The notes beneath the pieces were generated by a model that did no database searches, was not told where the DNA came from, and saw nothing but the letters and a program-made list of their open reading frames with translations. Below are positions 1 through 64,000 of a DNA stretch of 64,000 nucleotides, piece after piece. The position numbers and the translations under genes were made by a program. The first letter of the stretch is position 1. Each line of letters opens with the position of its first letter. The stretch is from NCBI GenBank assembly GCA_048939245.1, contig JBHLPR010000003.1, positions 17,895 to 81,894 on the forward strand. The letters run 5' to 3'. Source of the DNA: Promethearchaeota archaeon. GTDB lineage: Archaea > Asgardarchaeota > Hermodarchaeia > Hermodarchaeales > Hermodarchaeaceae.

Positions 1-1849
1 CTGCTTCTTCCAATTGGTTACGCCAGTTTGATATGTCTCCCTTAACAACTGATTTTGCTTGGCCATTATAATGAAGTAGGTCCATTATCGCTAAACGTGT
101 GGAGCATGATTCTGCAGGAGTTCGAGCAACAGCGAATGGCAATCCAGTTTCTTCACTGTAAATCTTCCGAATATGTTCCATCTCTGCAATGACGCGTAAT
201 CCAAATCGCAAAGCTTCTTGACTCTCATGTAGTTGAGTTCCTGTGTGGTATTGGACCATCTCATTAACTCCAACAAAGCCGAAAATCGGTGATGAGTTGA
301 GAATGTCAAAAAGTGGTGGAGCTGTGTCACCATTAAATCGTGGTTGTTGGTTGAGAAATGGAAGCATACCATTATCCAATTGCTGTTTTATGAACTTGCG
401 TTTAATCATCAGCACACGTCTGGCTAACTCCATTTGTCCGCGAAGGTTCTCAAATAATACAGTATCATCCCCATTCGCGATATACGCCAAACGTGGCAAA
501 TTCAATGTTACGACCTGAAGGCCACCCATAGAGAAATGCGCACCATCTTCAAACATGATCTTCTTTTGAAATTCTTCAGAACTAATATCCTCCTCAAGTC
601 GAAAAGCGCAACACTGGTAACAATCTTGTCCTTCGGAATCCCTGTATCCCGGAATTACATTATCGAAGTAACTACTACCAAATTTTGCGGAGAGTTTAGT
701 GGCTAAATACATGTTTTCTTCATGTTCGCTTTTAGTGAAATACTCTCGACGAACTCGAATTTCGGGTTTGGGGAAGCTAAACATCTTTCCCCACGCATCC
801 CCTTCGAGATAGGTCTCAAGTATAGTTGTCATGAATGTTCGAGCCTCATCCTCGTACTCCCCATATGAATCCGGTCCAACTCTTCCACGATAGACTACAG
901 GGGCATCACGCCAGATTTTGGGAATGCCTGATTCAAGTTGAATGCTCGAGAAGACTAGTTGCCCGCCTCGAGAGACGTATGTTTCGTTGGCTTCGAAGAG
1001 GATTGTTTGAGCAAGCTGTTTAATCTCTCGAGGAGACTTTCCGCGGAGGAAAGGCGCCAAGAATACATTAAAATTGAAGAGTCCTTGACCGCCGGCGCAG
1101 TTTGTTTGGCCGGCTGCCAAGACTTTGATGAGGTGCAATATAGCCACCGTTGGGTACGACGCTGGTTTAGCAACTGCTGTTCTTTCACCAAGACCATCAC
1201 ACATCAATCCGTATTTGAAGAAGTATCTTGCATCGTAGTCTGCACAGAAGGGTCGGGTCCCAAAGTATTCAAGGTCATGTATATGAATATCTCCTGCAAG
1301 ATGCGCGTCAGAAAGTTCAGGTGGGAGCATTAGAAGGTATGCTTCCTTACAAAGCCGATCTGCAATCTTTTTATGGATTGTTTCAGGGTTAGGCTGCATA
1401 TTCGCATTTTCATGGGCCTCATAGCCATTTCCGCCAATGATATGACTAAAGTCCCACATAGGAACACCAACACGGGTCAAGGCATTACGATAAACTGCAA
1501 ATCGTGGGTCCTGCTTTGCTTTTTCAAGAAGTACTTGGTTTTGTATTTCTCGGATTAGAGGAGCACTGACAAAGGGAAGCTGCATTTGCTTGATTCGCCG
1601 CTCTACCTCATTTGCGATGCCCTTGGCTTCCTTTTGACTAATTGAGGGGATTTTAAAAAGTTCCTGGACTAACAGCGTTTCTCGGACGAGGGCATCAACA
1701 ATTTTCTTGGGATTCCAACTGCGAATTAATGCGTCGCTGGTGCGTACCATAGGCATGCCCGCTGCCTCTTTGCGAACCGCTTGAATCCAACGATCTAGTG
1801 ATAACGTTCTCTGCGTTGAATCTGTTGCTCTCCTCCTACGCCGGGCCAT
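1..1849 (-). CDS. nrdD: Anaerobic (class III) ribonucleoside-triphosphate reductase, archaeal type with N-terminal ATP-cone; truncated by left window edge
   Basis: Manual translation from ATG 1849 is open to the edge: MARRRRR...ENANMQPNPETIHK...GDIHIHDLEYFGTRPFC...GGQG...FSFPKP...DCYQCCAF...VVTLNLPR...TPAES. Absent from the ORF track because it has no stop in the window. Confidence 0.93.
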   Translation of the reverse strand, partial: MARRRRRATDSTQRTLSLDRWIQAVRKEAAGMPMVRTSDALIRSWNPKKIVDALVRETLLVQELFKIPSISQKEAKGIANEVERRIKQMQLPFVSAPLIREIQNQVLLEKAKQDPRFAVYRNALTRVGVPMWDFSHIIGGNGYEAHENANMQPNPETIHKKIADRLCKEAYLLMLPPELSDAHLAGDIHIHDLEYFGTRPFCADYDARYFFKYGLMCDGLGERTAVAKPASYPTVAILHLIKVLAAGQTNCAGGQGLFNFNVFLAPFLRGKSPREIKQLAQTILFEANETYVSRGGQLVFSSIQLESGIPKIWRDAPVVYRGRVGPDSYGEYEDEARTFMTTILETYLEGDAWGKMFSFPKPEIRVRREYFTKSEHEENMYLATKLSAKFGSSYFDNVIPGYRDSEGQDCYQCCAFRLEEDISSEEFQKKIMFEDGAHFSMGGLQVVTLNLPRLAYIANGDDTVLFENLRGQMELARRVLMIKRKFIKQQLDNGMLPFLNQQPRFNGDTAPPLFDILNSSPIFGFVGVNEMVQYHTGTQLHESQEALRFGLRVIAEMEHIRKIYSEETGLPFAVARTPAESCSTRLAIMDLLHYNGQAKSVVKGDISNWRNQLEEA

Positions 1850-2102
1850 ATCCGTTGCTCCTCAGAAATGTTGTAAGAGTTGATTCGTTAAACTGATTAT
1901 TTGCGAATAGTTCTGATTGATGTAAGACCTTCTGATCAATGACCAGTGCGGGTGTGTTGTAGATATTCAGCATCAGTGCATCGACTTGCGCGTCGGGTTC
2001 CTCTACCATGCGTACTGTATGCTCAATATTGTGGTCTTGCAGATATTGTTTCAGTGCCTCACATCGAGGACATACACTGCTAGAGTAGACCACACAGACC
2101 AC
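1836..2102 (-). CDS. nrdH: NrdH/glutaredoxin-like redoxin
   Basis: CPRC motif and TP cis-proline motif (NTPALVID). GTG at 2102 follows a GGAGG RBS. Overlaps the nrdD start. Confidence 0.8.
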   Translation of the reverse strand: MVCVVYSSSVCPRCEALKQYLQDHNIEHTVRMVEEPDAQVDALMLNIYNTPALVIDQKVLHQSELFANNQFNESTLTTFLRSNGYGPA

Positions 2103-2402
2103 GAAAAGATCCCGCCTCCCATCTAATTTCACATCATTCCATAAAAATGCTATTTTAAGTCGGTAGTGATTTGAATACGCAAATAGCTGGGAAGTCAATT
2201 TTTGATTTGGAGAATTCTTGTCTTCGAACGATTCCAGCTTCCCCTTATTGCACCATAGCGCACTCTCACAAATTCTATTGTTAGAAAATACGAAAACTCC
2301 GCTTATTCGATGATTCATCAATTAAGATAGATTTTTGCACTGGTGATTTAATGGAAAATGACAAGAAAATACGCGCGCTTTGAATTGAAAGAAGCCAAAT
2401 TA

Positions 2403-2530
2403 GCCGCTCACTCGCTCTAGGTAACTATGATAGTTCATCCCGCGAGTGCGGTCACACAAATGCCTTCCTGTCATCGCGGATAAGCGACCAGAGACTTTTC
2501 AGCCTATCGATGCACATAAACCTACCGATA
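2403..2530 (-). ncRNA. Candidate structured RNA (four adjacent hairpins)
   Basis: Minus-strand stems UAUCGGU/AUCGAUA, GGCU-GAAA-AGUC, UCUG..GUCGC/GCGAU..CAGG and CCGC.ACUCGC/GCGAGU.GCGG. Confidence 0.35.
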
Positions 2531-2560
2531 CCTGATTTCTAATTTAAGGCGAGGAAAATC

Positions 2561-3439
2561 ATGAACGCTGATCCATGTATCCACTTTAGTCATCAACTCT
2601 ATGATTTACTAACTAAGATGATTTCACAAAATCTTACCTCTTCTATTGAACTGGGTGTATTATTTTCGGGAGGACTTGATAGTAGTGTAATAACTGCAAT
2701 ACTTACCAAGCTTCATCCAGCACCATTTCAACTCTTTGTAGCCGGTATTGAAGCAGCCAAAGATATCAACTTCGCTAGGAAAGCTGCCGAGGCTTTGAAT
2801 CTTCAACTTACAATACAATTGTTTACTGCAGCAGATGTAGAAGAGGCCCTCCCAACGATATTGTCTGTTCTAGAAACTGTTGATGTTTTACATGTGGAAT
2901 TAGCTATCCCACTTTTCTTTGCAGCTAAGTGTGCTAGCCAATTTAAGATTACAACACTTTTCAGTGGACAGGGTGCTGACGAGCTTTTTGGAGGATATGC
3001 CAAATATGAAAAACGCTTTCTTAACTCAGAAGAATCCACACTTAATGAAATGAAATCCGATCTCCTAACACTCTATGATAAAACCCTTCCCTCAATGACC
3101 GCCATAGTTTCTCACTTCAATGCACGATTAATTGTTCCGTTTTGTGAACAACCAATCAAGAACTTTGCTGACCTAATTCCCTTCTCATGTAAAATAGCTC
3201 AAATCTCTAAGAAGGTCATACGCAAACGAATTCTTCGGCTTCTTGCCAGAAATTTGAACCTTCCTTCCCAAATAGCTGATGCCCCCAAGCGGGCCCTTCA
3301 ATATGGATCCGGTACTCATCGTATCCTAAGTCGATTAGCTACTAGCTATTGGCTTAAAAAAAACCCAAAACTCTCAAAACGTAAAACAAGAACCCATGCG
3401 CGAATTGAGCAATATCTAACTCAGTTTACTGATACCTGA
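2561..3439 (+). CDS. Asparagine synthase C-terminal (adenylation) domain protein without a glutaminase domain
   Basis: SGGLDSS PP-loop, SGQGADELFGGY, KRALQYGSG; 292 aa. Confidence 0.85.
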   Translation: MNADPCIHFSHQLYDLLTKMISQNLTSSIELGVLFSGGLDSSVITAILTKLHPAPFQLFVAGIEAAKDINFARKAAEALNLQLTIQLFTAADVEEALPTILSVLETVDVLHVELAIPLFFAAKCASQFKITTLFSGQGADELFGGYAKYEKRFLNSEESTLNEMKSDLLTLYDKTLPSMTAIVSHFNARLIVPFCEQPIKNFADLIPFSCKIAQISKKVIRKRILRLLARNLNLPSQIADAPKRALQYGSGTHRILSRLATSYWLKKNPKLSKRKTRTHARIEQYLTQFTDT

Positions 3440-3480
3440 TTTTCCATATCAATAAGCGCATGAAGCCAATTCATTACTCA

Positions 3481-3870
3481 TCATTTCAGCATTCGCTTCA
3501 AACGCTTGGTCATCAAATCGATGATTAATGTAATTGCACCTAACGGAGCATTCCGATCGGCTATCAATGCCAACACATTGGCTTCGCTGATTCTTCGTAC
3601 TAGCAAATGCCCTCGTCCACACCGTAGCATCAAATCATTATATTTCCCGATTTTAAGGCTGCTCGCTGTTTGTTCGGATAGCGCACCAAGTGAAGCTATT
3701 GCTGCAGCTAATTCTAATTTCTCTACTTCCCCTTTACCCATAAGCACAATGAGCGGTAATCCGTCAGCTGTCATGACCGCAGCACTATAAATAAAGGGTT
3801 CCCGGCCCACCATTTCCTCTAAATAATTCTCTACTGTCGACATAGCTGAGGCATCGGAAGGTGATTGCAT
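3481..3870 (-). CDS. Roadblock/LC7 (MglB-like) domain protein
   Basis: AAVMTADGLPL...LAAAIASL...APLGAI pattern; 129 aa. Confidence 0.88.
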   Translation of the reverse strand: MQSPSDASAMSTVENYLEEMVGREPFIYSAAVMTADGLPLIVLMGKGEVEKLELAAAIASLGALSEQTASSLKIGKYNDLMLRCGRGHLLVRRISEANVLALIADRNAPLGAITLIIDLMTKRLKRMLK

Positions 3871-4026
3871 ACTTGTCTTCCCTCACTGTGAAGCTTTTAG
3901 TGTTTCCCGAAATATAGAACCCCAAAAATAAAGACAAAGATTCTACACCCAATCTTTACATTGTTATTTCAGTCTGCCAATACTTTTATTAATCACTCTG
4001 AATTTTCCTTGTCTACCCGTGCTTAG

Positions 4027-4527
4027 GTGGTTAACTTGTCAGAGAAAGGATCTAAATCCAAGGCGAAAACGAAGACCGCTAAGAAGTCTAGTGCGAAGGC
4101 GAAAACGAAGACCGCTAAGAAGTCTAGTGCGAAGGCGAAAACGAAGACCGCTAAAAAAACAACCAAGACTAAAAAGACAACTGTCAAAAAAACCAAGAAA
4201 AAGCGAAAAACTCAACCACCAACGAAGGCCAAACCCAAAAAGTCCCGCCGATTACCCTTGGAAGCACCGGTTAAAGGGGTGTTAATGAATTATCAACGTG
4301 GAACAGTTACTCAACGACCTCATTATGGGTTAATTCAATTGGAAGGGATAACCTCAGTATCTGACGCTGCTAAATACATTGGACGGTCCGTTATTCTACA
4401 TTTCAACGATCAAAAATCCACTCAAGGGCGTATTATTTCTGCACATGGGCGTAATGGAGTGCTCCGAGCTCGTTTTCGACGTGGTTTAGCTGCTGAAGCG
4501 ATAGCGAAGGAAGTTTTGGTTTACTAA
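4027..4527 (+). CDS. rpl35ae: 50S ribosomal protein L35Ae (eL33) with long Lys-rich N-terminal extension
   Basis: C-terminal ~85 aa: GVLMNYQRG...AAKYIGR...GRIISAHGRNGVLRARFRRGL. Confidence 0.9.
   Translation: MVNLSEKGSKSKAKTKTAKKSSAKAKTKTAKKSSAKAKTKTAKKTTKTKKTTVKKTKKKRKTQPPTKAKPKKSRRLPLEAPVKGVLMNYQRGTVTQRPHYGLIQLEGITSVSDAAKYIGRSVILHFNDQKSTQGRIISAHGRNGVLRARFRRGLAAEAIAKEVLVY
4060..4154 (+). repeat. Perfect 36-bp tandem repeat, ~2.6 copies, encoding KAKTKTAKKSSA
   Basis: aaggcgaaaacgaagaccgctaagaagtctagtgcg at 4060 and 4096, partial copy at 4132. Confidence 0.95.
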
Positions 4528-4610
4528 ACTTTCATTTTCAGTACAAAGAAACCTTTTTTGGTCACTCACCCCACAAAAGGATATTATTGAAAATGCCTTC
4601 TCGAGAGTAG

Positions 4611-5000
4611 GTGCGACGGATGATTGAAAATGAGAATAAGGTGAAGCGCAAGATTCAGCTTAGACCTGTGACAGTTAAACACCAAGAAATCTCATTACCT
4701 AAAGAAATCATCGAAAAAGCTGAAGCAGCAGAAGCTAAAGAGGCTGTTGAGGAAGAATCAAATCTATCTGCTGATCAACTCGCGATATTATTCGTCTGCC
4801 AACGGGGGCATCAATCATTCATTAGCGTTCTACAAGGGGTAAATAGCACCCGTATTCCCGTGGGTAAAAAACCACTCAGAGAAGCTGAGGTTCGCGCCCT
4901 CTTAGATGACCTCGAAACACAGGGTTATCTAAAGAAAGCGGAAATACATGACCAACCTACCTGGGCGGCAACTGAAAAAGCCCGAGCCTTGGAAACCTGA
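4611..5000 (+). CDS. Hypothetical protein with C-terminal winged-helix-like domain
   Basis: LSADQLAIL...EVRALLDDLETQGYLKK...WAATEKAR resembles a wHTH recognition helix and wing. Confidence 0.6.
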   Translation: MRRMIENENKVKRKIQLRPVTVKHQEISLPKEIIEKAEAAEAKEAVEEESNLSADQLAILFVCQRGHQSFISVLQGVNSTRIPVGKKPLREAEVRALLDDLETQGYLKKAEIHDQPTWAATEKARALET

Positions 5001-5091
5001 GTAACATTGTTAATCAAGGCTTTTCAAATTTCTCTAAATGACTATTGTTACTGCTACTAAGGCAGCAATTTAATAGTCAAGTTCTTGCATC

Positions 5092-5331
5092 CTAAAATTC
5101 GGCTGCAATTCGTTCGCCGTAATCGGTCAAGAAGTAAAAAGAGTGATATACTCCTCGACGCTGTTCGACGAGTCCCGCAGAAAGTAGCCGCTTTAGATGA
5201 TATGCAGCGGTACTTGGAGGGATATCTAATGCTCTTGCGATATCTCGCAAAAATGTTCGTTGCCCATTTAGGGTTGTTAAAATTTCTCGACGAGTGCGAT
5301 GACGTAATACTTTTTCTGTGATCGGAGTCAT
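5092..5331 (-). CDS. ArsR-like winged-helix transcriptional regulator
   Basis: RREILTTL...LRDIARALDIPPSTAAYHLKRLLSAGLV...LTDYG. Confidence 0.85.
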   Translation of the reverse strand: MTPITEKVLRHRTRREILTTLNGQRTFLRDIARALDIPPSTAAYHLKRLLSAGLVEQRRGVYHSFYFLTDYGERIAAEF

Positions 5332-5593
5332 ATTTTCTACCGTCCAGGAATCTCCGCCAACTCGAATGACATTTATTTTACGCTCTTAAATATATACTTT
5401 GCGGCATAAATACGTACATTACTCGTTATGGGCGTTATATACACTTCATGTCACCTATTCACCAAATCCGGTTGTGTCCTGATTTGCTATGGCTTAGTGC
5501 TGATAAAAACTCATAAGAACAGGAAGGCAGAGTTAAACTAAACATCTTAGTGCACCATGATAGACTTAGAAATACCCGCTGGCTGGGGTAGGC

Positions 5594-5965
5594 GTGTCGA
5601 AGAATCGAGGAAAAGATGCATATGACTTACTTATGTCCCTTCTTTCTCTAAGTGAGATTCAAAGGCGAATTCTCATTTCTCTCGCCCATATCTACCCACG
5701 TGCAGCCTCAGGTAAGCAGCTCATCACTTTGATTGGATATAGTGGAAAAGCGAAATCCTTGTATCGTGGTCCCCTTGAACGTCTCGAAAAAGAAGAGCTA
5801 ATTCTTGTTGATCGATTGACTCCACGTCTTCACTCAATTCGAGTAAACCATCTGCATCCTCTAATATCGTATCTACTCGAACTCATTGAAGCTCATGGAA
5901 AGAAAACGATGGAACTTTACACAAAAGCTCTCGAGGAGGGAACATCTGTTGACCGAGAAGAATGA
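5594..5965 (+). CDS. Winged-helix DNA-binding protein
   Basis: LSEIQRRILISL...SLYRGPLERLEKEELI. Confidence 0.65.
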   Translation: MSKNRGKDAYDLLMSLLSLSEIQRRILISLAHIYPRAASGKQLITLIGYSGKAKSLYRGPLERLEKEELILVDRLTPRLHSIRVNHLHPLISYLLELIEAHGKKTMELYTKALEEGTSVDREE

Positions 5966-6566
5966 GCAAGTGCTTACAAGCATGGTTAGGGAACAATACA
6001 TCATGGAATGGGGATTATTAGGCGTTCTTTGGACAGTGAGCATTATCTGTTCCTATATTCTTGTAATTAATCTGCTGCTTCTGCCTTCATTAGGTCCTCC
6101 TTGGACTCCCACCCCAGAGCAAACTTGGTGGCAGTGGTTACTTCTAGCTTTTCAACACCAGTATATTTGGCCTGCTGGGTTAGCAACAACCCTCGCTTTG
6201 GTTTTGACAATTAGTGTGACTATTTATTTCGCCTTTTGGATCCCGTCACGGGTTGATAAGACAATTCAAATCGAGTTACACCGAATAGGACCAACAACCA
6301 AACTAAGACTTCACAGACAATATGTAACAAAAATCAATTCAAAGGGGCTTCTTGTTACTAGGTTGCTGGCAAAAACGACGAGTTCAGGAGAATATGGGCT
6401 AGTTGTGCTAAGGGCTTCATTTCCGAATGTGTCATATGATGAGATAGAATCTGTAGCACAACGGAATTTCTTAGCCTGGGATAAAAATTCAATCGCGACC
6501 GTTTCTTCTGTCGATGAACTTCACTTCAAAATTACTCAACTTGCCCGTGCATTCGCTGAGCTATGA
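5949..6566 (+). CDS. Hypothetical membrane protein (2 TM plus soluble C-terminal domain)
   Basis: Two hydrophobic segments. TTG at 5949 follows a GAGGAGG RBS and overlaps the upstream gene. Confidence 0.7.
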   Translation: MTEKNEQVLTSMVREQYIMEWGLLGVLWTVSIICSYILVINLLLLPSLGPPWTPTPEQTWWQWLLLAFQHQYIWPAGLATTLALVLTISVTIYFAFWIPSRVDKTIQIELHRIGPTTKLRLHRQYVTKINSKGLLVTRLLAKTTSSGEYGLVVLRASFPNVSYDEIESVAQRNFLAWDKNSIATVSSVDELHFKITQLARAFAEL

Positions 6567-6578
6567 AACTAGTATTAA

Positions 6579-8237
6579 TTATCGGATAAGTTCGGTTACG
6601 GTTCCAATACATCGTGTATTGGCTTCTCGAGTTACAATCCGATCACCGATACGAAGCATCTCAGGTCCTTTTTTAAAGACCATGCGGACTCTAGCTACAT
6701 CACCGACAACTAGATACTCTTTATCAAAGATTTTTTCGTAGATAACCGGTTGTTGGATAGTGGAACTATGGAAGACCGGTTCGTAGCCTGTTCGGATTCG
6801 TGTAGGGTGTCGTGTTACGATGATGGTAGAATCGAATGCTTGAATTGCTTTAACATCCGCATCTTTGTCGCATATGATTTGCCCACGACGGATTTTTTCT
6901 GGGGTAAGGCGTTTGAGATCAAAGCCAAATACATCTCCCGCTTTTACACGTTCAACTCGTTTTTTGAATACTTCAATTGAGCCGATTCTCCCTTTCATGA
7001 ATCGTCCTTCGTTATCAGGACCACATAAAATTGGTTGACCTGGTTTGAAGATTCCTTCTTGCACTGTACCTGTAATCACCACATTGGTTCCTCGTATTCC
7101 TCGATAGACCTTATCGATGTAAGCAAAGGCTGGTCTTTCGATACGTTCATTGGGGATTCGGGAGGGCAGATCAACGAGGGTTTTTCGAAGCAGCTCTAAT
7201 CCATCACCCGTCACACAACTAACTTCAAAAACAGGGACAATTACTTTGTGAGCGATTTCCCGAAAGATGATGGAGATATCATCTTCCGATGTGACCCGGA
7301 GCGGTACATGCCCAATTTCTTTGATGGTTTCGAATACGAGATTGCGAACATGATTTCGTGTGGATTCATCGCAATCATCGATTTTGTTTATTACAACTAG
7401 GAAAGGCAGCTCTTGGTTTGAAACTAATAATAGGTGCTCTCGAGTGATATCATCTAAACGGAGTATCCCACTTCGTTGTTCTTCAGCAATTGCTAGTTTA
7501 TATTCGTCGAGGGAGGGAACGAGAACCATACTGTATTGTGCTGAAGCACCTAGTACGCTTCTAATCATGGTTTTGGCATATTCTTTGTGGCCAGGGGCGT
7601 CAAAGATTGTTATTATTCGGTGAGCTTGATCTAGAATCCGGGCACGTTTTGACTTGTCCAATGGTGCTTGCATAGCGATGAATTTACCTTCTTTGTCTAT
7701 CGCGGCAAACGTAACATGAAGATCCGCTGTTTGCCCTCTCTTCAATTCTTGGGGATACGTTAGGAGTACTGCTCTGGCATACCCACTTCCATCATCGAGT
7801 TTACCTTGGATCAGAACACCAGCTAGGGTTGTTTTTCCACTGTTTACCCGTCCAACTAAGTTTATACCCAATGTTTCGGGAACCATCGGAGTAATAACTC
7901 GGGCTAAGGTGAAACTTGTGACAATTCCTTGCTCGGTATTGTAATGTGTTTCTTCTAGAATCTCAATTCCCGCTTCCTTACATAGAGTTTTGAGGACGGA
8001 TTTACTGATTTCTACTTCATCGTTTGTGAGTCCATATACTTCCCATTTCTTTCCGTGAAGATCTTCGATTCCCACGACGAATTGTCCTAGCCCCTCGCTA
8101 GTAATTAATTTTAATTGGGCAATCAGTTTTGCCCCACGATCTCCAGCCTTGTCTTTATCAGTTAGTGAACGTTTAAACTCAGTATTTCGTGTTTCTCCAT
8201 TCTTTAGAAGTTGTTCGAGATTAAAATCCGATGTCAC
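6579..8237 (-). CDS. GTPBP1/2-like translational GTPase with N-terminal AlbA/Schlafen-like domain
   Basis: G1 GRVNSGKTT, RGQT, DAPGH, NKID, SCVTG; EF-Tu-like domains II/III; N-terminal ETRNTEFK motif. Confidence 0.88.
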   Translation of the reverse strand: MTSDFNLEQLLKNGETRNTEFKRSLTDKDKAGDRGAKLIAQLKLITSEGLGQFVVGIEDLHGKKWEVYGLTNDEVEISKSVLKTLCKEAGIEILEETHYNTEQGIVTSFTLARVITPMVPETLGINLVGRVNSGKTTLAGVLIQGKLDDGSGYARAVLLTYPQELKRGQTADLHVTFAAIDKEGKFIAMQAPLDKSKRARILDQAHRIITIFDAPGHKEYAKTMIRSVLGASAQYSMVLVPSLDEYKLAIAEEQRSGILRLDDITREHLLLVSNQELPFLVVINKIDDCDESTRNHVRNLVFETIKEIGHVPLRVTSEDDISIIFREIAHKVIVPVFEVSCVTGDGLELLRKTLVDLPSRIPNERIERPAFAYIDKVYRGIRGTNVVITGTVQEGIFKPGQPILCGPDNEGRFMKGRIGSIEVFKKRVERVKAGDVFGFDLKRLTPEKIRRGQIICDKDADVKAIQAFDSTIIVTRHPTRIRTGYEPVFHSSTIQQPVIYEKIFDKEYLVVGDVARVRMVFKKGPEMLRIGDRIVTREANTRCIGTVTELIR

Positions 8238-8315
8238 TCCGCTTCCTCACATAGTATATTTTCGTAATGAAAATAAATTGGGTGTCTGCATATCAGCCTT
8301 TTGTTTGCGTTCCAA

Positions 8316-8999
8316 CTAGTCGTCCATCAGCTTCTGTTCTCGAAGATAGGATATAATCGGAGTCAATGTTGAAAAAATTGCGATTGCCCCCTCAGCTCTA
8401 AGTTCTTTCTCGGTACGAAGTTTTGAACGCCGTGCAATACAGCGTATTCCTAGCTTATTTGCAGTCATGATATCGATGGTAGAATCACCAATGAATATTG
8501 TTTGTTCAGCAGGAATATCAAAATGGTTAAGAATTAATTCTAGCCCCGCAGTAGCTGGTTTCATGTGGGGCGCCTCTTCACGGGTAATTAATAAATCAAC
8601 ATATTCCATCAATCCAAATTTTTCCAAGAGATATTTGGCAACGGCTTTGTTGTCATTGGTTAAGATCGCAATATTGACTTGATACTGTTGTAGGGCTTTG
8701 AGAATCTCCTTGGCACCAGAAACTAACTGGGCTTTTTTTGCTCCTTCCCATTCGAATTTCACCGCCTCTAAATAGACCTCATCACGTAGTTTGCTTATCT
8801 CAATTGGAGTAAACCCTTTTTCACCCGCGTAGGCAAAAGCACTGCGGAGCAAGTCCTGCGTACTGTTCATTGGAAGAACGTGTGTCGGAAATTCATGTTC
8901 AATGAGTAGATCTCGAATAGCTTGTCGCATAGCCTGAAAATCAATCTCTGCCGTAACTAGAGTGCCATCTAAATCAAATACGACAAGCTCGATTGCCAT
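8316..8999 (-). CDS. HAD-family hydrolase (phosphoglycolate phosphatase-like)
   Basis: FDLDGTL, LTN, KP and IGDSTID motifs. Confidence 0.9.
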   Translation of the reverse strand: MAIELVVFDLDGTLVTAEIDFQAMRQAIRDLLIEHEFPTHVLPMNSTQDLLRSAFAYAGEKGFTPIEISKLRDEVYLEAVKFEWEGAKKAQLVSGAKEILKALQQYQVNIAILTNDNKAVAKYLLEKFGLMEYVDLLITREEAPHMKPATAGLELILNHFDIPAEQTIFIGDSTIDIMTANKLGIRCIARRSKLRTEKELRAEGAIAIFSTLTPIISYLREQKLMDD

Positions 9000-9040
9000 A
9001 AGAGCATTACTCCACTCTTTTGATTTGAATGTGGGCTCTG

Positions 9041-10129
9041 CTAAAGGTCTGTGAAACTTTTAACAGTCTTTGAATCCAAGCCTTTCACTACTTCTACGAG
9101 CAAATCAATGGTTTGCTCAACGTCGTTTAGGTTTAGAATACCAACGTGGCTGTGGATGTGGCGTGTTGGCACACCAATAACCAAGCTGGGGCATCCCACT
9201 CGATCTAGGTGAATGACACCCGCATCTGTTCCGCCACCATACATTTGAGATAATTGGTAAGGTATTTTGGCTTTCTTCGCAGTTTTTATTACGAAGTCGA
9301 GTAAGGGTTGGTTGGGAATCATTGATCGATCCATGGTGCAAAATGCTGGTCCCTTGCCCAATTTTGTAGCAGCTTGTTCGGGTTTGATTCCAGGCATGTC
9401 GCCGGCGAGGTCAACTTCTAGAGCGAAACCAACATCTGGTTCAATGAGATGTGCAGTTGTCCGTGCGCCTCGTAGACCAACTTCTTCTTGTACTGTGGCC
9501 GCTCCAATTACGGTATTCGGATGGCTAATCGATTCTTTCTTCAGTTGATAAACAACCTCCATAGCGATGAATGCTCCAAGACGGTCATCGAAAGCCTTTG
9601 CAGCAGCTAATTTCCCATCCCGAATCAATTGGAAAGATGAATCAGGAATTATGGGATCTCCGATTTGAATTCCCATTTCTTTGATGTCGTCTTCAGATGA
9701 TGCCCCTACGTCGAGGAACATTTGATCGAGTTCTACGAGCTTCTTTCGTTCGTCTGGTTTTAGAATGTGGGGAGGCTTGGCTCCAAAAACGCCGAAATAT
9801 TGCTCATTTTTACGCGTTTTGATAATTACCCTTTGGGCGAGAACAACCTGGCTCCACCATCCACCCAAAGGATTTACTTTGAGAAATCCATCTTTGGTGA
9901 TTCCTGAGACGATGAATCCTACCTCATCAACGTGGCCTGCAAAAAGTATTCGCGGTGTTTTCGCTGTTCCTTTTTTGATGAACTGAACACTTCCGAGTTT
10001 GTCAATGGTGATTTCATCGGCAATTGGACGCATTGTCTTAGCAACGATGGCAGAGGCTTCTCGTTCGAAACCACTTGGTCCAAATGCATCTACCAGGGTT
10101 TGTAATAGTTTTATCCGTCTTTTATTCAT
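9041..10129 (-). CDS. M42 family (TET/FrvX-like) aminopeptidase
   Basis: GPSGFE, GHVDEVG, KAFDDR, QEEVGLRGA, GGTDA, RHIHS. Confidence 0.95.
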   Translation of the reverse strand: MNKRRIKLLQTLVDAFGPSGFEREASAIVAKTMRPIADEITIDKLGSVQFIKKGTAKTPRILFAGHVDEVGFIVSGITKDGFLKVNPLGGWWSQVVLAQRVIIKTRKNEQYFGVFGAKPPHILKPDERKKLVELDQMFLDVGASSEDDIKEMGIQIGDPIIPDSSFQLIRDGKLAAAKAFDDRLGAFIAMEVVYQLKKESISHPNTVIGAATVQEEVGLRGARTTAHLIEPDVGFALEVDLAGDMPGIKPEQAATKLGKGPAFCTMDRSMIPNQPLLDFVIKTAKKAKIPYQLSQMYGGGTDAGVIHLDRVGCPSLVIGVPTRHIHSHVGILNLNDVEQTIDLLVEVVKGLDSKTVKSFTDL

Positions 10130-10276
10130 GAGATGGCACCTAACACGAATTCATCTCATTAGTTAGATAAGCTTTTTTCAGGCTGCAGAACTTTATCAAG
10201 AACCGGGTCTTTTTCTAGGAAGAAACAAGTTTATCCTTCATGAGGGGACAATTCAGGTGTAACGGAGTGTTCAAAG

Positions 10277-11098
10277 ATGACTTTGAAAGTTGAGGAGCTC
10301 GCTAAACTAATTGATCATACACGACTCAAACCGGAGACAAAACAAGCTAAGATTTCGGAACTCTGCGAAGAAGCAATAGCTTACGATTTCGCATCAGTAT
10401 GCATCAACCCCGTGCATGTGAAGTATGCCGCGGAGTTATTACAAGACTCTTCAGTAGCAGTTTGTGCTGTTGTGGGATTTCCCTTAGGTGCCACATTTTC
10501 GAAAGCCAAAGCATTTGAGGCAAAGGAAGCGCTTGATAAAGGCGCTTCCGAGCTTGATATGGTAATTAACATCGGAGCGCTTAAAGACAAACACTATGAC
10601 TTGGTTCAATCGGATATCGAAGCCGTTGTAAGTGTAGCTGATGGAGCAATAGTGAAAGTCATTCTTGAAACGGGCTTCCTCATCGATGATGAAAAACGGC
10701 AAGCCTGTCTTCTTTGTAAAGATGCTGGGGCAGATTTTGTGAAAACATCTACTGGATTTGGGCCAATGGGCGCTACACCATATGATGTGAAGTTAATGCG
10801 AGAAACTGTAGGTAACAAAATGGGTGTAAAAGCAGCGGGAGGCATTCGAACCTTCAAGGATGCGTTACGCATGGTTGATGCAGGCGCAAACCGTCTGGGC
10901 ACCAGTTCTGGTGTAGCCATAATAGAGGGCTTTCGTTGGGCAGGTTATAGTGATACATTTCTTGAACCTGACAAACCATGTTGGACTTGCCCAAGTCGAC
11001 AAGCGAGTCTGGCCAAACAACCCAAGGAAGTGTATCTCTGGTATAAACAAAGATGTGTCACATGTCCGCATCGTGATCAAAACGTTTTCAATGATTAG
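10277..11098 (+). CDS. deoC: Deoxyribose-phosphate aldolase with extra C-terminal 4-Cys module
   Basis: IDHT, VGFPLG, ELDMVIN, VKVILET, FVKTSTG, KAAGGIR, RLGTSS. Confidence 0.95.
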
Positions 11099-11109
11099 GA
11101 GGCTTTCAG

Positions 11110-12897
11110 ATGGCAAACAAATCAAGTCAAGCATATGCTAACACGAAACTGCTTTGGGTTTCACTCACCAAACAAACCACTCAAGAAAAAACCCTTTCGC
11201 AGCCTCTTTTCACCCAATTCTTGGGGGGTCGTGGACTTGGAGTTAAAATCGTCTATGATCACGTTACTCCTGATATCGCACCTCTCGCTCCAGAGAATCT
11301 TTTGATATTTGCGATTGGTCCTCTGACGGCGACTGCTGCACCTACTGGAGGACGATTTGCAGTGGTTACAAAGTCTCCGTTAACTGGAACAATGTTTGAT
11401 TCGAATTGCGGGGGGCATTTTGGTCCCCAGCTACGTAAAGCGGGATATGCGGGATTAGTCTTAGAGGGGCGGGCTCAATCACCCACCTATTTATGGATTA
11501 ATAACGAAACTGTTGAGTTTCGATCAGCTAAAGATATATGGGGTCAGGAGGTCAGTCCCTCCACCGATTACCTACTTGATGAAACCGATCAAAAAGCTCA
11601 AGTTGCATGCATTGGACCAGCTGGAGAGAACCAAGTCAGGTTAGCTGCCATCATTAATGATAAACATCGTGCAGCTGGTCGGGGTGGCGTTGGCGCTGTA
11701 ATGGGTTCCAAGAATTTGAAGGCACTTGTTATTCGTGGTACAAACCAAGTTTCAATTACAAATCCTGAACAGCTTGATCTGGTTGTAAATCGTTTACGGC
11801 GGCTTATCAAGAAGGATTCCGTCACGAACAAATCCCTCCCCGTTTATGGAACTGCGGTCTTGGTCAATCTAATAAACGAATATGGAATGCTACCAACATA
11901 CAACTTTCAGGAGGGCACCTTCAATGATGCTGAGGGGGTTTCAGGGGAAAAACTGTTAGAACGGTTCTTTGTTAAGAGGTATCATTGTTTTGGTTGCCCA
12001 ATAGGTTGCGGTCGAATCACTGAAGTTCGTGGTGAAACAATTGGTGGTCCTGAATATGAAACAATTTGGGCATTAGGGCCTGAATGTGGTATCAACGATC
12101 TTGAATGGATTACAACCGCCAATCATCGATGCAATGAGCTTGGGATGGACACCATCTCAGTGGGAAGCACAATTGGTTGTGCAATGGAACTTGCTAAGAC
12201 TGGTAACCTTAAAGCTGAATTAAAATTCGGTAAAACGAAGGGATTACTTGAACTCGTTGAGGATACTGCTTATGCTCGGGGTTTGGGGGCAGAAATTGGA
12301 CAAGGATCTAAAATTTTAGCTACAAGATACAACGCTCCGGATTTAGCTATGCAAGTGAAAGGGCTAGAACTTCCGGCTTATGATCCAAGAGGAGTTCAAG
12401 GACACGCATTGGCCTATGCTACTTCTAATCGTGGCGGCTGCCATCTACGGGCATACTTAATTGGCCCAGAAATTCTCGGGTCTCCTGTTCTTGTTGATCG
12501 CGACCGAATTGATGGGAAAGCTGAACTCGTTATTCTATTTCAGAATCTATCGGCAGCTATGGATTCCTTAGTCCTTTGCCGATTTACCACCTTTGCCTTC
12601 AGCGTCGAAGACTATGCAGACTTAATTAGTGCAGCCACCTCCTTGACGGTGACCGGAAAAGACTTTCTCCAAATTGGGGAAAGGATTTGGAACTTGGAAC
12701 GGTTGTTTAATCTCCGTGAAGGATTTACTGCTGAAGATGACTGCCTCCCTCCACGATTTTCCAGTCCATTACCTGAGGGAGGTTCTCGAAACCGGATAGC
12801 TCATTTAGACAAAATGCTTCCTAAATACTATAAACTTCGAGGCTGGGACACTAAAGGGCAACCAGAAAAATCGCGTCTAAACCAGCTTGAGCTCTAG
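11110..12897 (+). CDS. aor: Tungsten aldehyde:ferredoxin oxidoreductase
   Basis: LGGRGLG, KSPLTG, GRGGVGAVMGSKNLKA, CxxCxxxC, EYET, DTIS, YDPRG, NRGGCH. Confidence 0.95.
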   Translation: MANKSSQAYANTKLLWVSLTKQTTQEKTLSQPLFTQFLGGRGLGVKIVYDHVTPDIAPLAPENLLIFAIGPLTATAAPTGGRFAVVTKSPLTGTMFDSNCGGHFGPQLRKAGYAGLVLEGRAQSPTYLWINNETVEFRSAKDIWGQEVSPSTDYLLDETDQKAQVACIGPAGENQVRLAAIINDKHRAAGRGGVGAVMGSKNLKALVIRGTNQVSITNPEQLDLVVNRLRRLIKKDSVTNKSLPVYGTAVLVNLINEYGMLPTYNFQEGTFNDAEGVSGEKLLERFFVKRYHCFGCPIGCGRITEVRGETIGGPEYETIWALGPECGINDLEWITTANHRCNELGMDTISVGSTIGCAMELAKTGNLKAELKFGKTKGLLELVEDTAYARGLGAEIGQGSKILATRYNAPDLAMQVKGLELPAYDPRGVQGHALAYATSNRGGCHLRAYLIGPEILGSPVLVDRDRIDGKAELVILFQNLSAAMDSLVLCRFTTFAFSVEDYADLISAATSLTVTGKDFLQIGERIWNLERLFNLREGFTAEDDCLPPRFSSPLPEGGSRNRIAHLDKMLPKYYKLRGWDTKGQPEKSRLNQLEL

Positions 12898-12926
12898 AAC
12901 CATATGGTGCATTTAGAGGTAATTGA

Positions 12927-13547
12927 ATGGTAAATCCTACAAATTCTACGGTTTCTATCCTGTTTGCTCGAATTCTTTCTAATCTTCTATCTCCGCCTAT
13001 TATTGCACTTGGTGCGGTTTTGGTCCTTGCGTTTTATTCTCCCATCGGAACTGGTATTATCTTTCCTTGGCATTCGTTTCTCATCGGACTCATTTTCGTC
13101 GTCATTGGTCCCGTCGTTCCTCTCTCTTTCATGGTGGCGTGGGGCAGAATTACTTTCGATGTCAAAAATCGCCGTGATCGTCCTCTCCTTTATCTTGCTG
13201 CCATTATTGTCTACATTACGGGAGCGATGGTTGCATGGTTTTATCAGAATCATACCATGGCTGTTATTGCGGTTGCATATGCCGCTGTTACCTCAGCAAT
13301 AACCTTGGTAAGCCTTTTTTGGAAAGTTTCCGCACACGCGGCAGGAGTTACGGGACCAATCACCAGCTTAATTTGGGTGTACGGTTTTATTCTGATTCCC
13401 TTCATGCTTTTGGCTGGAATCGTAGCTTGGGCACGATGGAAACTAAAACTCCATACTCCTTTACAGTTACTTAGCGGCATTCTCATCGCAATAGTGGTTA
13501 CTGCGTGTGTTTATCTGATTTTCTGGGGTTTTCCAGTTGCTCTTTAG
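12927..13547 (+). CDS. PAP2-superfamily membrane phosphatase
   Basis: Multiple TM helices; KVSAHAAG and ARWKLKLHTPLQ motifs. Confidence 0.75.
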   Translation: MVNPTNSTVSILFARILSNLLSPPIIALGAVLVLAFYSPIGTGIIFPWHSFLIGLIFVVIGPVVPLSFMVAWGRITFDVKNRRDRPLLYLAAIIVYITGAMVAWFYQNHTMAVIAVAYAAVTSAITLVSLFWKVSAHAAGVTGPITSLIWVYGFILIPFMLLAGIVAWARWKLKLHTPLQLLSGILIAIVVTACVYLIFWGFPVAL

Positions 13548-13559
13548 ATTCTGAGCAGT

Positions 13560-16500
13560 TTAAGCAATCTCTATGTTCATAGTAATTGTATCTGGCAATC
13601 TGTTGGTTAAGTTCAGCTCATAGATTAGAATTCCTTTTGCTTCTCGATGTTCTGCAACAACAGGCAATCGAGGCAATTCAACCTGTGCTCCCGGAATTTG
13701 AATCATCACAGCTTCAGGGTCTTGTGAAAGTGCGTCGACTCCTAAAATTTGTAGTGTTACTGTTGCAGCCAAATCCTCAGTAGTGATTAACCAGAATCCA
13801 ATAGACACATTGTTTTCACTAGGCTTTTGGAGTGTGAGCCAACTTTGAATTTTATCGCCTTTGTAGGTGCTGCATAAAATTGGGGTTATTTCGTACCAAA
13901 TAAGATCAGTAGGTTTTGTTGATGGACGAAGATTAGAGAAAGTGCGCGTTTTCATCTGTATTTGTCCGTCAATGGAGATTTCGGGTTCAATTTGGAGGCT
14001 GATTCGAAACTGTTCATCAGCTAGAGTAAAACTTGTTTCAGCGTCCTCGAGTCGAAAACCAGAATCGAGGATAGACTCGTCACCCAGTTGGAAAGCCCAT
14101 TGCCGTTCTAATTGTGTCGCTAACTGGGCTTGTTCTTTCGAACCGATTTGACTTGCCTCACGAAGTAGTTCGGTTAATTGTCGTCGAACCGAATCAAGCT
14201 TGTCTTTGCCTTGAGCTAGACTTGTAAATGTCAAAGGAACTTGGGTGTTCAATATCCTTGAAGCTTGTAACCGAGTAGCGGCTTCAGTTACGTCGATACT
14301 TTCTAAGGCTTCGATTCCCTCTTGATAGACTAGATCCCATTCTTTGAAAATAAGAATTTGTGTGGATAGCGTCGGATTTGTTCTTAGGCGTGTCTGCATT
14401 AATTGGTTGTATTGAGATAATGCCGCTTCGATTGTGATGGGGTTCTCTTCCTTTGCTGCTGCTTTGAGTGCTTTTTCAATTTGGGTTGTTGCTCTTCGTA
14501 ATAGGCGGTGTTGGGCACCTGCAGATGTTGACAGAGTTGCCAGTTTTGCTGTGGCGCTTCCTGCGGCACTTAAAGCCAGAATTTCATTGTGTGTATCACC
14601 TTGGGCTGCAGCAGCTTTCGCTAGTGTCTGAGCAAGGTTTTCGCTTTTTGTCAATAGGGTTTCCCATTGTGAATCTTCTGCTGGGTGTTCATCATGAACT
14701 AGGGCGTTGATATTTCGCAGTAATAGGAATGCAAAGGGATACGTTGTTTTCGTTATCTTGTCAACGGCAGGCATAAACGTGAGGGTCTGCTCCACAAACT
14801 CTTGTGCGTCTTTTTTCAATTTATATGCGTCTTGAACATCAGTTACCTTTGATATACGCTGGAGAAGAATCCAAATTAGAAGCGATCCAGCTTTCAAAGC
14901 CTTTGCTTGATGTCGTCCTTTTACCTGTGCCACCATTGCCGTGGTTGCATAATCTTCCAATTTATCCAGATCCTTTGTGGGAAAGGATGCACTAATTTTT
15001 CCTGAGGAATCTGGCGTTACAGTTGAAATTAAGAGCTGCAAGGCTAATTGTGCACGTATTTTGGGGTCTTTGGTTTGAAAATAGAGGTGTTCGTTAAGTT
15101 GATTACTTCGTTCCATCAGCAGGTGTGCTGACTCACTTATGGTTGCAACTGGTCTCTGTGAGAGTTGTTGGGTTATCTTCGATACAACCTCAAGATCTTG
15201 GTCGTTGATTTTGGTCGATGGGGAAATCTCTGGAATCAATTGAGTTGCGTATTTCGCTGCCGTGCTTAGAAGGCTATCCTTCTCTGCGTCAGGGGCCGCT
15301 TCAGTAAGGCGGAGTATGGCTTTTATCAATTCACGGTGAATTGCCAGGGAAGCTTCAGGTTCCGTATTAAGTTGTTGCAATTGATTAAGTGCGATTTGTT
15401 GGAATTTCACATGTAATTTTGCCAACACATAACGAGCTTCAGAGGCTTCAATTTTTGGCATTAATCTGGCGAGAAGTCTGTCCAGCTGCTTTGACATGCG
15501 AAGAATGAGATTTTGGTCTATGGGACGATCCAATAAGGGTATTGTGCTGATGAGTGTTTTGAGTGTGCCCGTGGTCGCTTCTTCAAGGATTTCTGGTGAG
15601 TCTGAAGAAATCTCGCCAGTTAAGCGGAGAATATAGTCAAGCTGTTTGACAGCTCTGGCTATATCATCAAGTGCCCGATAATTGAATACCGCGGTGCGTG
15701 CAAATCGTAGACTTCGTAATAGATCATCTCCGAACGCTTTATCCGATTTTCCCTGTGCCATTTCAAACCAGAGTGTGCTTGCCCGTGTTGCCAATTTCGC
15801 GGTTGAGTAGGCATCTCGAAGTTCAATTGCTGCGTTCATTGCAGTCGTTAGATGCTTAAGCTGTGACTGACGCAGTTTCTGGGTTGACATGGTTTGGTGT
15901 AGGCGATCTTTCAAATGCTGTTCGCTGATGTCCAAAACCTTCAGATCATCAATCGATTGAAGCGCTGTTACGATGATCTTTCCTGTTTCTCTCCCTCTGT
16001 CCTCCATTATCTTATGAAGGGCTTTCCAATTTCTTGTGAGTTTACGTAATAGGGCAATTTGTTTTGTGGGGTCATCCTCTTGTGTGAATTCATTGATTGT
16101 GTCTTTGGCTTTGGCTGTCTGGTAGGCAAGAAGTGAGTTTCGCTGAAACTTTTCAGCAAATTCAATGATTTGCTCTAATTCCGCTTTCATTGTGGTTTCA
16201 GGAATAATGAGAAGGCGGTGTAATAGTATTTGTAAGACTGTTTCTATTGTTGAGGCATTCGTATCTTCTAGGGTTTCCAGAATCGTGGCTATTGCTGAAG
16301 CTTCAAGCGCAATTAACTCTTTTCGGAAATCTCCGTCTGGGACAATCCCTAAAAGCCAATGGCTTTTCCATAGAAGTTCTACGGGTTCGACTTTGCGTTT
16401 AGCTGTGATATCTGCCAAAGTGCTTTCTAGGTGGTGTCGACCAAAATAGCGCGTTTCAAGGGCCTCATGAATCGTAAGATCCGTATTCTTTGCTAACGTG

Positions 16501-16655
16501 ACTGCATCTTGAAGTTTCTTTTCATAAAGAAAGATTTGGCTTAAATTATTGATTCCCCGCTTGTCAAGTTTCTTTTGAAGTTTTGTAGGAAGGCTTGATA
16601 AATCTGATAAAGAAATGGAAAGGTCAATGCCAACCATTTTATTCACCACTTTCAC
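13560..16655 (-). CDS. Large hypothetical protein (mostly alpha-helical, beta-rich C-terminus)
   Basis: 1031-aa ORF; Ala/Leu/Gln-rich amphipathic helices followed by a beta-strand-patterned final ~170 aa. Confidence 0.85.
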   Translation of the reverse strand: MKVVNKMVGIDLSISLSDLSSLPTKLQKKLDKRGINNLSQIFLYEKKLQDAVTLAKNTDLTIHEALETRYFGRHHLESTLADITAKRKVEPVELLWKSHWLLGIVPDGDFRKELIALEASAIATILETLEDTNASTIETVLQILLHRLLIIPETTMKAELEQIIEFAEKFQRNSLLAYQTAKAKDTINEFTQEDDPTKQIALLRKLTRNWKALHKIMEDRGRETGKIIVTALQSIDDLKVLDISEQHLKDRLHQTMSTQKLRQSQLKHLTTAMNAAIELRDAYSTAKLATRASTLWFEMAQGKSDKAFGDDLLRSLRFARTAVFNYRALDDIARAVKQLDYILRLTGEISSDSPEILEEATTGTLKTLISTIPLLDRPIDQNLILRMSKQLDRLLARLMPKIEASEARYVLAKLHVKFQQIALNQLQQLNTEPEASLAIHRELIKAILRLTEAAPDAEKDSLLSTAAKYATQLIPEISPSTKINDQDLEVVSKITQQLSQRPVATISESAHLLMERSNQLNEHLYFQTKDPKIRAQLALQLLISTVTPDSSGKISASFPTKDLDKLEDYATTAMVAQVKGRHQAKALKAGSLLIWILLQRISKVTDVQDAYKLKKDAQEFVEQTLTFMPAVDKITKTTYPFAFLLLRNINALVHDEHPAEDSQWETLLTKSENLAQTLAKAAAAQGDTHNEILALSAAGSATAKLATLSTSAGAQHRLLRRATTQIEKALKAAAKEENPITIEAALSQYNQLMQTRLRTNPTLSTQILIFKEWDLVYQEGIEALESIDVTEAATRLQASRILNTQVPLTFTSLAQGKDKLDSVRRQLTELLREASQIGSKEQAQLATQLERQWAFQLGDESILDSGFRLEDAETSFTLADEQFRISLQIEPEISIDGQIQMKTRTFSNLRPSTKPTDLIWYEITPILCSTYKGDKIQSWLTLQKPSENNVSIGFWLITTEDLAATVTLQILGVDALSQDPEAVMIQIPGAQVELPRLPVVAEHREAKGILIYELNLTNRLPDTITMNIEIA

Positions 16656-16678
16656 TAGTTAGGGGCGCAAAACAAGAA

Positions 16679-16830
16679 TAAGAAATTTTGCAGAATGGCA
16701 TTACTCGCCCTTCACTCTCAAAGATTCAATACGTTAGTTAAGCCCCGTTACAAGTTCCTCAACTGCCTCATCTGGAATCCTTGAAATCATTACTATAGGT
16801 TGGGGAAATTCTTATCCTAGGTAAACTGGA
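16679..16830 (-). pseudogene. Degenerate copy of the metG 3' end (att-like remnant)
   Basis: Colinear with 23750-23900. Translates ISRIPDEAVEELVTGLN*RIESLRVKGE* versus MetG FAKISDEAVEKLATGLNQRIESARAKAK*. Confidence 0.88.
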
Positions 16831-16838
16831 TCCTTCTT

Positions 16839-17408
16839 TCACCTCTCCTCAGTTATTTTAGTAGAGGTGAGCTGCTCACTTTGATGAATACCTTCACCTA
16901 CCCAATAATTGCCCTGTTTCACGATAGTTTTTCCTTCTCTGTGTTCCCAGTATAGTTGAGTCAAGAGGAGGGGCCAGGACCCAAGAACAAGGACACCCAA
17001 AATGAAAGTGACGAATCCGGCAATTAGGGTTGCTACTATCCCGAGTCCAACAGGGAAGTACAAATGGAGCCACGATATTCCATACTGAATTAGGAAAGTC
17101 TGGATTAACACCAAAGGTATCAAGATTAACAAGTGCCACCATCGAATATGTCTGATTTTTTCACGGGAAGGAATCTCTGCAGGAAGCCTAGCAGACCAAC
17201 CTAATTCATAGTGTACTTGAGGTATGCCACTCAGTAAGAAGCTAAGCGAGAGACTAATCAACCCTGGAACGCTGATTAAGAAAAACCTCCAAGGGGTCGT
17301 CACTGCAAGCCATATTAATAGAAAAGCAATTGGAGTCCAACCAAGAGTAATGGTTAGGCGTCGATTGCGAAGGACATTCCACCGTGAAATCGAAGCACTA
17401 ACGGATAT
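16839..17408 (-). CDS. Hypothetical multi-pass membrane protein; possibly a pseudogene (ATA at the expected start)
   Basis: The frame of ORF 16839-17303 stays open to ATA 17408, directly after the shared AGAGGGAATAGA leader. Confidence 0.55.
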   Translation of the reverse strand: MSVSASISRWNVLRNRRLTITLGWTPIAFLLIWLAVTTPWRFFLISVPGLISLSLSFLLSGIPQVHYELGWSARLPAEIPSREKIRHIRWWHLLILIPLVLIQTFLIQYGISWLHLYFPVGLGIVATLIAGFVTFILGVLVLGSWPLLLTQLYWEHREGKTIVKQGNYWVGEGIHQSEQLTSTKITEER

Positions 17409-17410
17409 GG

Positions 17411-17655
17411 TCTATTCCCTCTATCTGGACTAGGTGATTCCAAGACCAAAAATATTACTAAATCAGAAGCTAACTTGATTCTTGTATAGCCATCTAGTGC
17501 ATTTACCGAAGATGTAAGATCCGTTATCCATCGAAGTAGAATGGTGGTTTTTTATCATAGCGCTGCATAATGAAAGGTTGTTTGAACAACAGGCTAAGAA
17601 ATTTTGCGGAATGGCGTTTCTTGTCTTTTTCTCTCAATGATTCAATATTTTAGTA
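17411..17655. repeat. Degenerate direct repeat of 23552-23810 (shared leader, palindromic motif and metG tail)
   Basis: Shared blocks ggactaggtgattccaagaccaaaaatattac, gcattta.gaagatgtaagatcc and aacaacaggctaagaaatttt. Confidence 0.9.
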
Positions 17656-17689
17656 GGTTTGCTTTAGCAAAAACGAAAAGAAGGGAAGA

Positions 17690-17965
17690 ATGAAAAACGA
17701 GGAAGTTGATGATAATTCACTTTTGGAGGGAAATTCGGTGTATTGGAAACGTGTGCCTGTTTGGGTTCCAGGCGCGTTGATCACAATTATTGTATGGCTT
17801 GTTGTACTTTACATCATTCTCACTTTTTTTTCCAATTGCGCCCGAACAGCAACCCATACTTGTATTAGTCACCGTAATGATATTCCTGATATGTTCGGGG
17901 TCAGTGCTCTATTACTGGCTTCAACGGCTTTTTGGGACCCGATACAATCCCGACATTTAGAGTAG
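17690..17965 (+). pseudogene. Frameshifted small membrane protein
   Basis: One TM helix, then a T8 run at ~17824-17831. Removing one T gives a second TM (PILVLVTVMIFLICSGSVLYYW). Confidence 0.5.
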
Positions 17966-18023
17966 GAGCTTTAGTAACCTTTTTGGTCTCGGATTCACCT
18001 AATCCAATTAGAGGGAAAAAACA

Positions 18024-18452
18024 AATTCTAGCAAAGAATCTCGGACGAACTATAGTGAACCTATCTACTTCCTTATCTTCATTGTATCACCACTACTCCT
18101 TGTCTTTCTTATGCTGGCCACTTTGATAGCTAACGCCTTGTGGATCATTATCTATGCGATACCCTATGTTATCGTAATGCCGCTTTGGTTTTACATCGAT
18201 ACCCGAATACGCCGTAAATTACTAGGAGACGGAGCAAAATACGCTGTTTTATTGGTTGTCCATGGCATATCCATTATTTTACTAACTTTCAATTGGATGC
18301 TGGCGACACCTGAACCTCTGCCGTTCTGGCCTCTTTTCGTGTGGGGGTTTTGGGTGGTTTTCATCTTATTCATTAGTTCTGTCATTTGTGAGCGGTTCTT
18401 AAAACCCAAGTTTCGTTCATTGTATGAGCAATCAGAACCAGGTCATTTCTAG
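18024..18452 (+). pseudogene. Membrane protein, paralog of 23153-23549, start codon lost
   Basis: Shares SEPI..VSPL, YxDxRI and CERFLKPK with the paralog; AAT-TCT aligns with the paralog's ATG-TCT. Confidence 0.6.
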
Positions 18453-18469
18453 TTTTTTTCCACCGTAGA

Positions 18470-19306
18470 TTAAGTTTTTCGCTTTAAGAGAATAACAATA
18501 ACAATAACTACTATGCTAATGCCAATACTGATTGCTACTATCTTAAGAGTCTGGTCAGATAGAGCGCCCTCAATGCTATCACTAACAACAATATTATCAA
18601 TCGAGGAATTCCCCTGAAAAGAAACAAAACTGAATGTTTCCGATGTGGTGACTCTATCATCCGTTATCTCGATAACTAATTCTGAATTGAGATTGATTTG
18701 AAACTGGCCTGGTAAATCTCGTATGATTTCAAAATGAAATACCTCATTAGCTCTTGTGATGATAGGGTGTCTAGCTAATATGTAACGCTCCAATCCTTGG
18801 AATAACTCAAAGTAGATCTCACCATTAACAAATGAGTCTAAAATTAATGCATAACCATCCATATTAGGAACCTGGGATACTCCAGATAAATTGTAATTGT
18901 TTTCTAAATCTGTATATACAAAATTAACAGAATCGAAGGAAACATTACTACTGGATACATGCCAATCAAAACTCCAAGTACCATATGCCGTACTACTATT
19001 ATGGATAGCTCTTCTTAGATGGGTCAGGTCTCCGTGGTATCCAACATTAGGCCAGTAGTAATAGACATCTTCAGCTGTCAGCGTTCCATTCTCAATAGTG
19101 AATCCATGATCAACTTCACAAAATACATCATCAACTAGTTCGTATCCCTGGAGAATCCAATCGTCCAAGGAATCTATATTATCAACCTCAAAATCTTCAC
19201 TCCAAAATTGTCCTGCAGATACTGTGATAGGAAAGAGAGTGGAAAGGACTAAGAATAATACAGTGGATAAAACAAGTATTCGAAATGAGATAGATCTATG
19301 AACCAA
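18470..19306 (-). CDS. Secreted, C-terminally membrane-anchored beta-sandwich (ConA/LamG-like) protein
   Basis: Signal peptide, WSEDF, AYGTWSFDW, SIDNIVVSD, C-terminal TM and KRK tail. Confidence 0.8.
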   Translation of the reverse strand: MVHRSISFRILVLSTVLFLVLSTLFPITVSAGQFWSEDFEVDNIDSLDDWILQGYELVDDVFCEVDHGFTIENGTLTAEDVYYYWPNVGYHGDLTHLRRAIHNSSTAYGTWSFDWHVSSSNVSFDSVNFVYTDLENNYNLSGVSQVPNMDGYALILDSFVNGEIYFELFQGLERYILARHPIITRANEVFHFEIIRDLPGQFQINLNSELVIEITDDRVTTSETFSFVSFQGNSSIDNIVVSDSIEGALSDQTLKIVAISIGISIVVIVIVILLKRKT

Positions 19307-19345
19307 AGTTCCACCACAATTTCTCTCTGTTCCTTTAATCTAATC

Positions 19346-20167
19346 TTATTTCTTCCATTTAAAAAAGATAACAATAGCTACAACAATGACACCTATTCCA
19401 ATCCCGATTACAATAAGTTCAATAGTTAGTCCAGATTGAGTAACATCAACACTATCACTAACGACTATATTGTCAATCGAGGAGTTCCCTTGAAATGACA
19501 CAAAATTGAATTTCTCACAAGAGGTGACATCATTATCTATCACATTGAGTACTAGTTGTGTATCAAAATACACATTAAACTCTCCTTCCAAAGAGCGTGT
19601 TATATCTATATGATGTTGGCCAATTAAATCAGAAGGAAAATCATGTCTAACAAGGATAACGCCGTGTGTTACAGCGAACTTCTCAATGTACATCTCATCA
19701 TTCATAACTGTGTCCAAAATAAGAGTATATCCTGTCATTGCATATGATGTGAATTCTCCTGTTAGATTGTATTCATTTCGCAAGTCAGTAAACATGAACT
19801 CCACTCCATCATAACCATTCTGACTTCCACTAACACGCCAATCAAAACTCCAAGTACCATATGCCACGGTACTATTATGAATCGCTCTTCTCACTTGGGA
19901 CATGTAGATTGACCATGGAACATACACGTCCTCTGCAGTCAACTCTCCATTCACAATGGTGAAACCATGATCCACTTGGTAGAACGTAGAATCAATCATT
20001 TCATATCCTTGAAGGACCCAATCGTCCAACTCTTCAACAGGAGAAACCGCGAAGTCTTCACTCCACACAATTGCAGCAGATACTTGCATTTGATTTAAAG
20101 GAATTGCGATTAAGATTGTAACTGTAATCACAGATATTATTCTAAGCAACTGGAATAGTGTAGACAT
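19346..20167 (-). CDS. Tandem paralog of 18470-19306
   Basis: Shared LDDWxLQGYE, VDHGFTI, RRAIHNS, FVSFQGNSSIDNIVVSDS. Confidence 0.8.
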   Translation of the reverse strand: MSTLFQLLRIISVITVTILIAIPLNQMQVSAAIVWSEDFAVSPVEELDDWVLQGYEMIDSTFYQVDHGFTIVNGELTAEDVYVPWSIYMSQVRRAIHNSTVAYGTWSFDWRVSGSQNGYDGVEFMFTDLRNEYNLTGEFTSYAMTGYTLILDTVMNDEMYIEKFAVTHGVILVRHDFPSDLIGQHHIDITRSLEGEFNVYFDTQLVLNVIDNDVTSCEKFNFVSFQGNSSIDNIVVSDSVDVTQSGLTIELIVIGIGIGVIVVAIVIFFKWKK

Positions 20168-20320
20168 GAATCCACCTCCCTCTATCTTCTATTTAAAAGG
20201 AACTTCAACCCTTCGCAATGCCTTAGTGAATAAATCTGGATCTTGTCTCACGAGAGACATGTTACGTTGCCTGTAATGATACGGCTTGAAGGTTCACTAG
20301 TAGGTTATTACGAGAAGATA

Positions 20321-20359
20321 GCATAATGAGAGGTTGTTTGAACAACAGGCTAAGAAATT
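20321..20359. repeat. Third copy of the ~39-bp motif with GTTGTT-TG-AACAAC palindrome
   Basis: gcataatgagaggttgtttgaacaacaggctaagaaatt; also at 17565-17603 and, more diverged, 23720-23758. Confidence 0.9.
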
Positions 20360-20409
20360 ATACAAATACAACTCGTAAACGAAAAGATTGGTACGCCTAG
20401 ATAGACGCT

Positions 20410-20583
20410 ATGGAAGTAATCGAAACCAATAAGGATGGTAGAATCGTCGATGAACTAATTTATGGACTGCAGAGCAATGATGAGGACACTAAATCATGTA
20501 TTCCAACCTTACTAGCAAGTCAAGGCGATCAGTGACCAATCCAAATCATTGGCCATCTGCTTGAGAACTTCCTGCTTCCTTAA
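20410..20583 (+). pseudogene. HEAT/PBS-lyase repeat gene remnant
   Basis: IVDELIYGLQSNDEDTKSCIPTLLASQGDQ*PIQIIGHLL fits the HEAT consensus; in-frame TGA at 20533. Confidence 0.5.
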
Positions 20584-20661
20584 AGGGAAGGTGCTCAAAT
20601 AAATACCAAGTTGAATGGAAAAGCGTAAATCCGAACACGCTGGTTCAGATTTAGGCTCAAT

Positions 20662-22986
20662 TTGACTAGTCAGAAGCAGGATTCATTACTTGCTAGGCTG
20701 CTCAATTATATCTTAGTGAATTTTTATTCCGAACGTGAGGAATTTTTGAGCAATGTGATAAGTATGATTCTGCCTGTGAGTCGTAGGCGTGTATGGACTA
20801 CAGCACTACTACTTTTTTTTCTATTCCCAGTGCCAGCTTATGTAAGACATCAATGGACATACAATTCTTCTTCCGGTCTAAGTAATAATCTCACAGTACC
20901 AATAATACCTAATCTTCTTAATTATGAAATCAACATAGTCTTCCTAGGCATCAATGAAACAAGAATAGATCAAGATTCGTTGTTGGACCAGCTACCAAAA
21001 TGGTATGCCCCGGTCGATGGCATGTGGTGGCGCCAGGAGTTTGACATGAACTTCACTCTAGCATACAGCCTTAGCTTTACCGAACAAGTTCAAATAGATG
21101 ATTATCGAATGTTCTTGCACCAGAACTCTGTAGAGGATAGGTCACCGTTCTTCATACAGCCTGAACATCCAATGGCTAAATACATTCACTCGGATATGGT
21201 TGAGTCATACTTAGCTGAGAACGTGATCGACAAATCGTCAGCAACTCTTGTAATCATTGATACCTACTCCTTTGATCCGACTGGACATGTTCCCTATTAC
21301 TACAATGCGACCTATAACGAACTGGATGCAGAACTTGAGGGATGGGTCATCAACCCACTTCCTTGGGCTTCAACTTACCAGATAGCTGGAGGTGGTGAGA
21401 ACTCAAGACTACTCTGGCTAGATCTTTCAGCAGGTCCGACTGTCTATCATTCGACCTTCGATTCGAGTACGGGAGGTGTAGAAGAGATCTTGCCCATCTG
21501 GACCTACGAAGAACTAGTAAATCCTGTGGAACAACTAACAGAAGATCTTGTAAAATACATTACTCAAGCAGTCGAATGCCGGTTCTCGCCATCAACTTAC
21601 CTTCGAGCCACTATTGGGGTGCCTCTAATCCATTCACCCACCACTGAAATTGCAATGGAAGTTCTTCTTGTAGATCTGGCCAATACTAATTTCAGATTTG
21701 AGGAAAGACTCAAGCTCGACTATATAGCATCCGAGTACGAAAGAGTGAATCCTTTCGTGGAATGGACATATAGTGTAACGGATTGGGATTGGGAATCAGA
21801 TCTGAGTTTTCTCTCAGTCCTTGAAGCTTCGCAAGATGATCAAGCGATGACCTATGACCCGAGGATTCTAGTGGAGTTTTTTGACCTAAAATACATGAGC
21901 CTCTTCAATTCGAGTTCGCATAATAGATTAGTATTACCAATCTTCTTGTTGACACTTCCTGTAGGTTGGAACTTCAATCCTGAGTGGGGTGGAATGGCTC
22001 AATGTATCGATGGCGAGTTTGCCTACATTTATGGGAAGCAAAGTCTGGACTTAGTTGATCCTAGCTACATCGATCAGGCGATCATCCCGCTTGAAGGTTT
22101 GCAGATTGAGAGTGGAGACTCCTTCAATATTTCGGGATACTTGGGGGATTTTATTGGTTCTATCGATTTTTCGATGAATGTTCTTAACAGCAGGATTAGT
22201 GTCTATTTTCTAGATGAATATGGTTACAATCAATATGAGCAGGCTTTACCATTTGTGGATCTTTTAAATCACTCATTTGAGAATGTCTCTGCCGGGTCGG
22301 GCATGGTGGTTTCGAACTTCGAATGCACGATTTATGGAAGATATTATCTGGTGATCGAGAATAACGAAAACGAGACAGCAACCGTTGATATCACATTGAA
22401 TATAGAGGTAGACCATTGCTATGGGTACACTTGGAAAATCATGCATGAGATTGGACATGCTTTGGGGTTAAACCATCCCCATGATGCATACTCTTGGGGT
22501 AACTATAACCACCCGGCTGCAAATGTAGGGGTTTACCTAAATTGGCTTTGGGATATGTCGTATTCTCAGATGAATTACGCGAACCAGGTTCCAACGATTT
22601 CCTTGATGGATATTGACACGCTTCAAAGAGAGTCCATAACAAGATATTGGGCAGATGCTGTGAACATCTGGAATGATATTGTTAATAATTCTACAATCAA
22701 ATATGGTGGAGTTTCATCCATCATAGAAATGCATCTAGTAAACGCTTCCCAGCATTTCAATCAGAGCGTGGACTATTACTCAAATACTAACAGTCTAGAC
22801 AATTACCAAAATTCATTACATGAGGTTTTTAGCATGTGGAAGGAGCTTAGGTTGGCCTTAGCTGAACTAGCCTTCTATTCCCTGTTAGAGATTCAAAACA
22901 TTCTGTTTATTGTTTTTGTGGTGGCTGTCATCATCTTAATTGTTGTGATCTATGTAGTAATGCGAAGAAGGAGAATGAGGGAGTAG
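20662..22986 (+). CDS. Membrane-anchored extracellular metzincin metalloprotease (start may be 20764)
   Basis: HEIGHALGLNH zinc motif, SQMNY Met-turn, N-terminal signal, C-terminal TM and RRRR. Confidence 0.85.
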   Translation: MTSQKQDSLLARLLNYILVNFYSEREEFLSNVISMILPVSRRRVWTTALLLFFLFPVPAYVRHQWTYNSSSGLSNNLTVPIIPNLLNYEINIVFLGINETRIDQDSLLDQLPKWYAPVDGMWWRQEFDMNFTLAYSLSFTEQVQIDDYRMFLHQNSVEDRSPFFIQPEHPMAKYIHSDMVESYLAENVIDKSSATLVIIDTYSFDPTGHVPYYYNATYNELDAELEGWVINPLPWASTYQIAGGGENSRLLWLDLSAGPTVYHSTFDSSTGGVEEILPIWTYEELVNPVEQLTEDLVKYITQAVECRFSPSTYLRATIGVPLIHSPTTEIAMEVLLVDLANTNFRFEERLKLDYIASEYERVNPFVEWTYSVTDWDWESDLSFLSVLEASQDDQAMTYDPRILVEFFDLKYMSLFNSSSHNRLVLPIFLLTLPVGWNFNPEWGGMAQCIDGEFAYIYGKQSLDLVDPSYIDQAIIPLEGLQIESGDSFNISGYLGDFIGSIDFSMNVLNSRISVYFLDEYGYNQYEQALPFVDLLNHSFENVSAGSGMVVSNFECTIYGRYYLVIENNENETATVDITLNIEVDHCYGYTWKIMHEIGHALGLNHPHDAYSWGNYNHPAANVGVYLNWLWDMSYSQMNYANQVPTISLMDIDTLQRESITRYWADAVNIWNDIVNNSTIKYGGVSSIIEMHLVNASQHFNQSVDYYSNTNSLDNYQNSLHEVFSMWKELRLALAELAFYSLLEIQNILFIVFVVAVIILIVVIYVVMRRRRMRE

Positions 22987-23069
22987 TTTCTACGTGTTGA
23001 AGATGCAAATTTTGGGTGTAGAAGGAAGTCTTTGAGGAGTTGTGCGTCATTCATCGCACGTTGGAACAT
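22983..23069 (-). pseudogene. Possible N-terminal remnant of a tyrosine recombinase/integrase
   Basis: MNDAQLLKDFLLHPKFASSTRRNY resembles the Xer/Int N-terminal FL..L...S.xT..xY motif; truncated at the protease stop. Confidence 0.4.
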
Positions 23070-23152
23070 ACTCACTGATTGGTTAAAGTTTATCGTCCTG
23101 TCGACTTTTCTACGGTTTATTTCAGATAAGAAACACAACTGCGACTTTGCTC

Positions 23153-23549
23153 CTATCCACCTGATTCGAGTTTTGGTTTTAAGAATCGCTCACAAAGCAT
23201 GGAAGTCAAGGTTCCAAGGAACATGGCTGTGAATACAAATGAGAAACTAGCTAGGAAAAAATAGGGCGTCCAAAATGGACCAAACGACGTCATTAAGAAC
23301 ACCGTAATGAAACTGAATATTAAAGCCACCACAAGTTTCACTCCTCCTCTAACGAGCCCGGGTTTTATACGAGCATCAACGTAACACCAGATTTGCTTTA
23401 CGATAACCCATGGTAGGGCAAATGCAATGGCAAACAATAAATTAGATAAGAATGCAAATACAAGAATTCCACCGAAAATCAGTGGTGAGACGACAAAGCT
23501 AATGAAAAATGGGTTCACTGAAGTCTCTCCGCGACTCATTTTCAGACAT
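23153..23549 (-). pseudogene. Membrane protein with 5' frameshift (paralog of 18024-18452)
   Basis: The ATG frame MSENESRRDFSEPIFH* stops early. The homologous sequence FISFVVSPL...CERFLKPK continues in another frame. Confidence 0.55.
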
Positions 23550-23771
23550 ACTCTATTCCCTCTAATTGGACTAGGTGATTCCAAGACCAAAAATATTACC
23601 AAATGAAAGTCAACACGATTCTTCTATAACCATTTGGGCTTCAAACCAGCGCATTTACAGAAGATGTAAGATCCATTAGCCTTCGAAGCAAAATCGTGGA
23701 TTTTTTTGGTCATAGTATTGCATAATGAGGTATGGTTTAAACAACAGGCTAAGAAATTTTACTGAAGGGCG

Positions 23772-25451
23772 TTACTTAGCTTTTGCTCTCGCAGATTCAA
23801 TACGTTGGTTGAGTCCAGTTGCTAATTTTTCAACTGCCTCATCTGATATCTTCGCAAACAGCACTTTAGGCTTAGATAATTCAGTGCCAGGACTAAGTGC
23901 TTCTAAACAGCTATCCACCTTCACATCATGCACACTTCCGGATTGGCTTAATTGTTTCCAAATTTTTTCTGCGGTGGCTGGTATTGCTGGTTCAATTAGT
24001 ATGGCAATCGCTTTCAGCAGTTGTAAGCATTGATACAAATCGTTTTGACAGCGATCCGCATCCTCTTTGATGGTTTTCCATGGTTCGTTTTGTTGAAAGA
24101 AAGTGTTTCCGAATGAGGCAAGGTGCATAGCAGCGTCAACAGCTTCTTTGAACTTAAAATCTTGAACAGCTTCATCAATCTCCTCTATTGTCTTTTCAAT
24201 TTGCTCAGTAATTAGAGAGGAGATTGCACCTTCAGGGATTTTTTTTAAATTCCTATGAATAAACAGGAGTACGCGGTATGCATAGTTTCCTAAAATTCCA
24301 ACAAGTTCATTGTTCAATTTGGATTGGAATTCATTCCAAACGAAATCTAAATCTCTTGTATGGCCTGTATAGGAGAGGATGTAATAGCGCACAGCATCGA
24401 GATTAATTCCCTGCTTAATGAAATCTTCTTCAATATCAATTACAAAACCGCGGCTCTTTGAAAGGCCGTGGCCTTCAACTTTAACCATGCCACTGGCCAC
24501 AATTGCATATGCTGTGTTATAGTTAACACCTTTTAGAATGGCAGGCCAGAAGACAGCATGATGATAGACGATGTCTGCACCGATGAAGTTAATGATTTTT
24601 CCATCGCGAATCCAATAGTCCTTCCAATCAGCTCCGGTTTGTCGTGCCCACTCTTCTGTAAAGGATATGTAACCTGCATAATTTTCAGCCCATACGTAGA
24701 GGACCAGATCCTCGTCACCTGGATATGGAATTCCCCATTTCAAATCTCGTGAAATACCCCAATCCTTTAGTCCTTGCCGAATCCATCCCAGGGCGTAATT
24801 CCGCGCCAAGGCTGTTCCTTTTAATTGTTCATTAAATTTGATGAGAAAATCAGTAAACATTGGTAATTTAAAGAAGTGGTGTCGGGTTTTTCGCTTAATT
24901 GCCGGTGATCCGCAGGTGACACATCGGGGATTGATCAATTGATCAGCATCGAGATAGCGTTGGCAGCCTTGATCGCATTCATCACCACGCGCTAGAGCTC
25001 CACAATAAGGACAGGTTCCAATAAGAAAGCGGTCTGCAAGAAAGGTCTGGCAATTCTTACAGTAGGGTAATGCTACCTCCCGGGCTTCAACATATCCGTT
25101 CTTCTCAAGAGTGCGGATTATAGTTTGTACGCGTTTGTAATGGTAAGGCGCTTCTGTTGTCCCGTACAAATCAACGCCAATGTCCATTTTTTCAAAGATG
25201 CTTTTAAAATGTTCATGATATTTGTCTACTAGTTCTTTCGGAGTTATTCCTGCTTGTTCAGCAGCCAGTTCGATTGGGGCACCATGGGTGTCGGACCCGC
25301 ATACAAATCTCACATCGTAGCCAAATCGTTTTAGGTACCTTACGTAGGCATCACCAGGAATATAGGTACGCAAGTGACCAATATGGGCCGTTCCATTCGA
25401 ATAGGGAAGCCCACACGTTACTAAGATTTTATCAGTCTTGGTTAGGGACAT
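23772..25451 (-). CDS. metG: Methionyl-tRNA synthetase (no C-terminal tRNA-binding domain)
   Basis: LPYSNG, HIGH, GSDTHG, Zn knuckles, DWGISR, YVW, LSKSRG. Confidence 0.97.
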   Translation of the reverse strand: MSLTKTDKILVTCGLPYSNGTAHIGHLRTYIPGDAYVRYLKRFGYDVRFVCGSDTHGAPIELAAEQAGITPKELVDKYHEHFKSIFEKMDIGVDLYGTTEAPYHYKRVQTIIRTLEKNGYVEAREVALPYCKNCQTFLADRFLIGTCPYCGALARGDECDQGCQRYLDADQLINPRCVTCGSPAIKRKTRHHFFKLPMFTDFLIKFNEQLKGTALARNYALGWIRQGLKDWGISRDLKWGIPYPGDEDLVLYVWAENYAGYISFTEEWARQTGADWKDYWIRDGKIINFIGADIVYHHAVFWPAILKGVNYNTAYAIVASGMVKVEGHGLSKSRGFVIDIEEDFIKQGINLDAVRYYILSYTGHTRDLDFVWNEFQSKLNNELVGILGNYAYRVLLFIHRNLKKIPEGAISSLITEQIEKTIEEIDEAVQDFKFKEAVDAAMHLASFGNTFFQQNEPWKTIKEDADRCQNDLYQCLQLLKAIAILIEPAIPATAEKIWKQLSQSGSVHDVKVDSCLEALSPGTELSKPKVLFAKISDEAVEKLATGLNQRIESARAKAK

Positions 25452-25669
25452 ATGGAATCCCTCCTTAGCATTTTGGTGAGAGCATTCTTTGACCAAATAC
25501 GTGAAGATTGATTGATTTCCAATGCATTTCGTAAGTTTTGAAGTTTTGCATTTATTGATCTTGGCAAGTATTCTATATCACGGATTCAAAGCTTTTTGTT
25601 AGAATTGCTTATAAGGAACATTGACAGGAACTGAATAGTCGATTAATTATCGTCGAGGGATTTCAAAGT

Positions 25670-25918
25670 ATGACCCTTAGAGCAATCATTTTGATAGATG
25701 TTGACCCTCCCCTCACTGATTCTGTATTCGATTCACTCAAAGACTTGGCTGTCGTTAAAGAGATTTCATCAGTGTATGGAATCCATGACATCTTTTGCCT
25801 TATCGAGGTGGCTGACGAAGAAAAATTGAATGATTTCATATTCAAGAGACTCCGTCCAACTGAAGGAGTAAAAGAAACATTAACCCTTATGGTGTCAAAC
25901 AGCATCCGAAAGGACTAA
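25670..25918 (+). CDS. Stand-alone Lrp/AsnC ligand-binding (RAM) domain protein
   Basis: VYGIHDIF...LRPTEGVKETLT. Confidence 0.88.
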   Translation: MTLRAIILIDVDPPLTDSVFDSLKDLAVVKEISSVYGIHDIFCLIEVADEEKLNDFIFKRLRPTEGVKETLTLMVSNSIRKD

Positions 25919-26011
25919 TCTAACAGCTAGTCAGCCTTTGTTTTTTATGATTGCAAAGAATGCGGAATATCAAGGGAAAAGAATGTAGGTTTTTTCTTCA
26001 TAATTGCGGAG

Positions 26012-26019
26012 TTTAAATA
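26012..26019 (+). promoter_or_regulatory. Putative TATA box for the 26041 RNA candidate
   Basis: TTTAAATA starts 29 nt upstream of the first stem base. Confidence 0.4.
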
Positions 26020-26040
26020 ATTTCTACTAGTCTCCCTTCT

Positions 26041-26155
26041 GAAGGAAGCGAAGGGATAAGGATGTAATGTTGTGTCCGCATCGTTCCTCGCCCTCCCCTC
26101 GCTCCCCCTACCTCCCCTACCTTCCCCTCTTTTCAATCGCACCTTCGCTTCCTTC
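26041..26155 (+). ncRNA. Candidate small RNA: 14-bp terminal stem with C/U-rich loop
   Basis: gaaggaagcgaagg (26041-54) is the exact reverse complement of ccttcgcttccttc (26142-55). Confidence 0.5.
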
Positions 26156-26254
26156 TCTAATTTCTTCAAACCATTTTCCCCAGCTTGATTGTCATCTTGA
26201 ATATTCTTTAGACATAAGACTATTAGATATGCTGTAGCACAGTGGGACATTGAG

Positions 26255-26842
26255 GTGCGGTCAATCTCACAAAATCCTGAAAATTCCAACTCCCCGAATG
26301 TGGTAGCTGCAGAGAAAGCAGGCTTCGTTGTGAAAGTAATTATAGTGGGGGATTGGGGTGTGGGAAAAACGAGTCTTATTCGAAGATTTGCTGAAAACAA
26401 GTTCGACCATGACTACAAACCCAGCATCGGCGTTAACATCGTCACCAAAGTTGTCGATGTAGCTGGAAGAAAATTAAAACTGCAACTATTCGATACAGGT
26501 GGACAAGAACGCTTTCAATCCCTTCGACAAAGGTATTACAAAGGGGCAAACGCAGTCATATTCGTCTTTGACATAACAAGGCCTTCATCAGCATCAGCGA
26601 TTGAATCCAAATGGTTAGATGAGGTGAAATCAATTCTCGGTGAAGATTTTGTACGGGTGGTTTTAGCGAATAAAACGGATTTAGAATCTGGCCGAGCCGT
26701 ATCTGAATATGCCGCTCAACAAGCCACTGATCGAATTCAAGGCAAGTATTATGAAACCAGTGCCTTAGATGGCCGGAATGTCACCGAGGCATTTTCTGAA
26801 TTAGCTGCCGAATTAATGGAAAAACTCTTTCCGGAGGTATAA
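26255..26842 (+). CDS. Rab-like small GTPase
   Basis: GDWGVGKT, YKPSIGV, FDTGGQERF, YYKGA, NKTD, ETSA; no C-terminal Cys. Confidence 0.93.
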   Translation: MRSISQNPENSNSPNVVAAEKAGFVVKVIIVGDWGVGKTSLIRRFAENKFDHDYKPSIGVNIVTKVVDVAGRKLKLQLFDTGGQERFQSLRQRYYKGANAVIFVFDITRPSSASAIESKWLDEVKSILGEDFVRVVLANKTDLESGRAVSEYAAQQATDRIQGKYYETSALDGRNVTEAFSELAAELMEKLFPEV

Positions 26843-26846
26843 CTCT

Positions 26847-28070
26847 TTGAAATCCCGAATTTCGGAGATAGGTGAAGAATATATCCAACTAGCCTTTCAA
26901 GTCGATTATTTCCTCAAAAACCAGATTGGAGAGGACACTATAATTGTCGATAGTTATTTTGGTCCACCCGAACTCAAACCCGAAATACACACTGTGGACC
27001 CAGATCTCTTACTAAAATCAATCCATCAGCTCCGCGAAAAAATCAAAAAACGAATAAAAGAACATCCGCAAAGAACCTATCTGATTAAACAATTAGATGC
27101 TCTAGCCCTTCTTGTGAAATATGGTCTTAATGAAAAGGTCACCTTCAGCGAAAGAGTAAAGACGGGATTAGACGTCGATGTCGTCGTTATTTCAAATGAA
27201 CGCATCGATGAGCTAAATGAACAGGCATATCGCGCCCTTCGAAAAGAGGTCCTGAAAGGGGACCTTACTACCATGGCGACCAGCTGGCGAAGACGAGCAA
27301 TGACGACAGGCGCTGAGATTGTTCCTCTTGCACAGGATGTGGCAGCAGAGGCTAGACAAGCCACAGAACAAGTTCTTTTCAAACTACCTAGAGAAGAAGC
27401 GGTCGAGTTTCATGCAGTGCCCACCGCTCCGTGGAGCGCTTATAACTATTATAAGGGAAATTATAAGGCAATTATTGAAATTAATATCGAGTTACCACGG
27501 AGCAAATACACTATTTGGAAATGGGTAACCCACGAAACCTATCCAGGGCATCAAACCCAATTAGTCCAGCGAGAAGCAGGTTTTCATAAAGACTTACATA
27601 ATCTCGAAGCAACGATTGCAATAATTAATACTCCTGAATGCACCATAGCTGAAGGATTAGCTGAAGCTGGCTCAGATCTCCTAAGTACAGCTCGTCCACT
27701 GACAAAACCTGAAACGGTTTCATCCTATCTGTTACAACTTCGACGAGCCGTAGGTATCAATGCATTGGTAATGCTTCAGGAAAAACAAACTAGTGAATCC
27801 GAAGTTGTGGAATACATCAAAGATCTTGGAGCTTATGAAGAAGATTATGCAAAGGCTCGAATACCCTTCATGACGGATCCAATGTGGGCTCCCTATGGAT
27901 ACACCTACCTTATCGGAGCCTGGTTAGTACGTGGTTTCTTCAAAGCTGCGCAAGAAGCTCACCTCATTGATGAATTCATCAAAGCCCTCTATTTGGAAGT
28001 CCACACTCCTTCAACACTCAAATCACGGATTTCCAAACTTGAATTAAAACTACCCAAGCAAATCATCTAA
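26847..28070 (+). CDS. DUF885-like metallopeptidase-fold protein
   Basis: HETYPGH and AEGLAE motifs, YTYLIG. Confidence 0.7.
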   Translation: MKSRISEIGEEYIQLAFQVDYFLKNQIGEDTIIVDSYFGPPELKPEIHTVDPDLLLKSIHQLREKIKKRIKEHPQRTYLIKQLDALALLVKYGLNEKVTFSERVKTGLDVDVVVISNERIDELNEQAYRALRKEVLKGDLTTMATSWRRRAMTTGAEIVPLAQDVAAEARQATEQVLFKLPREEAVEFHAVPTAPWSAYNYYKGNYKAIIEINIELPRSKYTIWKWVTHETYPGHQTQLVQREAGFHKDLHNLEATIAIINTPECTIAEGLAEAGSDLLSTARPLTKPETVSSYLLQLRRAVGINALVMLQEKQTSESEVVEYIKDLGAYEEDYAKARIPFMTDPMWAPYGYTYLIGAWLVRGFFKAAQEAHLIDEFIKALYLEVHTPSTLKSRISKLELKLPKQII

Positions 28071-28128
28071 AACTTCGAAGGGAAGACCCAAATACCAGTT
28101 TAACCGTCATTTCAATTGAAGGATTAAT

Positions 28129-29034
28129 ATGGCTATTGAAGGGGTTTCACCAGTCGTCAACACTTTCTTTGGGACAACAACAGACCCTTCATCAGCAGTT
28201 TTTGTGTTCATGGGAGTGCCATTTGATAAAACCAGTACTCACCGTCTTGGAGCAAAACACGGTCCTGCGGCAATCCGTACAGCCTCACAGGCGATTGAAA
28301 GTTTTTGTTTACAAGAACAAAATACTATTGATGCTGCTCTTCTCCCAATCGCTGATATCGGTGACGTCATATTTGGCCAGAACTCAGTCCAAAGCATGCT
28401 GCGTGCCGTAGAATCAGTAGTGGGACAAATCACTCAACAAGAAAAGACCCCACTTCTCCTTGGAGGCGAACACACCCTCACCCTCGCAGCAGTTCGCGCC
28501 TTACCACGTGATATTATATTACTTCAATTTGATGCTCATATGGATTTACGCGACCGCTTCAATGACCAAGAGTTTTCTCATGCTTGCGTACAACGACGAA
28601 TTGTCGAGCAACTGGGTCCTGATCATCTCATCCAAATCGGCGTAAGAGCTGTGTCTGAAGAGGAATACGATTATGCTCAGGAACACAATATTACATTTTA
28701 CACCTGTGATGCGATTAGAAAGGAAGGGGCTGCTACAATAGCCCATCGAATTAATGAGGCAATTCCTCCCGGTCCACCGATATACCTTTCTATAGACATG
28801 GACGTCTTAGATCCAGCTTATGCTCCCGCAGTAGGGAACCCAGAAGCCGGAGGAATATCAACCTCCCAATTACTTACAATCCTCCGCGTTATCGCGCCAC
28901 GTGCTAAGATTTTTGATATCTCTGAAATTACTCCTCAATACGATCAAGGTATCACCGCTATTGCTGCTGCTCGAATTATCACCACATTCCTTTGTGTTCA
29001 AGCCAACCGTCTTAGCCAAGCTTCTTCGAAATGA
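28129..29034 (+). CDS. speB: Agmatinase (ureohydrolase family)
   Basis: GVPFD, GPAAIR, GGEH, DAHMD, SIDMDVLDP. Confidence 0.92.
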   Translation: MAIEGVSPVVNTFFGTTTDPSSAVFVFMGVPFDKTSTHRLGAKHGPAAIRTASQAIESFCLQEQNTIDAALLPIADIGDVIFGQNSVQSMLRAVESVVGQITQQEKTPLLLGGEHTLTLAAVRALPRDIILLQFDAHMDLRDRFNDQEFSHACVQRRIVEQLGPDHLIQIGVRAVSEEEYDYAQEHNITFYTCDAIRKEGAATIAHRINEAIPPGPPIYLSIDMDVLDPAYAPAVGNPEAGGISTSQLLTILRVIAPRAKIFDISEITPQYDQGITAIAAARIITTFLCVQANRLSQASSK

Positions 29035-29140
29035 TATTTACTTTTAGCATACAGTTTTTTTATCTCATTAAATTTCAGTGGGGAAAAGCCTTAAAGTTCA
29101 AAACCATAGGAGCAAACCAATCAAGAATGGGTGAAATTCG

Positions 29141-30154
29141 GTGTCAGATATTCTTGGTGTATTAGGTCAGCTAGGATCACAAGTAGATGAAAAAATGCTC
29201 GAACTTCTTGCTGTAGGTGCCTCAAAGGACTTCCAGGAGGTGGTCTTTCATCAGGTTCAAGCTGGCGGAAAACGTATTCGACCGGCCTTGACACTTCTAT
29301 TTTGTCAAGCTGTAGGTGGGGATATTAATGATGCCTTATCTACAGCCGCGGCTATCGAATTAGTCCACAACTACTCACTGATCCTCGACGATATCATCGA
29401 TGATGCTTACATACGACGAAATCTCCCCACGACATGGACCAAATACGGTCTCAACTTTGGTGTTTTAGCATCGACTCATTATCGGGAAGCCATTGAGGAA
29501 GGCGTGCTTCAATCTCCTAACCACTCAGCAATCTCACGAATTATCGCAGATACTATTCGCGAACTAGTCGAAGGCGAACGACTAGATGTTCTATTCGAAC
29601 AACTACCAAGCGAAGAAGAATATACGGAGAAACACCGCTATCGTGATGTCAGCTTAGATGATTATGAAACCATGATAGGATACAAAACAGCCTCATTAAT
29701 CCGCGCCGCATGTGAAGTTGGAGTAATCTGTGCAGGAGGTTCAGAAAAACAACAAGAAGCTGCAAGAGAATTTGGCTGGAAGGCTGGCATCGCCTTTCAG
29801 CTAGCTGATGATGTACTCGATCTTTTTGCCGAAGAAATGAAACTTGGAAAAAAATTGGGTAAAGATATCTATGAACATAAACTGGGTAATGCTGTGATTT
29901 TGCGAGCTCTTCCTCTTCTGTCTCCTGATGACCGCGGCTTCGTTCTCAAGGTTCTTCGCTCTCCAAAACCTAATGAATCCGATGTTAAAGAAGTGATCAA
30001 ACTCTTTAAACAAACTAAGGCTAGTGAACAAGTACGAGAACTAGCAAAACAGCTGGTTGAAGAAGCAAAAAAGGCACTCAAACATTTTCCAAATAAAGAT
30101 GCAACCGCGTTACTTGAAAATCTAGTCGCCTTTATCTATCAACGCTCCTTCTAA
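29141..30154 (+). CDS. Polyprenyl (geranylgeranyl) diphosphate synthase
   Basis: GGKRIRP, DDIID..RR, KTA, FQLADDVLD. Confidence 0.92.
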   Translation: MSDILGVLGQLGSQVDEKMLELLAVGASKDFQEVVFHQVQAGGKRIRPALTLLFCQAVGGDINDALSTAAAIELVHNYSLILDDIIDDAYIRRNLPTTWTKYGLNFGVLASTHYREAIEEGVLQSPNHSAISRIIADTIRELVEGERLDVLFEQLPSEEEYTEKHRYRDVSLDDYETMIGYKTASLIRAACEVGVICAGGSEKQQEAAREFGWKAGIAFQLADDVLDLFAEEMKLGKKLGKDIYEHKLGNAVILRALPLLSPDDRGFVLKVLRSPKPNESDVKEVIKLFKQTKASEQVRELAKQLVEEAKKALKHFPNKDATALLENLVAFIYQRSF

Positions 30155-30170
30155 GGATTTGAAATGGGGG

Positions 30171-31079
30171 TTAATCCAATCCATCGGTTTCCATCAGTGC
30201 TCGAAGCTCTTGCATACTTAGTTTCTGTCCTGCTTGCTGCTTCGCCTTAGCTTGTTCAGCCATTTTTTCCATCACAACTTTCTCTCGTGCCTGGCGAGAC
30301 GCTTTACGTTTGTTTCGAATTGCATCCAATTGGGTTTTCAGTCTATTTTCTTGTCCTCGTAAGACCTCCAATCGGTCACGCATCTCATCTGCTTCTTGGA
30401 GGCATTTAACATACATTTGATGAGCCTCATCAATCTCTGTTCGAGCAGGACCAAGACCTTGCGATAGTTGAATGATGCTCTGATGAGTTTGTTGCGCCTC
30501 TTCCACGAGGGCTATCATTTTTTCATGATGCTCTTGGGCTCTATCTCTAATTTCCTGTATCTCCTGCCATAGTTGGCTCATTTCATCTGTATAGTTTGAT
30601 GTCATTGATTCTTGCGGAGAGGCAGTTTCCATTGCCTTCGATAACCGTTGCAATTCCTCTAAGAGGGCTCTTTCTTCATCTACCGTGAGTGAAGTGGTCT
30701 GTTGTTGCCATTCTAACTCTCGAAACTGCTGTTGCAAATCTTCCAATGGGATTAAATCACCCTGTTTTTCGCGCTGAGATTTTAATTTCTGTAGTTGTTC
30801 CTGTAATTGGTGAGCCTGTTCATTGGCTTCATCTCGTAACGTTTTTTGCCGTTGAACTTCTGCATTCAATTCATCTCTTTTTGTTCGTTGATCGGACATT
30901 TCATTATGGGCTACTGGGGTTTCAGATCGTAGCTCATCTCTTCTATCACGCCATTCCCAGGCTCTATTTCGAGCATCTTTAATTCCACGTAACAACACAC
31001 GTATCGCTGCTTGCACTTTTCGAAGTTGATCCAGAATGATCCCAAATTCATCTTTTTCCGTCTCGGAATCCTTGGCCAT
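30171..31079 (-). CDS. Archaeal coiled-coil protein (COG1340-like)
   Basis: RDELN heptads, LEWQQQTTSL, G.KLS..EL C-terminus. Confidence 0.8.
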   Translation of the reverse strand: MAKDSETEKDEFGIILDQLRKVQAAIRVLLRGIKDARNRAWEWRDRRDELRSETPVAHNEMSDQRTKRDELNAEVQRQKTLRDEANEQAHQLQEQLQKLKSQREKQGDLIPLEDLQQQFRELEWQQQTTSLTVDEERALLEELQRLSKAMETASPQESMTSNYTDEMSQLWQEIQEIRDRAQEHHEKMIALVEEAQQTHQSIIQLSQGLGPARTEIDEAHQMYVKCLQEADEMRDRLEVLRGQENRLKTQLDAIRNKRKASRQAREKVVMEKMAEQAKAKQQAGQKLSMQELRALMETDGLD

Positions 31080-31191
31080 ATTATCCACATTAGTCTTGAT
31101 TATATGCTGTAATGATTCTTGTAGCACAGGACTACTTTGCCTAAATCTTTTTGGTCTCAGAAATAAGTAGACCTGAAAAGGGGCTAATTCA

Positions 31192-32340
31192 ATGACAATC
31201 CCTCTCTTAAATATGGACGACAAAATTCAACTCGTCAGACAGTATATGAACGACTTCAACATTGATGGCTGGCTTATAATTGATTTTAGAGGAACTGACC
31301 CAACGGGACCAGCATTGCTCGGAAATCTTGCTCCCCATTCGCGCTTATATGCAATTCTCATCACGGCTTCCGGTCCTATTACCATAATCAAATCTCCTGT
31401 CGAAGGGAACGAATTAATCGATCTCCACCCCTCGATCAACACCATTGACACCCTGACCCAAACAGCTTTCATGCAGGCTATCCGACAACAGGTCAAAGGC
31501 TTTGAACGTATTGCATTGAACTGTGGTAAGAATCCTCAAACAGATGTCTTACCCGCAGGTAGATTCATCCACCTTCAACAAGTGCTACCTAAAATGAATT
31601 GGGAAACCGGAGAAAACTTGATGCAAATAATCCATTCAGTGCTTACGCCAGCGCAAATGGAAAGTCACAAACATGCCGCTCATACACTCACCAATATTAT
31701 GGGACAAACATTCGATTTCATCAAAGATCGAATCGGTTCTATTACAGAAGCCCAGGTTGCTAATTACATGCATGACCTTCTCCGAAAAGAAAAATTAACC
31801 TTCCTTGAAGGACCAATGGTTGCAGTGCAAGCTAATGCTGCGAATCCACATTACACTCCGGGAAATGTTAGGATTAGGAAGAACCAGATACTAATGATTG
31901 ATCTTTGGGCAAAATGGGACATATATGCTGATATCACACACATGGCTTTTACCGGATCGAAAGTTCCCACCAAGATTCAGACTGTCTGGGATACAGTCCT
32001 TGAAGCTCGAAATACAGCAACAGCAGCTATTAAACCAAATATTCCTGCCAGTATTCCCGATGAGCTGGCTCGTGAAGTCATTATCGCCGCAGGGTTCGAA
32101 AAAGAGATACTACATCGAACAGGACATAGTATCGATACTAGATCTCATGGTCAAGGAGCAAATTTAGACAGCTATGAAATGCCCGAAACACGTCTTTTAC
32201 TCCCCAATACACTCACATCCGTTGAACCTGGAATCTATCTAAAAGGACGGTTTGGAATTCGAAGTGAAATCAACGTTGCAGTCACAGATACAGGGCACCT
32301 TGTTACAACTCCCCCACAAGAAAACTTATTGTGCTTGTAA
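31192..32340 (+). CDS. M24 Xaa-Pro aminopeptidase family
   Basis: ANPHY, D..ADIT, HRTGH, EPGIY, GIRSE. Confidence 0.92.
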   Translation: MTIPLLNMDDKIQLVRQYMNDFNIDGWLIIDFRGTDPTGPALLGNLAPHSRLYAILITASGPITIIKSPVEGNELIDLHPSINTIDTLTQTAFMQAIRQQVKGFERIALNCGKNPQTDVLPAGRFIHLQQVLPKMNWETGENLMQIIHSVLTPAQMESHKHAAHTLTNIMGQTFDFIKDRIGSITEAQVANYMHDLLRKEKLTFLEGPMVAVQANAANPHYTPGNVRIRKNQILMIDLWAKWDIYADITHMAFTGSKVPTKIQTVWDTVLEARNTATAAIKPNIPASIPDELAREVIIAAGFEKEILHRTGHSIDTRSHGQGANLDSYEMPETRLLLPNTLTSVEPGIYLKGRFGIRSEINVAVTDTGHLVTTPPQENLLCL

Positions 32341-32398
32341 TATAATATGGGAACGTTAGTTGCTATTCAAATAATAGCATCCGGCGGGATGATGTATC

Positions 32399-33190
32399 AT
32401 GGCGGATAAATTTGTTTTATTGCTCGAGTTTTCTTCGGGAATCATCGAACCCCTTCCCCTTTCGGTTGGAGCCCTCACAGAAGATCGAATTGTGATAGTG
32501 ATTGATGAAATCAAAGAACGTGTCTGGTTATGGCAAGGGACTACAACCACTCTTGTCGAACGCCGAGCAGCACAACGTAAAGCACGCTCGCTTGTCAGTG
32601 CGGGATACCAACTTGGTCCATATCGAATTGGACGGGATGTAACCGATATCGAAATTATCGATGGTGATATTCTTGATGACCCTGAAATAAAAGGGTACTA
32701 CGACCAATTAGTTCATACTCTAAGCCAAAATTTTAAAATCACCGAAGGTGTCCTTGGCAGGTTCAGTGGAACCCTCTCTCCTGCTCCACAACCAACAGAA
32801 GGCGTGTCTGCGCCAACACCGAAACCCGCATCAACACCTACACCCATAGAAAAAAGTGTTCCAGCTCAAGAAGAGGTAATAAAAGTCGCTCCTGCTGCAT
32901 CAACGACGGAAGTTGTTGCTCCGAAGCCGACTCGTGAATTACAGGATCTTGGGGTGATTCGGGTCGGAATTCTCATCTCTTCCATTCTCGACTTCTTCCC
33001 CATGTGTTATGTTAGTGCCACTAAAATCGAGGATGGTACACGCTATTCAATAGAAGACCCTGAAGGCATCATCTGTCAAATTGAAGTGGCTAACGGTTCG
33101 GTTCATTTTCTCCAACGGTATGATTTTCGTGGAAGGCGCAAAGACATTCTTGGGATGCTCCGTGACCGATTAGCTGCCGCAGATCTTTAG
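32399..33190 (+). CDS. Gelsolin-like domain protein with Pro/Thr linker and C-terminal domain
   Basis: L..D.IVIVIDE...VWLWQG.....ERRAA...A..L matches the gelsolin repeat consensus. Confidence 0.7.
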   Translation: MADKFVLLLEFSSGIIEPLPLSVGALTEDRIVIVIDEIKERVWLWQGTTTTLVERRAAQRKARSLVSAGYQLGPYRIGRDVTDIEIIDGDILDDPEIKGYYDQLVHTLSQNFKITEGVLGRFSGTLSPAPQPTEGVSAPTPKPASTPTPIEKSVPAQEEVIKVAPAASTTEVVAPKPTRELQDLGVIRVGILISSILDFFPMCYVSATKIEDGTRYSIEDPEGIICQIEVANGSVHFLQRYDFRGRRKDILGMLRDRLAAADL

Positions 33191-33405
33191 CACATCCCTC
33201 TCAAAGGAAAATTTTTGCAGGAACTGTATTCAATACAACACGCAATTCAAGCACAGGGTCAACTTAATAAATACGGTAACAAATTCTAAACCGACCCTTG
33301 ACACAAAATACACTCTGCAGGTACCGAGCTAGTAATTCGGGGGTCAAAATTCCTCAAAGTAAGCAGCGCTTCGAACCCTTTTGGGTCAATCGGGATGTTA
33401 TAAAC

Positions 33406-34137
33406 ATGACACGAATTATAATGTTGGAAATTGGAGGTCTAGGCTTTGTTCGATCTATTCGTCCTGGAGCTCGGAAGCTCCAGGGTGATGTCTGTGTCGC
33501 AGTGGTAGATGAACAAAATAAAGCCCTTTGGTTTTGGATGGGGAGCGGTGTTCAATACGATAAACGCCGGACAGCGAAGGCAAAAGCTGAACAAATCACT
33601 TCGGAAGGGCATCGAATCGGGGATGAACATCTAGCTCGTGGATATACTCTTGTTCCCATAGACCAAGATAAGCTCGAGGACCCCACAACCTCCAATAACT
33701 ACAATAACCTTATTGCACTCCTTGAAGCACCAATGGAAATCAATACGGTTGCTAATCCTAAAGGAACGCTAATCATAGGGCAACTTCAAGTAGGTATTTC
33801 ATCTGCTCCTGTATCCACAAGTACTCAAGCGCCTGCAGAAACTGCTCCCTCTCAAGTAAGTATTACTCCAGGGAAACCTGCTGTTCCAGCCACCACTAAA
33901 AAAACCACTAAATTAGATTTGGAAGCCGCTTTGATGGCTGTTATTCGTGTTCATCAACAGGTGCACATCGAGTATAAAAGCAAGGATGATACTGAAGAAA
34001 TTACCATCGAAGGTATTGATGGGCTTACTCACAAAATGAAACGGAGCAAAGGAAAACTCACCTTCAAATGGGATTCAAAAACTCCGAAAGAGCTCAAACA
34101 ATTGGTTGCCCATGAGCTCAAACGCATCGCAGGCTAA
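33406..34137 (+). CDS. Gelsolin-like domain protein, paralog 2
   Basis: LQGDVCVAVVDE...LWFWMGSG...KRRTAKAKAEQI; S/T/P linker. Confidence 0.68.
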   Translation: MTRIIMLEIGGLGFVRSIRPGARKLQGDVCVAVVDEQNKALWFWMGSGVQYDKRRTAKAKAEQITSEGHRIGDEHLARGYTLVPIDQDKLEDPTTSNNYNNLIALLEAPMEINTVANPKGTLIIGQLQVGISSAPVSTSTQAPAETAPSQVSITPGKPAVPATTKKTTKLDLEAALMAVIRVHQQVHIEYKSKDDTEEITIEGIDGLTHKMKRSKGKLTFKWDSKTPKELKQLVAHELKRIAG

Positions 34138-34164
34138 TGCAGCATTGATTAAAGGCATGAAATA

Positions 34165-34737
34165 ATGAGCTCTCTTCTTTTTGCCTTGCTATTAATTGCT
34201 TCATATTCCCTCGTCGGGGGAGCTATCAAAGTACTGGACCAACTAACAGATCATCCAGAATCTTATCAAAGTCGCCACATCTATCTGTGGTTGCTAACAG
34301 TTATTCTAGTTATTCTAGTCAATATCTGTGTCTTCCTTGATGTCTATACTGCTGTCCTAGCAATTGGAGTAATCTTAGGATTAATTGTGACACACAAAGT
34401 CGATAACAGATATTTCGTCGTTTTAACAATCACCATATTACCTCTAAGTATACTTCGGGTCTTAGGATTCGCATTTACTTCGTTCATTCTCCTAACTCTC
34501 CTCGCAGTTTTTATTGCCTCACTCTTTGATGAATTATTACACGAAAAAGCATCAAAGGTTTCAACCACTGCCTTACACACTCTTCTAACGTATCGCCCTA
34601 TCTTGAAAATCTTGGTGTTAATCCTTCCTTTCTGGAATTTATTAACCTTCATTCACACTTTAGGATTCTGGGGGTTTGATTTTGCATATGAATTGGTTGC
34701 ATACTACTTTCGCGCCTCTTCCCTTCCAGAAGCTTAA
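34165..34737 (+). CDS. Hypothetical multi-pass membrane protein
   Basis: About 6 TM segments; K..DQ..D, KVDN and DE..HE motifs. Confidence 0.75.
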   Translation: MSSLLFALLLIASYSLVGGAIKVLDQLTDHPESYQSRHIYLWLLTVILVILVNICVFLDVYTAVLAIGVILGLIVTHKVDNRYFVVLTITILPLSILRVLGFAFTSFILLTLLAVFIASLFDELLHEKASKVSTTALHTLLTYRPILKILVLILPFWNLLTFIHTLGFWGFDFAYELVAYYFRASSLPEA

Positions 34738-34839
34738 GTTCACATAGATTAAACCTCCAAATCGAGTCCTTCTCTCCTGGTTTGGAAAGGTTTAAGTCGG
34801 CTCAATTGCCAAAGAAACACACAAAGGTGAGGCTAAACC

Positions 34840-35082
34840 ATGAAAGCAAATATCTCGCTTTCCTATAGGGGATCAAGTCGTGAAGAGAATGCAACTAAGA
34901 CTGGCTGGATTAATTTACTACTAAACCAACATGGACGGATAATTAGTAAATTACCTCTGGGGGAAGGACGATATCATTTTGTCATTGAACTCGAGGACTT
35001 GGAACGATTTACCCAGTCCCTTTTTGAGTTCACACGGCAAAATCCTTGGCTACGTGTAGAAAAAGTCTCAACTCACGCTTGA
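34840..35082 (+). CDS. Small hypothetical protein (ACT/ferredoxin-fold-like)
   Basis: GGTGAGG RBS; alternating beta/alpha pattern. Confidence 0.6.
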   Translation: MKANISLSYRGSSREENATKTGWINLLLNQHGRIISKLPLGEGRYHFVIELEDLERFTQSLFEFTRQNPWLRVEKVSTHA

Positions 35083-35097
35083 GACCCTACAGGATTT

Positions 35098-36504
35098 TCA
35101 ACCGAGAATGAACCGTTGACCAATTCTAGGGGCTATTGCAGGGCATCTAAGAAGACCTTTGGCAGTATTTGCTAGACTCTTACAGGCTCCAGGACTCCCA
35201 TGAATACAAAACACGGTTTGTGGAGGATTTCGCCGAAGGGAAGCAAGAAATTCCTTTAATTCATTCTTATCCGCGTGAGCTGAAAACCCGTACAAACGTT
35301 CAACTTGCGTCTTTACCCTTTTTTTGCGTCCATATATTGTTACAGTTCTAGCACCGCGAACTATCTGCTGACCCAGAGTTCTAGGGGCTTGAAAGCCGAT
35401 TACCAGTAAGTGGGTGTTTTTGTTTTCGATGCGACGATAAAGGTGCCTAAGGATGCGTCCTCCGTTCATCATTCCCGAACCTGCAACAATCATGATTGGT
35501 CCTTGTTGCTGGCTAAGCTGGTCGCTTTCATATTGGCGTTCCACAAACTGGAGACCTTTAAACTCCAGAGGGGCGTCACCAGATTGTATCAAATCCCAGG
35601 TTTCTTCATCAAAACATTCTCTATGGTGTGTGAAAATCTCTGTGGCCCTAATAGCTAAGGGGGAATCAATAGCAACTGGAATAACTGGGACACGAGCATT
35701 TTCTACAAGTAAGTTGAGTGCATAGATGAGCGCTTGGGTCCGGCCAATAGCAAAAGCGGGAACCAAAATGTGGCTTCGATGACGATACGCTTTTACAATA
35801 ATTCGCTCAAAACGTCTAATGGTTTTTGAAAAAGGTTCATGAGTACGATTAGCATATGTCGATTCGCATAGAAGGTAGGTCGCACTATCAGGAAAATCCG
35901 GATCTCGAATTATTGGTGCATTCTTCCGTCCAATATCTCCCGAATCAACAAGATGGATAATTTTTCCTCGCTCTTCTGCCCACACTTCAATAATGGATGA
36001 TCCCAGTATGTGTCCGGCATCTCGAAATCGGAGCGTCACATTTCCTGGAAGACTCTTCTTTTCACCATATTTCAGAATACGCAATTTGTTGATAGTTCGT
36101 TCTACATCTCGAATTGTAAATAATGGCTCAATTGAAGGATGATGGTTGCTCTTCGACTCGCTCTGATGAATTCTGGCTCTGGCAGCATCTTCTTCCTCGC
36201 TTTCTGCAACATCTTGAAGAAGCATTGAGCAAAGCTCCGCGGTCGCTGCAGTCACATAGATCGGTCCTTGAAAACCTAATCGAACAAGAATTGGTAAGCG
36301 ACCGCAATGATCGAGGTGTGCATGGGATAGAATTACAAAATCAATTTCAGATGGATCGAATTCAAAGGAACTGTTCCGTTGGTATTGTTTTGCTGGGTTA
36401 CCTTGGAAGAGTCCACAATCAATAAGAAACGAAGTTGATTTTGTCTTAATGTGGTAAAGACTCCCAGTTACAGTCTGTCCAGCCCCATGAATCACTAGTT
36501 CCAA
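35098..36504 (-). CDS. MBL-fold beta-CASP ribonuclease
   Basis: SHAHLDHCG, AGHILGS, SGD, ESTY, FAIGRTQ, FSAHAD. Confidence 0.93.
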   Translation of the reverse strand: MELVIHGAGQTVTGSLYHIKTKSTSFLIDCGLFQGNPAKQYQRNSSFEFDPSEIDFVILSHAHLDHCGRLPILVRLGFQGPIYVTAATAELCSMLLQDVAESEEEDAARARIHQSESKSNHHPSIEPLFTIRDVERTINKLRILKYGEKKSLPGNVTLRFRDAGHILGSSIIEVWAEERGKIIHLVDSGDIGRKNAPIIRDPDFPDSATYLLCESTYANRTHEPFSKTIRRFERIIVKAYRHRSHILVPAFAIGRTQALIYALNLLVENARVPVIPVAIDSPLAIRATEIFTHHRECFDEETWDLIQSGDAPLEFKGLQFVERQYESDQLSQQQGPIMIVAGSGMMNGGRILRHLYRRIENKNTHLLVIGFQAPRTLGQQIVRGARTVTIYGRKKRVKTQVERLYGFSAHADKNELKEFLASLRRNPPQTVFCIHGSPGACKSLANTAKGLLRCPAIAPRIGQRFILG

Positions 36505-36546
36505 GATATCTGGCTCCTCTCAGGTGTAGTAGATAGTACTGAGAAA

Positions 36547-37500
36547 TTAGCCAAAAAGGTCAAACTCAGAGGATCCACCATTGTTGCCATTCTCTTCTTC
36601 ATTATCCACAGCTTCTTCCCTTTCTTCTTGTTCTTCTTCTTTGGTCTCATCATTTTCTTTGGGAGGATTCTGGCTAATCTTGGATAGTTGTTCACGCATG
36701 GATTCCATCACAGAAACCGGTTTGTCCTCAGTGGAAGGAGTAACCCCCCTTTCCAGCTGAGTGGATGCAATGAATATCTGTCCTTCCGCTGCCAGTTGAG
36801 GTTGTTGACCGAAGCATCGAGAAAACGCCTCGATATCTTCTTGAGCTTCTGCTCGAATCTCTGAGAAAAGGATAGCATCTCCTTGACAGAAAAACCGCAT
36901 TTGTAAACGTATAACTGAAACCTGAAATTCATTGGGGCCAATTGGGTTCATAGTGGCCTGTCCGTAACAGTCAGCTACAGCGAAAAGAACCTTAGTTGCT
37001 AGTTGTTCCTCATAGGTTAGTATCCGGCGACGAATTGGAGTTACTTTCCGCACAGGTTCAGGCATAATTGTCTGCTCAATAACCTCAACCTTATCTTTGA
37101 AGGCTTCTTCAAATGTTGATATCTTCTCTTCTTCTTTAACAACAACCAGATACTCTGAAGTCTTCTGATGGGTATCAAGAAGCTTCTGAAGAAGAGTGGC
37201 TTTTGGGCTTTTTAGTTCCCCCGGAACTTCAATGAAGGTCGTACATTTTGTGCCAAAGTGCGTGTCTTCGACACGGGTTCCATTCTTCATTATAAATCGC
37301 GCTTGACGAAGAGCTGTTGTACGTTGTAGCATTGAAGTTCCTCGTCCGAGCCACACCCAAACGATACCCTCTGGTTCATCGACAATAAGGATAGATCTTC
37401 CATCGACGAGGTGGTTAGGATTCCAGTGGAGCGCTTGCATTTCGCCTCCTTCACCTAGGATTTCAATCATCCCAATGAATTGTTTCATTTCTCGTATCAC
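36547..37500 (-). CDS. Gelsolin-like domain protein, paralog 3, with acidic tail
   Basis: LVDGRSILIVDE...VWVWLGRG...QRTTALRQARFI; Glu-rich tail ending EFDLFG. Confidence 0.68.
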   Translation of the reverse strand: MIREMKQFIGMIEILGEGGEMQALHWNPNHLVDGRSILIVDEPEGIVWVWLGRGTSMLQRTTALRQARFIMKNGTRVEDTHFGTKCTTFIEVPGELKSPKATLLQKLLDTHQKTSEYLVVVKEEEKISTFEEAFKDKVEVIEQTIMPEPVRKVTPIRRRILTYEEQLATKVLFAVADCYGQATMNPIGPNEFQVSVIRLQMRFFCQGDAILFSEIRAEAQEDIEAFSRCFGQQPQLAAEGQIFIASTQLERGVTPSTEDKPVSVMESMREQLSKISQNPPKENDETKEEEQEEREEAVDNEEENGNNGGSSEFDLFG

Positions 37501-37585
37501 CGGAAGAAAATATCACGCTTATGCAGCCACACATGGTGAACCTTCACTACATATCAGGGAACGAGGTCTATAAGAAATTGTTGTG

Positions 37586-38875
37586 TCACGCTTTTTTCTT
37601 TCGAACCTCAGCAAGGATTTCTTGGGCTCGATCAAATCGAACACGTTTTTCAGCAATCATCTGCTTTGCAACTTGGTCAACTTCTTCACCCGCGGCTCCG
37701 GCTGCTACTGCCACATTTCGGGCATGAAGTTTCATGTGTCCAGTTTGAATTCCTTCTTGACTTAGCGCTCGTAAAGCCGCAAGGTTTTGTGCTAATCCCA
37801 CACTAGCAATAATCTGTGCGAGTTCAGTTGCTTTTTTCACACCTAATATTTTTACACAAAGCTTGGCTATTGGGTGGGTTCTGGTCGCTCCACCCACTAA
37901 TCCAACTGCCATTGGCAACTCGATGGTTCCCCGTAAATCACCTTCTGGCGTTTTATTGTACTGGGTAAGCGATTGATAACCTCCCTCTCGTGTTGCGGCG
38001 TAGGTATGGGCTCCCGCTTCAATAGCTCGGAAATCTTGACCAGTGGATAACAAGACGGCATCGATTCCATTCATGATGCCCTTATTATGAGTGGCACATC
38101 TGTAGGGGTCAGCCTGGGCAAAAGCGTAAGCCTTCAGGATCCCATCAACCCCCTTCGAACCGCCAAGAGTCTTGGCGGGGAATATTGCTTCGGCTTTCGC
38201 AAGTCGATAGACGGCTAGATTGGACAAAATTCGAAGGTAGACCTTCCCCTTTGTGAGCTCCTCGATTATGGGCGCTAATGCTTCACACATCGTATTCACT
38301 GCATTTGCCCCCATCGCGTCGCGCGTATCAACCAATAGATGAATAATAAGCATAGGGCCCATCATCGATTCCAAAGTTCGTAACTGTAAATCCAGTGCGC
38401 CTCCCCCAAATTTCACTAAGATAGGATCTTGTCTATTTGCCACCATTAACAAATTCTCTTTCTGTTTAAGAATCGCTTGTTTAGCAACTTTCACATCGGG
38501 TAAGTCGGCGACTTGGATTTGTCCTATCATCACTGGATCCGTGGTTCTTGCTGTAAATCCTCCAGTTTTACGCGCCATTCGTGCAGCATTTGATGCTGCC
38601 GCAACAACGGATGGTTCTTCCAATGCCATTGGTATGAGGTAGTCTTTTCCATTTATCTGGAAATTTGTCGCTATGCCCAAGGGAAACGCGTAGGAACCCA
38701 CTACGTTCTCAATCATCCGATCAGCGGTAGCTGCGTCTAGGCCACCAAAGGCCTTTAACAGAGCCACTTCCTCATCCGAAAGATCTGCAAAGGTACGAAG
38801 CTTTTCAAGCCGTTCTTGGATGGAGAGACGGTAGAATCCACTAATAGCGGAGGTTTTTTTTGACACGATATTCAC
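37586..38875 (-). CDS. hmgA: HMG-CoA reductase, class II
   Basis: ENVVG, EEPSVVAA, DAMGAN, THNKGIMNG, GHMKLH. Confidence 0.95.
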   Translation of the reverse strand: MNIVSKKTSAISGFYRLSIQERLEKLRTFADLSDEEVALLKAFGGLDAATADRMIENVVGSYAFPLGIATNFQINGKDYLIPMALEEPSVVAAASNAARMARKTGGFTARTTDPVMIGQIQVADLPDVKVAKQAILKQKENLLMVANRQDPILVKFGGGALDLQLRTLESMMGPMLIIHLLVDTRDAMGANAVNTMCEALAPIIEELTKGKVYLRILSNLAVYRLAKAEAIFPAKTLGGSKGVDGILKAYAFAQADPYRCATHNKGIMNGIDAVLLSTGQDFRAIEAGAHTYAATREGGYQSLTQYNKTPEGDLRGTIELPMAVGLVGGATRTHPIAKLCVKILGVKKATELAQIIASVGLAQNLAALRALSQEGIQTGHMKLHARNVAVAAGAAGEEVDQVAKQMIAEKRVRFDRAQEILAEVRKKKA

Positions 38876-38970
38876 TTCATCGTGTCTCTGCTATGGGTTG
38901 ACTTATCAAACTTTCTTCCTGTGCTACAGAATCAACTTATTCAGAGAATGTCGATGAACGAGAAAGGTTT

Positions 38971-39480
38971 CTATTTTTCTCGGAGTTCCCAAATACAAGA
39001 ATCTGCGCCCCAGGTTTTGCACTGAACCTCTTCGCATTCACTACTAAACCCGCGGAGTGTGAGTACGTGTTGAAATACACCACTTAGAATATTGCAATAC
39101 TTCAATCCATCAAATTCCTCAGACATCCGAATATTTTGACAGATTGGGCAGTCTTTGAAGATGTAGACGATTTTCCTTTCGGCTTCATCATAATATGCCT
39201 CATCGAAGGCTCTGCCCAACATTACTCGCGTTGCAAGGGTAAAGGTATCAAGGAAACCATCAAAGGTAGTGGCATGCTGGCCAATAGTATCGCTATATTC
39301 AAATAGTAAAGTCTCAGCCATGGCATTGCCTAAGCGTAGTAGCTTCTCATTTGCGAGGTTAACGTCGCCTTTAGTCGTAAGCAAAATGTCGTCAATCACT
39401 GCTGCAACCAAAGCTTGGAATGCATTAAGTGAGGTTTTTTCCATCTTAAAATGCCAACCGATCCAACCTTTGACACCCAT
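38971..39480 (-). CDS. V4R domain protein
   Basis: DCPIC...YCNILSGVF...EVQCKTWGADSC. Confidence 0.82.
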   Translation of the reverse strand: MGVKGWIGWHFKMEKTSLNAFQALVAAVIDDILLTTKGDVNLANEKLLRLGNAMAETLLFEYSDTIGQHATTFDGFLDTFTLATRVMLGRAFDEAYYDEAERKIVYIFKDCPICQNIRMSEEFDGLKYCNILSGVFQHVLTLRGFSSECEEVQCKTWGADSCIWELREK

Positions 39481-39545
39481 TTAATTCACCACATATTTGT
39501 TCTTCACAATTAGCGTTATCAATCATTCGTTCATGGGGTTTGGTA

Positions 39546-40031
39546 CTAAACACGTTTTTCGAAATCTACAAGACCCCGCTTTTGCAGGTCTAAAAGCATC
39601 CGCATGGCAATGAAAAACTGTAATCCCATTTTTTCTCCAATCTCTTGGAGGGTTGCTTTTCCATCACATAAACTAAGCATACGAAATTCTGTAATCGACA
39701 GTTTCTGCTTCTCCAAATCGGCAATAACCCGAGGGACAATTCGTCGGCTTTTTGTTCCCACCATGGGGGGTCTTGTTGGAGGTGCTGGTTGAGGTACAGC
39801 ACCGGGTTGGGCTTTTGTTATTTCTACCTCATTTGCTGCATGAATCTCAGATACTTCATGACCCCGTTCGACAAGATCCTGATCTAGGTAAATGGTGATG
39901 ACATGGGACGGCTCACCATGAACATATGAATAGGGGAATGGAAAGACTGTTTGTCGCTCAATGATATCCGGCGGGACGTCTATCGCAATGTATGCCTTAC
40001 ACATCTCACAATAGGTGTAAACGACTGGCAT
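39546..40031 (-). CDS. Hypothetical protein: Zn-binding N-terminus and C-terminal winged helix
   Basis: CEMC...YVHG..H motif; LCDGKATLQEI...LQKRGLV. Confidence 0.72.
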   Translation of the reverse strand: MPVVYTYCEMCKAYIAIDVPPDIIERQTVFPFPYSYVHGEPSHVITIYLDQDLVERGHEVSEIHAANEVEITKAQPGAVPQPAPPTRPPMVGTKSRRIVPRVIADLEKQKLSITEFRMLSLCDGKATLQEIGEKMGLQFFIAMRMLLDLQKRGLVDFEKRV

Positions 40032-40158
40032 CGACGAGCTCCCAGGATTTTTACCGAGTATATAGCACAAGAACCGTTCTTAACGTTTCCTTCTAAAATA
40101 CTTTAAGTCGGTAGAAATTCCAGTAAATCTTGAAAGTGCAAGAAGACGAATGCTCGTA

Positions 40159-41454
40159 TTAATCAGTTGCATAGACAGCAATTTTATTGGCATCATGAAA
40201 GACGTGGATTTTCGATGCAGAATCATTTTCGAGCCACATATCAACAATCTTCTGTGGCTTTGTTACATAAGAAATATGAGCCGTTTCCACTTGTGTTTGA
40301 TTTAGCGTGGTGTATAGCCAAATATGACGTAATCGCTGAATGAGCTCACCAAATTTCCAGCTCTTGTGAGTGTATAGGCGGTACTGTTTTCGAATTTTCG
40401 CCATCATTTCTGGAAGGGGCATAATGAGATAATCATAGAAGAATTCGCGAGCCGTTGGAGTCGGAGCAATCCCCTTTGGGCATTCAGCTAAAAGAAGCAC
40501 TTCTCCATTATCACGAACCGCGTTCTTAGTGAGTTCAAGTCCCCGTTGTGCATTATATAGACTCTCGTCTTGGGGACTTCCCCCTGGAGTGACAATGATA
40601 TGATCTGTCGCTGGGACGGTAAAAGAGGCCGTTTTGTCAATGGTCTGGAATCCTTCACTAGTGACTCGTTGTAATTCACCACTTTTCGACCATATGATAT
40701 AGGGTCCGCTAGTCACCATTGCCAGAAGAAACGCTGGTCGGTCAGTCAGAATCATATTCATTCCTTCTAGCATATCCTCGGCTACTGGATTTGTTCGACG
40801 GTTCGGGTTGGGGTGAAACGGATGTCGGCCAAATGTGGATTCGGGTTCTAAAGCGAGGCTATGGTTGGCTTCAATTGTATTAAAATCACAAATGCCTGGC
40901 AAGAAGTTCTTGAGAACATTAGAGTATCCGGCAAAATAATGATTCTTCATATCTGCTGCGATAACAAACGCGTCGGTTTCAAGCGCTTCTTTATTAACAC
41001 GAACCTCTGTTCCACGACTAGTGGTACCCATAAGCTCACATGGTGATCGAAGGGCGTCATGAACTATGACACGATAGCTGTCAAGATCATTAGTTTTACA
41101 GCTGCTATGAATCGCTTGAATAATTTCTTGATTGCGCGCGCTATGAGGTTCATGCGAACCTGTTGCTAATATGAAGTTAACAGCCTTTGCACTCTTGAAG
41201 TGCGGGGTTAGTTCTTTGAGGATGATTTCGTGAGGTTCTGCTCGTGTTCCATCTTCTACTAAAACACACACGCGACGATTTGCTACAGTTTCTGCGAGAG
41301 AAATACCGATTGGTGTCTCGAGGGAGGTTCGAAGGGATCCCGCAATATCTTTCGATGCATCCTGCTTGCGTGGTTGAATAACCTCACCAATATTTTCATC
41401 AGGGATTTGTAACTGGATATTTCCTTGACCATAACGAAGTTGAAGCTCTGGCAT
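40159..41454 (-). CDS. larA: LarA-family nickel-pincer racemase/epimerase
   Basis: D.TR, ATGSH, GTTSRGT, HYFAGYS..KNFLPG, NH, ECPKG. Confidence 0.85.
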   Translation of the reverse strand: MPELQLRYGQGNIQLQIPDENIGEVIQPRKQDASKDIAGSLRTSLETPIGISLAETVANRRVCVLVEDGTRAEPHEIILKELTPHFKSAKAVNFILATGSHEPHSARNQEIIQAIHSSCKTNDLDSYRVIVHDALRSPCELMGTTSRGTEVRVNKEALETDAFVIAADMKNHYFAGYSNVLKNFLPGICDFNTIEANHSLALEPESTFGRHPFHPNPNRRTNPVAEDMLEGMNMILTDRPAFLLAMVTSGPYIIWSKSGELQRVTSEGFQTIDKTASFTVPATDHIIVTPGGSPQDESLYNAQRGLELTKNAVRDNGEVLLLAECPKGIAPTPTAREFFYDYLIMPLPEMMAKIRKQYRLYTHKSWKFGELIQRLRHIWLYTTLNQTQVETAHISYVTKPQKIVDMWLENDSASKIHVFHDANKIAVYATD

Positions 41455-41460
41455 AAGCTC

Positions 41461-43017
41461 TCAGGTGTCCAGTGCGCTCAGTTGTGAAAAAACCTTTGCC
41501 TTATCTAAGGCTTGGTAAGTCGCCGTTTGAACCCGATAGAGTTTATCGTAGCGTTTCGCGAGGGCCTTCGAAGGTTGATAGTGCTCTCCAACTGCGATCA
41601 TCGCCTCAGCTGCCTGACTAACATCCCGATAGATGCCGCCGCCGGTGGCGGCAAGAACAGCTGCTCCTAAGGCCGTTGCTTCTTCTATTTGGCTTCGTTG
41701 GACTTGCAATTGAGTGATATCTGATTGAATCTGATTCCAGATTGTGCTGCGAGTTGCTCCACCTGTCAATCGTAGCTCTTTCACCTTAATCCCTAAACTC
41801 TGCATAGTTTCAAGGTTACGGCGAACTTCAAACGCGGTTCCTTCCATAATTGCCCTAATGATATCTGAACGTGAATGGCCTAAGGCGAGCCCAGTAATTA
41901 CACCGCGTGCCTCTGGATTCCAATATGGAGCCCCTGCACCCACAAAATGCGGTAAGATCACAATCCCTCTTGCTCCTGGCGGAGACTGGCTTGCTTGATT
42001 ATTCATGAGCTCATAAGCATCTGAATCCAATAATTTGGCTAGCTGTTTCTCTTCTTGCCCAAACTGATCTCGGAACCAGCGATAGATAATACCGGTGGTG
42101 AAAATACTTGCTTCGATCACCCAGCGGTCAGGAACAGCATGGCAACTACATAAGAGACGGTGTTGTGGGTCAAAAAGGGGCTGTTTTTCAAAGGCTAGAA
42201 TAAAGGTTCCAGTTCCAATGGTGGCTTTCACACGGCCTGGTTTGACTACGCCTACACCCACTGCTCCACATTGTTGATCGCCACCTCCTACAATGACAGG
42301 CAATCCTTTGGGAAGTCCTGTGGTTTTTGCTGCACTATTAGTAATTTCAGAAAGGTTTGTACCTGATGGATACGCTTTTGGAAGTTTCTCTTTCGGGATT
42401 TCAAGCTGGTCACACATCAAATTAGACCAGTCTAATTTTTGAACCGAAAAGAGCATTGTTCGTGAAGCGTTACTATAATCTGTTGCAAATTCTCCTGTTA
42501 ATCGATGTAGAATAAAATCGTGTACCAGGAGGAATTTGTGAGTTTTTTGAAAGAGTTGAGGTGTTTCATGTTTGAACCAGAGAATCTTTGGTGCGGAAAA
42601 ATAGGGGTCGATGGTTAAGCCGGTCTCATTATACACCGTATCAATTCCAAGTTCACTCCGAATTTTCTGGCATTGGGGGGTTGTTCGTCGATCCTGCCAT
42701 ACCAGCGCTTTATGAAGTGGGGTTCCGTGTTGATCTACGGGAACTATGGTCTCGCGTTGATTCGTGATACTTACGGCTATGAGGGCATCAACCTTTTTGC
42801 CAAGGTGGCTTACAGTGGCTTGAGTGGTGCTGCAGGTGGTTTGCCACCAATCCTCTGCATTCTGTTCTACCCATGCTGGACGGGGGAAAAACGAAGAATA
42901 TTCCTGGTGGGTCTGTGTAATGAGTGCTCCTGTCTTTGCATCGAATACGGCGGTTCGAGTCCCACTCGTACCCACATCAATCGCCATCACAAGCTGTGAA
43001 TTGGTCAACCTGAACAC
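41461..43017 (-). CDS. FGGY carbohydrate kinase (xylulokinase-like)
   Basis: IDVGTSG, TNQRET, WQDRR, ASRTML, GGGDQ, TIGTG. Confidence 0.92.
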   Translation of the reverse strand: MFRLTNSQLVMAIDVGTSGTRTAVFDAKTGALITQTHQEYSSFFPRPAWVEQNAEDWWQTTCSTTQATVSHLGKKVDALIAVSITNQRETIVPVDQHGTPLHKALVWQDRRTTPQCQKIRSELGIDTVYNETGLTIDPYFSAPKILWFKHETPQLFQKTHKFLLVHDFILHRLTGEFATDYSNASRTMLFSVQKLDWSNLMCDQLEIPKEKLPKAYPSGTNLSEITNSAAKTTGLPKGLPVIVGGGDQQCGAVGVGVVKPGRVKATIGTGTFILAFEKQPLFDPQHRLLCSCHAVPDRWVIEASIFTTGIIYRWFRDQFGQEEKQLAKLLDSDAYELMNNQASQSPPGARGIVILPHFVGAGAPYWNPEARGVITGLALGHSRSDIIRAIMEGTAFEVRRNLETMQSLGIKVKELRLTGGATRSTIWNQIQSDITQLQVQRSQIEEATALGAAVLAATGGGIYRDVSQAAEAMIAVGEHYQPSKALAKRYDKLYRVQTATYQALDKAKVFSQLSALDT

Positions 43018-43096
43018 ACCATCTTACCCTGCTCTGTTAAAAGATATAACTTGTATTGGCCCCGAACCACCCACAGGTTTATGTCTACTCATGTGA

Positions 43097-43882
43097 TTGG
43101 CTTGTTTAACAGGTGTCTGTTCGTTGATAAGCAACCAAATCCAACAGGCCGCTGAGATAATTATTCGTTCAAGGTCCGCTGTTGCCCTTACTGGTGCAGG
43201 GGTGTCAACGAGAAGCGGGATTCCAGATTTTCGTGGTCCAACTGGTCTTTGGACGAAAGTTAATCCTGCAAAATTTGCTAGTATAGACGGATTCATGAAT
43301 GATCCCAAGGCTTGGTGGGAAATGGCATTAGAGTTGGCACCTACATTTATGAATGCTAAGCCAAACCCCGCTCATTTGAAATTAGCAGAGCTCGAGAAAA
43401 TGGGTTTCTTGGACTGGGTTATTACACAGAATGTAGATGGGTTACATCAACAGGCAGGAAGCCAAAATGTGCTTGAAGTCCACGGAAGCCTATTTAGTGG
43501 CACATGTACTCTCTGTTGTTATCAAGTGGACCGTAAGTTCTTAGAAAAAGCCATGAAAAAACGGCAAATCCCGGTAATGTGTCCTAGTTGTGGTGGGTTA
43601 GTGAAGTTAGATGCAGTGTTTTTTGGCGAAGCTTTACCGCAAAAAGAATTAGCCACTGCCATTGAATCCGTGCGAAAGTGCCAGTTAATGTTAGCAGTAG
43701 GTTCGTACTTAGTTGTCTATCCTGTTGCTTCTCTTCCCACAATCGCCCAGCAAAGTGGGGCGCAGCTCATTATTATTAATCAGGAACCTACTCCCTTTGA
43801 TTCGGTTGCCAATCTTGTTTTTACGGCTGAGGCTGGAGAAACCTTATCCGCTATTGTGGAGGCAGTTCGAAAACTCAAATGA
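43097..43882 (+). CDS. cobB: Sir2-family NAD-dependent deacylase
   Basis: GAGVS..SGIPDFRG, TQNVDGLH, HGS, two CxxC. Confidence 0.95.
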   Translation: MACLTGVCSLISNQIQQAAEIIIRSRSAVALTGAGVSTRSGIPDFRGPTGLWTKVNPAKFASIDGFMNDPKAWWEMALELAPTFMNAKPNPAHLKLAELEKMGFLDWVITQNVDGLHQQAGSQNVLEVHGSLFSGTCTLCCYQVDRKFLEKAMKKRQIPVMCPSCGGLVKLDAVFFGEALPQKELATAIESVRKCQLMLAVGSYLVVYPVASLPTIAQQSGAQLIIINQEPTPFDSVANLVFTAEAGETLSAIVEAVRKLK

Positions 43883-43887
43883 ATTTA

Positions 43888-45612
43888 TTATCGACGTAAC
43901 TGATATTGGGTTTGATGATTGGCATACTGCATTTCTCGAGGAACATCCTCGCTTCCTGGAACAACAGGTAATAGGCTTAATTGCCTTGTACGCCGCTCTT
44001 TGATGCTTGTAGGTAATTCTCCGCCTTTCGGATGCTCAAAGGGCAGCAAGAAACGGTAGTCTTTGCCTAAAATTCCTGAAATTCGCGTAAGCATACGTTT
44101 TGATCGTCCCCCATGTTTATGCCGATAATAAGTTAGGTAAAGAAATCCACCGATGAGCTTTACCATTTGGCGGTTTATCCATGTATTCTTGATGTCACCA
44201 AGCCACGCATCGCGCCAGTGATGGAGGTTGTGATCCCAGCATTCAATGAATATTTCCCATTGTAACTCGGTTAAACGGCTAAGGTTCAAGGTCTTTTCTT
44301 GTCGCAATGCACAATCTTCAAGGGAGACGAAGAATAGGGGTACAAAGAACGTCTTATACCGTCGCATTCGATGAATTAAATCGAGGGTCAGCAAGACATC
44401 CTCTTCTTTTTCTTTCGGCAAACCCGTAACCAAAGTGCACAAAGGCACCCAATTGGCATCATTGAGAATACCGTACGCTTCACACACGATTTCGGGCCAC
44501 TCACTCACATTATATGGTAAGGCTTTCCCACGCATGTGTTCTTGCATTAATCGTGGGCTACCCGTTTCCACACCCACTTCTACTGTGACCACAGGGTTGC
44601 CCTTGTACTGGTAACGACATTTATCACCGATTATCTCTGTAATTTGATGAACCATTTCAGGTTCTATTATGGCTGGAGCTAAAGAGGCATGCGCGGTTTG
44701 AATGTAATCAACGCCTGGCTCGTTAACGACCGCTTTATAAACTCCGAGGACAGCGTCACGATTAGGTAGGAATCGTTCTTTGGAGCCGTATAAGAAGACA
44801 TCATCGGTGTTTAATAGAATCATGTCAGCGCCACAGCTGATATTGGCGCGGACTTCTTGGAGAATTTTGTCGATTGAGAAATTGCGTCGATACTTCATTG
44901 TGGGTGAACAGAACTGGCATCCTCGACCACACCCTCTCGATATTTCAACTGCGCCATAAACTGCTCCCTTTTTGATAGGAACGATATCCTCATCGGCTGG
45001 TCGCTTCGCTCTTACTATGGGAGGTAATTTATCACCGCGAATGGCTTTTTCGAATAATTGGGCAGCAGTACTCTCTGCTTCTCCCATTACAATGCAGTCG
45101 AGTCCGAATTTTTCACGGAGTTTCGGATTCTTCAGTTGCCAGGATCCAGCACCTCCCAGAATGCGAGGAACCTTATAACGGTTAAGCGAGGAATTCTGAG
45201 ATAGCCGCCAAAATTCTAATCCAGTAGCGGGCACATACCCAAGGCCGGTCAACGAAGTATACGTCACGCTAACATAGGCCATCCCTAATGGATCCATACT
45301 TGATAAGCCAACTACTTTGGTTTTTGGACCCATCACATGGTTCAGTTGATTTGGATGAACAGTAATAACATCCTCGTCATCGAAGCCATTCTCCAATAGA
45401 ACCGCTTCGATTTTCCGTAGACCATAGGGGGCAAAAGGTGCTGAGTGATCAGTATTTGGTTTGTCTGGTTTATACATACGTCTTAGTAGGAACTTAGGGA
45501 ATAGTCGGCCAGGAAATCCACCTGCAAATGCCATGAATGGATCAGCATCCCATCCAGCCATTTCAGCCACTGATGCAGTTAGAACAACTTTCTTGCCACC
45601 GTTTTTTCCCAT
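43888..45612 (-). CDS. B12-binding-domain radical SAM protein
   Basis: APYGLRKIEA, GEAE, SRGCGRGCQFC, GVETGS. Confidence 0.9.
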   Translation of the reverse strand: MGKNGGKKVVLTASVAEMAGWDADPFMAFAGGFPGRLFPKFLLRRMYKPDKPNTDHSAPFAPYGLRKIEAVLLENGFDDEDVITVHPNQLNHVMGPKTKVVGLSSMDPLGMAYVSVTYTSLTGLGYVPATGLEFWRLSQNSSLNRYKVPRILGGAGSWQLKNPKLREKFGLDCIVMGEAESTAAQLFEKAIRGDKLPPIVRAKRPADEDIVPIKKGAVYGAVEISRGCGRGCQFCSPTMKYRRNFSIDKILQEVRANISCGADMILLNTDDVFLYGSKERFLPNRDAVLGVYKAVVNEPGVDYIQTAHASLAPAIIEPEMVHQITEIIGDKCRYQYKGNPVVTVEVGVETGSPRLMQEHMRGKALPYNVSEWPEIVCEAYGILNDANWVPLCTLVTGLPKEKEEDVLLTLDLIHRMRRYKTFFVPLFFVSLEDCALRQEKTLNLSRLTELQWEIFIECWDHNLHHWRDAWLGDIKNTWINRQMVKLIGGFLYLTYYRHKHGGRSKRMLTRISGILGKDYRFLLPFEHPKGGELPTSIKERRTRQLSLLPVVPGSEDVPREMQYANHQTQYQLRR

Positions 45613-45771
45613 CGTATCATCTCATGGAAGCTATGAACACTATCTCAGCTGTTAATCATAAAATGGTGAGTTAGTTCTCGGCGATTTCAAGCTTATTATG
45701 TTTTTCGCCACTTTCTATGCTCCTTCCATCCTATCCTTATAAATGGCTCCTGAAAAGGTGTTTTTAGATTA

Positions 45772-47145
45772 TCATTGGGTTGCGGCGGTCATGGGCACAT
45801 CTTTGACACGTACGAAAGGAATGATTGTTGGTGTTTCAACTTCCCACCATTGAACCTGTCGGGATGATTTGCCTAACGCTTCAATATTGGCATATATTCG
45901 TAGCAGATTATCTGAGATACGGAGCTTTTGAACCGGTTGGCTAATTTCACCCTTTTCGATTAGGAACATTCCGTCTCGTGGAATCGTTGAGAACGTGCCT
46001 TCGAGTTGATTTGTATATCGTAAGTACCAATTTGACGTCACATAAATCGTCGGTCTCTGAGGTTCTAATAGCTCTTCAAAGGAAGCATCACCTTCAGAAA
46101 AGACAACATTGGTTGGCGCTGGAACAAGCAGTTTTGAGCCCATTCCAAAGCTAACAAGTTGGCAATTACCGGTGCTCTTTGTCTGTAACATCTGGGCTGT
46201 TGATGCATTATGAACAACCCCTTGAAGCGTACCCTCCACAAAAATTGGCGATTTTTGCGTGGGAGTACCTTCAAAATCGAAAGGTGCACTCGCCAATCCA
46301 TTAGGCAATCGTCCGTCATCCCATATGCTCACTGAATCGGGAGCTAATTTCTCTCCGATTTTGTCTTTCAATGGGCTCATTCCGAGCATCATCAATATTG
46401 GATTAGCTGACTCTGCAAGGCTGCCTAACACTGATGCTGCCACCGTCGGATGCAAGATTAAGTCGTAAGTACCAGCCTTTCCCTGCTTACCTCCCTGGGC
46501 AAGTTTCGCAATCTCGCCTGATTCCTGACCTGCTTGTGAAATCTGTTTTTCAATCTTATCCAAAGTCCGCCCTACTACAACTCCTTGCCCGGAACTTTCG
46601 GCATCGACAAAACTTCGCAACGTAATTCGATAAGACGATGTAAGATAATTTCCGCTAAAGCCTTGTGACGTCTCTAATAAATAGCGTTTTTCATCGAAGA
46701 AAAACGACCCAGCTATTCGCTTTGCACCAGCCTTTTGTGCGCGATGTACTGCCGCGGTCATTATATCAGGAGCTTTCGAAGGGAAATCACGAATTCCTTT
46801 ATCATATAGTTGATCTACCTTCGTTGGCGGTTGAATTTCCTCCTGTAACCCTGAAAACATCGGCGTTGGCTGCAGACCTCGAACAAACTTAGTCAAACGC
46901 TTCAATTCAGCATCAAGTGTTTTCTTTTTCGGATTATAGATCTCTGTGGTTCCTATTCGCCCATCAATCGCAACAAACGCTTCTAGCACGGTATACTTCC
47001 ACTGTTTGAAAATATCAATCTCAGAATTACTAACTCGAATCTGATGCTCCAATACTTCTCGGCCTTGAACGACGGCTTCGCCTTCAGCTGAAGCAAACTT
47101 TAACGCCTGATTAACAATCTCTTGTAAATTCTCCTGCTTAGTCAT
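45772..47145 (-). CDS. pmbA: TldE/PmbA family protein
   Basis: PFDFEGTP, STGN; adjacent to tldD; lacks HExxxH. Confidence 0.88.
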   Translation of the reverse strand: MTKQENLQEIVNQALKFASAEGEAVVQGREVLEHQIRVSNSEIDIFKQWKYTVLEAFVAIDGRIGTTEIYNPKKKTLDAELKRLTKFVRGLQPTPMFSGLQEEIQPPTKVDQLYDKGIRDFPSKAPDIMTAAVHRAQKAGAKRIAGSFFFDEKRYLLETSQGFSGNYLTSSYRITLRSFVDAESSGQGVVVGRTLDKIEKQISQAGQESGEIAKLAQGGKQGKAGTYDLILHPTVAASVLGSLAESANPILMMLGMSPLKDKIGEKLAPDSVSIWDDGRLPNGLASAPFDFEGTPTQKSPIFVEGTLQGVVHNASTAQMLQTKSTGNCQLVSFGMGSKLLVPAPTNVVFSEGDASFEELLEPQRPTIYVTSNWYLRYTNQLEGTFSTIPRDGMFLIEKGEISQPVQKLRISDNLLRIYANIEALGKSSRQVQWWEVETPTIIPFVRVKDVPMTAATQ

Positions 47146-47147
47146 CT

Positions 47148-48584
47148 TTACACACCCCCTAAGCGAATTCCACGCAATCTTACCGCATCCGGACCTGCTG
47201 TCCAAACCGGAACCCCCTGAGCTGGATCCGATTTCCCACAAATCGACTGCCAAGCTTCGAACCCTTTCGAACACGCATCAATTGCCTCAAATAATGCACG
47301 AGAGGTAATCTCTAATGCTGGTCTCCGAACAAGCTTGTCGGTGAGCTTACCATCCTTTATCACTCGGGCATATGATCCCACATATTTCGACTGATACCGC
47401 CGATCATCGATATTCCACTCGGTGAAGCTGTACATGTATATGCCTGTTTTGACATCTTCGACGATTTCATCGAAGGTGTAGTCGCCTGGGGCGATGTAGG
47501 TGTTGGACATCCGGGGGATTGGTTCGCGGTTATAGTGTTCAGCTCGGGATGCCCCGTTTGATTGGGTGCCCGCGTGACCGGCTGATAGTCGGTCGTGAAG
47601 CATTTCATTGACGATGCCTTGTTTGATAAGGTAACGTGGGCGTGCTTTGACGCCTTCGTCATCGTAGAGGTAGAATCCGCCACTTTTCGGGAGCGTGGGG
47701 TCATCGATGACAGTCACTGCTGGGTTTCCAATTTGGGTTGTGCCCACCTCGATGTCCATCCAGAAGGATTCACCGGCGTTCATTCCCTCGCGACCTTGAA
47801 TTCGGTCAGCTTCGGAAGGATGTCCACAATTTTCATGAGCGATAATCCCGGCGACTTCGGGGCCAACGACGACATCGATTGGTTTATCAAAAGTAATTTT
47901 TTCAGCTTTGTCCACAATTTCCTTCAGATCTTTTGCTTCTTGAATGAGAGTCTGGATGAAGTCAGGTGATTCAAGGAATTCCCAGCCAGCTGATTCACCG
48001 TGAGACAAATAACGCTGTTCGGTGCCTTTGGTTCCTTGAACTGTAAGAATTGAACCATATCGAACGAGACTGTGATCTGATTCTATTTGGGTTCCTTCAT
48101 TATTGGCGAAATATTTCTTCTGCGTCTCTAAAGCTGCAACGATAACTCGATAGGGAAGGCTCTTTTCATCCAAAGTTTCTTTGAGTTTTTTGTCTGCTTC
48201 GAGTACACGATTCAGCTTATCTTCAGAAGCGATATCCGCGAATGGTGTTTTAACTGGAACTTTCCATCTAGTTTGGATGCTGGGTTCTTCCGAGAGAACC
48301 AAGGGCGTTTTTCGCTTGGATGATTTCGCGAGTCGAATGGCGGTATCTACTGCCCGTTCAATTTCACGCTTGTCCAGTTTGGGGATAGCGACAAACCCGA
48401 TGCCACCGTTCGCTAGCGCACGGATTCCTATTCCCGCGGTCTCTGTCGTACCCGCTGCCAGAATATCACCATTTCGCGTACTATACCCTTCTTCTACAAA
48501 TTTTACGTAGCGGAGTTCAATGTATTTTGCGCCCTGAGCGCTGCCATACTCAACACCATGGTCTACCAAGTCATGAAATGTCAT
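47148..48584 (-). CDS. tldD: TldD metalloprotease
   Basis: HENCGH, DDPT, YDDEG, PRMSNTY, CGK. Confidence 0.93.
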   Translation of the reverse strand: MTFHDLVDHGVEYGSAQGAKYIELRYVKFVEEGYSTRNGDILAAGTTETAGIGIRALANGGIGFVAIPKLDKREIERAVDTAIRLAKSSKRKTPLVLSEEPSIQTRWKVPVKTPFADIASEDKLNRVLEADKKLKETLDEKSLPYRVIVAALETQKKYFANNEGTQIESDHSLVRYGSILTVQGTKGTEQRYLSHGESAGWEFLESPDFIQTLIQEAKDLKEIVDKAEKITFDKPIDVVVGPEVAGIIAHENCGHPSEADRIQGREGMNAGESFWMDIEVGTTQIGNPAVTVIDDPTLPKSGGFYLYDDEGVKARPRYLIKQGIVNEMLHDRLSAGHAGTQSNGASRAEHYNREPIPRMSNTYIAPGDYTFDEIVEDVKTGIYMYSFTEWNIDDRRYQSKYVGSYARVIKDGKLTDKLVRRPALEITSRALFEAIDACSKGFEAWQSICGKSDPAQGVPVWTAGPDAVRLRGIRLGGV

Positions 48585-48676
48585 AAAATCGCGTTCAGTA
48601 GCGTTCTCTTTCCATAAAAGGCGTATTCATCTCCAACTTTATTGATGAAAAAATGAGAACACATTCTCATCGCAAT

Positions 48677-49750
48677 CTATTTTTCCCAGAAATATTTGCC
48701 TTTTTCATAGATGGTAAAATCGCCTGCGAGGATTTTTCCATCTTCTTTCATGCTTTTGATGATATCCACGTGTACCGCACTTTGATTCGTCCCTTTGCAT
48801 TCGGGATATGCGTTGCCTAAGGCACAGTGAATGGTGTCCCCTATTTTTTCGTCGAACAGCATATTCAGGGTATATTGCTGGATTCCGCGGTTTGTTCCGA
48901 TTGCCATTTCTCCTAAGTATCGGGCTCCCTCATCAACGTTTAACAAGGCGTCTAAAGCCTCTTGTCCCTTTTCTGCGGAGTATTTGACAACTTGTCCCTT
49001 TTTAAATTCCAAGCGGACCCCTTGGATTTCCGTACCCGCATAAAGAAAGGGGATGTCGAAATAGATATGTCCTTCAACGGATTTTTCCAAGGGGCTAGTA
49101 AATACTTCTCCACTGGGCATGTTATGGGTGCCTTCTGATGCCACCCAAACCCGGTTCTTCGTGGAAGCCTTCAAATCGGTTTCTTTTCCAAGGAATTGGA
49201 TTGTTTGGCTTTCCTGGAGCTTATCTCGGAGCTTCCGCATGAGTTTTGCTTCTTTCTCCCAATCCAGGAGGGTCGCCCCATAGACGAAATTCTGGTAATC
49301 CGTTAAACTCATTTTTGCTTCCTGAGCCAGCGCTTGATTGGGATGGATGGTCAAACACCAACGTTTTGTCAAGACTTCTTCGGAAATGGGCTTTGTGGTT
49401 TTTTGTCGGCGCATGAGCCGTTTCGGATCCAATCCAGCAAAGGCGCGTGTGTTCGAAGGGGATCGTAGCCGGATAAGTACATCTGAGGCCTTGATAGCTT
49501 CCATTTGGTGTTTGGGAAACAAATCTAAGGCTTCATCTGTTGCTGCATCCATATACCCCCGGCTGAGTTCCGATGAGTCCATAATCGTGAGAGTAGCTGC
49601 TCCTCGCTTTGCAATCTGTTTCACAACTTCAACTGCAAGTGGGTGTGCATCCAAATCAGAGATTATGTAGACCATCTCGCCCGTTCGAACATTCGTTGAA
49701 TACTCGATGAGAATCCGAGCATGTTCTTTAATTCGTGGGTCAGTCATCAT
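48677..49750 (-). CDS. M29 aminopeptidase (AmpS/AmpT)
   Basis: NMPSGEVF, LGEMAIG, LFDEK, HCALG, SAVHVD. Confidence 0.93.
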   Translation of the reverse strand: MMTDPRIKEHARILIEYSTNVRTGEMVYIISDLDAHPLAVEVVKQIAKRGAATLTIMDSSELSRGYMDAATDEALDLFPKHQMEAIKASDVLIRLRSPSNTRAFAGLDPKRLMRRQKTTKPISEEVLTKRWCLTIHPNQALAQEAKMSLTDYQNFVYGATLLDWEKEAKLMRKLRDKLQESQTIQFLGKETDLKASTKNRVWVASEGTHNMPSGEVFTSPLEKSVEGHIYFDIPFLYAGTEIQGVRLEFKKGQVVKYSAEKGQEALDALLNVDEGARYLGEMAIGTNRGIQQYTLNMLFDEKIGDTIHCALGNAYPECKGTNQSAVHVDIIKSMKEDGKILAGDFTIYEKGKYFWEK

Positions 49751-49915
49751 AATGCACTTTTCTGTGGTGATTCTCTAACTAGATTGGATATATAATATCA
49801 ATCAAATCACTCAAAAATCGATTAGGATAAACCAGATTATGTGCTTAGCATAAGCCTTTATAGGGCATCTTACTCAAAACGAGGGAATAACCTGCTGAGA
49901 TTAGGTGAATTAAGA

Positions 49916-51172
49916 GTGACACGTAAAGTTTGTATGATCGGTGGTGCAACCACACCTTTCGATTATCCTCTTCATTCTACGACTGAAAATGGAATCGCTG
50001 AATGCGTTCGAGAACTCCAAAGAGATCTCCCCCATTTTAGCCTACGTGATCTTGATCTGATGATTTACAGTCATTTCAGCGTTCACTTCGAAAAACAACT
50101 TTGCCCTGAGTGGATTGTTCATGATCATTTGGGTCTTGTTGGGCTTCCTCACTATAGGGTAGAAAACGGTGGAAACACTGGGGGTTCTGCCCTCTATGCT
50201 GCTTTCCTTGCGGTTCGATCAGGGGTTCACGACGTAGTTGGAATTGCGGGATGGGAATCAATGGATTCAGTTACACAGAGTCAGGGAGCTGAGTTCATTG
50301 CTATGGCTTCAGATACAAGATATGAACTTTTAGCCGGGGGTATTTACCCAATTTATTATGCCGCCATGGCTTACCTCTTCATGAAGCAACACAACATGAC
50401 CGAAGAAGACTTTGCCTTGGTTGCTATGAAAAATCGTAATAATGCAATGGACAATCCAAAGTCTCAATGGTATCGCAACGAACACATGTACGTTACTGTG
50501 GATGATATCATGAATTCTCGACTCATTTCATATCCCATCAAGAAGTATGACTGCTGTATGATGACCAAAGGTGGTGCATTCGCTGTCTTCTGTACAGAAG
50601 ATTATGCTAAAAAAGTAGCTCCAGGACAGTACATTGAGGTTACTGGTGCGGGTTTAAGTAGCTGTACAATCCGTGCAGGTGATCGACTAGCCTTCCCAGG
50701 ATGGACAGAACGGTACGGTCCTGGTTACCCGGATATGTCTGAATTTGGTGCGTGTCGGGCATCAGGTGAGATGGCATATAAAATGGCAGGAGTCAAGAAC
50801 CCATTGAAGGAAATTGACGTGGCTGAATTACACGACGCCTTCTCAACATCTGAAGTTCAAATTTACAAAGCTTTGAACTGGTGCACAAAAGAGAATGTAG
50901 GTGAATTTGTCAGGAATAAAGAAACTTTCATGGGTGGCTCTATTCCTAGTAACCCTGGTGGTGGTTTGATGGGCTTTGGACATCCTGTTGGTGCTACCGG
51001 CATAATGTCTGCTGTTGAATGTTATTACCAGCTTGCAGGTATGGCGAAAACGAAGCATTTGAGTAAAAAAACCCAGGTTCCAAGTGCTCAAAGGGGACTA
51101 GTCAATAGTCATGCTGGGACAGGGACAAGTATCTCGAACTTTATTTTTGAAGTACCCTCAGGAGGTCGATAG
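49916..51172 (+). CDS. Thiolase-superfamily (SCP2/Ltp2-like) protein lacking the nucleophilic Cys
   Basis: VENGGNTGG, ELHDAF, GHPVGATG. Confidence 0.88.
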   Translation: MTRKVCMIGGATTPFDYPLHSTTENGIAECVRELQRDLPHFSLRDLDLMIYSHFSVHFEKQLCPEWIVHDHLGLVGLPHYRVENGGNTGGSALYAAFLAVRSGVHDVVGIAGWESMDSVTQSQGAEFIAMASDTRYELLAGGIYPIYYAAMAYLFMKQHNMTEEDFALVAMKNRNNAMDNPKSQWYRNEHMYVTVDDIMNSRLISYPIKKYDCCMMTKGGAFAVFCTEDYAKKVAPGQYIEVTGAGLSSCTIRAGDRLAFPGWTERYGPGYPDMSEFGACRASGEMAYKMAGVKNPLKEIDVAELHDAFSTSEVQIYKALNWCTKENVGEFVRNKETFMGGSIPSNPGGGLMGFGHPVGATGIMSAVECYYQLAGMAKTKHLSKKTQVPSAQRGLVNSHAGTGTSISNFIFEVPSGGR

Positions 51173-51175
51173 CAA

Positions 51176-51820
51176 ATGGATGATTTTCGTGGTGATAAAG
51201 ACTCCACACTGGTTAATCGAAAAATAGTCCGTCCTCCAGATACAAAGGAAGTCGGCTTTCAATTTGTCGATTATGCATATACCAAAGATAAGGAACTCTT
51301 TGTTCAACACCTGCATTACGATCAGCTATACGCAATTCGCTATGGAGATCTTTCTCCATATGCTAAAGGGCTCGTTGAAGGAAAACTCATGGGCACACGT
51401 TGTCCAAAATGTGGAGACAAGTTCTTTCCCGCTCGAGTCCATTGTTGGAATCTCGATTGTAATTTAGAACCCACCGAGTGGATTGAGTTAAAGCCTGAAG
51501 GGCGTGTACACACCTACACGCAAGCAGGTTGGGCTGCAAAATCTGTGCTCAAAAAACTCCCATTCATTTTAGCGTATGTAGTTGTTGATAATTGTAAAAC
51601 TGCCATCGCTAATGATCTCAAAGGTCTCAAGCCATGGGATGCGGAATTCGGCATGCCTGTCATAGTGAAGTTCAAACCCAAAGTAGAACGTGTTGGTAGC
51701 ATCACCGATTTTTGGTTTGAACCTGCACCAGACTGGAAGCCTTCTCCTATGAATGCTGAGAAAGAGCGCATCAAACAACTATGTGAGCCAGTTTATAAAT
51801 GGGTGAAAACCCTCAAGTAG
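51176..51820 (+). CDS. DUF35 Zn-ribbon/OB-fold protein
   Basis: GKLMGTRCPKC..FFPAR..C...C, GRVHTYT, GMPV. Confidence 0.9.
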   Translation: MDDFRGDKDSTLVNRKIVRPPDTKEVGFQFVDYAYTKDKELFVQHLHYDQLYAIRYGDLSPYAKGLVEGKLMGTRCPKCGDKFFPARVHCWNLDCNLEPTEWIELKPEGRVHTYTQAGWAAKSVLKKLPFILAYVVVDNCKTAIANDLKGLKPWDAEFGMPVIVKFKPKVERVGSITDFWFEPAPDWKPSPMNAEKERIKQLCEPVYKWVKTLK

Positions 51821-51936
51821 CTTATGGGTTTCATTTCCATTTTTTGAAAATGTGTTCAACCCTGTAAAGTCATCTAAATTCAAATTGGCTTAACTCTGCA
51901 TTCGGAAAATATAATGGTAATTGATAATTGCACCTA

Positions 51937-52227
51937 TTAGCGGGCACAGCTTGGTTTCTGATAAGTGAGGCGATATCGCACCTGAAAAGTCACGTCATCT
52001 TCTGCTTCAAAATCAACGACTGCAAGACTAATCGGTGATCGGTTATCCAGTTCGAAAATTAGGTCCTCAAAATAATCGAGCACACCACATGTGCGACAAA
52101 AGGAGCCGGTGAATCGGACAAAGACCTCGTTATTATCAAAGCCGATGAACTCGGCAAAAGCTTCTGGGCTGCGGAGCCGGTTGAAACTAGCAATGGCACG
52201 AGCAATAGCATCCGGTGGTGCAGTCAT
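51937..52227 (-). CDS. Conserved archaeal small CxxC protein (NifU-C-like)
   Basis: VRFTGSFCRTCGVLDYFED. Confidence 0.7.
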   Translation of the reverse strand: MTAPPDAIARAIASFNRLRSPEAFAEFIGFDNNEVFVRFTGSFCRTCGVLDYFEDLIFELDNRSPISLAVVDFEAEDDVTFQVRYRLTYQKPSCAR

Positions 52228-52293
52228 AGATTACATCTTTCTCCAGTTCTGGTTTTGAGGTCTTCGGTTTTACCAATTTTAGAAAAAAATCAC

Positions 52294-53214
52294 TTACTGG
52301 CTCTCTGGAAAAAGACTTCGAGAAAACCCCTGCGCCATAATCTGGATGAATAGGGGGCGCGCATTAGGAGGGAAGACTTCTAGTTGTTGGAGAAATCGTT
52401 CACGAATGGCTGCAATAATCGACGCTTGTGAGGGTTCATCTTGCCATGCCTGTTCAACGGTCTCTTTCCACGAATCTAAGGTGGTGAGTGCTCGACTAAA
52501 AATCACAGGAATATCAGACCCCGTGACTGCACCGAAATGGGAGAATACGAGAAACGCAGGATCATACTCTCGCAGTTTTTCAATGGAAGCCTTATATGTG
52601 TCGAACCTAAAACTGGGTGGAAACGAGGTTGGAATCACTGTAAAATTCTCCGGACCCAACAATCCCATAGCATCACCCGTATATATAGTCCGAGAACTGG
52701 TTTCGAAATACGCCAGATGGTCAGAGGTATGACCTGGTGTACCAATGATTTCTAAATCAATGTTATTGCCTAGCTCTATTCGGTCTCCATCAACGACCTC
52801 CCAAATGGGAACTGTGTCAGGAAGGGCATGTATGTCTTGTGCATATGCTCCAAACAATTGGCGGGCGCCTTGATTTAACCGACTGGGTTCTCGAAGTGTT
52901 GCTATTGTATACTTGTGTCCAACTACCGTCGGATTTGGCAACTTCGATGCTAGTGGTGTAGAACCACCACAATGATCACCATGCCGGTGGGTCACGCAAA
53001 TAAAGCGTACGTTATCAAACGCAATTGACCGTGTCTTCAAAGCTTCGAGAATTTGTTCACCACACCTATGATGTCCGGTTTCAATAATCGCTGTCTCCCG
53101 CCCTCGAATAATGAGGCTGGTGGTGGTGTGCTTAAAATCCCATCCCTGAATATCTATCATATCGATTGAATCCGTTAAGGATTGGGGTTGCATGATAAAT
53201 GGCATAGCATTCAC
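52294..53214 (-). CDS. MBL-fold hydrolase
   Basis: THRHGDHCGG, TPGH, TGD, SHFG. Confidence 0.9.
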   Translation of the reverse strand: MNAMPFIMQPQSLTDSIDMIDIQGWDFKHTTTSLIIRGRETAIIETGHHRCGEQILEALKTRSIAFDNVRFICVTHRHGDHCGGSTPLASKLPNPTVVGHKYTIATLREPSRLNQGARQLFGAYAQDIHALPDTVPIWEVVDGDRIELGNNIDLEIIGTPGHTSDHLAYFETSSRTIYTGDAMGLLGPENFTVIPTSFPPSFRFDTYKASIEKLREYDPAFLVFSHFGAVTGSDIPVIFSRALTTLDSWKETVEQAWQDEPSQASIIAAIRERFLQQLEVFPPNARPLFIQIMAQGFSRSLFPESQ

Positions 53215-53305
53215 ATTCGTTCAGGAATTGTCAAGCAACCTTGAAGCTAGAAAGGCTTTTTGCTTTTCGCATCCCTGAAACACCATAATCCTTCCTATCA
53301 TTGAA

Positions 53306-54007
53306 TTGAGGGAAATACTCGTGGAAAATGCCCCACAGCGAATCACACGCCACACCTACTGTATCGGTGGTCCCAATATCACAGACCCCGATGATTGTTA
53401 CATATATCTTGCCGATTTAGAAAATCACCTTGTATTGATTGATGCAGGTATAGGTCGAAGCACCGACCGCCTCCTTGCTAATATGAACAAACTGGGTATA
53501 GACCCAGCGAAACTCGAACTCCTCATTCTCACCCATGAACATGTCGACCATATTGGAGGCGCTATCCCCCTCCATTCACGCTTAAAATTCAAGATAGCAG
53601 CACACGAAAAAGCAATTTCCACCATCAGTCAAGGAGACCCAATTGCCACGGCTGCCAACGCCTATCGAGTTGATGTTCAACCAACACCCATCGATGTGAT
53701 TCTTGACAAGGATGCAGGGGTAGTTCCAATTGGAAAAAAACAACTCCATTATCTTCACACACCCGGACACACACCAGGAAGCATCGTGTTATATTTCACT
53801 GATGGGAACCGCCGAGTGCTCTTCGGGCAGGACCTCCATGGTCCCTTCAATTCCTCTTGGGGAAGTGATATTTCTCAATGGCGAACTTCCATGAAGTTAG
53901 TTCTTGCTTTGGAAGCTGATATCCTCTGTGAAGGGCACTATGGCGTATACCATGGAAAATCAGCAGTCCGACAATTTATCCTTGGGCTGCTAGCACAAAC
54001 CTCCTAA
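53306..54007 (+). CDS. MBL-fold hydrolase
   Basis: THEHVDHIGG, TPGHTPGS, CEGH. Confidence 0.9.
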   Translation: MREILVENAPQRITRHTYCIGGPNITDPDDCYIYLADLENHLVLIDAGIGRSTDRLLANMNKLGIDPAKLELLILTHEHVDHIGGAIPLHSRLKFKIAAHEKAISTISQGDPIATAANAYRVDVQPTPIDVILDKDAGVVPIGKKQLHYLHTPGHTPGSIVLYFTDGNRRVLFGQDLHGPFNSSWGSDISQWRTSMKLVLALEADILCEGHYGVYHGKSAVRQFILGLLAQTS

Positions 54008-54175
54008 TCCAAAGGTGTACAAATATCATTGGTCTTTCTCATTCAGGCTGTCCACTTCAATCCGCTCCGTGAAGTTGATAAGCACTACCGGCTTCATTTC
54101 TGATGGGTGTAATTTTCAACCGTTTCGCCTTTGTATCCACACTGCTAGTACGAATCGAGTGTAGAAAGCACTAAC

Positions 54176-55345
54176 CTATTTTTCCCTTTCAATTATTGTT
54201 GCAGTTCCAAGACCCAAACCACAACAGAAAGTTGCCAGCCCATACTGACTATTCTGGTGTTCCATGACATTGAGTAACGTGGTAATCACTCGGGCACCGG
54301 AAGCTCCTAAGGGATGCCCTAACGCAATAGATCCGCCGTGAACATTGAGTCGGGGATCGGCAAGTGGGTCAAACCCCAGCATCTTCCCTGCAGCAATTAC
54401 CACGCTAGCAAAAGCCTCATTCACTTCAATGGTGTCTAACTCTTCGATGGTGAGATTCGCTCGTTCTAAGCACGGTGGAGTCGAATATATTGGTCCCTCC
54501 AAGCAGAGGACAGGTTCTGTTCCCACTACGGCCTGTGCTTTCACCACTGCCCGAGCTTTCAGCCCATGTTTTTCCGCTTTGTCACGGGACATTAACATCA
54601 CAGCTGCTGCGCCATCATTAATCGGACAGCTGTTCCCAGCGGTAACTACTCCTCCGAATAGTGGTGGAAGCTTCGCTAATTTCTCCATTGATGTAGTTGG
54701 ACGAGGACTTTCATCCTTCTCAACCGTTACCCAACTCCCATCCTCTTGACGCGCTGGCGTTGGAACTACCTCATTTTTAAATTTCCCAGTCTCCCATGCA
54801 GCAACAGCTTTCTGATGACTCCATAGAGCAAATTTGTCAAGATCTTCTCGTGGGATCTCATATTTTTCTGCCATCCTTTCCGCACTCATGGGCATCGGGA
54901 TAAACTGATATTTCTTGACCAATTCGGGGTTGAACACCGCATAACCTTCACCAAAGTCAGCACCAATAGGGAGCCAGGACATATGCTCAACGCCTGCAGC
55001 AATAACGATGTCAGCATTATCTGTGGCAATTGATTGTGCAGCAAAATTGACGGCTTGCTGAGAGGAACCACAGGCACGATTTATTGAACAACCAGGAACC
55101 GTGTAAGGAAAATCTGCTCCTAAGAGAGCTAGACGCCCAATATTTCCACCTTGCCAAGCAGTTTGGGTATTACATCCCATCATAACATCGTCAACGTGTT
55201 TAGGATCCACTTTAGTTCGTTTTGTGATCTCACGCAGGACATGGGAAGCTAATTCATCAGGGCGCGTGTGAGCAAAGGCTCGGTCTTTCCGCCCTATGGG
55301 TGTCCGAATAGCATCAACAATAACTGTTTCGCGGAGTGTTTTCAT
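54176..55345 (-). CDS. fadA: Acetyl-CoA C-acyltransferase (thiolase)
   Basis: NRACGSS, NEAFA, GHPLGASG, CCGLG. Confidence 0.93.
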   Translation of the reverse strand: MKTLRETVIVDAIRTPIGRKDRAFAHTRPDELASHVLREITKRTKVDPKHVDDVMMGCNTQTAWQGGNIGRLALLGADFPYTVPGCSINRACGSSQQAVNFAAQSIATDNADIVIAAGVEHMSWLPIGADFGEGYAVFNPELVKKYQFIPMPMSAERMAEKYEIPREDLDKFALWSHQKAVAAWETGKFKNEVVPTPARQEDGSWVTVEKDESPRPTTSMEKLAKLPPLFGGVVTAGNSCPINDGAAAVMLMSRDKAEKHGLKARAVVKAQAVVGTEPVLCLEGPIYSTPPCLERANLTIEELDTIEVNEAFASVVIAAGKMLGFDPLADPRLNVHGGSIALGHPLGASGARVITTLLNVMEHQNSQYGLATFCCGLGLGTATIIEREK

Positions 55346-55360
55346 GTCTATTCACCTATT

Positions 55361-56149
55361 TTATTCGCCTTTGTAGTTGGGTTTTCGTTTCTGCAAAAAT
55401 GCCGTGATTCCTTCAAAAATATCTTTTGTTGTGAAGGTTTTAGCAAAAGCCTGTGCCTCATATGCGAGACCAATTTCTAAAGGAACTTGTGTTCCATAGT
55501 TTAGACACTGTTTGACCAATTTGAGTGCGATAGGCGCCTGGGAGGCTAACGTTTGCGCAAAAGCACGCACTTCCTTTTCAAACGAGGCATTTGGGAAGAC
55601 TCTATCCACTAAGCCAAGTTCCAGCGCTTCATCAGCAGTATATTGTTTACCAAACATAATCGCTTCCCGTGCTTTTGCCAATCCAATAACCCGTGGCATA
55701 CGTTGCGTTCCTCCCCAAGCAGGAATAAGTCCCAGATTGACTTCTGTAAGACCAATCTTTGCTCGTTTGGTAGCCAAGCGGAAATCACACGCTAATGCAA
55801 TTTCGCAACCCCCACCATAAGCATACCCGTTAATGGCTGCAATGACGGGTTGGGGTAATCGATCAATCATGGCAAGAATCTCGTGCCCTTTCCCCGCAAT
55901 ATATTGGGCATAAATAGGAGTGACACCACTCATAAACACGGATAAATCTGCACCCCCCGAGAAGGCTTTTTCTCCCGCCCCGGTGATGATAAGAACCCGT
56001 ATTTCCTTATCCTGTTCGACTTCTGCAAGGGTTTGTTGTAATTCTCTTGTGAGATCCTCGTTGATTGTGTTCAATTTTTCTGGGCGATTCAAAACGAGCC
56101 AGGCAATCTTTTCTTTTGGCTCCTTTTTCAAAAGAACGGTATTGACCAT
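55361..56149 (-). CDS. Enoyl-CoA hydratase
   Basis: FSGGADL, GGGCE, EVNLGLIPAWGGTQR. Confidence 0.93.
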   Translation of the reverse strand: MVNTVLLKKEPKEKIAWLVLNRPEKLNTINEDLTRELQQTLAEVEQDKEIRVLIITGAGEKAFSGGADLSVFMSGVTPIYAQYIAGKGHEILAMIDRLPQPVIAAINGYAYGGGCEIALACDFRLATKRAKIGLTEVNLGLIPAWGGTQRMPRVIGLAKAREAIMFGKQYTADEALELGLVDRVFPNASFEKEVRAFAQTLASQAPIALKLVKQCLNYGTQVPLEIGLAYEAQAFAKTFTTKDIFEGITAFLQKRKPNYKGE

Positions 56150-56326
56150 AAATAATTCCTCACTAGTTGCTTCATTCGATGGGTAATTATTTGCAATTAT
56201 TAGCCTGCTTCGAAAGGAAAAGCCTTACGAAAGCCCACAAAATCGTGGAGTGCTCTCTTCACCAGCATTTAAAATGAATGCCAACGATTCAATGAGATGT
56301 TAATGTGTTCTATGGGGTGTTTAATT

Positions 56327-57973
56327 GTGAACCGGTTTTGGCATAAAAGCTGGCCTAAGGACTTTCCTTTCGATATCGAAATACCAACAACGACCATTCA
56401 TGACACCTTAACCGCGACGGCACACCGATACCCCGATAATCCTGCCTATCACTTTCAAGGTAACACGGTCACCTTCAAGGAGGTAGACTTGCTTTCCAAT
56501 CAGCTTGCCAATGGATTATTAGAATTAGGCGTGAAAAAAGGAGACCGCATCGCTTTCATGCTCCCCAATGTTCCTCAGGCGCCCTTGTCACTTTTCGGAA
56601 TTCTCAAAGCAGGCGGTATCGTTACCCCCATTAATCCACTCTTCAAACAACACGAGTTGAGATATCAACTTGACTCGGCTGAGGTTAGACATCTTATTGC
56701 CCTTGATCTTTTCCATGAAGTAGTTGAAGCGGGGAGACAAGGGACATCCCTGGAATCTGTAATCTATACACGAACAGGGGAATACCTAGGCAAACTCAAA
56801 GAATTTCTCGCCCGGATAACTAGGAAAATCCCTCACCCCGCACTTCCTACAAGTCCAGATGTGCACCTCTTCCAAGATTTAATAAAGCACCAATCCACCA
56901 TAACCCCTTCAATTCCTGTTGCTTCAGATGACACTGCTGCATTGCTATATACCGGGGGAACTACTGGACCCCCAAAGGGGGCAATGCTTAGTCATCAAAA
57001 CTTCATGTTTAACGCCAAGGTCGGGAGTCAGTGGTTCAAAGTACGAGAAGGGGCAGAATCTTTCATCGGAATACTGCCTGCTTTTCATGCCTTTGGTTTT
57101 TCATGTATTATCGTTCTCTCTGCACTAATTGCTGCTTCTGTGGTACTGATTCCTCGTCCTGACATGAAAGAAATCCTGAAGAGCATCCAACATTACCAAG
57201 CTACGGTGCTTGTCGGGGTCCCCACGCTTTATGTCTCAATACTAGCCAGCCCTTGGCTCAAAAAATATAATATCAATAGCCTAGAAAATTGCTTTTCCGG
57301 GGCCGCTTCACTACCTGTTGAGGTTCTGAAGCAATTCGAACAGGAGACTGGTAGTTATATCGTCGAAGGCTATGGGATGACTGAAACCTCCCCAATCCTC
57401 ACTCTCATTCCCCAAGGGATTCTTCGTCCAGGGTCCGTCGGGATTCCTACCTTTAATACTGATATCAAAATCGTCAACCAAACCGATGACACAAAAGAAC
57501 TACCCATTGGCGAGTGGGGGGAAATCTTAGCGAGAGGACCCCAAATTTTCCAAGGCTATTGGAATGCGCCAGAAGCAACTGCAGACACACTTCGAGGTGG
57601 ATGGATACATACTGGTGATGTGGGGCGATTTGATTCAGATGGCTACCTATACATTGGTGACCGAAAGAAAGACCTCATCAAACGCAGCGGCTACTCAGTA
57701 TTTCCTGCCGAAGTAGAATCTCTGCTTTATCGCCATCCCAGCATCGCTGAATGCGCCGTTATCGGCGTCTCTGCTCCTCGTGTGGGAGAAGAGGTCAAAG
57801 CGTTCATTGTGCTTAAACCTGAAAATAAAGGAAAAATCACCGAAGACGAGATCCGAAATTGGGCAAAACAACAAATGGCTGCCTATAAGTATCCTCGCGT
57901 CATTGAGTTCCGAGAGGAATTGCCCAAGTCTGCAGTCGGGAAAATCCTACGCCGTGAACTCCGCGAAAGCTAA
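56327..57973 (+). CDS. fadD: Long-chain fatty acid--CoA ligase
   Basis: YTGGTTGPPKG, EGYGMTE, TGD, DRKKD, GKILRR. Confidence 0.93.
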   Translation: MNRFWHKSWPKDFPFDIEIPTTTIHDTLTATAHRYPDNPAYHFQGNTVTFKEVDLLSNQLANGLLELGVKKGDRIAFMLPNVPQAPLSLFGILKAGGIVTPINPLFKQHELRYQLDSAEVRHLIALDLFHEVVEAGRQGTSLESVIYTRTGEYLGKLKEFLARITRKIPHPALPTSPDVHLFQDLIKHQSTITPSIPVASDDTAALLYTGGTTGPPKGAMLSHQNFMFNAKVGSQWFKVREGAESFIGILPAFHAFGFSCIIVLSALIAASVVLIPRPDMKEILKSIQHYQATVLVGVPTLYVSILASPWLKKYNINSLENCFSGAASLPVEVLKQFEQETGSYIVEGYGMTETSPILTLIPQGILRPGSVGIPTFNTDIKIVNQTDDTKELPIGEWGEILARGPQIFQGYWNAPEATADTLRGGWIHTGDVGRFDSDGYLYIGDRKKDLIKRSGYSVFPAEVESLLYRHPSIAECAVIGVSAPRVGEEVKAFIVLKPENKGKITEDEIRNWAKQQMAAYKYPRVIEFREELPKSAVGKILRRELRES

Positions 57974-58046
57974 CTTGCTGTGAATTGAAAAATCCCTAAT
58001 CTTTCTTTTTATTGTGGGTGCTATGGGTGTTTTCTTCACTCAAGTA

Positions 58047-59360
58047 CTAATTAAACGTCAATGACTGTCCACAAATTGCAGCTTTAGCTGTAAATCCAAA
58101 CTGTTCACGCAATGTCTGAGCAAGATTTTCACATGAGGCGGCTTCCCCGTGCATTGTGAGAATAGTGGGATTTCCTTGGGTTTGTTTCAGATAGTTCAAT
58201 ACCTCTTTACGACCCACATGGCAGGAAAAATCAAATGAAGCTACTTTTGCCTTCACATGATAAGTCTTAGGTTGATCATGATATCCCCCGAGATTAATTA
58301 TTCCGCTTTCAAGTAGTTCAGCACCAGGAGTACCTGGTAACTGCTTTCCGACAAGCAACACACTGCTCTTCTTGTCTGCAGCGATTCTTCGCAGATATAA
58401 TTGTGCTGTTCCACCCTTCAACATCCCCGCAGGTGCAATAACAATTGCTGGCTCATTGAGTGCACTTTTCCGCTCGGAATTATTTTGAATAAAAGAAGTT
58501 TCTTTGGTTGCTTGATTAAGGTTGGAACCACCGGTGAAAGCTTTTGCATGTTGTTGCATAATTCGGGTAACTTGGCGTGCCATGCCATCGATAAAAATTG
58601 GATAGTCTAATCCTCGATGGCGGTGCTGATTTAGCACTGTAAGAATTTCTTGTGCTCGCCCTACAGCAAAGGACGGAACTAATACGGTGCCACCTGATTC
58701 CAACGTCGATCGACTCATATCAACAAAGGTCTTCTCTACTGTTTGACGAGATGGGTGCTCTTCACGGGCATAGGTACTTTCGATGATTATGAGGTCAAGC
58801 TCGCCCAATGAACGAAGCCCTGGTGCTCCTTTAACCAATCGCGTATTGGTCGTGTTTATATCTCCAGTGTATAGGATGCGGGCGGCTCCACCTCCGTTAG
58901 CTTCTGTTTCAACTAAAATTGAGGCACTCCCCGGGATATGACCCGCATCGTGGAGGGTAAATTGAAGCTTGGGGTGTACCCGTATTGGTTCACCATAATT
59001 GACTGTGTGCGTGTTACGAAGAAGCGTCTTTACCTCTTTGGTTTCAAATCCTAAGGATTCTCCGTTTATTCGGAGCATATCTTTCAGAAGCAGCCTAGCC
59101 AATTCCTTAGTTAATTTAGTTGAATACATTGGAACCCGCTGGGTTTGACTACCGCTGATAAACGGCAGGCTTCCACTATGGTCTAAGTGGGCGTGAGAAA
59201 GAACGCTTGTGAGGTTTCGTGTAGATGTTGGAAGGGGGACACGTTGGGTCCCTCTGAAGGCGGTGCCATAATCCATGACAATTCGAGCTCCTGCCTGTTC
59301 CACGAGAACAGCTGAGGCTCCAACTTGGTGGCAGCCACCGAGAAAAGTTACTTTCGTCAT
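58047..59360 (-). CDS. MBL-fold beta-CASP ribonuclease (aCPSF2-like)
   Basis: SHAHLDHSG, AGHIPGS, TGD, ESTY, FAVGRAQE, SCH. Confidence 0.9.
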   Translation of the reverse strand: MTKVTFLGGCHQVGASAVLVEQAGARIVMDYGTAFRGTQRVPLPTSTRNLTSVLSHAHLDHSGSLPFISGSQTQRVPMYSTKLTKELARLLLKDMLRINGESLGFETKEVKTLLRNTHTVNYGEPIRVHPKLQFTLHDAGHIPGSASILVETEANGGGAARILYTGDINTTNTRLVKGAPGLRSLGELDLIIIESTYAREEHPSRQTVEKTFVDMSRSTLESGGTVLVPSFAVGRAQEILTVLNQHRHRGLDYPIFIDGMARQVTRIMQQHAKAFTGGSNLNQATKETSFIQNNSERKSALNEPAIVIAPAGMLKGGTAQLYLRRIAADKKSSVLLVGKQLPGTPGAELLESGIINLGGYHDQPKTYHVKAKVASFDFSCHVGRKEVLNYLKQTQGNPTILTMHGEAASCENLAQTLREQFGFTAKAAICGQSLTFN

Positions 59361-59391
59361 TTTCTTTCATTCCCTCTATTTGGGTAAATAT

Positions 59392-59594
59392 GACAAGTTG
59401 ACCCGTATCTCCGAATCGTGCTCTGCTGATTCGGGTTGGTCGGGTTAGCTAGGTGTTTCGTTCACTCTGCCTCATCTGAAGATTTCAGTTCATAATCGAA
59501 GTCTTCGCGCAGGTGAATTATCGTCGTTTCGTCTCAAATCCAATCATAGGAAATTATATGATCGAGACACGACGTGGAACACGTATCTCTTGTC
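59392..59594 (+). ncRNA. Candidate ~200-nt multi-branched structured RNA
   Basis: Nested stems cover almost the whole segment, with eight G-U pairs on the + strand (details in findings). Confidence 0.6.
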
Positions 59595-59637
59595 TGACTG
59601 TGAGACATTAACACAGGTTTTTAAATCTTGCTAATAA

Positions 59638-60570
59638 TTAGGCAGGTCCGCTAGGAAAGGGGAGCATTCCGAATAAGTCCTTATAACGACGGCGAAGCAT
59701 TTCAAGGGTCTCAACGGGGACTGGAACAGAACCTAACTCTGCTTTCTCTGGGCTCGGTCCGTGGTAATCGGAGCCTCCTGTGAGCGTCAAGTTATACCTT
59801 TTTGCCAGCGTCATGAGTTCAGCTAGTCTTGACTCGATGCTGGTATACCAGTCTGGAGCTTTGCCTGCTACCTGCTCATAAGGATAGTAGTATTCAAGGC
59901 CTTGAAGGCGGCTGTTGATAAGGTCGGTAATTAACACGTTGGGTTCCACATCAACGGTTAAAGGATGTGCGATGACCGGAACGCCTTTTGCGTGTAAAAT
60001 TGTCTCAATTCCCTGCTCGACGCTAGGTCGGGGGCGGTCAACATATGCAGGGCGACCATAGCCGAGATATTTGTCAAAAGCTTCTTCAATTGAATTCACG
60101 TGGTTATGGCGAAGGAGGACTCGGGCAAGATGTGGACGCCCGGAGGATTCCCCTTTTGCCTCGGCTTCAACTTCACGTTGATCTACTTCAATACCCAGTT
60201 CTCGGAGTTTGGCAATCATCTTAGGTAAGCGCTGTTCACGACCAACCCGCATCCATTCAAGGAGAGAACACAAATCAGCCTGTTGGGTGTCGAGGTAGAA
60301 ACCAAGAAGATGGACGTGCTTGTCTTGCCAATTGCAGCTAATTTCAACACCGGGTACAACCTCAATTCCAAGATTAGTGCCTGCACGTAATCCTTCTTCA
60401 ACACCCTGAATGGTGTCATGATCCGTAATGGCTACTCCGACTAATCCCAGGGCATGCGCTTTGCTAACCACCTGGGTCGGTGACTGGGTTCCATCCGACG
60501 CTGTCGTATGTGTATGCAAATCAACGAAGCGTTTCACCGTGACTCTTCTCCCAATGGTTACATCAGTCAA
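59638..60570 (-). CDS. PHP-domain phosphoesterase (TrpH/YciV-like)
   Basis: DLHTHT..SDG, ITDHD, GVEIS, GRPHLA, AHP, GGSDYHG. Confidence 0.93.
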   Translation of the reverse strand: MTDVTIGRRVTVKRFVDLHTHTTASDGTQSPTQVVSKAHALGLVGVAITDHDTIQGVEEGLRAGTNLGIEVVPGVEISCNWQDKHVHLLGFYLDTQQADLCSLLEWMRVGREQRLPKMIAKLRELGIEVDQREVEAEAKGESSGRPHLARVLLRHNHVNSIEEAFDKYLGYGRPAYVDRPRPSVEQGIETILHAKGVPVIAHPLTVDVEPNVLITDLINSRLQGLEYYYPYEQVAGKAPDWYTSIESRLAELMTLAKRYNLTLTGGSDYHGPSPEKAELGSVPVPVETLEMLRRRYKDLFGMLPFPSGPA

Positions 60571-61453
60571 TCACTAATTCGGGTAAAAGTTTTCGGATTA
60601 CTTTCAGGGATTCTAAGGCATCTGCTCGGTTCAACTCGAAAATGATGGGCCCATCAAAACCTCGATTCTCAAGAGTGGTCAAGAATTTAACAATAGGTAA
60701 ATCTCCTTTACCCAATGTTTTATGATCATAGTAGGGAAACCGCTTCCCCTCCACACGTTTGAGCGATCCATCGTGAAGATGAATTTCAAGTAACCTACTA
60801 TAATAACGGTCGATAAAATCGAGAACATCAGATGAACCTGACTGCCCAGAGAGTACATGCCCGGTGTCCAAACACACTGACGTATCCAGTCGTTCAGCAA
60901 TATTCCACGTGATTTCAAAGGGAAATTCAATAGATTCCAAGGCAAATTTCCGCGAGGGAACCTTCGTCCGTTGAATGAGTTCACGTATACTTTGTTCTGC
61001 CAGATTTCCCATAATCAACGAAATCATGGGCTGATCATCTCCCCCAATGTCAAATTCGCTGAATTCAGCGCCAATCCAGCCTGCATTATGGACTACGTAC
61101 ACCTCTGGATCAAGAGGTTCAGCACGCTGCACAGCCTCTACGAGGCAGGCAACTGATGCTTCTCGAATAAAGGGATTGGGGCTAGCTGGCTCAATCGACC
61201 ACAAGGGCAAATGGGCGGTATAGGTCAAATCTAGTTCTTCTTTCACTGCAAGTAAAGTCGAAATCTGCCTTTCGGAAAGCGCTTCAGGAAGCACATATCC
61301 AATATCAAGGGTAAGTTCCATTAAGGAGAATCCATGCTCATGAGTTAAGCGAGCAATCTCGGCGAAGTCAAATCTGTTTAAATCAAAGGATCCGCCTGCT
61401 GTGAATTGCCCGATCACTGTTGACCAGTCAAGGGCTGTAATTCCAAATCGCAT
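60563..61453 (-). CDS. Xylose-isomerase-like TIM-barrel protein (CbiR-like cobamide-remodelling phosphodiesterase candidate)
   Basis: YTAHLP, ALE, LDTGH, EIHLHD, DH..LG.G, IFE. Confidence 0.7.
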   Translation of the reverse strand: MRFGITALDWSTVIGQFTAGGSFDLNRFDFAEIARLTHEHGFSLMELTLDIGYVLPEALSERQISTLLAVKEELDLTYTAHLPLWSIEPASPNPFIREASVACLVEAVQRAEPLDPEVYVVHNAGWIGAEFSEFDIGGDDQPMISLIMGNLAEQSIRELIQRTKVPSRKFALESIEFPFEITWNIAERLDTSVCLDTGHVLSGQSGSSDVLDFIDRYYSRLLEIHLHDGSLKRVEGKRFPYYDHKTLGKGDLPIVKFLTTLENRGFDGPIIFELNRADALESLKVIRKLLPELVID

Positions 61454-61595
61454 ACCTTAAACCCCTTTGTATTTTCATGCATCTCTTTACTTCTATAAAG
61501 GTCGGGGTTATTCATGACCTTTTGCAAAGCAAACAAGTAAAAGGAACCTCTAACCGGTAAGAACCATTATCAAAGGTACTGGAGTAACGTGTAAG

Positions 61596-62360
61596 ATGTC
61601 TAAAATCGAATTGAAAAAAGAGAATCAAATAGCGGTTATTACAATCAACAATCCTCCGGCGAACACTTTGAACCAGGAAATGTTCACCAAACTCCGTGAC
61701 ATCCTCACAGACCTAGACCAAGATGACACCAAGGTCATTATTATCACCGGTGCCGGAGACCGATTCTTTATCGGTGGTGCTGATATCAAACAATTCCAAG
61801 GCCTAGACGCTAAGGGCGCTGAAAAGGCATCCCGAATGGGCCAGAAGTTCACACTCTTCTTAGAACAACATAGCAAAGTCCTCATCATGGCTATCAATGG
61901 GTTCTGTCTGGGTGGGGGCATGGAACTTTCTCAAGCCTGTGATTTCGTCATCGCTTCTGAAAATGCTCGCTTCGGACAAACCGAAATCAAACTCGGCATC
62001 ATCCCTGGATGGGGTGGCACGCAACGCCTCCAACGTTGGATGGCCCCCCAAAGAGCACGAGAACTTATACTCACCGGCGACATCGTTCCCGCCGCCGAAA
62101 TGGGCAACTTCGTCTACAAAGTTGTCCCGCCCGACCAATTAATACCAACCGCAATGTACTTAGCAAAACGAATTGCTGCCCGACCCCTTGTCGCCATCCA
62201 GCTCTCCAAAAAAGCTCTCAAACGTGCACTCTATATGCCCATTGAAGAAGGTCTCAGACTCGAAGCACGCTATTTTGGCGAAGTCTTCGAAACCGAAGAT
62301 GCCAAAGAAGGCGTCAAAGCCTTCTTCGAAAAACGCGACCCTAAAGTGGTGGATAAATAG
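61596..62360 (+). CDS. Enoyl-CoA hydratase
   Basis: FIGGADI, GGGME, EIKLGIIPGWGGTQRL. Confidence 0.93.
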   Translation: MSKIELKKENQIAVITINNPPANTLNQEMFTKLRDILTDLDQDDTKVIIITGAGDRFFIGGADIKQFQGLDAKGAEKASRMGQKFTLFLEQHSKVLIMAINGFCLGGGMELSQACDFVIASENARFGQTEIKLGIIPGWGGTQRLQRWMAPQRARELILTGDIVPAAEMGNFVYKVVPPDQLIPTAMYLAKRIAARPLVAIQLSKKALKRALYMPIEEGLRLEARYFGEVFETEDAKEGVKAFFEKRDPKVVDK

Positions 62361-62519
62361 GGTTTTCCTCAATGAACCCTTACCCCATTAGCTGAATTAC
62401 TGGTTCGCAGATTCCACAGTAAATGAAAAATTCATTCTCAACAGTCAAAACCATTAAAGCACTCTCTTTGGCTAGTGGTTACCGACTTAAGTCAAATCTC
62501 CATTAAGGAGTGATTTGGG

Positions 62520-64000
62520 ATGCGAAAAACACATCTAGCCTTAGGGCTTTTTCTAGTCTTCTTCTTACTCCAATTTACAGTTCCAACTATGGCTCTACCT
62601 GACACAAACTCTTCTATAGTTGGTGTTTCCCAGACAACACCTCTTGTTTCTATAGCTCCTCCTTATAATGATCTAATCGTTCTTCCTTCCGAAGGGGATG
62701 CACCTCCTATTCCTGATAATCCCTTCGGAACAGGACGAGAAACCCTCGTAGAGTGGTGGAACACTTCTTATGATTTCCGAAGGCAAATCACCATCGTTGA
62801 ACCAGACATCGCATCCCGCGTTATGGAACCTGTCCACGTCTATCTTACATTCTCCCCCAATACTGCACGAGAAAATATCATCGCAGTCGCCTATTGGGAC
62901 CCTGACACCTGGCATGAAATACCCTCTCAAATCTGGAATGTGTCACTAACAGGTAATTACTATGATTCATGTACCGTTTGCTTCTTGGTTAATATCAGTC
63001 AGAATCATCAAGAAGTCTTCTACATCTATTACGACGATGATCCAATAACGCCTCCATCTTACACGGATAATATCGAAGCTATTCCCGTTGATGGTCCTGC
63101 CACAGATGATACCGTCATGCCTTGGGTTTGGTCCGACGTTTCATCTACAAATTATACTGGAGTTGACACCATCTTCATCCGTTCCTCTGCAAGCCAGTAT
63201 GAGCATTCGGCAATTCTGCTTGTTGACACCCTCAGAAATGGATCAGATTGGGGAGGACCTTGTTGTGGTTTAATAACTGCCCGATATGGTGATGCTGATG
63301 CCTTCGATACGAGCAATGGTACATTGGCTGACCAATATATGCTCTTGGGCGAATTTGCCCTAGATCCCTATTTGCAAAATCCCGGAATGGACTCGGTAAC
63401 ACGTGCAAATGTTGCTCCAGATAATCCTGCAGAAGCTTGGGTAGATGGTGCGGGGGTTTGGATTCTCGATGATGGTCCTCTTTTCACGCGAATTAAAATA
63501 GTGACAAGTGACGGAGGATACGAAACTAGCTCTTCACCCTATCCCTCTGATCCCTATCAAGACTCGTACCCTAGATCATGGGGGAGCCATGGGTTTTTCA
63601 ATTATACAATCACTTACACCTTCTATTGGCATGGTGATAATTTATTTGTCAATGTGCTTCTTGATATCGAAGCCAATCCTCAAGAACCTGGACAGCAATG
63701 TGCGGTGAAAAATTATGGGGATTGGCCCCATATTATGACCTTCACGTGTGGAAATGGTAATCCAGGAACGATTGATGCACGACAAAATCGAAAGTCATGG
63801 TATGGTTCGAAATACGGGCTGTATAACGAAAGTGTTGATGGGCGCCGTCGAGATTTTCCTATCGAGCCGTGGATGGTTTGGTATGATAATGCAAGTGGAA
63901 GTGATCCTTCCGTAGGGCTAGTAGCCAAAGTTAATCCTGTGGGATGGGAAGTCCTCTCTCTTGCAGTCAACGGAATGGGAGATAACACGATGCTACAACA
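62520..64000 (+). CDS. Large secreted/surface protein with DUF2341-like N-terminal domain; truncated by right edge
   Basis: Manual translation: MRKTHLALGLFLVFFLLQF signal peptide, then WWNTSYDFRRQITI...EIPSQIWN...FYIYY. Absent from the ORF track, consistent with no stop in the window. Confidence 0.85.
   Translation, partial: MRKTHLALGLFLVFFLLQFTVPTMALPDTNSSIVGVSQTTPLVSIAPPYNDLIVLPSEGDAPPIPDNPFGTGRETLVEWWNTSYDFRRQITIVEPDIASRVMEPVHVYLTFSPNTARENIIAVAYWDPDTWHEIPSQIWNVSLTGNYYDSCTVCFLVNISQNHQEVFYIYYDDDPITPPSYTDNIEAIPVDGPATDDTVMPWVWSDVSSTNYTGVDTIFIRSSASQYEHSAILLVDTLRNGSDWGGPCCGLITARYGDADAFDTSNGTLADQYMLLGEFALDPYLQNPGMDSVTRANVAPDNPAEAWVDGAGVWILDDGPLFTRIKIVTSDGGYETSSSPYPSDPYQDSYPRSWGSHGFFNYTITYTFYWHGDNLFVNVLLDIEANPQEPGQQCAVKNYGDWPHIMTFTCGNGNPGTIDARQNRKSWYGSKYGLYNESVDGRRRDFPIEPWMVWYDNASGSDPSVGLVAKVNPVGWEVLSLAVNGMGDNTMLQ

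Follow-up and report, generated by a model that had tools for sequence, protein, structure and literature searches.

Genomic context of the element

The window (the whole 64,000-nucleotide stretch of DNA that was analysed) contains a structured element of 203 nt, which lies within a 277-bp gap separating two genes of the minus strand (Table 1). The gene downstream of the element encodes a protein with an MBL, beta-CASP and RMMBL core that matches the catalytic core of aCPSF1. Its beta-CASP core is not accompanied by KH domains and is thus assigned to the aCPSF2 type, according to the KH-based classification of aCPSF1 and aCPSF2 (PMC3553952). The characterised beta-CASP enzymes of the aCPSF2 type are 5'-to-3' exoribonucleases (PMC3792030; Table 1 of PMC3553952). 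The first 425 positions of the protein also match the model of Cas14 from type VII CRISPR systems; however, the score of 212 bits is far below the cut-off of 800, and neither cas genes nor repeats are present nearby, thus the match reflects shared ancestry only. On the other side of the gap, the PHP-domain gene is preceded by a gene (60563-61453) that is recognised by the model of the cobamide-remodelling phosphodiesterase CbiR with 138.8 bits against a cut-off of 105. The CbiR-like gene overlaps the start of the PHP gene by 8 nt, thus the pair is probably co-transcribed.

The class comprises 19 genomes in all, 15 in the genus of the source genome and four in a sister genus. Orthologs of the beta-CASP gene were identified in 17 of these 19 genomes and none were found outside the class, where the best match has at most 43% identity. 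Most genomes of the class encode a second beta-CASP copy with 44-47% identity. By these protein comparisons, the gene is a Hermodarchaeia-specific paralog.

Table 1. Predicted features of the locus in the minus-strand reading; coordinates are window positions.
Feature	Coordinates	Strand	Basis and remarks
PHP-domain gene (3',5'-bisphosphate nucleotidase / RNase AM-like), upstream	59638-60570	-	Pfam, NCBIfam; gene order
TATA box TTTAAAAA	59618-59625	-	12 nt past PHP gene stop; purine-rich BRE-like bases just upstream
Predicted transcription start	59594/59595	-	24 nt past last TATA base; first base of P1
Leader element, 203 nt, covariance model R1 family	59392-59594	-	Folding, homologs, covariation
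P1, 5' half GACAAG	59589-59594	-	Pairs with 59392-59397 (CUUGUC)
P1, 3' half	59392-59397	-	Helix 1 of covariation table
P2 long helix, 5' strand	59576-59588	-	Pairs with 59447-59459; helix 3
P2 long helix, 3' strand	59447-59459	-	Helix 3; G012 transitions
Arm A (arm 3 of the original prediction)	59522-59574	-	First hairpin of minus-strand RNA; helices 6-8
Arm B (arm 2 of the original prediction)	59460-59518	-	Helices 4-5
Arm B invariant asymmetric internal loop	59470-59481	+ CCUCAUCUGAAG; minus CUUCAGAUGAGG	Invariance across alignment
Arm C (arm 1 of the original prediction)	59400-59446	-	Helix 2
Shine-Dalgarno-like GAGGG in conserved AGAGGGAAUGA	59372-59376	-	17/17 orthologous loci
beta-CASP start codon	59358-59360	-	31 nt past element
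beta-CASP ribonuclease gene, 437 aa	58047-59360	-	Pfam, NCBIfam

Folding of the element and search for known RNA families

Folding with ViennaRNA yields a closing stem (P1), a long helix (P2) and three arms, and every stem listed in the original prediction, which had described the element as a highly structured RNA candidate, was found at its position. In the source genome, the + strand has a minimum free energy (MFE) of -72.5 kcal/mol and a z-score of -4.94, a value equalled by none of 200 dinucleotide shuffles, whereas the minus strand reaches -55.7 kcal/mol with a z-score of -2.82. The entire minus-strand leader of the source genome has a z-score of -1.2.

The element belongs to none of the 4227 families of Rfam 15, in agreement with the expectation that it is an unrecognised RNA. 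The scan returned no match at the gathering score in the 64-kb window, no match with E<=10 at the locus 59300-59700, and no relevant match with E<=1 at four related loci. The proposed absence of a tRNA, SRP or RNase P identity holds as well. ARAGORN found no tRNA. The archaeal SRP RNA model (RF01857) does not match the element, which is missing from eight of the 19 genomes, and a canonical SRP RNA is encoded elsewhere in 16 of the 19. An SRP RNA was not found with RF01857 in the source assembly, which is 88% complete, and is probably absent there because it is unassembled. The archaeal RNase P RNA model (RF00373) does not match the element either; the canonical gene lies on contig C31 of the source genome and scores 167.5 bits.

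Distribution and covariation

The element is single-copy in the source genome, and 10 other genomes of the genus carry a single-copy homolog at the same syntenic site with 67-83% identity. In total, the site is occupied in 11 out of 15 genomes of the genus and in none of the four genomes of the sister genus, and, across all 19 genomes, the covariance model gave zero matches outside one genus. Three extra distinct copies, with the same gene order, came from exact-pattern scans of metagenome and species-representative collections. Wherever the flanks are available, the PHP gene stop is followed by the TATA box, the element and the beta-CASP gene. The element or a variant leader (see below) immediately precedes the gene in each of the 17 genomes with an ortholog, and the two genomes of the genus without the ortholog are also without the element. 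Thus, of the suggested link to the two flanking nucleases, the part concerning the beta-CASP gene is borne out, and the PHP gene takes part in the same gene order where the flanks can be seen.

Covariance model R1 aligns 14 copies, from the 11 genomes and three contigs, over the full length of the model. Standard pairs make up 82.8% of the pair cells of this alignment, compared with 28-44% in slid controls, and two-sided changes occur in 26 of 72 pairs, compared with 4-9 in the slid controls; the observed covariation score is reached by none of 500 shuffles. The 6 bp of P1 are invariant in all 14 copies, and P2, with 94.8% of its cells paired, is mostly invariant as well, thus P1 and most of P2 are uninformative with respect to covariation. 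The compensatory changes are located in the three arms, including eight pairs with two-sided changes in arm B and 13 out of 18 pairs in arm C, the two-helix hairpin of which is kept in per-sequence folds. The same type of folds shows that a divergent clade retains each hairpin via register slips and paired deletions; the arm A hairpin is retained there with a register slip. The hairpins are long and imperfect, with bulges and 8-12-nt loops. Compensatory changes that maintain hairpins of this kind point to selection on a folded single strand. The alignment thus confirms that the predicted structure has been conserved in evolution beyond chance, and the presence of a real, conserved and strongly folded RNA element at 59392-59594 is confirmed.

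Promoter and strand of the element

The TATA box, which reads TTTTTAAA on the + strand, is invariant at eight out of eight bases in all 11 to 14 copies, as well as in the variant leaders of genomes G010 and G007, and the 23-nt spacer between the box and the element is gap-free in every copy. For comparison, the 5' end of the RNase P RNA in the source genome lies 24-26 nt past its own TATA box, and a second unannotated small element of the window, at 26012-26158, starts 23 nt past its own. Given the invariant box at a fixed spacing, the minus-strand transcript should begin at the first base of the element, G59594, and the element would therefore be the leader itself and not its antisense. The original prediction had also noted the minus-strand TATA box, and its invariance and fixed spacing in all copies strengthen this observation; however, the idea that the leader of the beta-CASP gene is the exact antisense of the element is not retained. 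Within the 31 nt that follow the element on the minus strand, the conserved AGAGGGAAUGA is followed by the ATG, and this interval contains no U-tract. The Shine-Dalgarno-like GAGGG is unpaired in the whole-leader fold, which revealed neither an alternative fold that sequesters the Shine-Dalgarno site nor a conserved anti-Shine-Dalgarno segment. An upstream open reading frame from an invariant AUG in the arm B loop was rejected, as its length and frame vary among the copies.

The original prediction placed the RNA on the + strand, antisense to both genes, on account of better folding and of eight G-U pairs that would be mismatches on the other strand. The better folding is confined to the source genome: averaged over 11 homologs, either strand has an MFE of about -60 kcal/mol, and the mean z-score is -3.67 for the + strand and -3.18 for the minus strand. 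The consensus folding energy is -54.6 (+) versus -55.1 (minus) in the close clade and -44.2 (+) versus -51.7 (minus) in the far clade. The argument from the eight G-U pairs is likewise specific to the source genome. In an unbiased count, in which the helices were derived separately for each strand, G.U and A.C are symmetric among the homologs. For helices common to both derivations, the single-sequence deviations amount to 17 A.C (i.e., minus-strand G.U) and nine + strand G.U, a suggestive lean toward the minus strand that is not significant. In genome G012, P2, which is otherwise invariant, carries two transitions that give wobble pairs on the minus strand only, whereas two conserved U.G pairs of the + strand (columns 94/126 and 75/198) are C.A mismatches on the minus strand. 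Unpaired bases comprise 45% A, 19% G, 20% U and 16% C in the minus-strand folds, and 36% U, 28% C and 7% G in the + strand folds. An A-rich loop composition such as 45% A with 16% C is what natural structured RNAs typically show.

An independent + strand non-coding RNA of approximately 200-230 nt, antisense to the beta-CASP leader and ending at the T5 run at 59618-22, would agree with the best fold in the source genome, the slightly better mean z-score of the homologs and the conserved U.G pairs. The T5 run begins 23 nt past the element on the + strand and could also terminate a + strand transcript. However, it forms a part of the TATA box, and the full invariance of TTTTTAAA at a fixed spacing suits a TATA box rather than a terminator. 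Moreover, no TATA-like box is found 20-30 nt upstream of the element on the + strand, where the conserved Shine-Dalgarno and start region of the gene is located, and the spacing on this side is shifted in G013 by 12 nt plus a block of about 190 nt. The U/C-rich and G-poor unpaired bases and the variant leaders, which fold better on the sense strand, also speak against this reading, and we consider it unlikely. Thus, the context favours the minus strand.

The GTGACA word that opens the element on the + strand (59388-59397) recurs 8-9 nt to its right (59603-59609) in most homologs; on the minus strand, the right-hand copy immediately precedes the predicted start. The element thus appears to be flanked by a short direct repeat, in addition to its terminal inverted repeats GACAAG/CTTGTC. 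These repeats, together with the symmetry of the wobble statistics between the strands, would suit a DNA-level feature or a relic without RNA function, for example a decayed inverted-repeat mobile element. We regard such an origin as very improbable, given the compensatory changes that keep long imperfect hairpins and the occurrence of a single copy per genome at a constant locus. An active mobile element is discounted because the element is single-copy, and a MITE or another small mobile element was rejected on the grounds of copy number and synteny.

Variant leaders in related genomes

Genomes G010 and G007 and all four members of the sister genus (g2) share the same promoter, which is followed by a structured leader of about 190 nt, a small ORF and the beta-CASP gene. 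These variant leaders differ from the element; however, they are partly homologous to it, sharing the first 100 nt or so with arm A, which has a homologous hairpin in the leaders of G010, G007 and g2. The local alignment score between a variant leader and the element is 46.5, compared with 21±2.8 for shuffles. In six out of six variant leaders the sense strand folds 5-12 kcal/mol better than its complement, and it has the better z-score in five of them; their 5' ends are sequestered, too. G010, which is the closest by protein identity (81%), and G007 keep the gene but not arms B and C or P1. An inversion of arm B in these two genomes was rejected, since the opposite-strand alignment is no better than shuffles. 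The element itself can also be followed by a small ORF, as in G013, where it precedes a Shine-Dalgarno site on the same strand, a conserved ORF of 37 aa and the beta-CASP gene.

Comparison with known structured RNAs

Several other RNA classes were compared with the element and rejected. The minus strand contains CAGAUGAG followed by CGAAAC, which resembles the core words CUGAUGA and GAAA of the hammerhead ribozyme; however, the topology is wrong, as one helix strand and no full stem II lies between the words, U4 is replaced by A, and no hammerhead model matches at E<=10. By inspection, a C/D box sRNA or k-turn is not supported, since CUGA on the + strand has no conserved partner box and the geometry of tandem sheared G.A pairs is lacking. 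An H/ACA sRNA is not supported either, as the internal loop of arm B has 6 nt on one side and 1 nt on the other and thus does not form a two-sided pocket.

The closest parallels are found among the leaders of ribonuclease genes. The E. coli genes rne, rnc and pnp encode ribonucleases and have autoregulatory leaders. Similar to the rne 5' UTR (RF00040) and the rnc and pnp leaders, the element directly precedes a ribonuclease gene as a long, lineage-restricted 5' UTR composed of multiple conserved hairpins, and the ribosome-binding site is free. Its placement in the 5' UTR of the gene's own mRNA is predicted from the TATA box, the spacing, the Shine-Dalgarno site and the gene order across 17 genomes. 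Unlike these leaders, the element is found in an archaeal host behind a TATA promoter, the enzyme is a beta-CASP protein and not RNase E, RNase III or PNPase, any feedback is presumed, and there is no sequence or structure homology as judged by Rfam. A second parallel is provided by the protective 5' stem-loops of E. coli ompA and of B. subtilis aprE and ermC (the latter acting against RNase J1). P1 resembles them in pairing the 5' end from nt 1-2; however, the element is far larger, with 203 nt and three arms, and the invariance of its internal loops suggests a role beyond steric blocking. Finally, like the Rfam motifs of Weinberg et al., it is a conserved intergenic element with covariation and a fixed gene association, although it is outside Rfam 15 and restricted to Hermodarchaeia (Asgard archaea).

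Proposed function of the leader

Based on the comparative evidence, we propose that the element represents an unrecognised RNA family, most likely a lineage-specific structured 5' leader of the mRNA for an aCPSF2-type enzyme. We assign a probability of roughly 0.7 to the view that the element, read on the minus strand, is the structured leader at the 5' end of the beta-CASP ribonuclease mRNA. The RNA would begin with the first base of the element, about 24 nt past the invariant TATA box, and its initial 203 nt would adopt a closed fold, with P1 pairing the very 5' end to nt 198-203 and P2 bearing the three arms. Between this fold and the start codon would lie a stretch of about 15 unstructured nt, followed by a free ribosome-binding site. 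The paired 5' end and the invariant loops would most likely set the stability of the beta-CASP mRNA. We propose stability control because the 5' end is paired or sequestered in both leader types, the loops are invariant and the enzyme is a predicted exoribonuclease. The leader might block 5'-end-dependent decay; alternatively, the encoded nuclease might bind or cut the leader, which would create a negative feedback loop like that of the E. coli rne, rnc and pnp leaders. Such a feedback or stability mechanism is put forward tentatively, whereas the explanation as a whole, i.e., the leader assignment together with its mechanism, is held with moderate confidence.

A different role for the same strand would be that of an RNA excised from the transcript and acting in trans, for example as a partner or guide of the CPSF73-like nuclease, with its position reflecting co-expression. 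Ends closed by P1 are known from stable small RNAs, the invariance of P1, P2 and the arm B loop suggests sequence-specific recognition, and the linkage to the nuclease gene is strict. On the other hand, the persistence of the gene in G010 and G007 without arms B and C and P1 means that the exact RNA is dispensable for the enzyme, and there is no terminator or known processing signal past P1; a trans-acting RNA is thus an improbable alternative. Even less probable is a ligand-sensing riboswitch that controls the nuclease gene. A 5' UTR with multi-helix junctions whose junction and loop nucleotides are invariant would be compatible with it, but the range is very narrow (one genus), modules turn over and arms are swapped among close relatives, neither an alternative pairing that hides the Shine-Dalgarno site nor a terminator was found, and the downstream gene is neither metabolic nor transport-related. 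The fast modular turnover is more readily reconciled with a leader that a protein recognises than with a riboswitch or an essential RNA partner.

Asgard archaea are the closest prokaryotic relatives of eukaryotes, and, to our knowledge, their cis-regulatory and structured RNAs are almost wholly uncharted. Long structured 5' leaders are uncommon across archaea. The element is a clean candidate in this respect, supported by covariation, absent from Rfam and tied to a lineage-specific paralog of CPSF73-like ribonucleases. As a feedback target or a 5'-end shield, the leader would constitute an archaeal equivalent to the autoregulatory rne, rnc and pnp leaders of bacteria and offer a handle on what an uncharacterised nuclease recognises. 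The arm swaps and the gain and loss of the small ORF among close species provide a natural experiment on leader evolution. More speculatively, and with low probability, a stable RNA of about 200 nt could be freed from the 5' end of the transcript to form an RNA-protein machine with the CPSF73-like nuclease, or the element could represent the first Asgard-specific class of riboswitch-like sensors. The U7 snRNP, which contains CPSF73, is an RNA-assisted beta-CASP nuclease and would have a prokaryotic parallel if the released-RNA reading were true.

Small ORF and other observations

The small ORF between the leader and the beta-CASP gene has its own Shine-Dalgarno site and follows the pattern M..NKTS...S[LI]E[QR]I[FI]..AWGFH* in its 37-aa form. 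This form occurs in three genomes of the genus, namely G013 (L045:2864-2977, minus strand), G010 (L044) and G007 (L052); in the sister genus, a 29-aa variant (MQxKT...) is encoded by at least two genomes out of four (G016 and G017). The ORF is missing in the source genome (at 59361-59391) and in nine others, with the deletion located between two copies of A[CT]GATTAC, and this query found no copy elsewhere in the genomes that miss it.

On metagenome contig L074 (1850-2733), the beta-CASP ortholog is interrupted near codon 128 and falls into two reading frames, which is either a frameshift or an assembly error. The minus strand of the element at 59449-59481 reads CAGAUGAGGCAG.GUGAACGAAAC, a hammerhead-core-like string with an unfit stem topology. 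In the small element at 26012-26158, a TTTAAATA box lies 23 nt ahead of a 14-bp terminal stem that encloses a C-rich interior.
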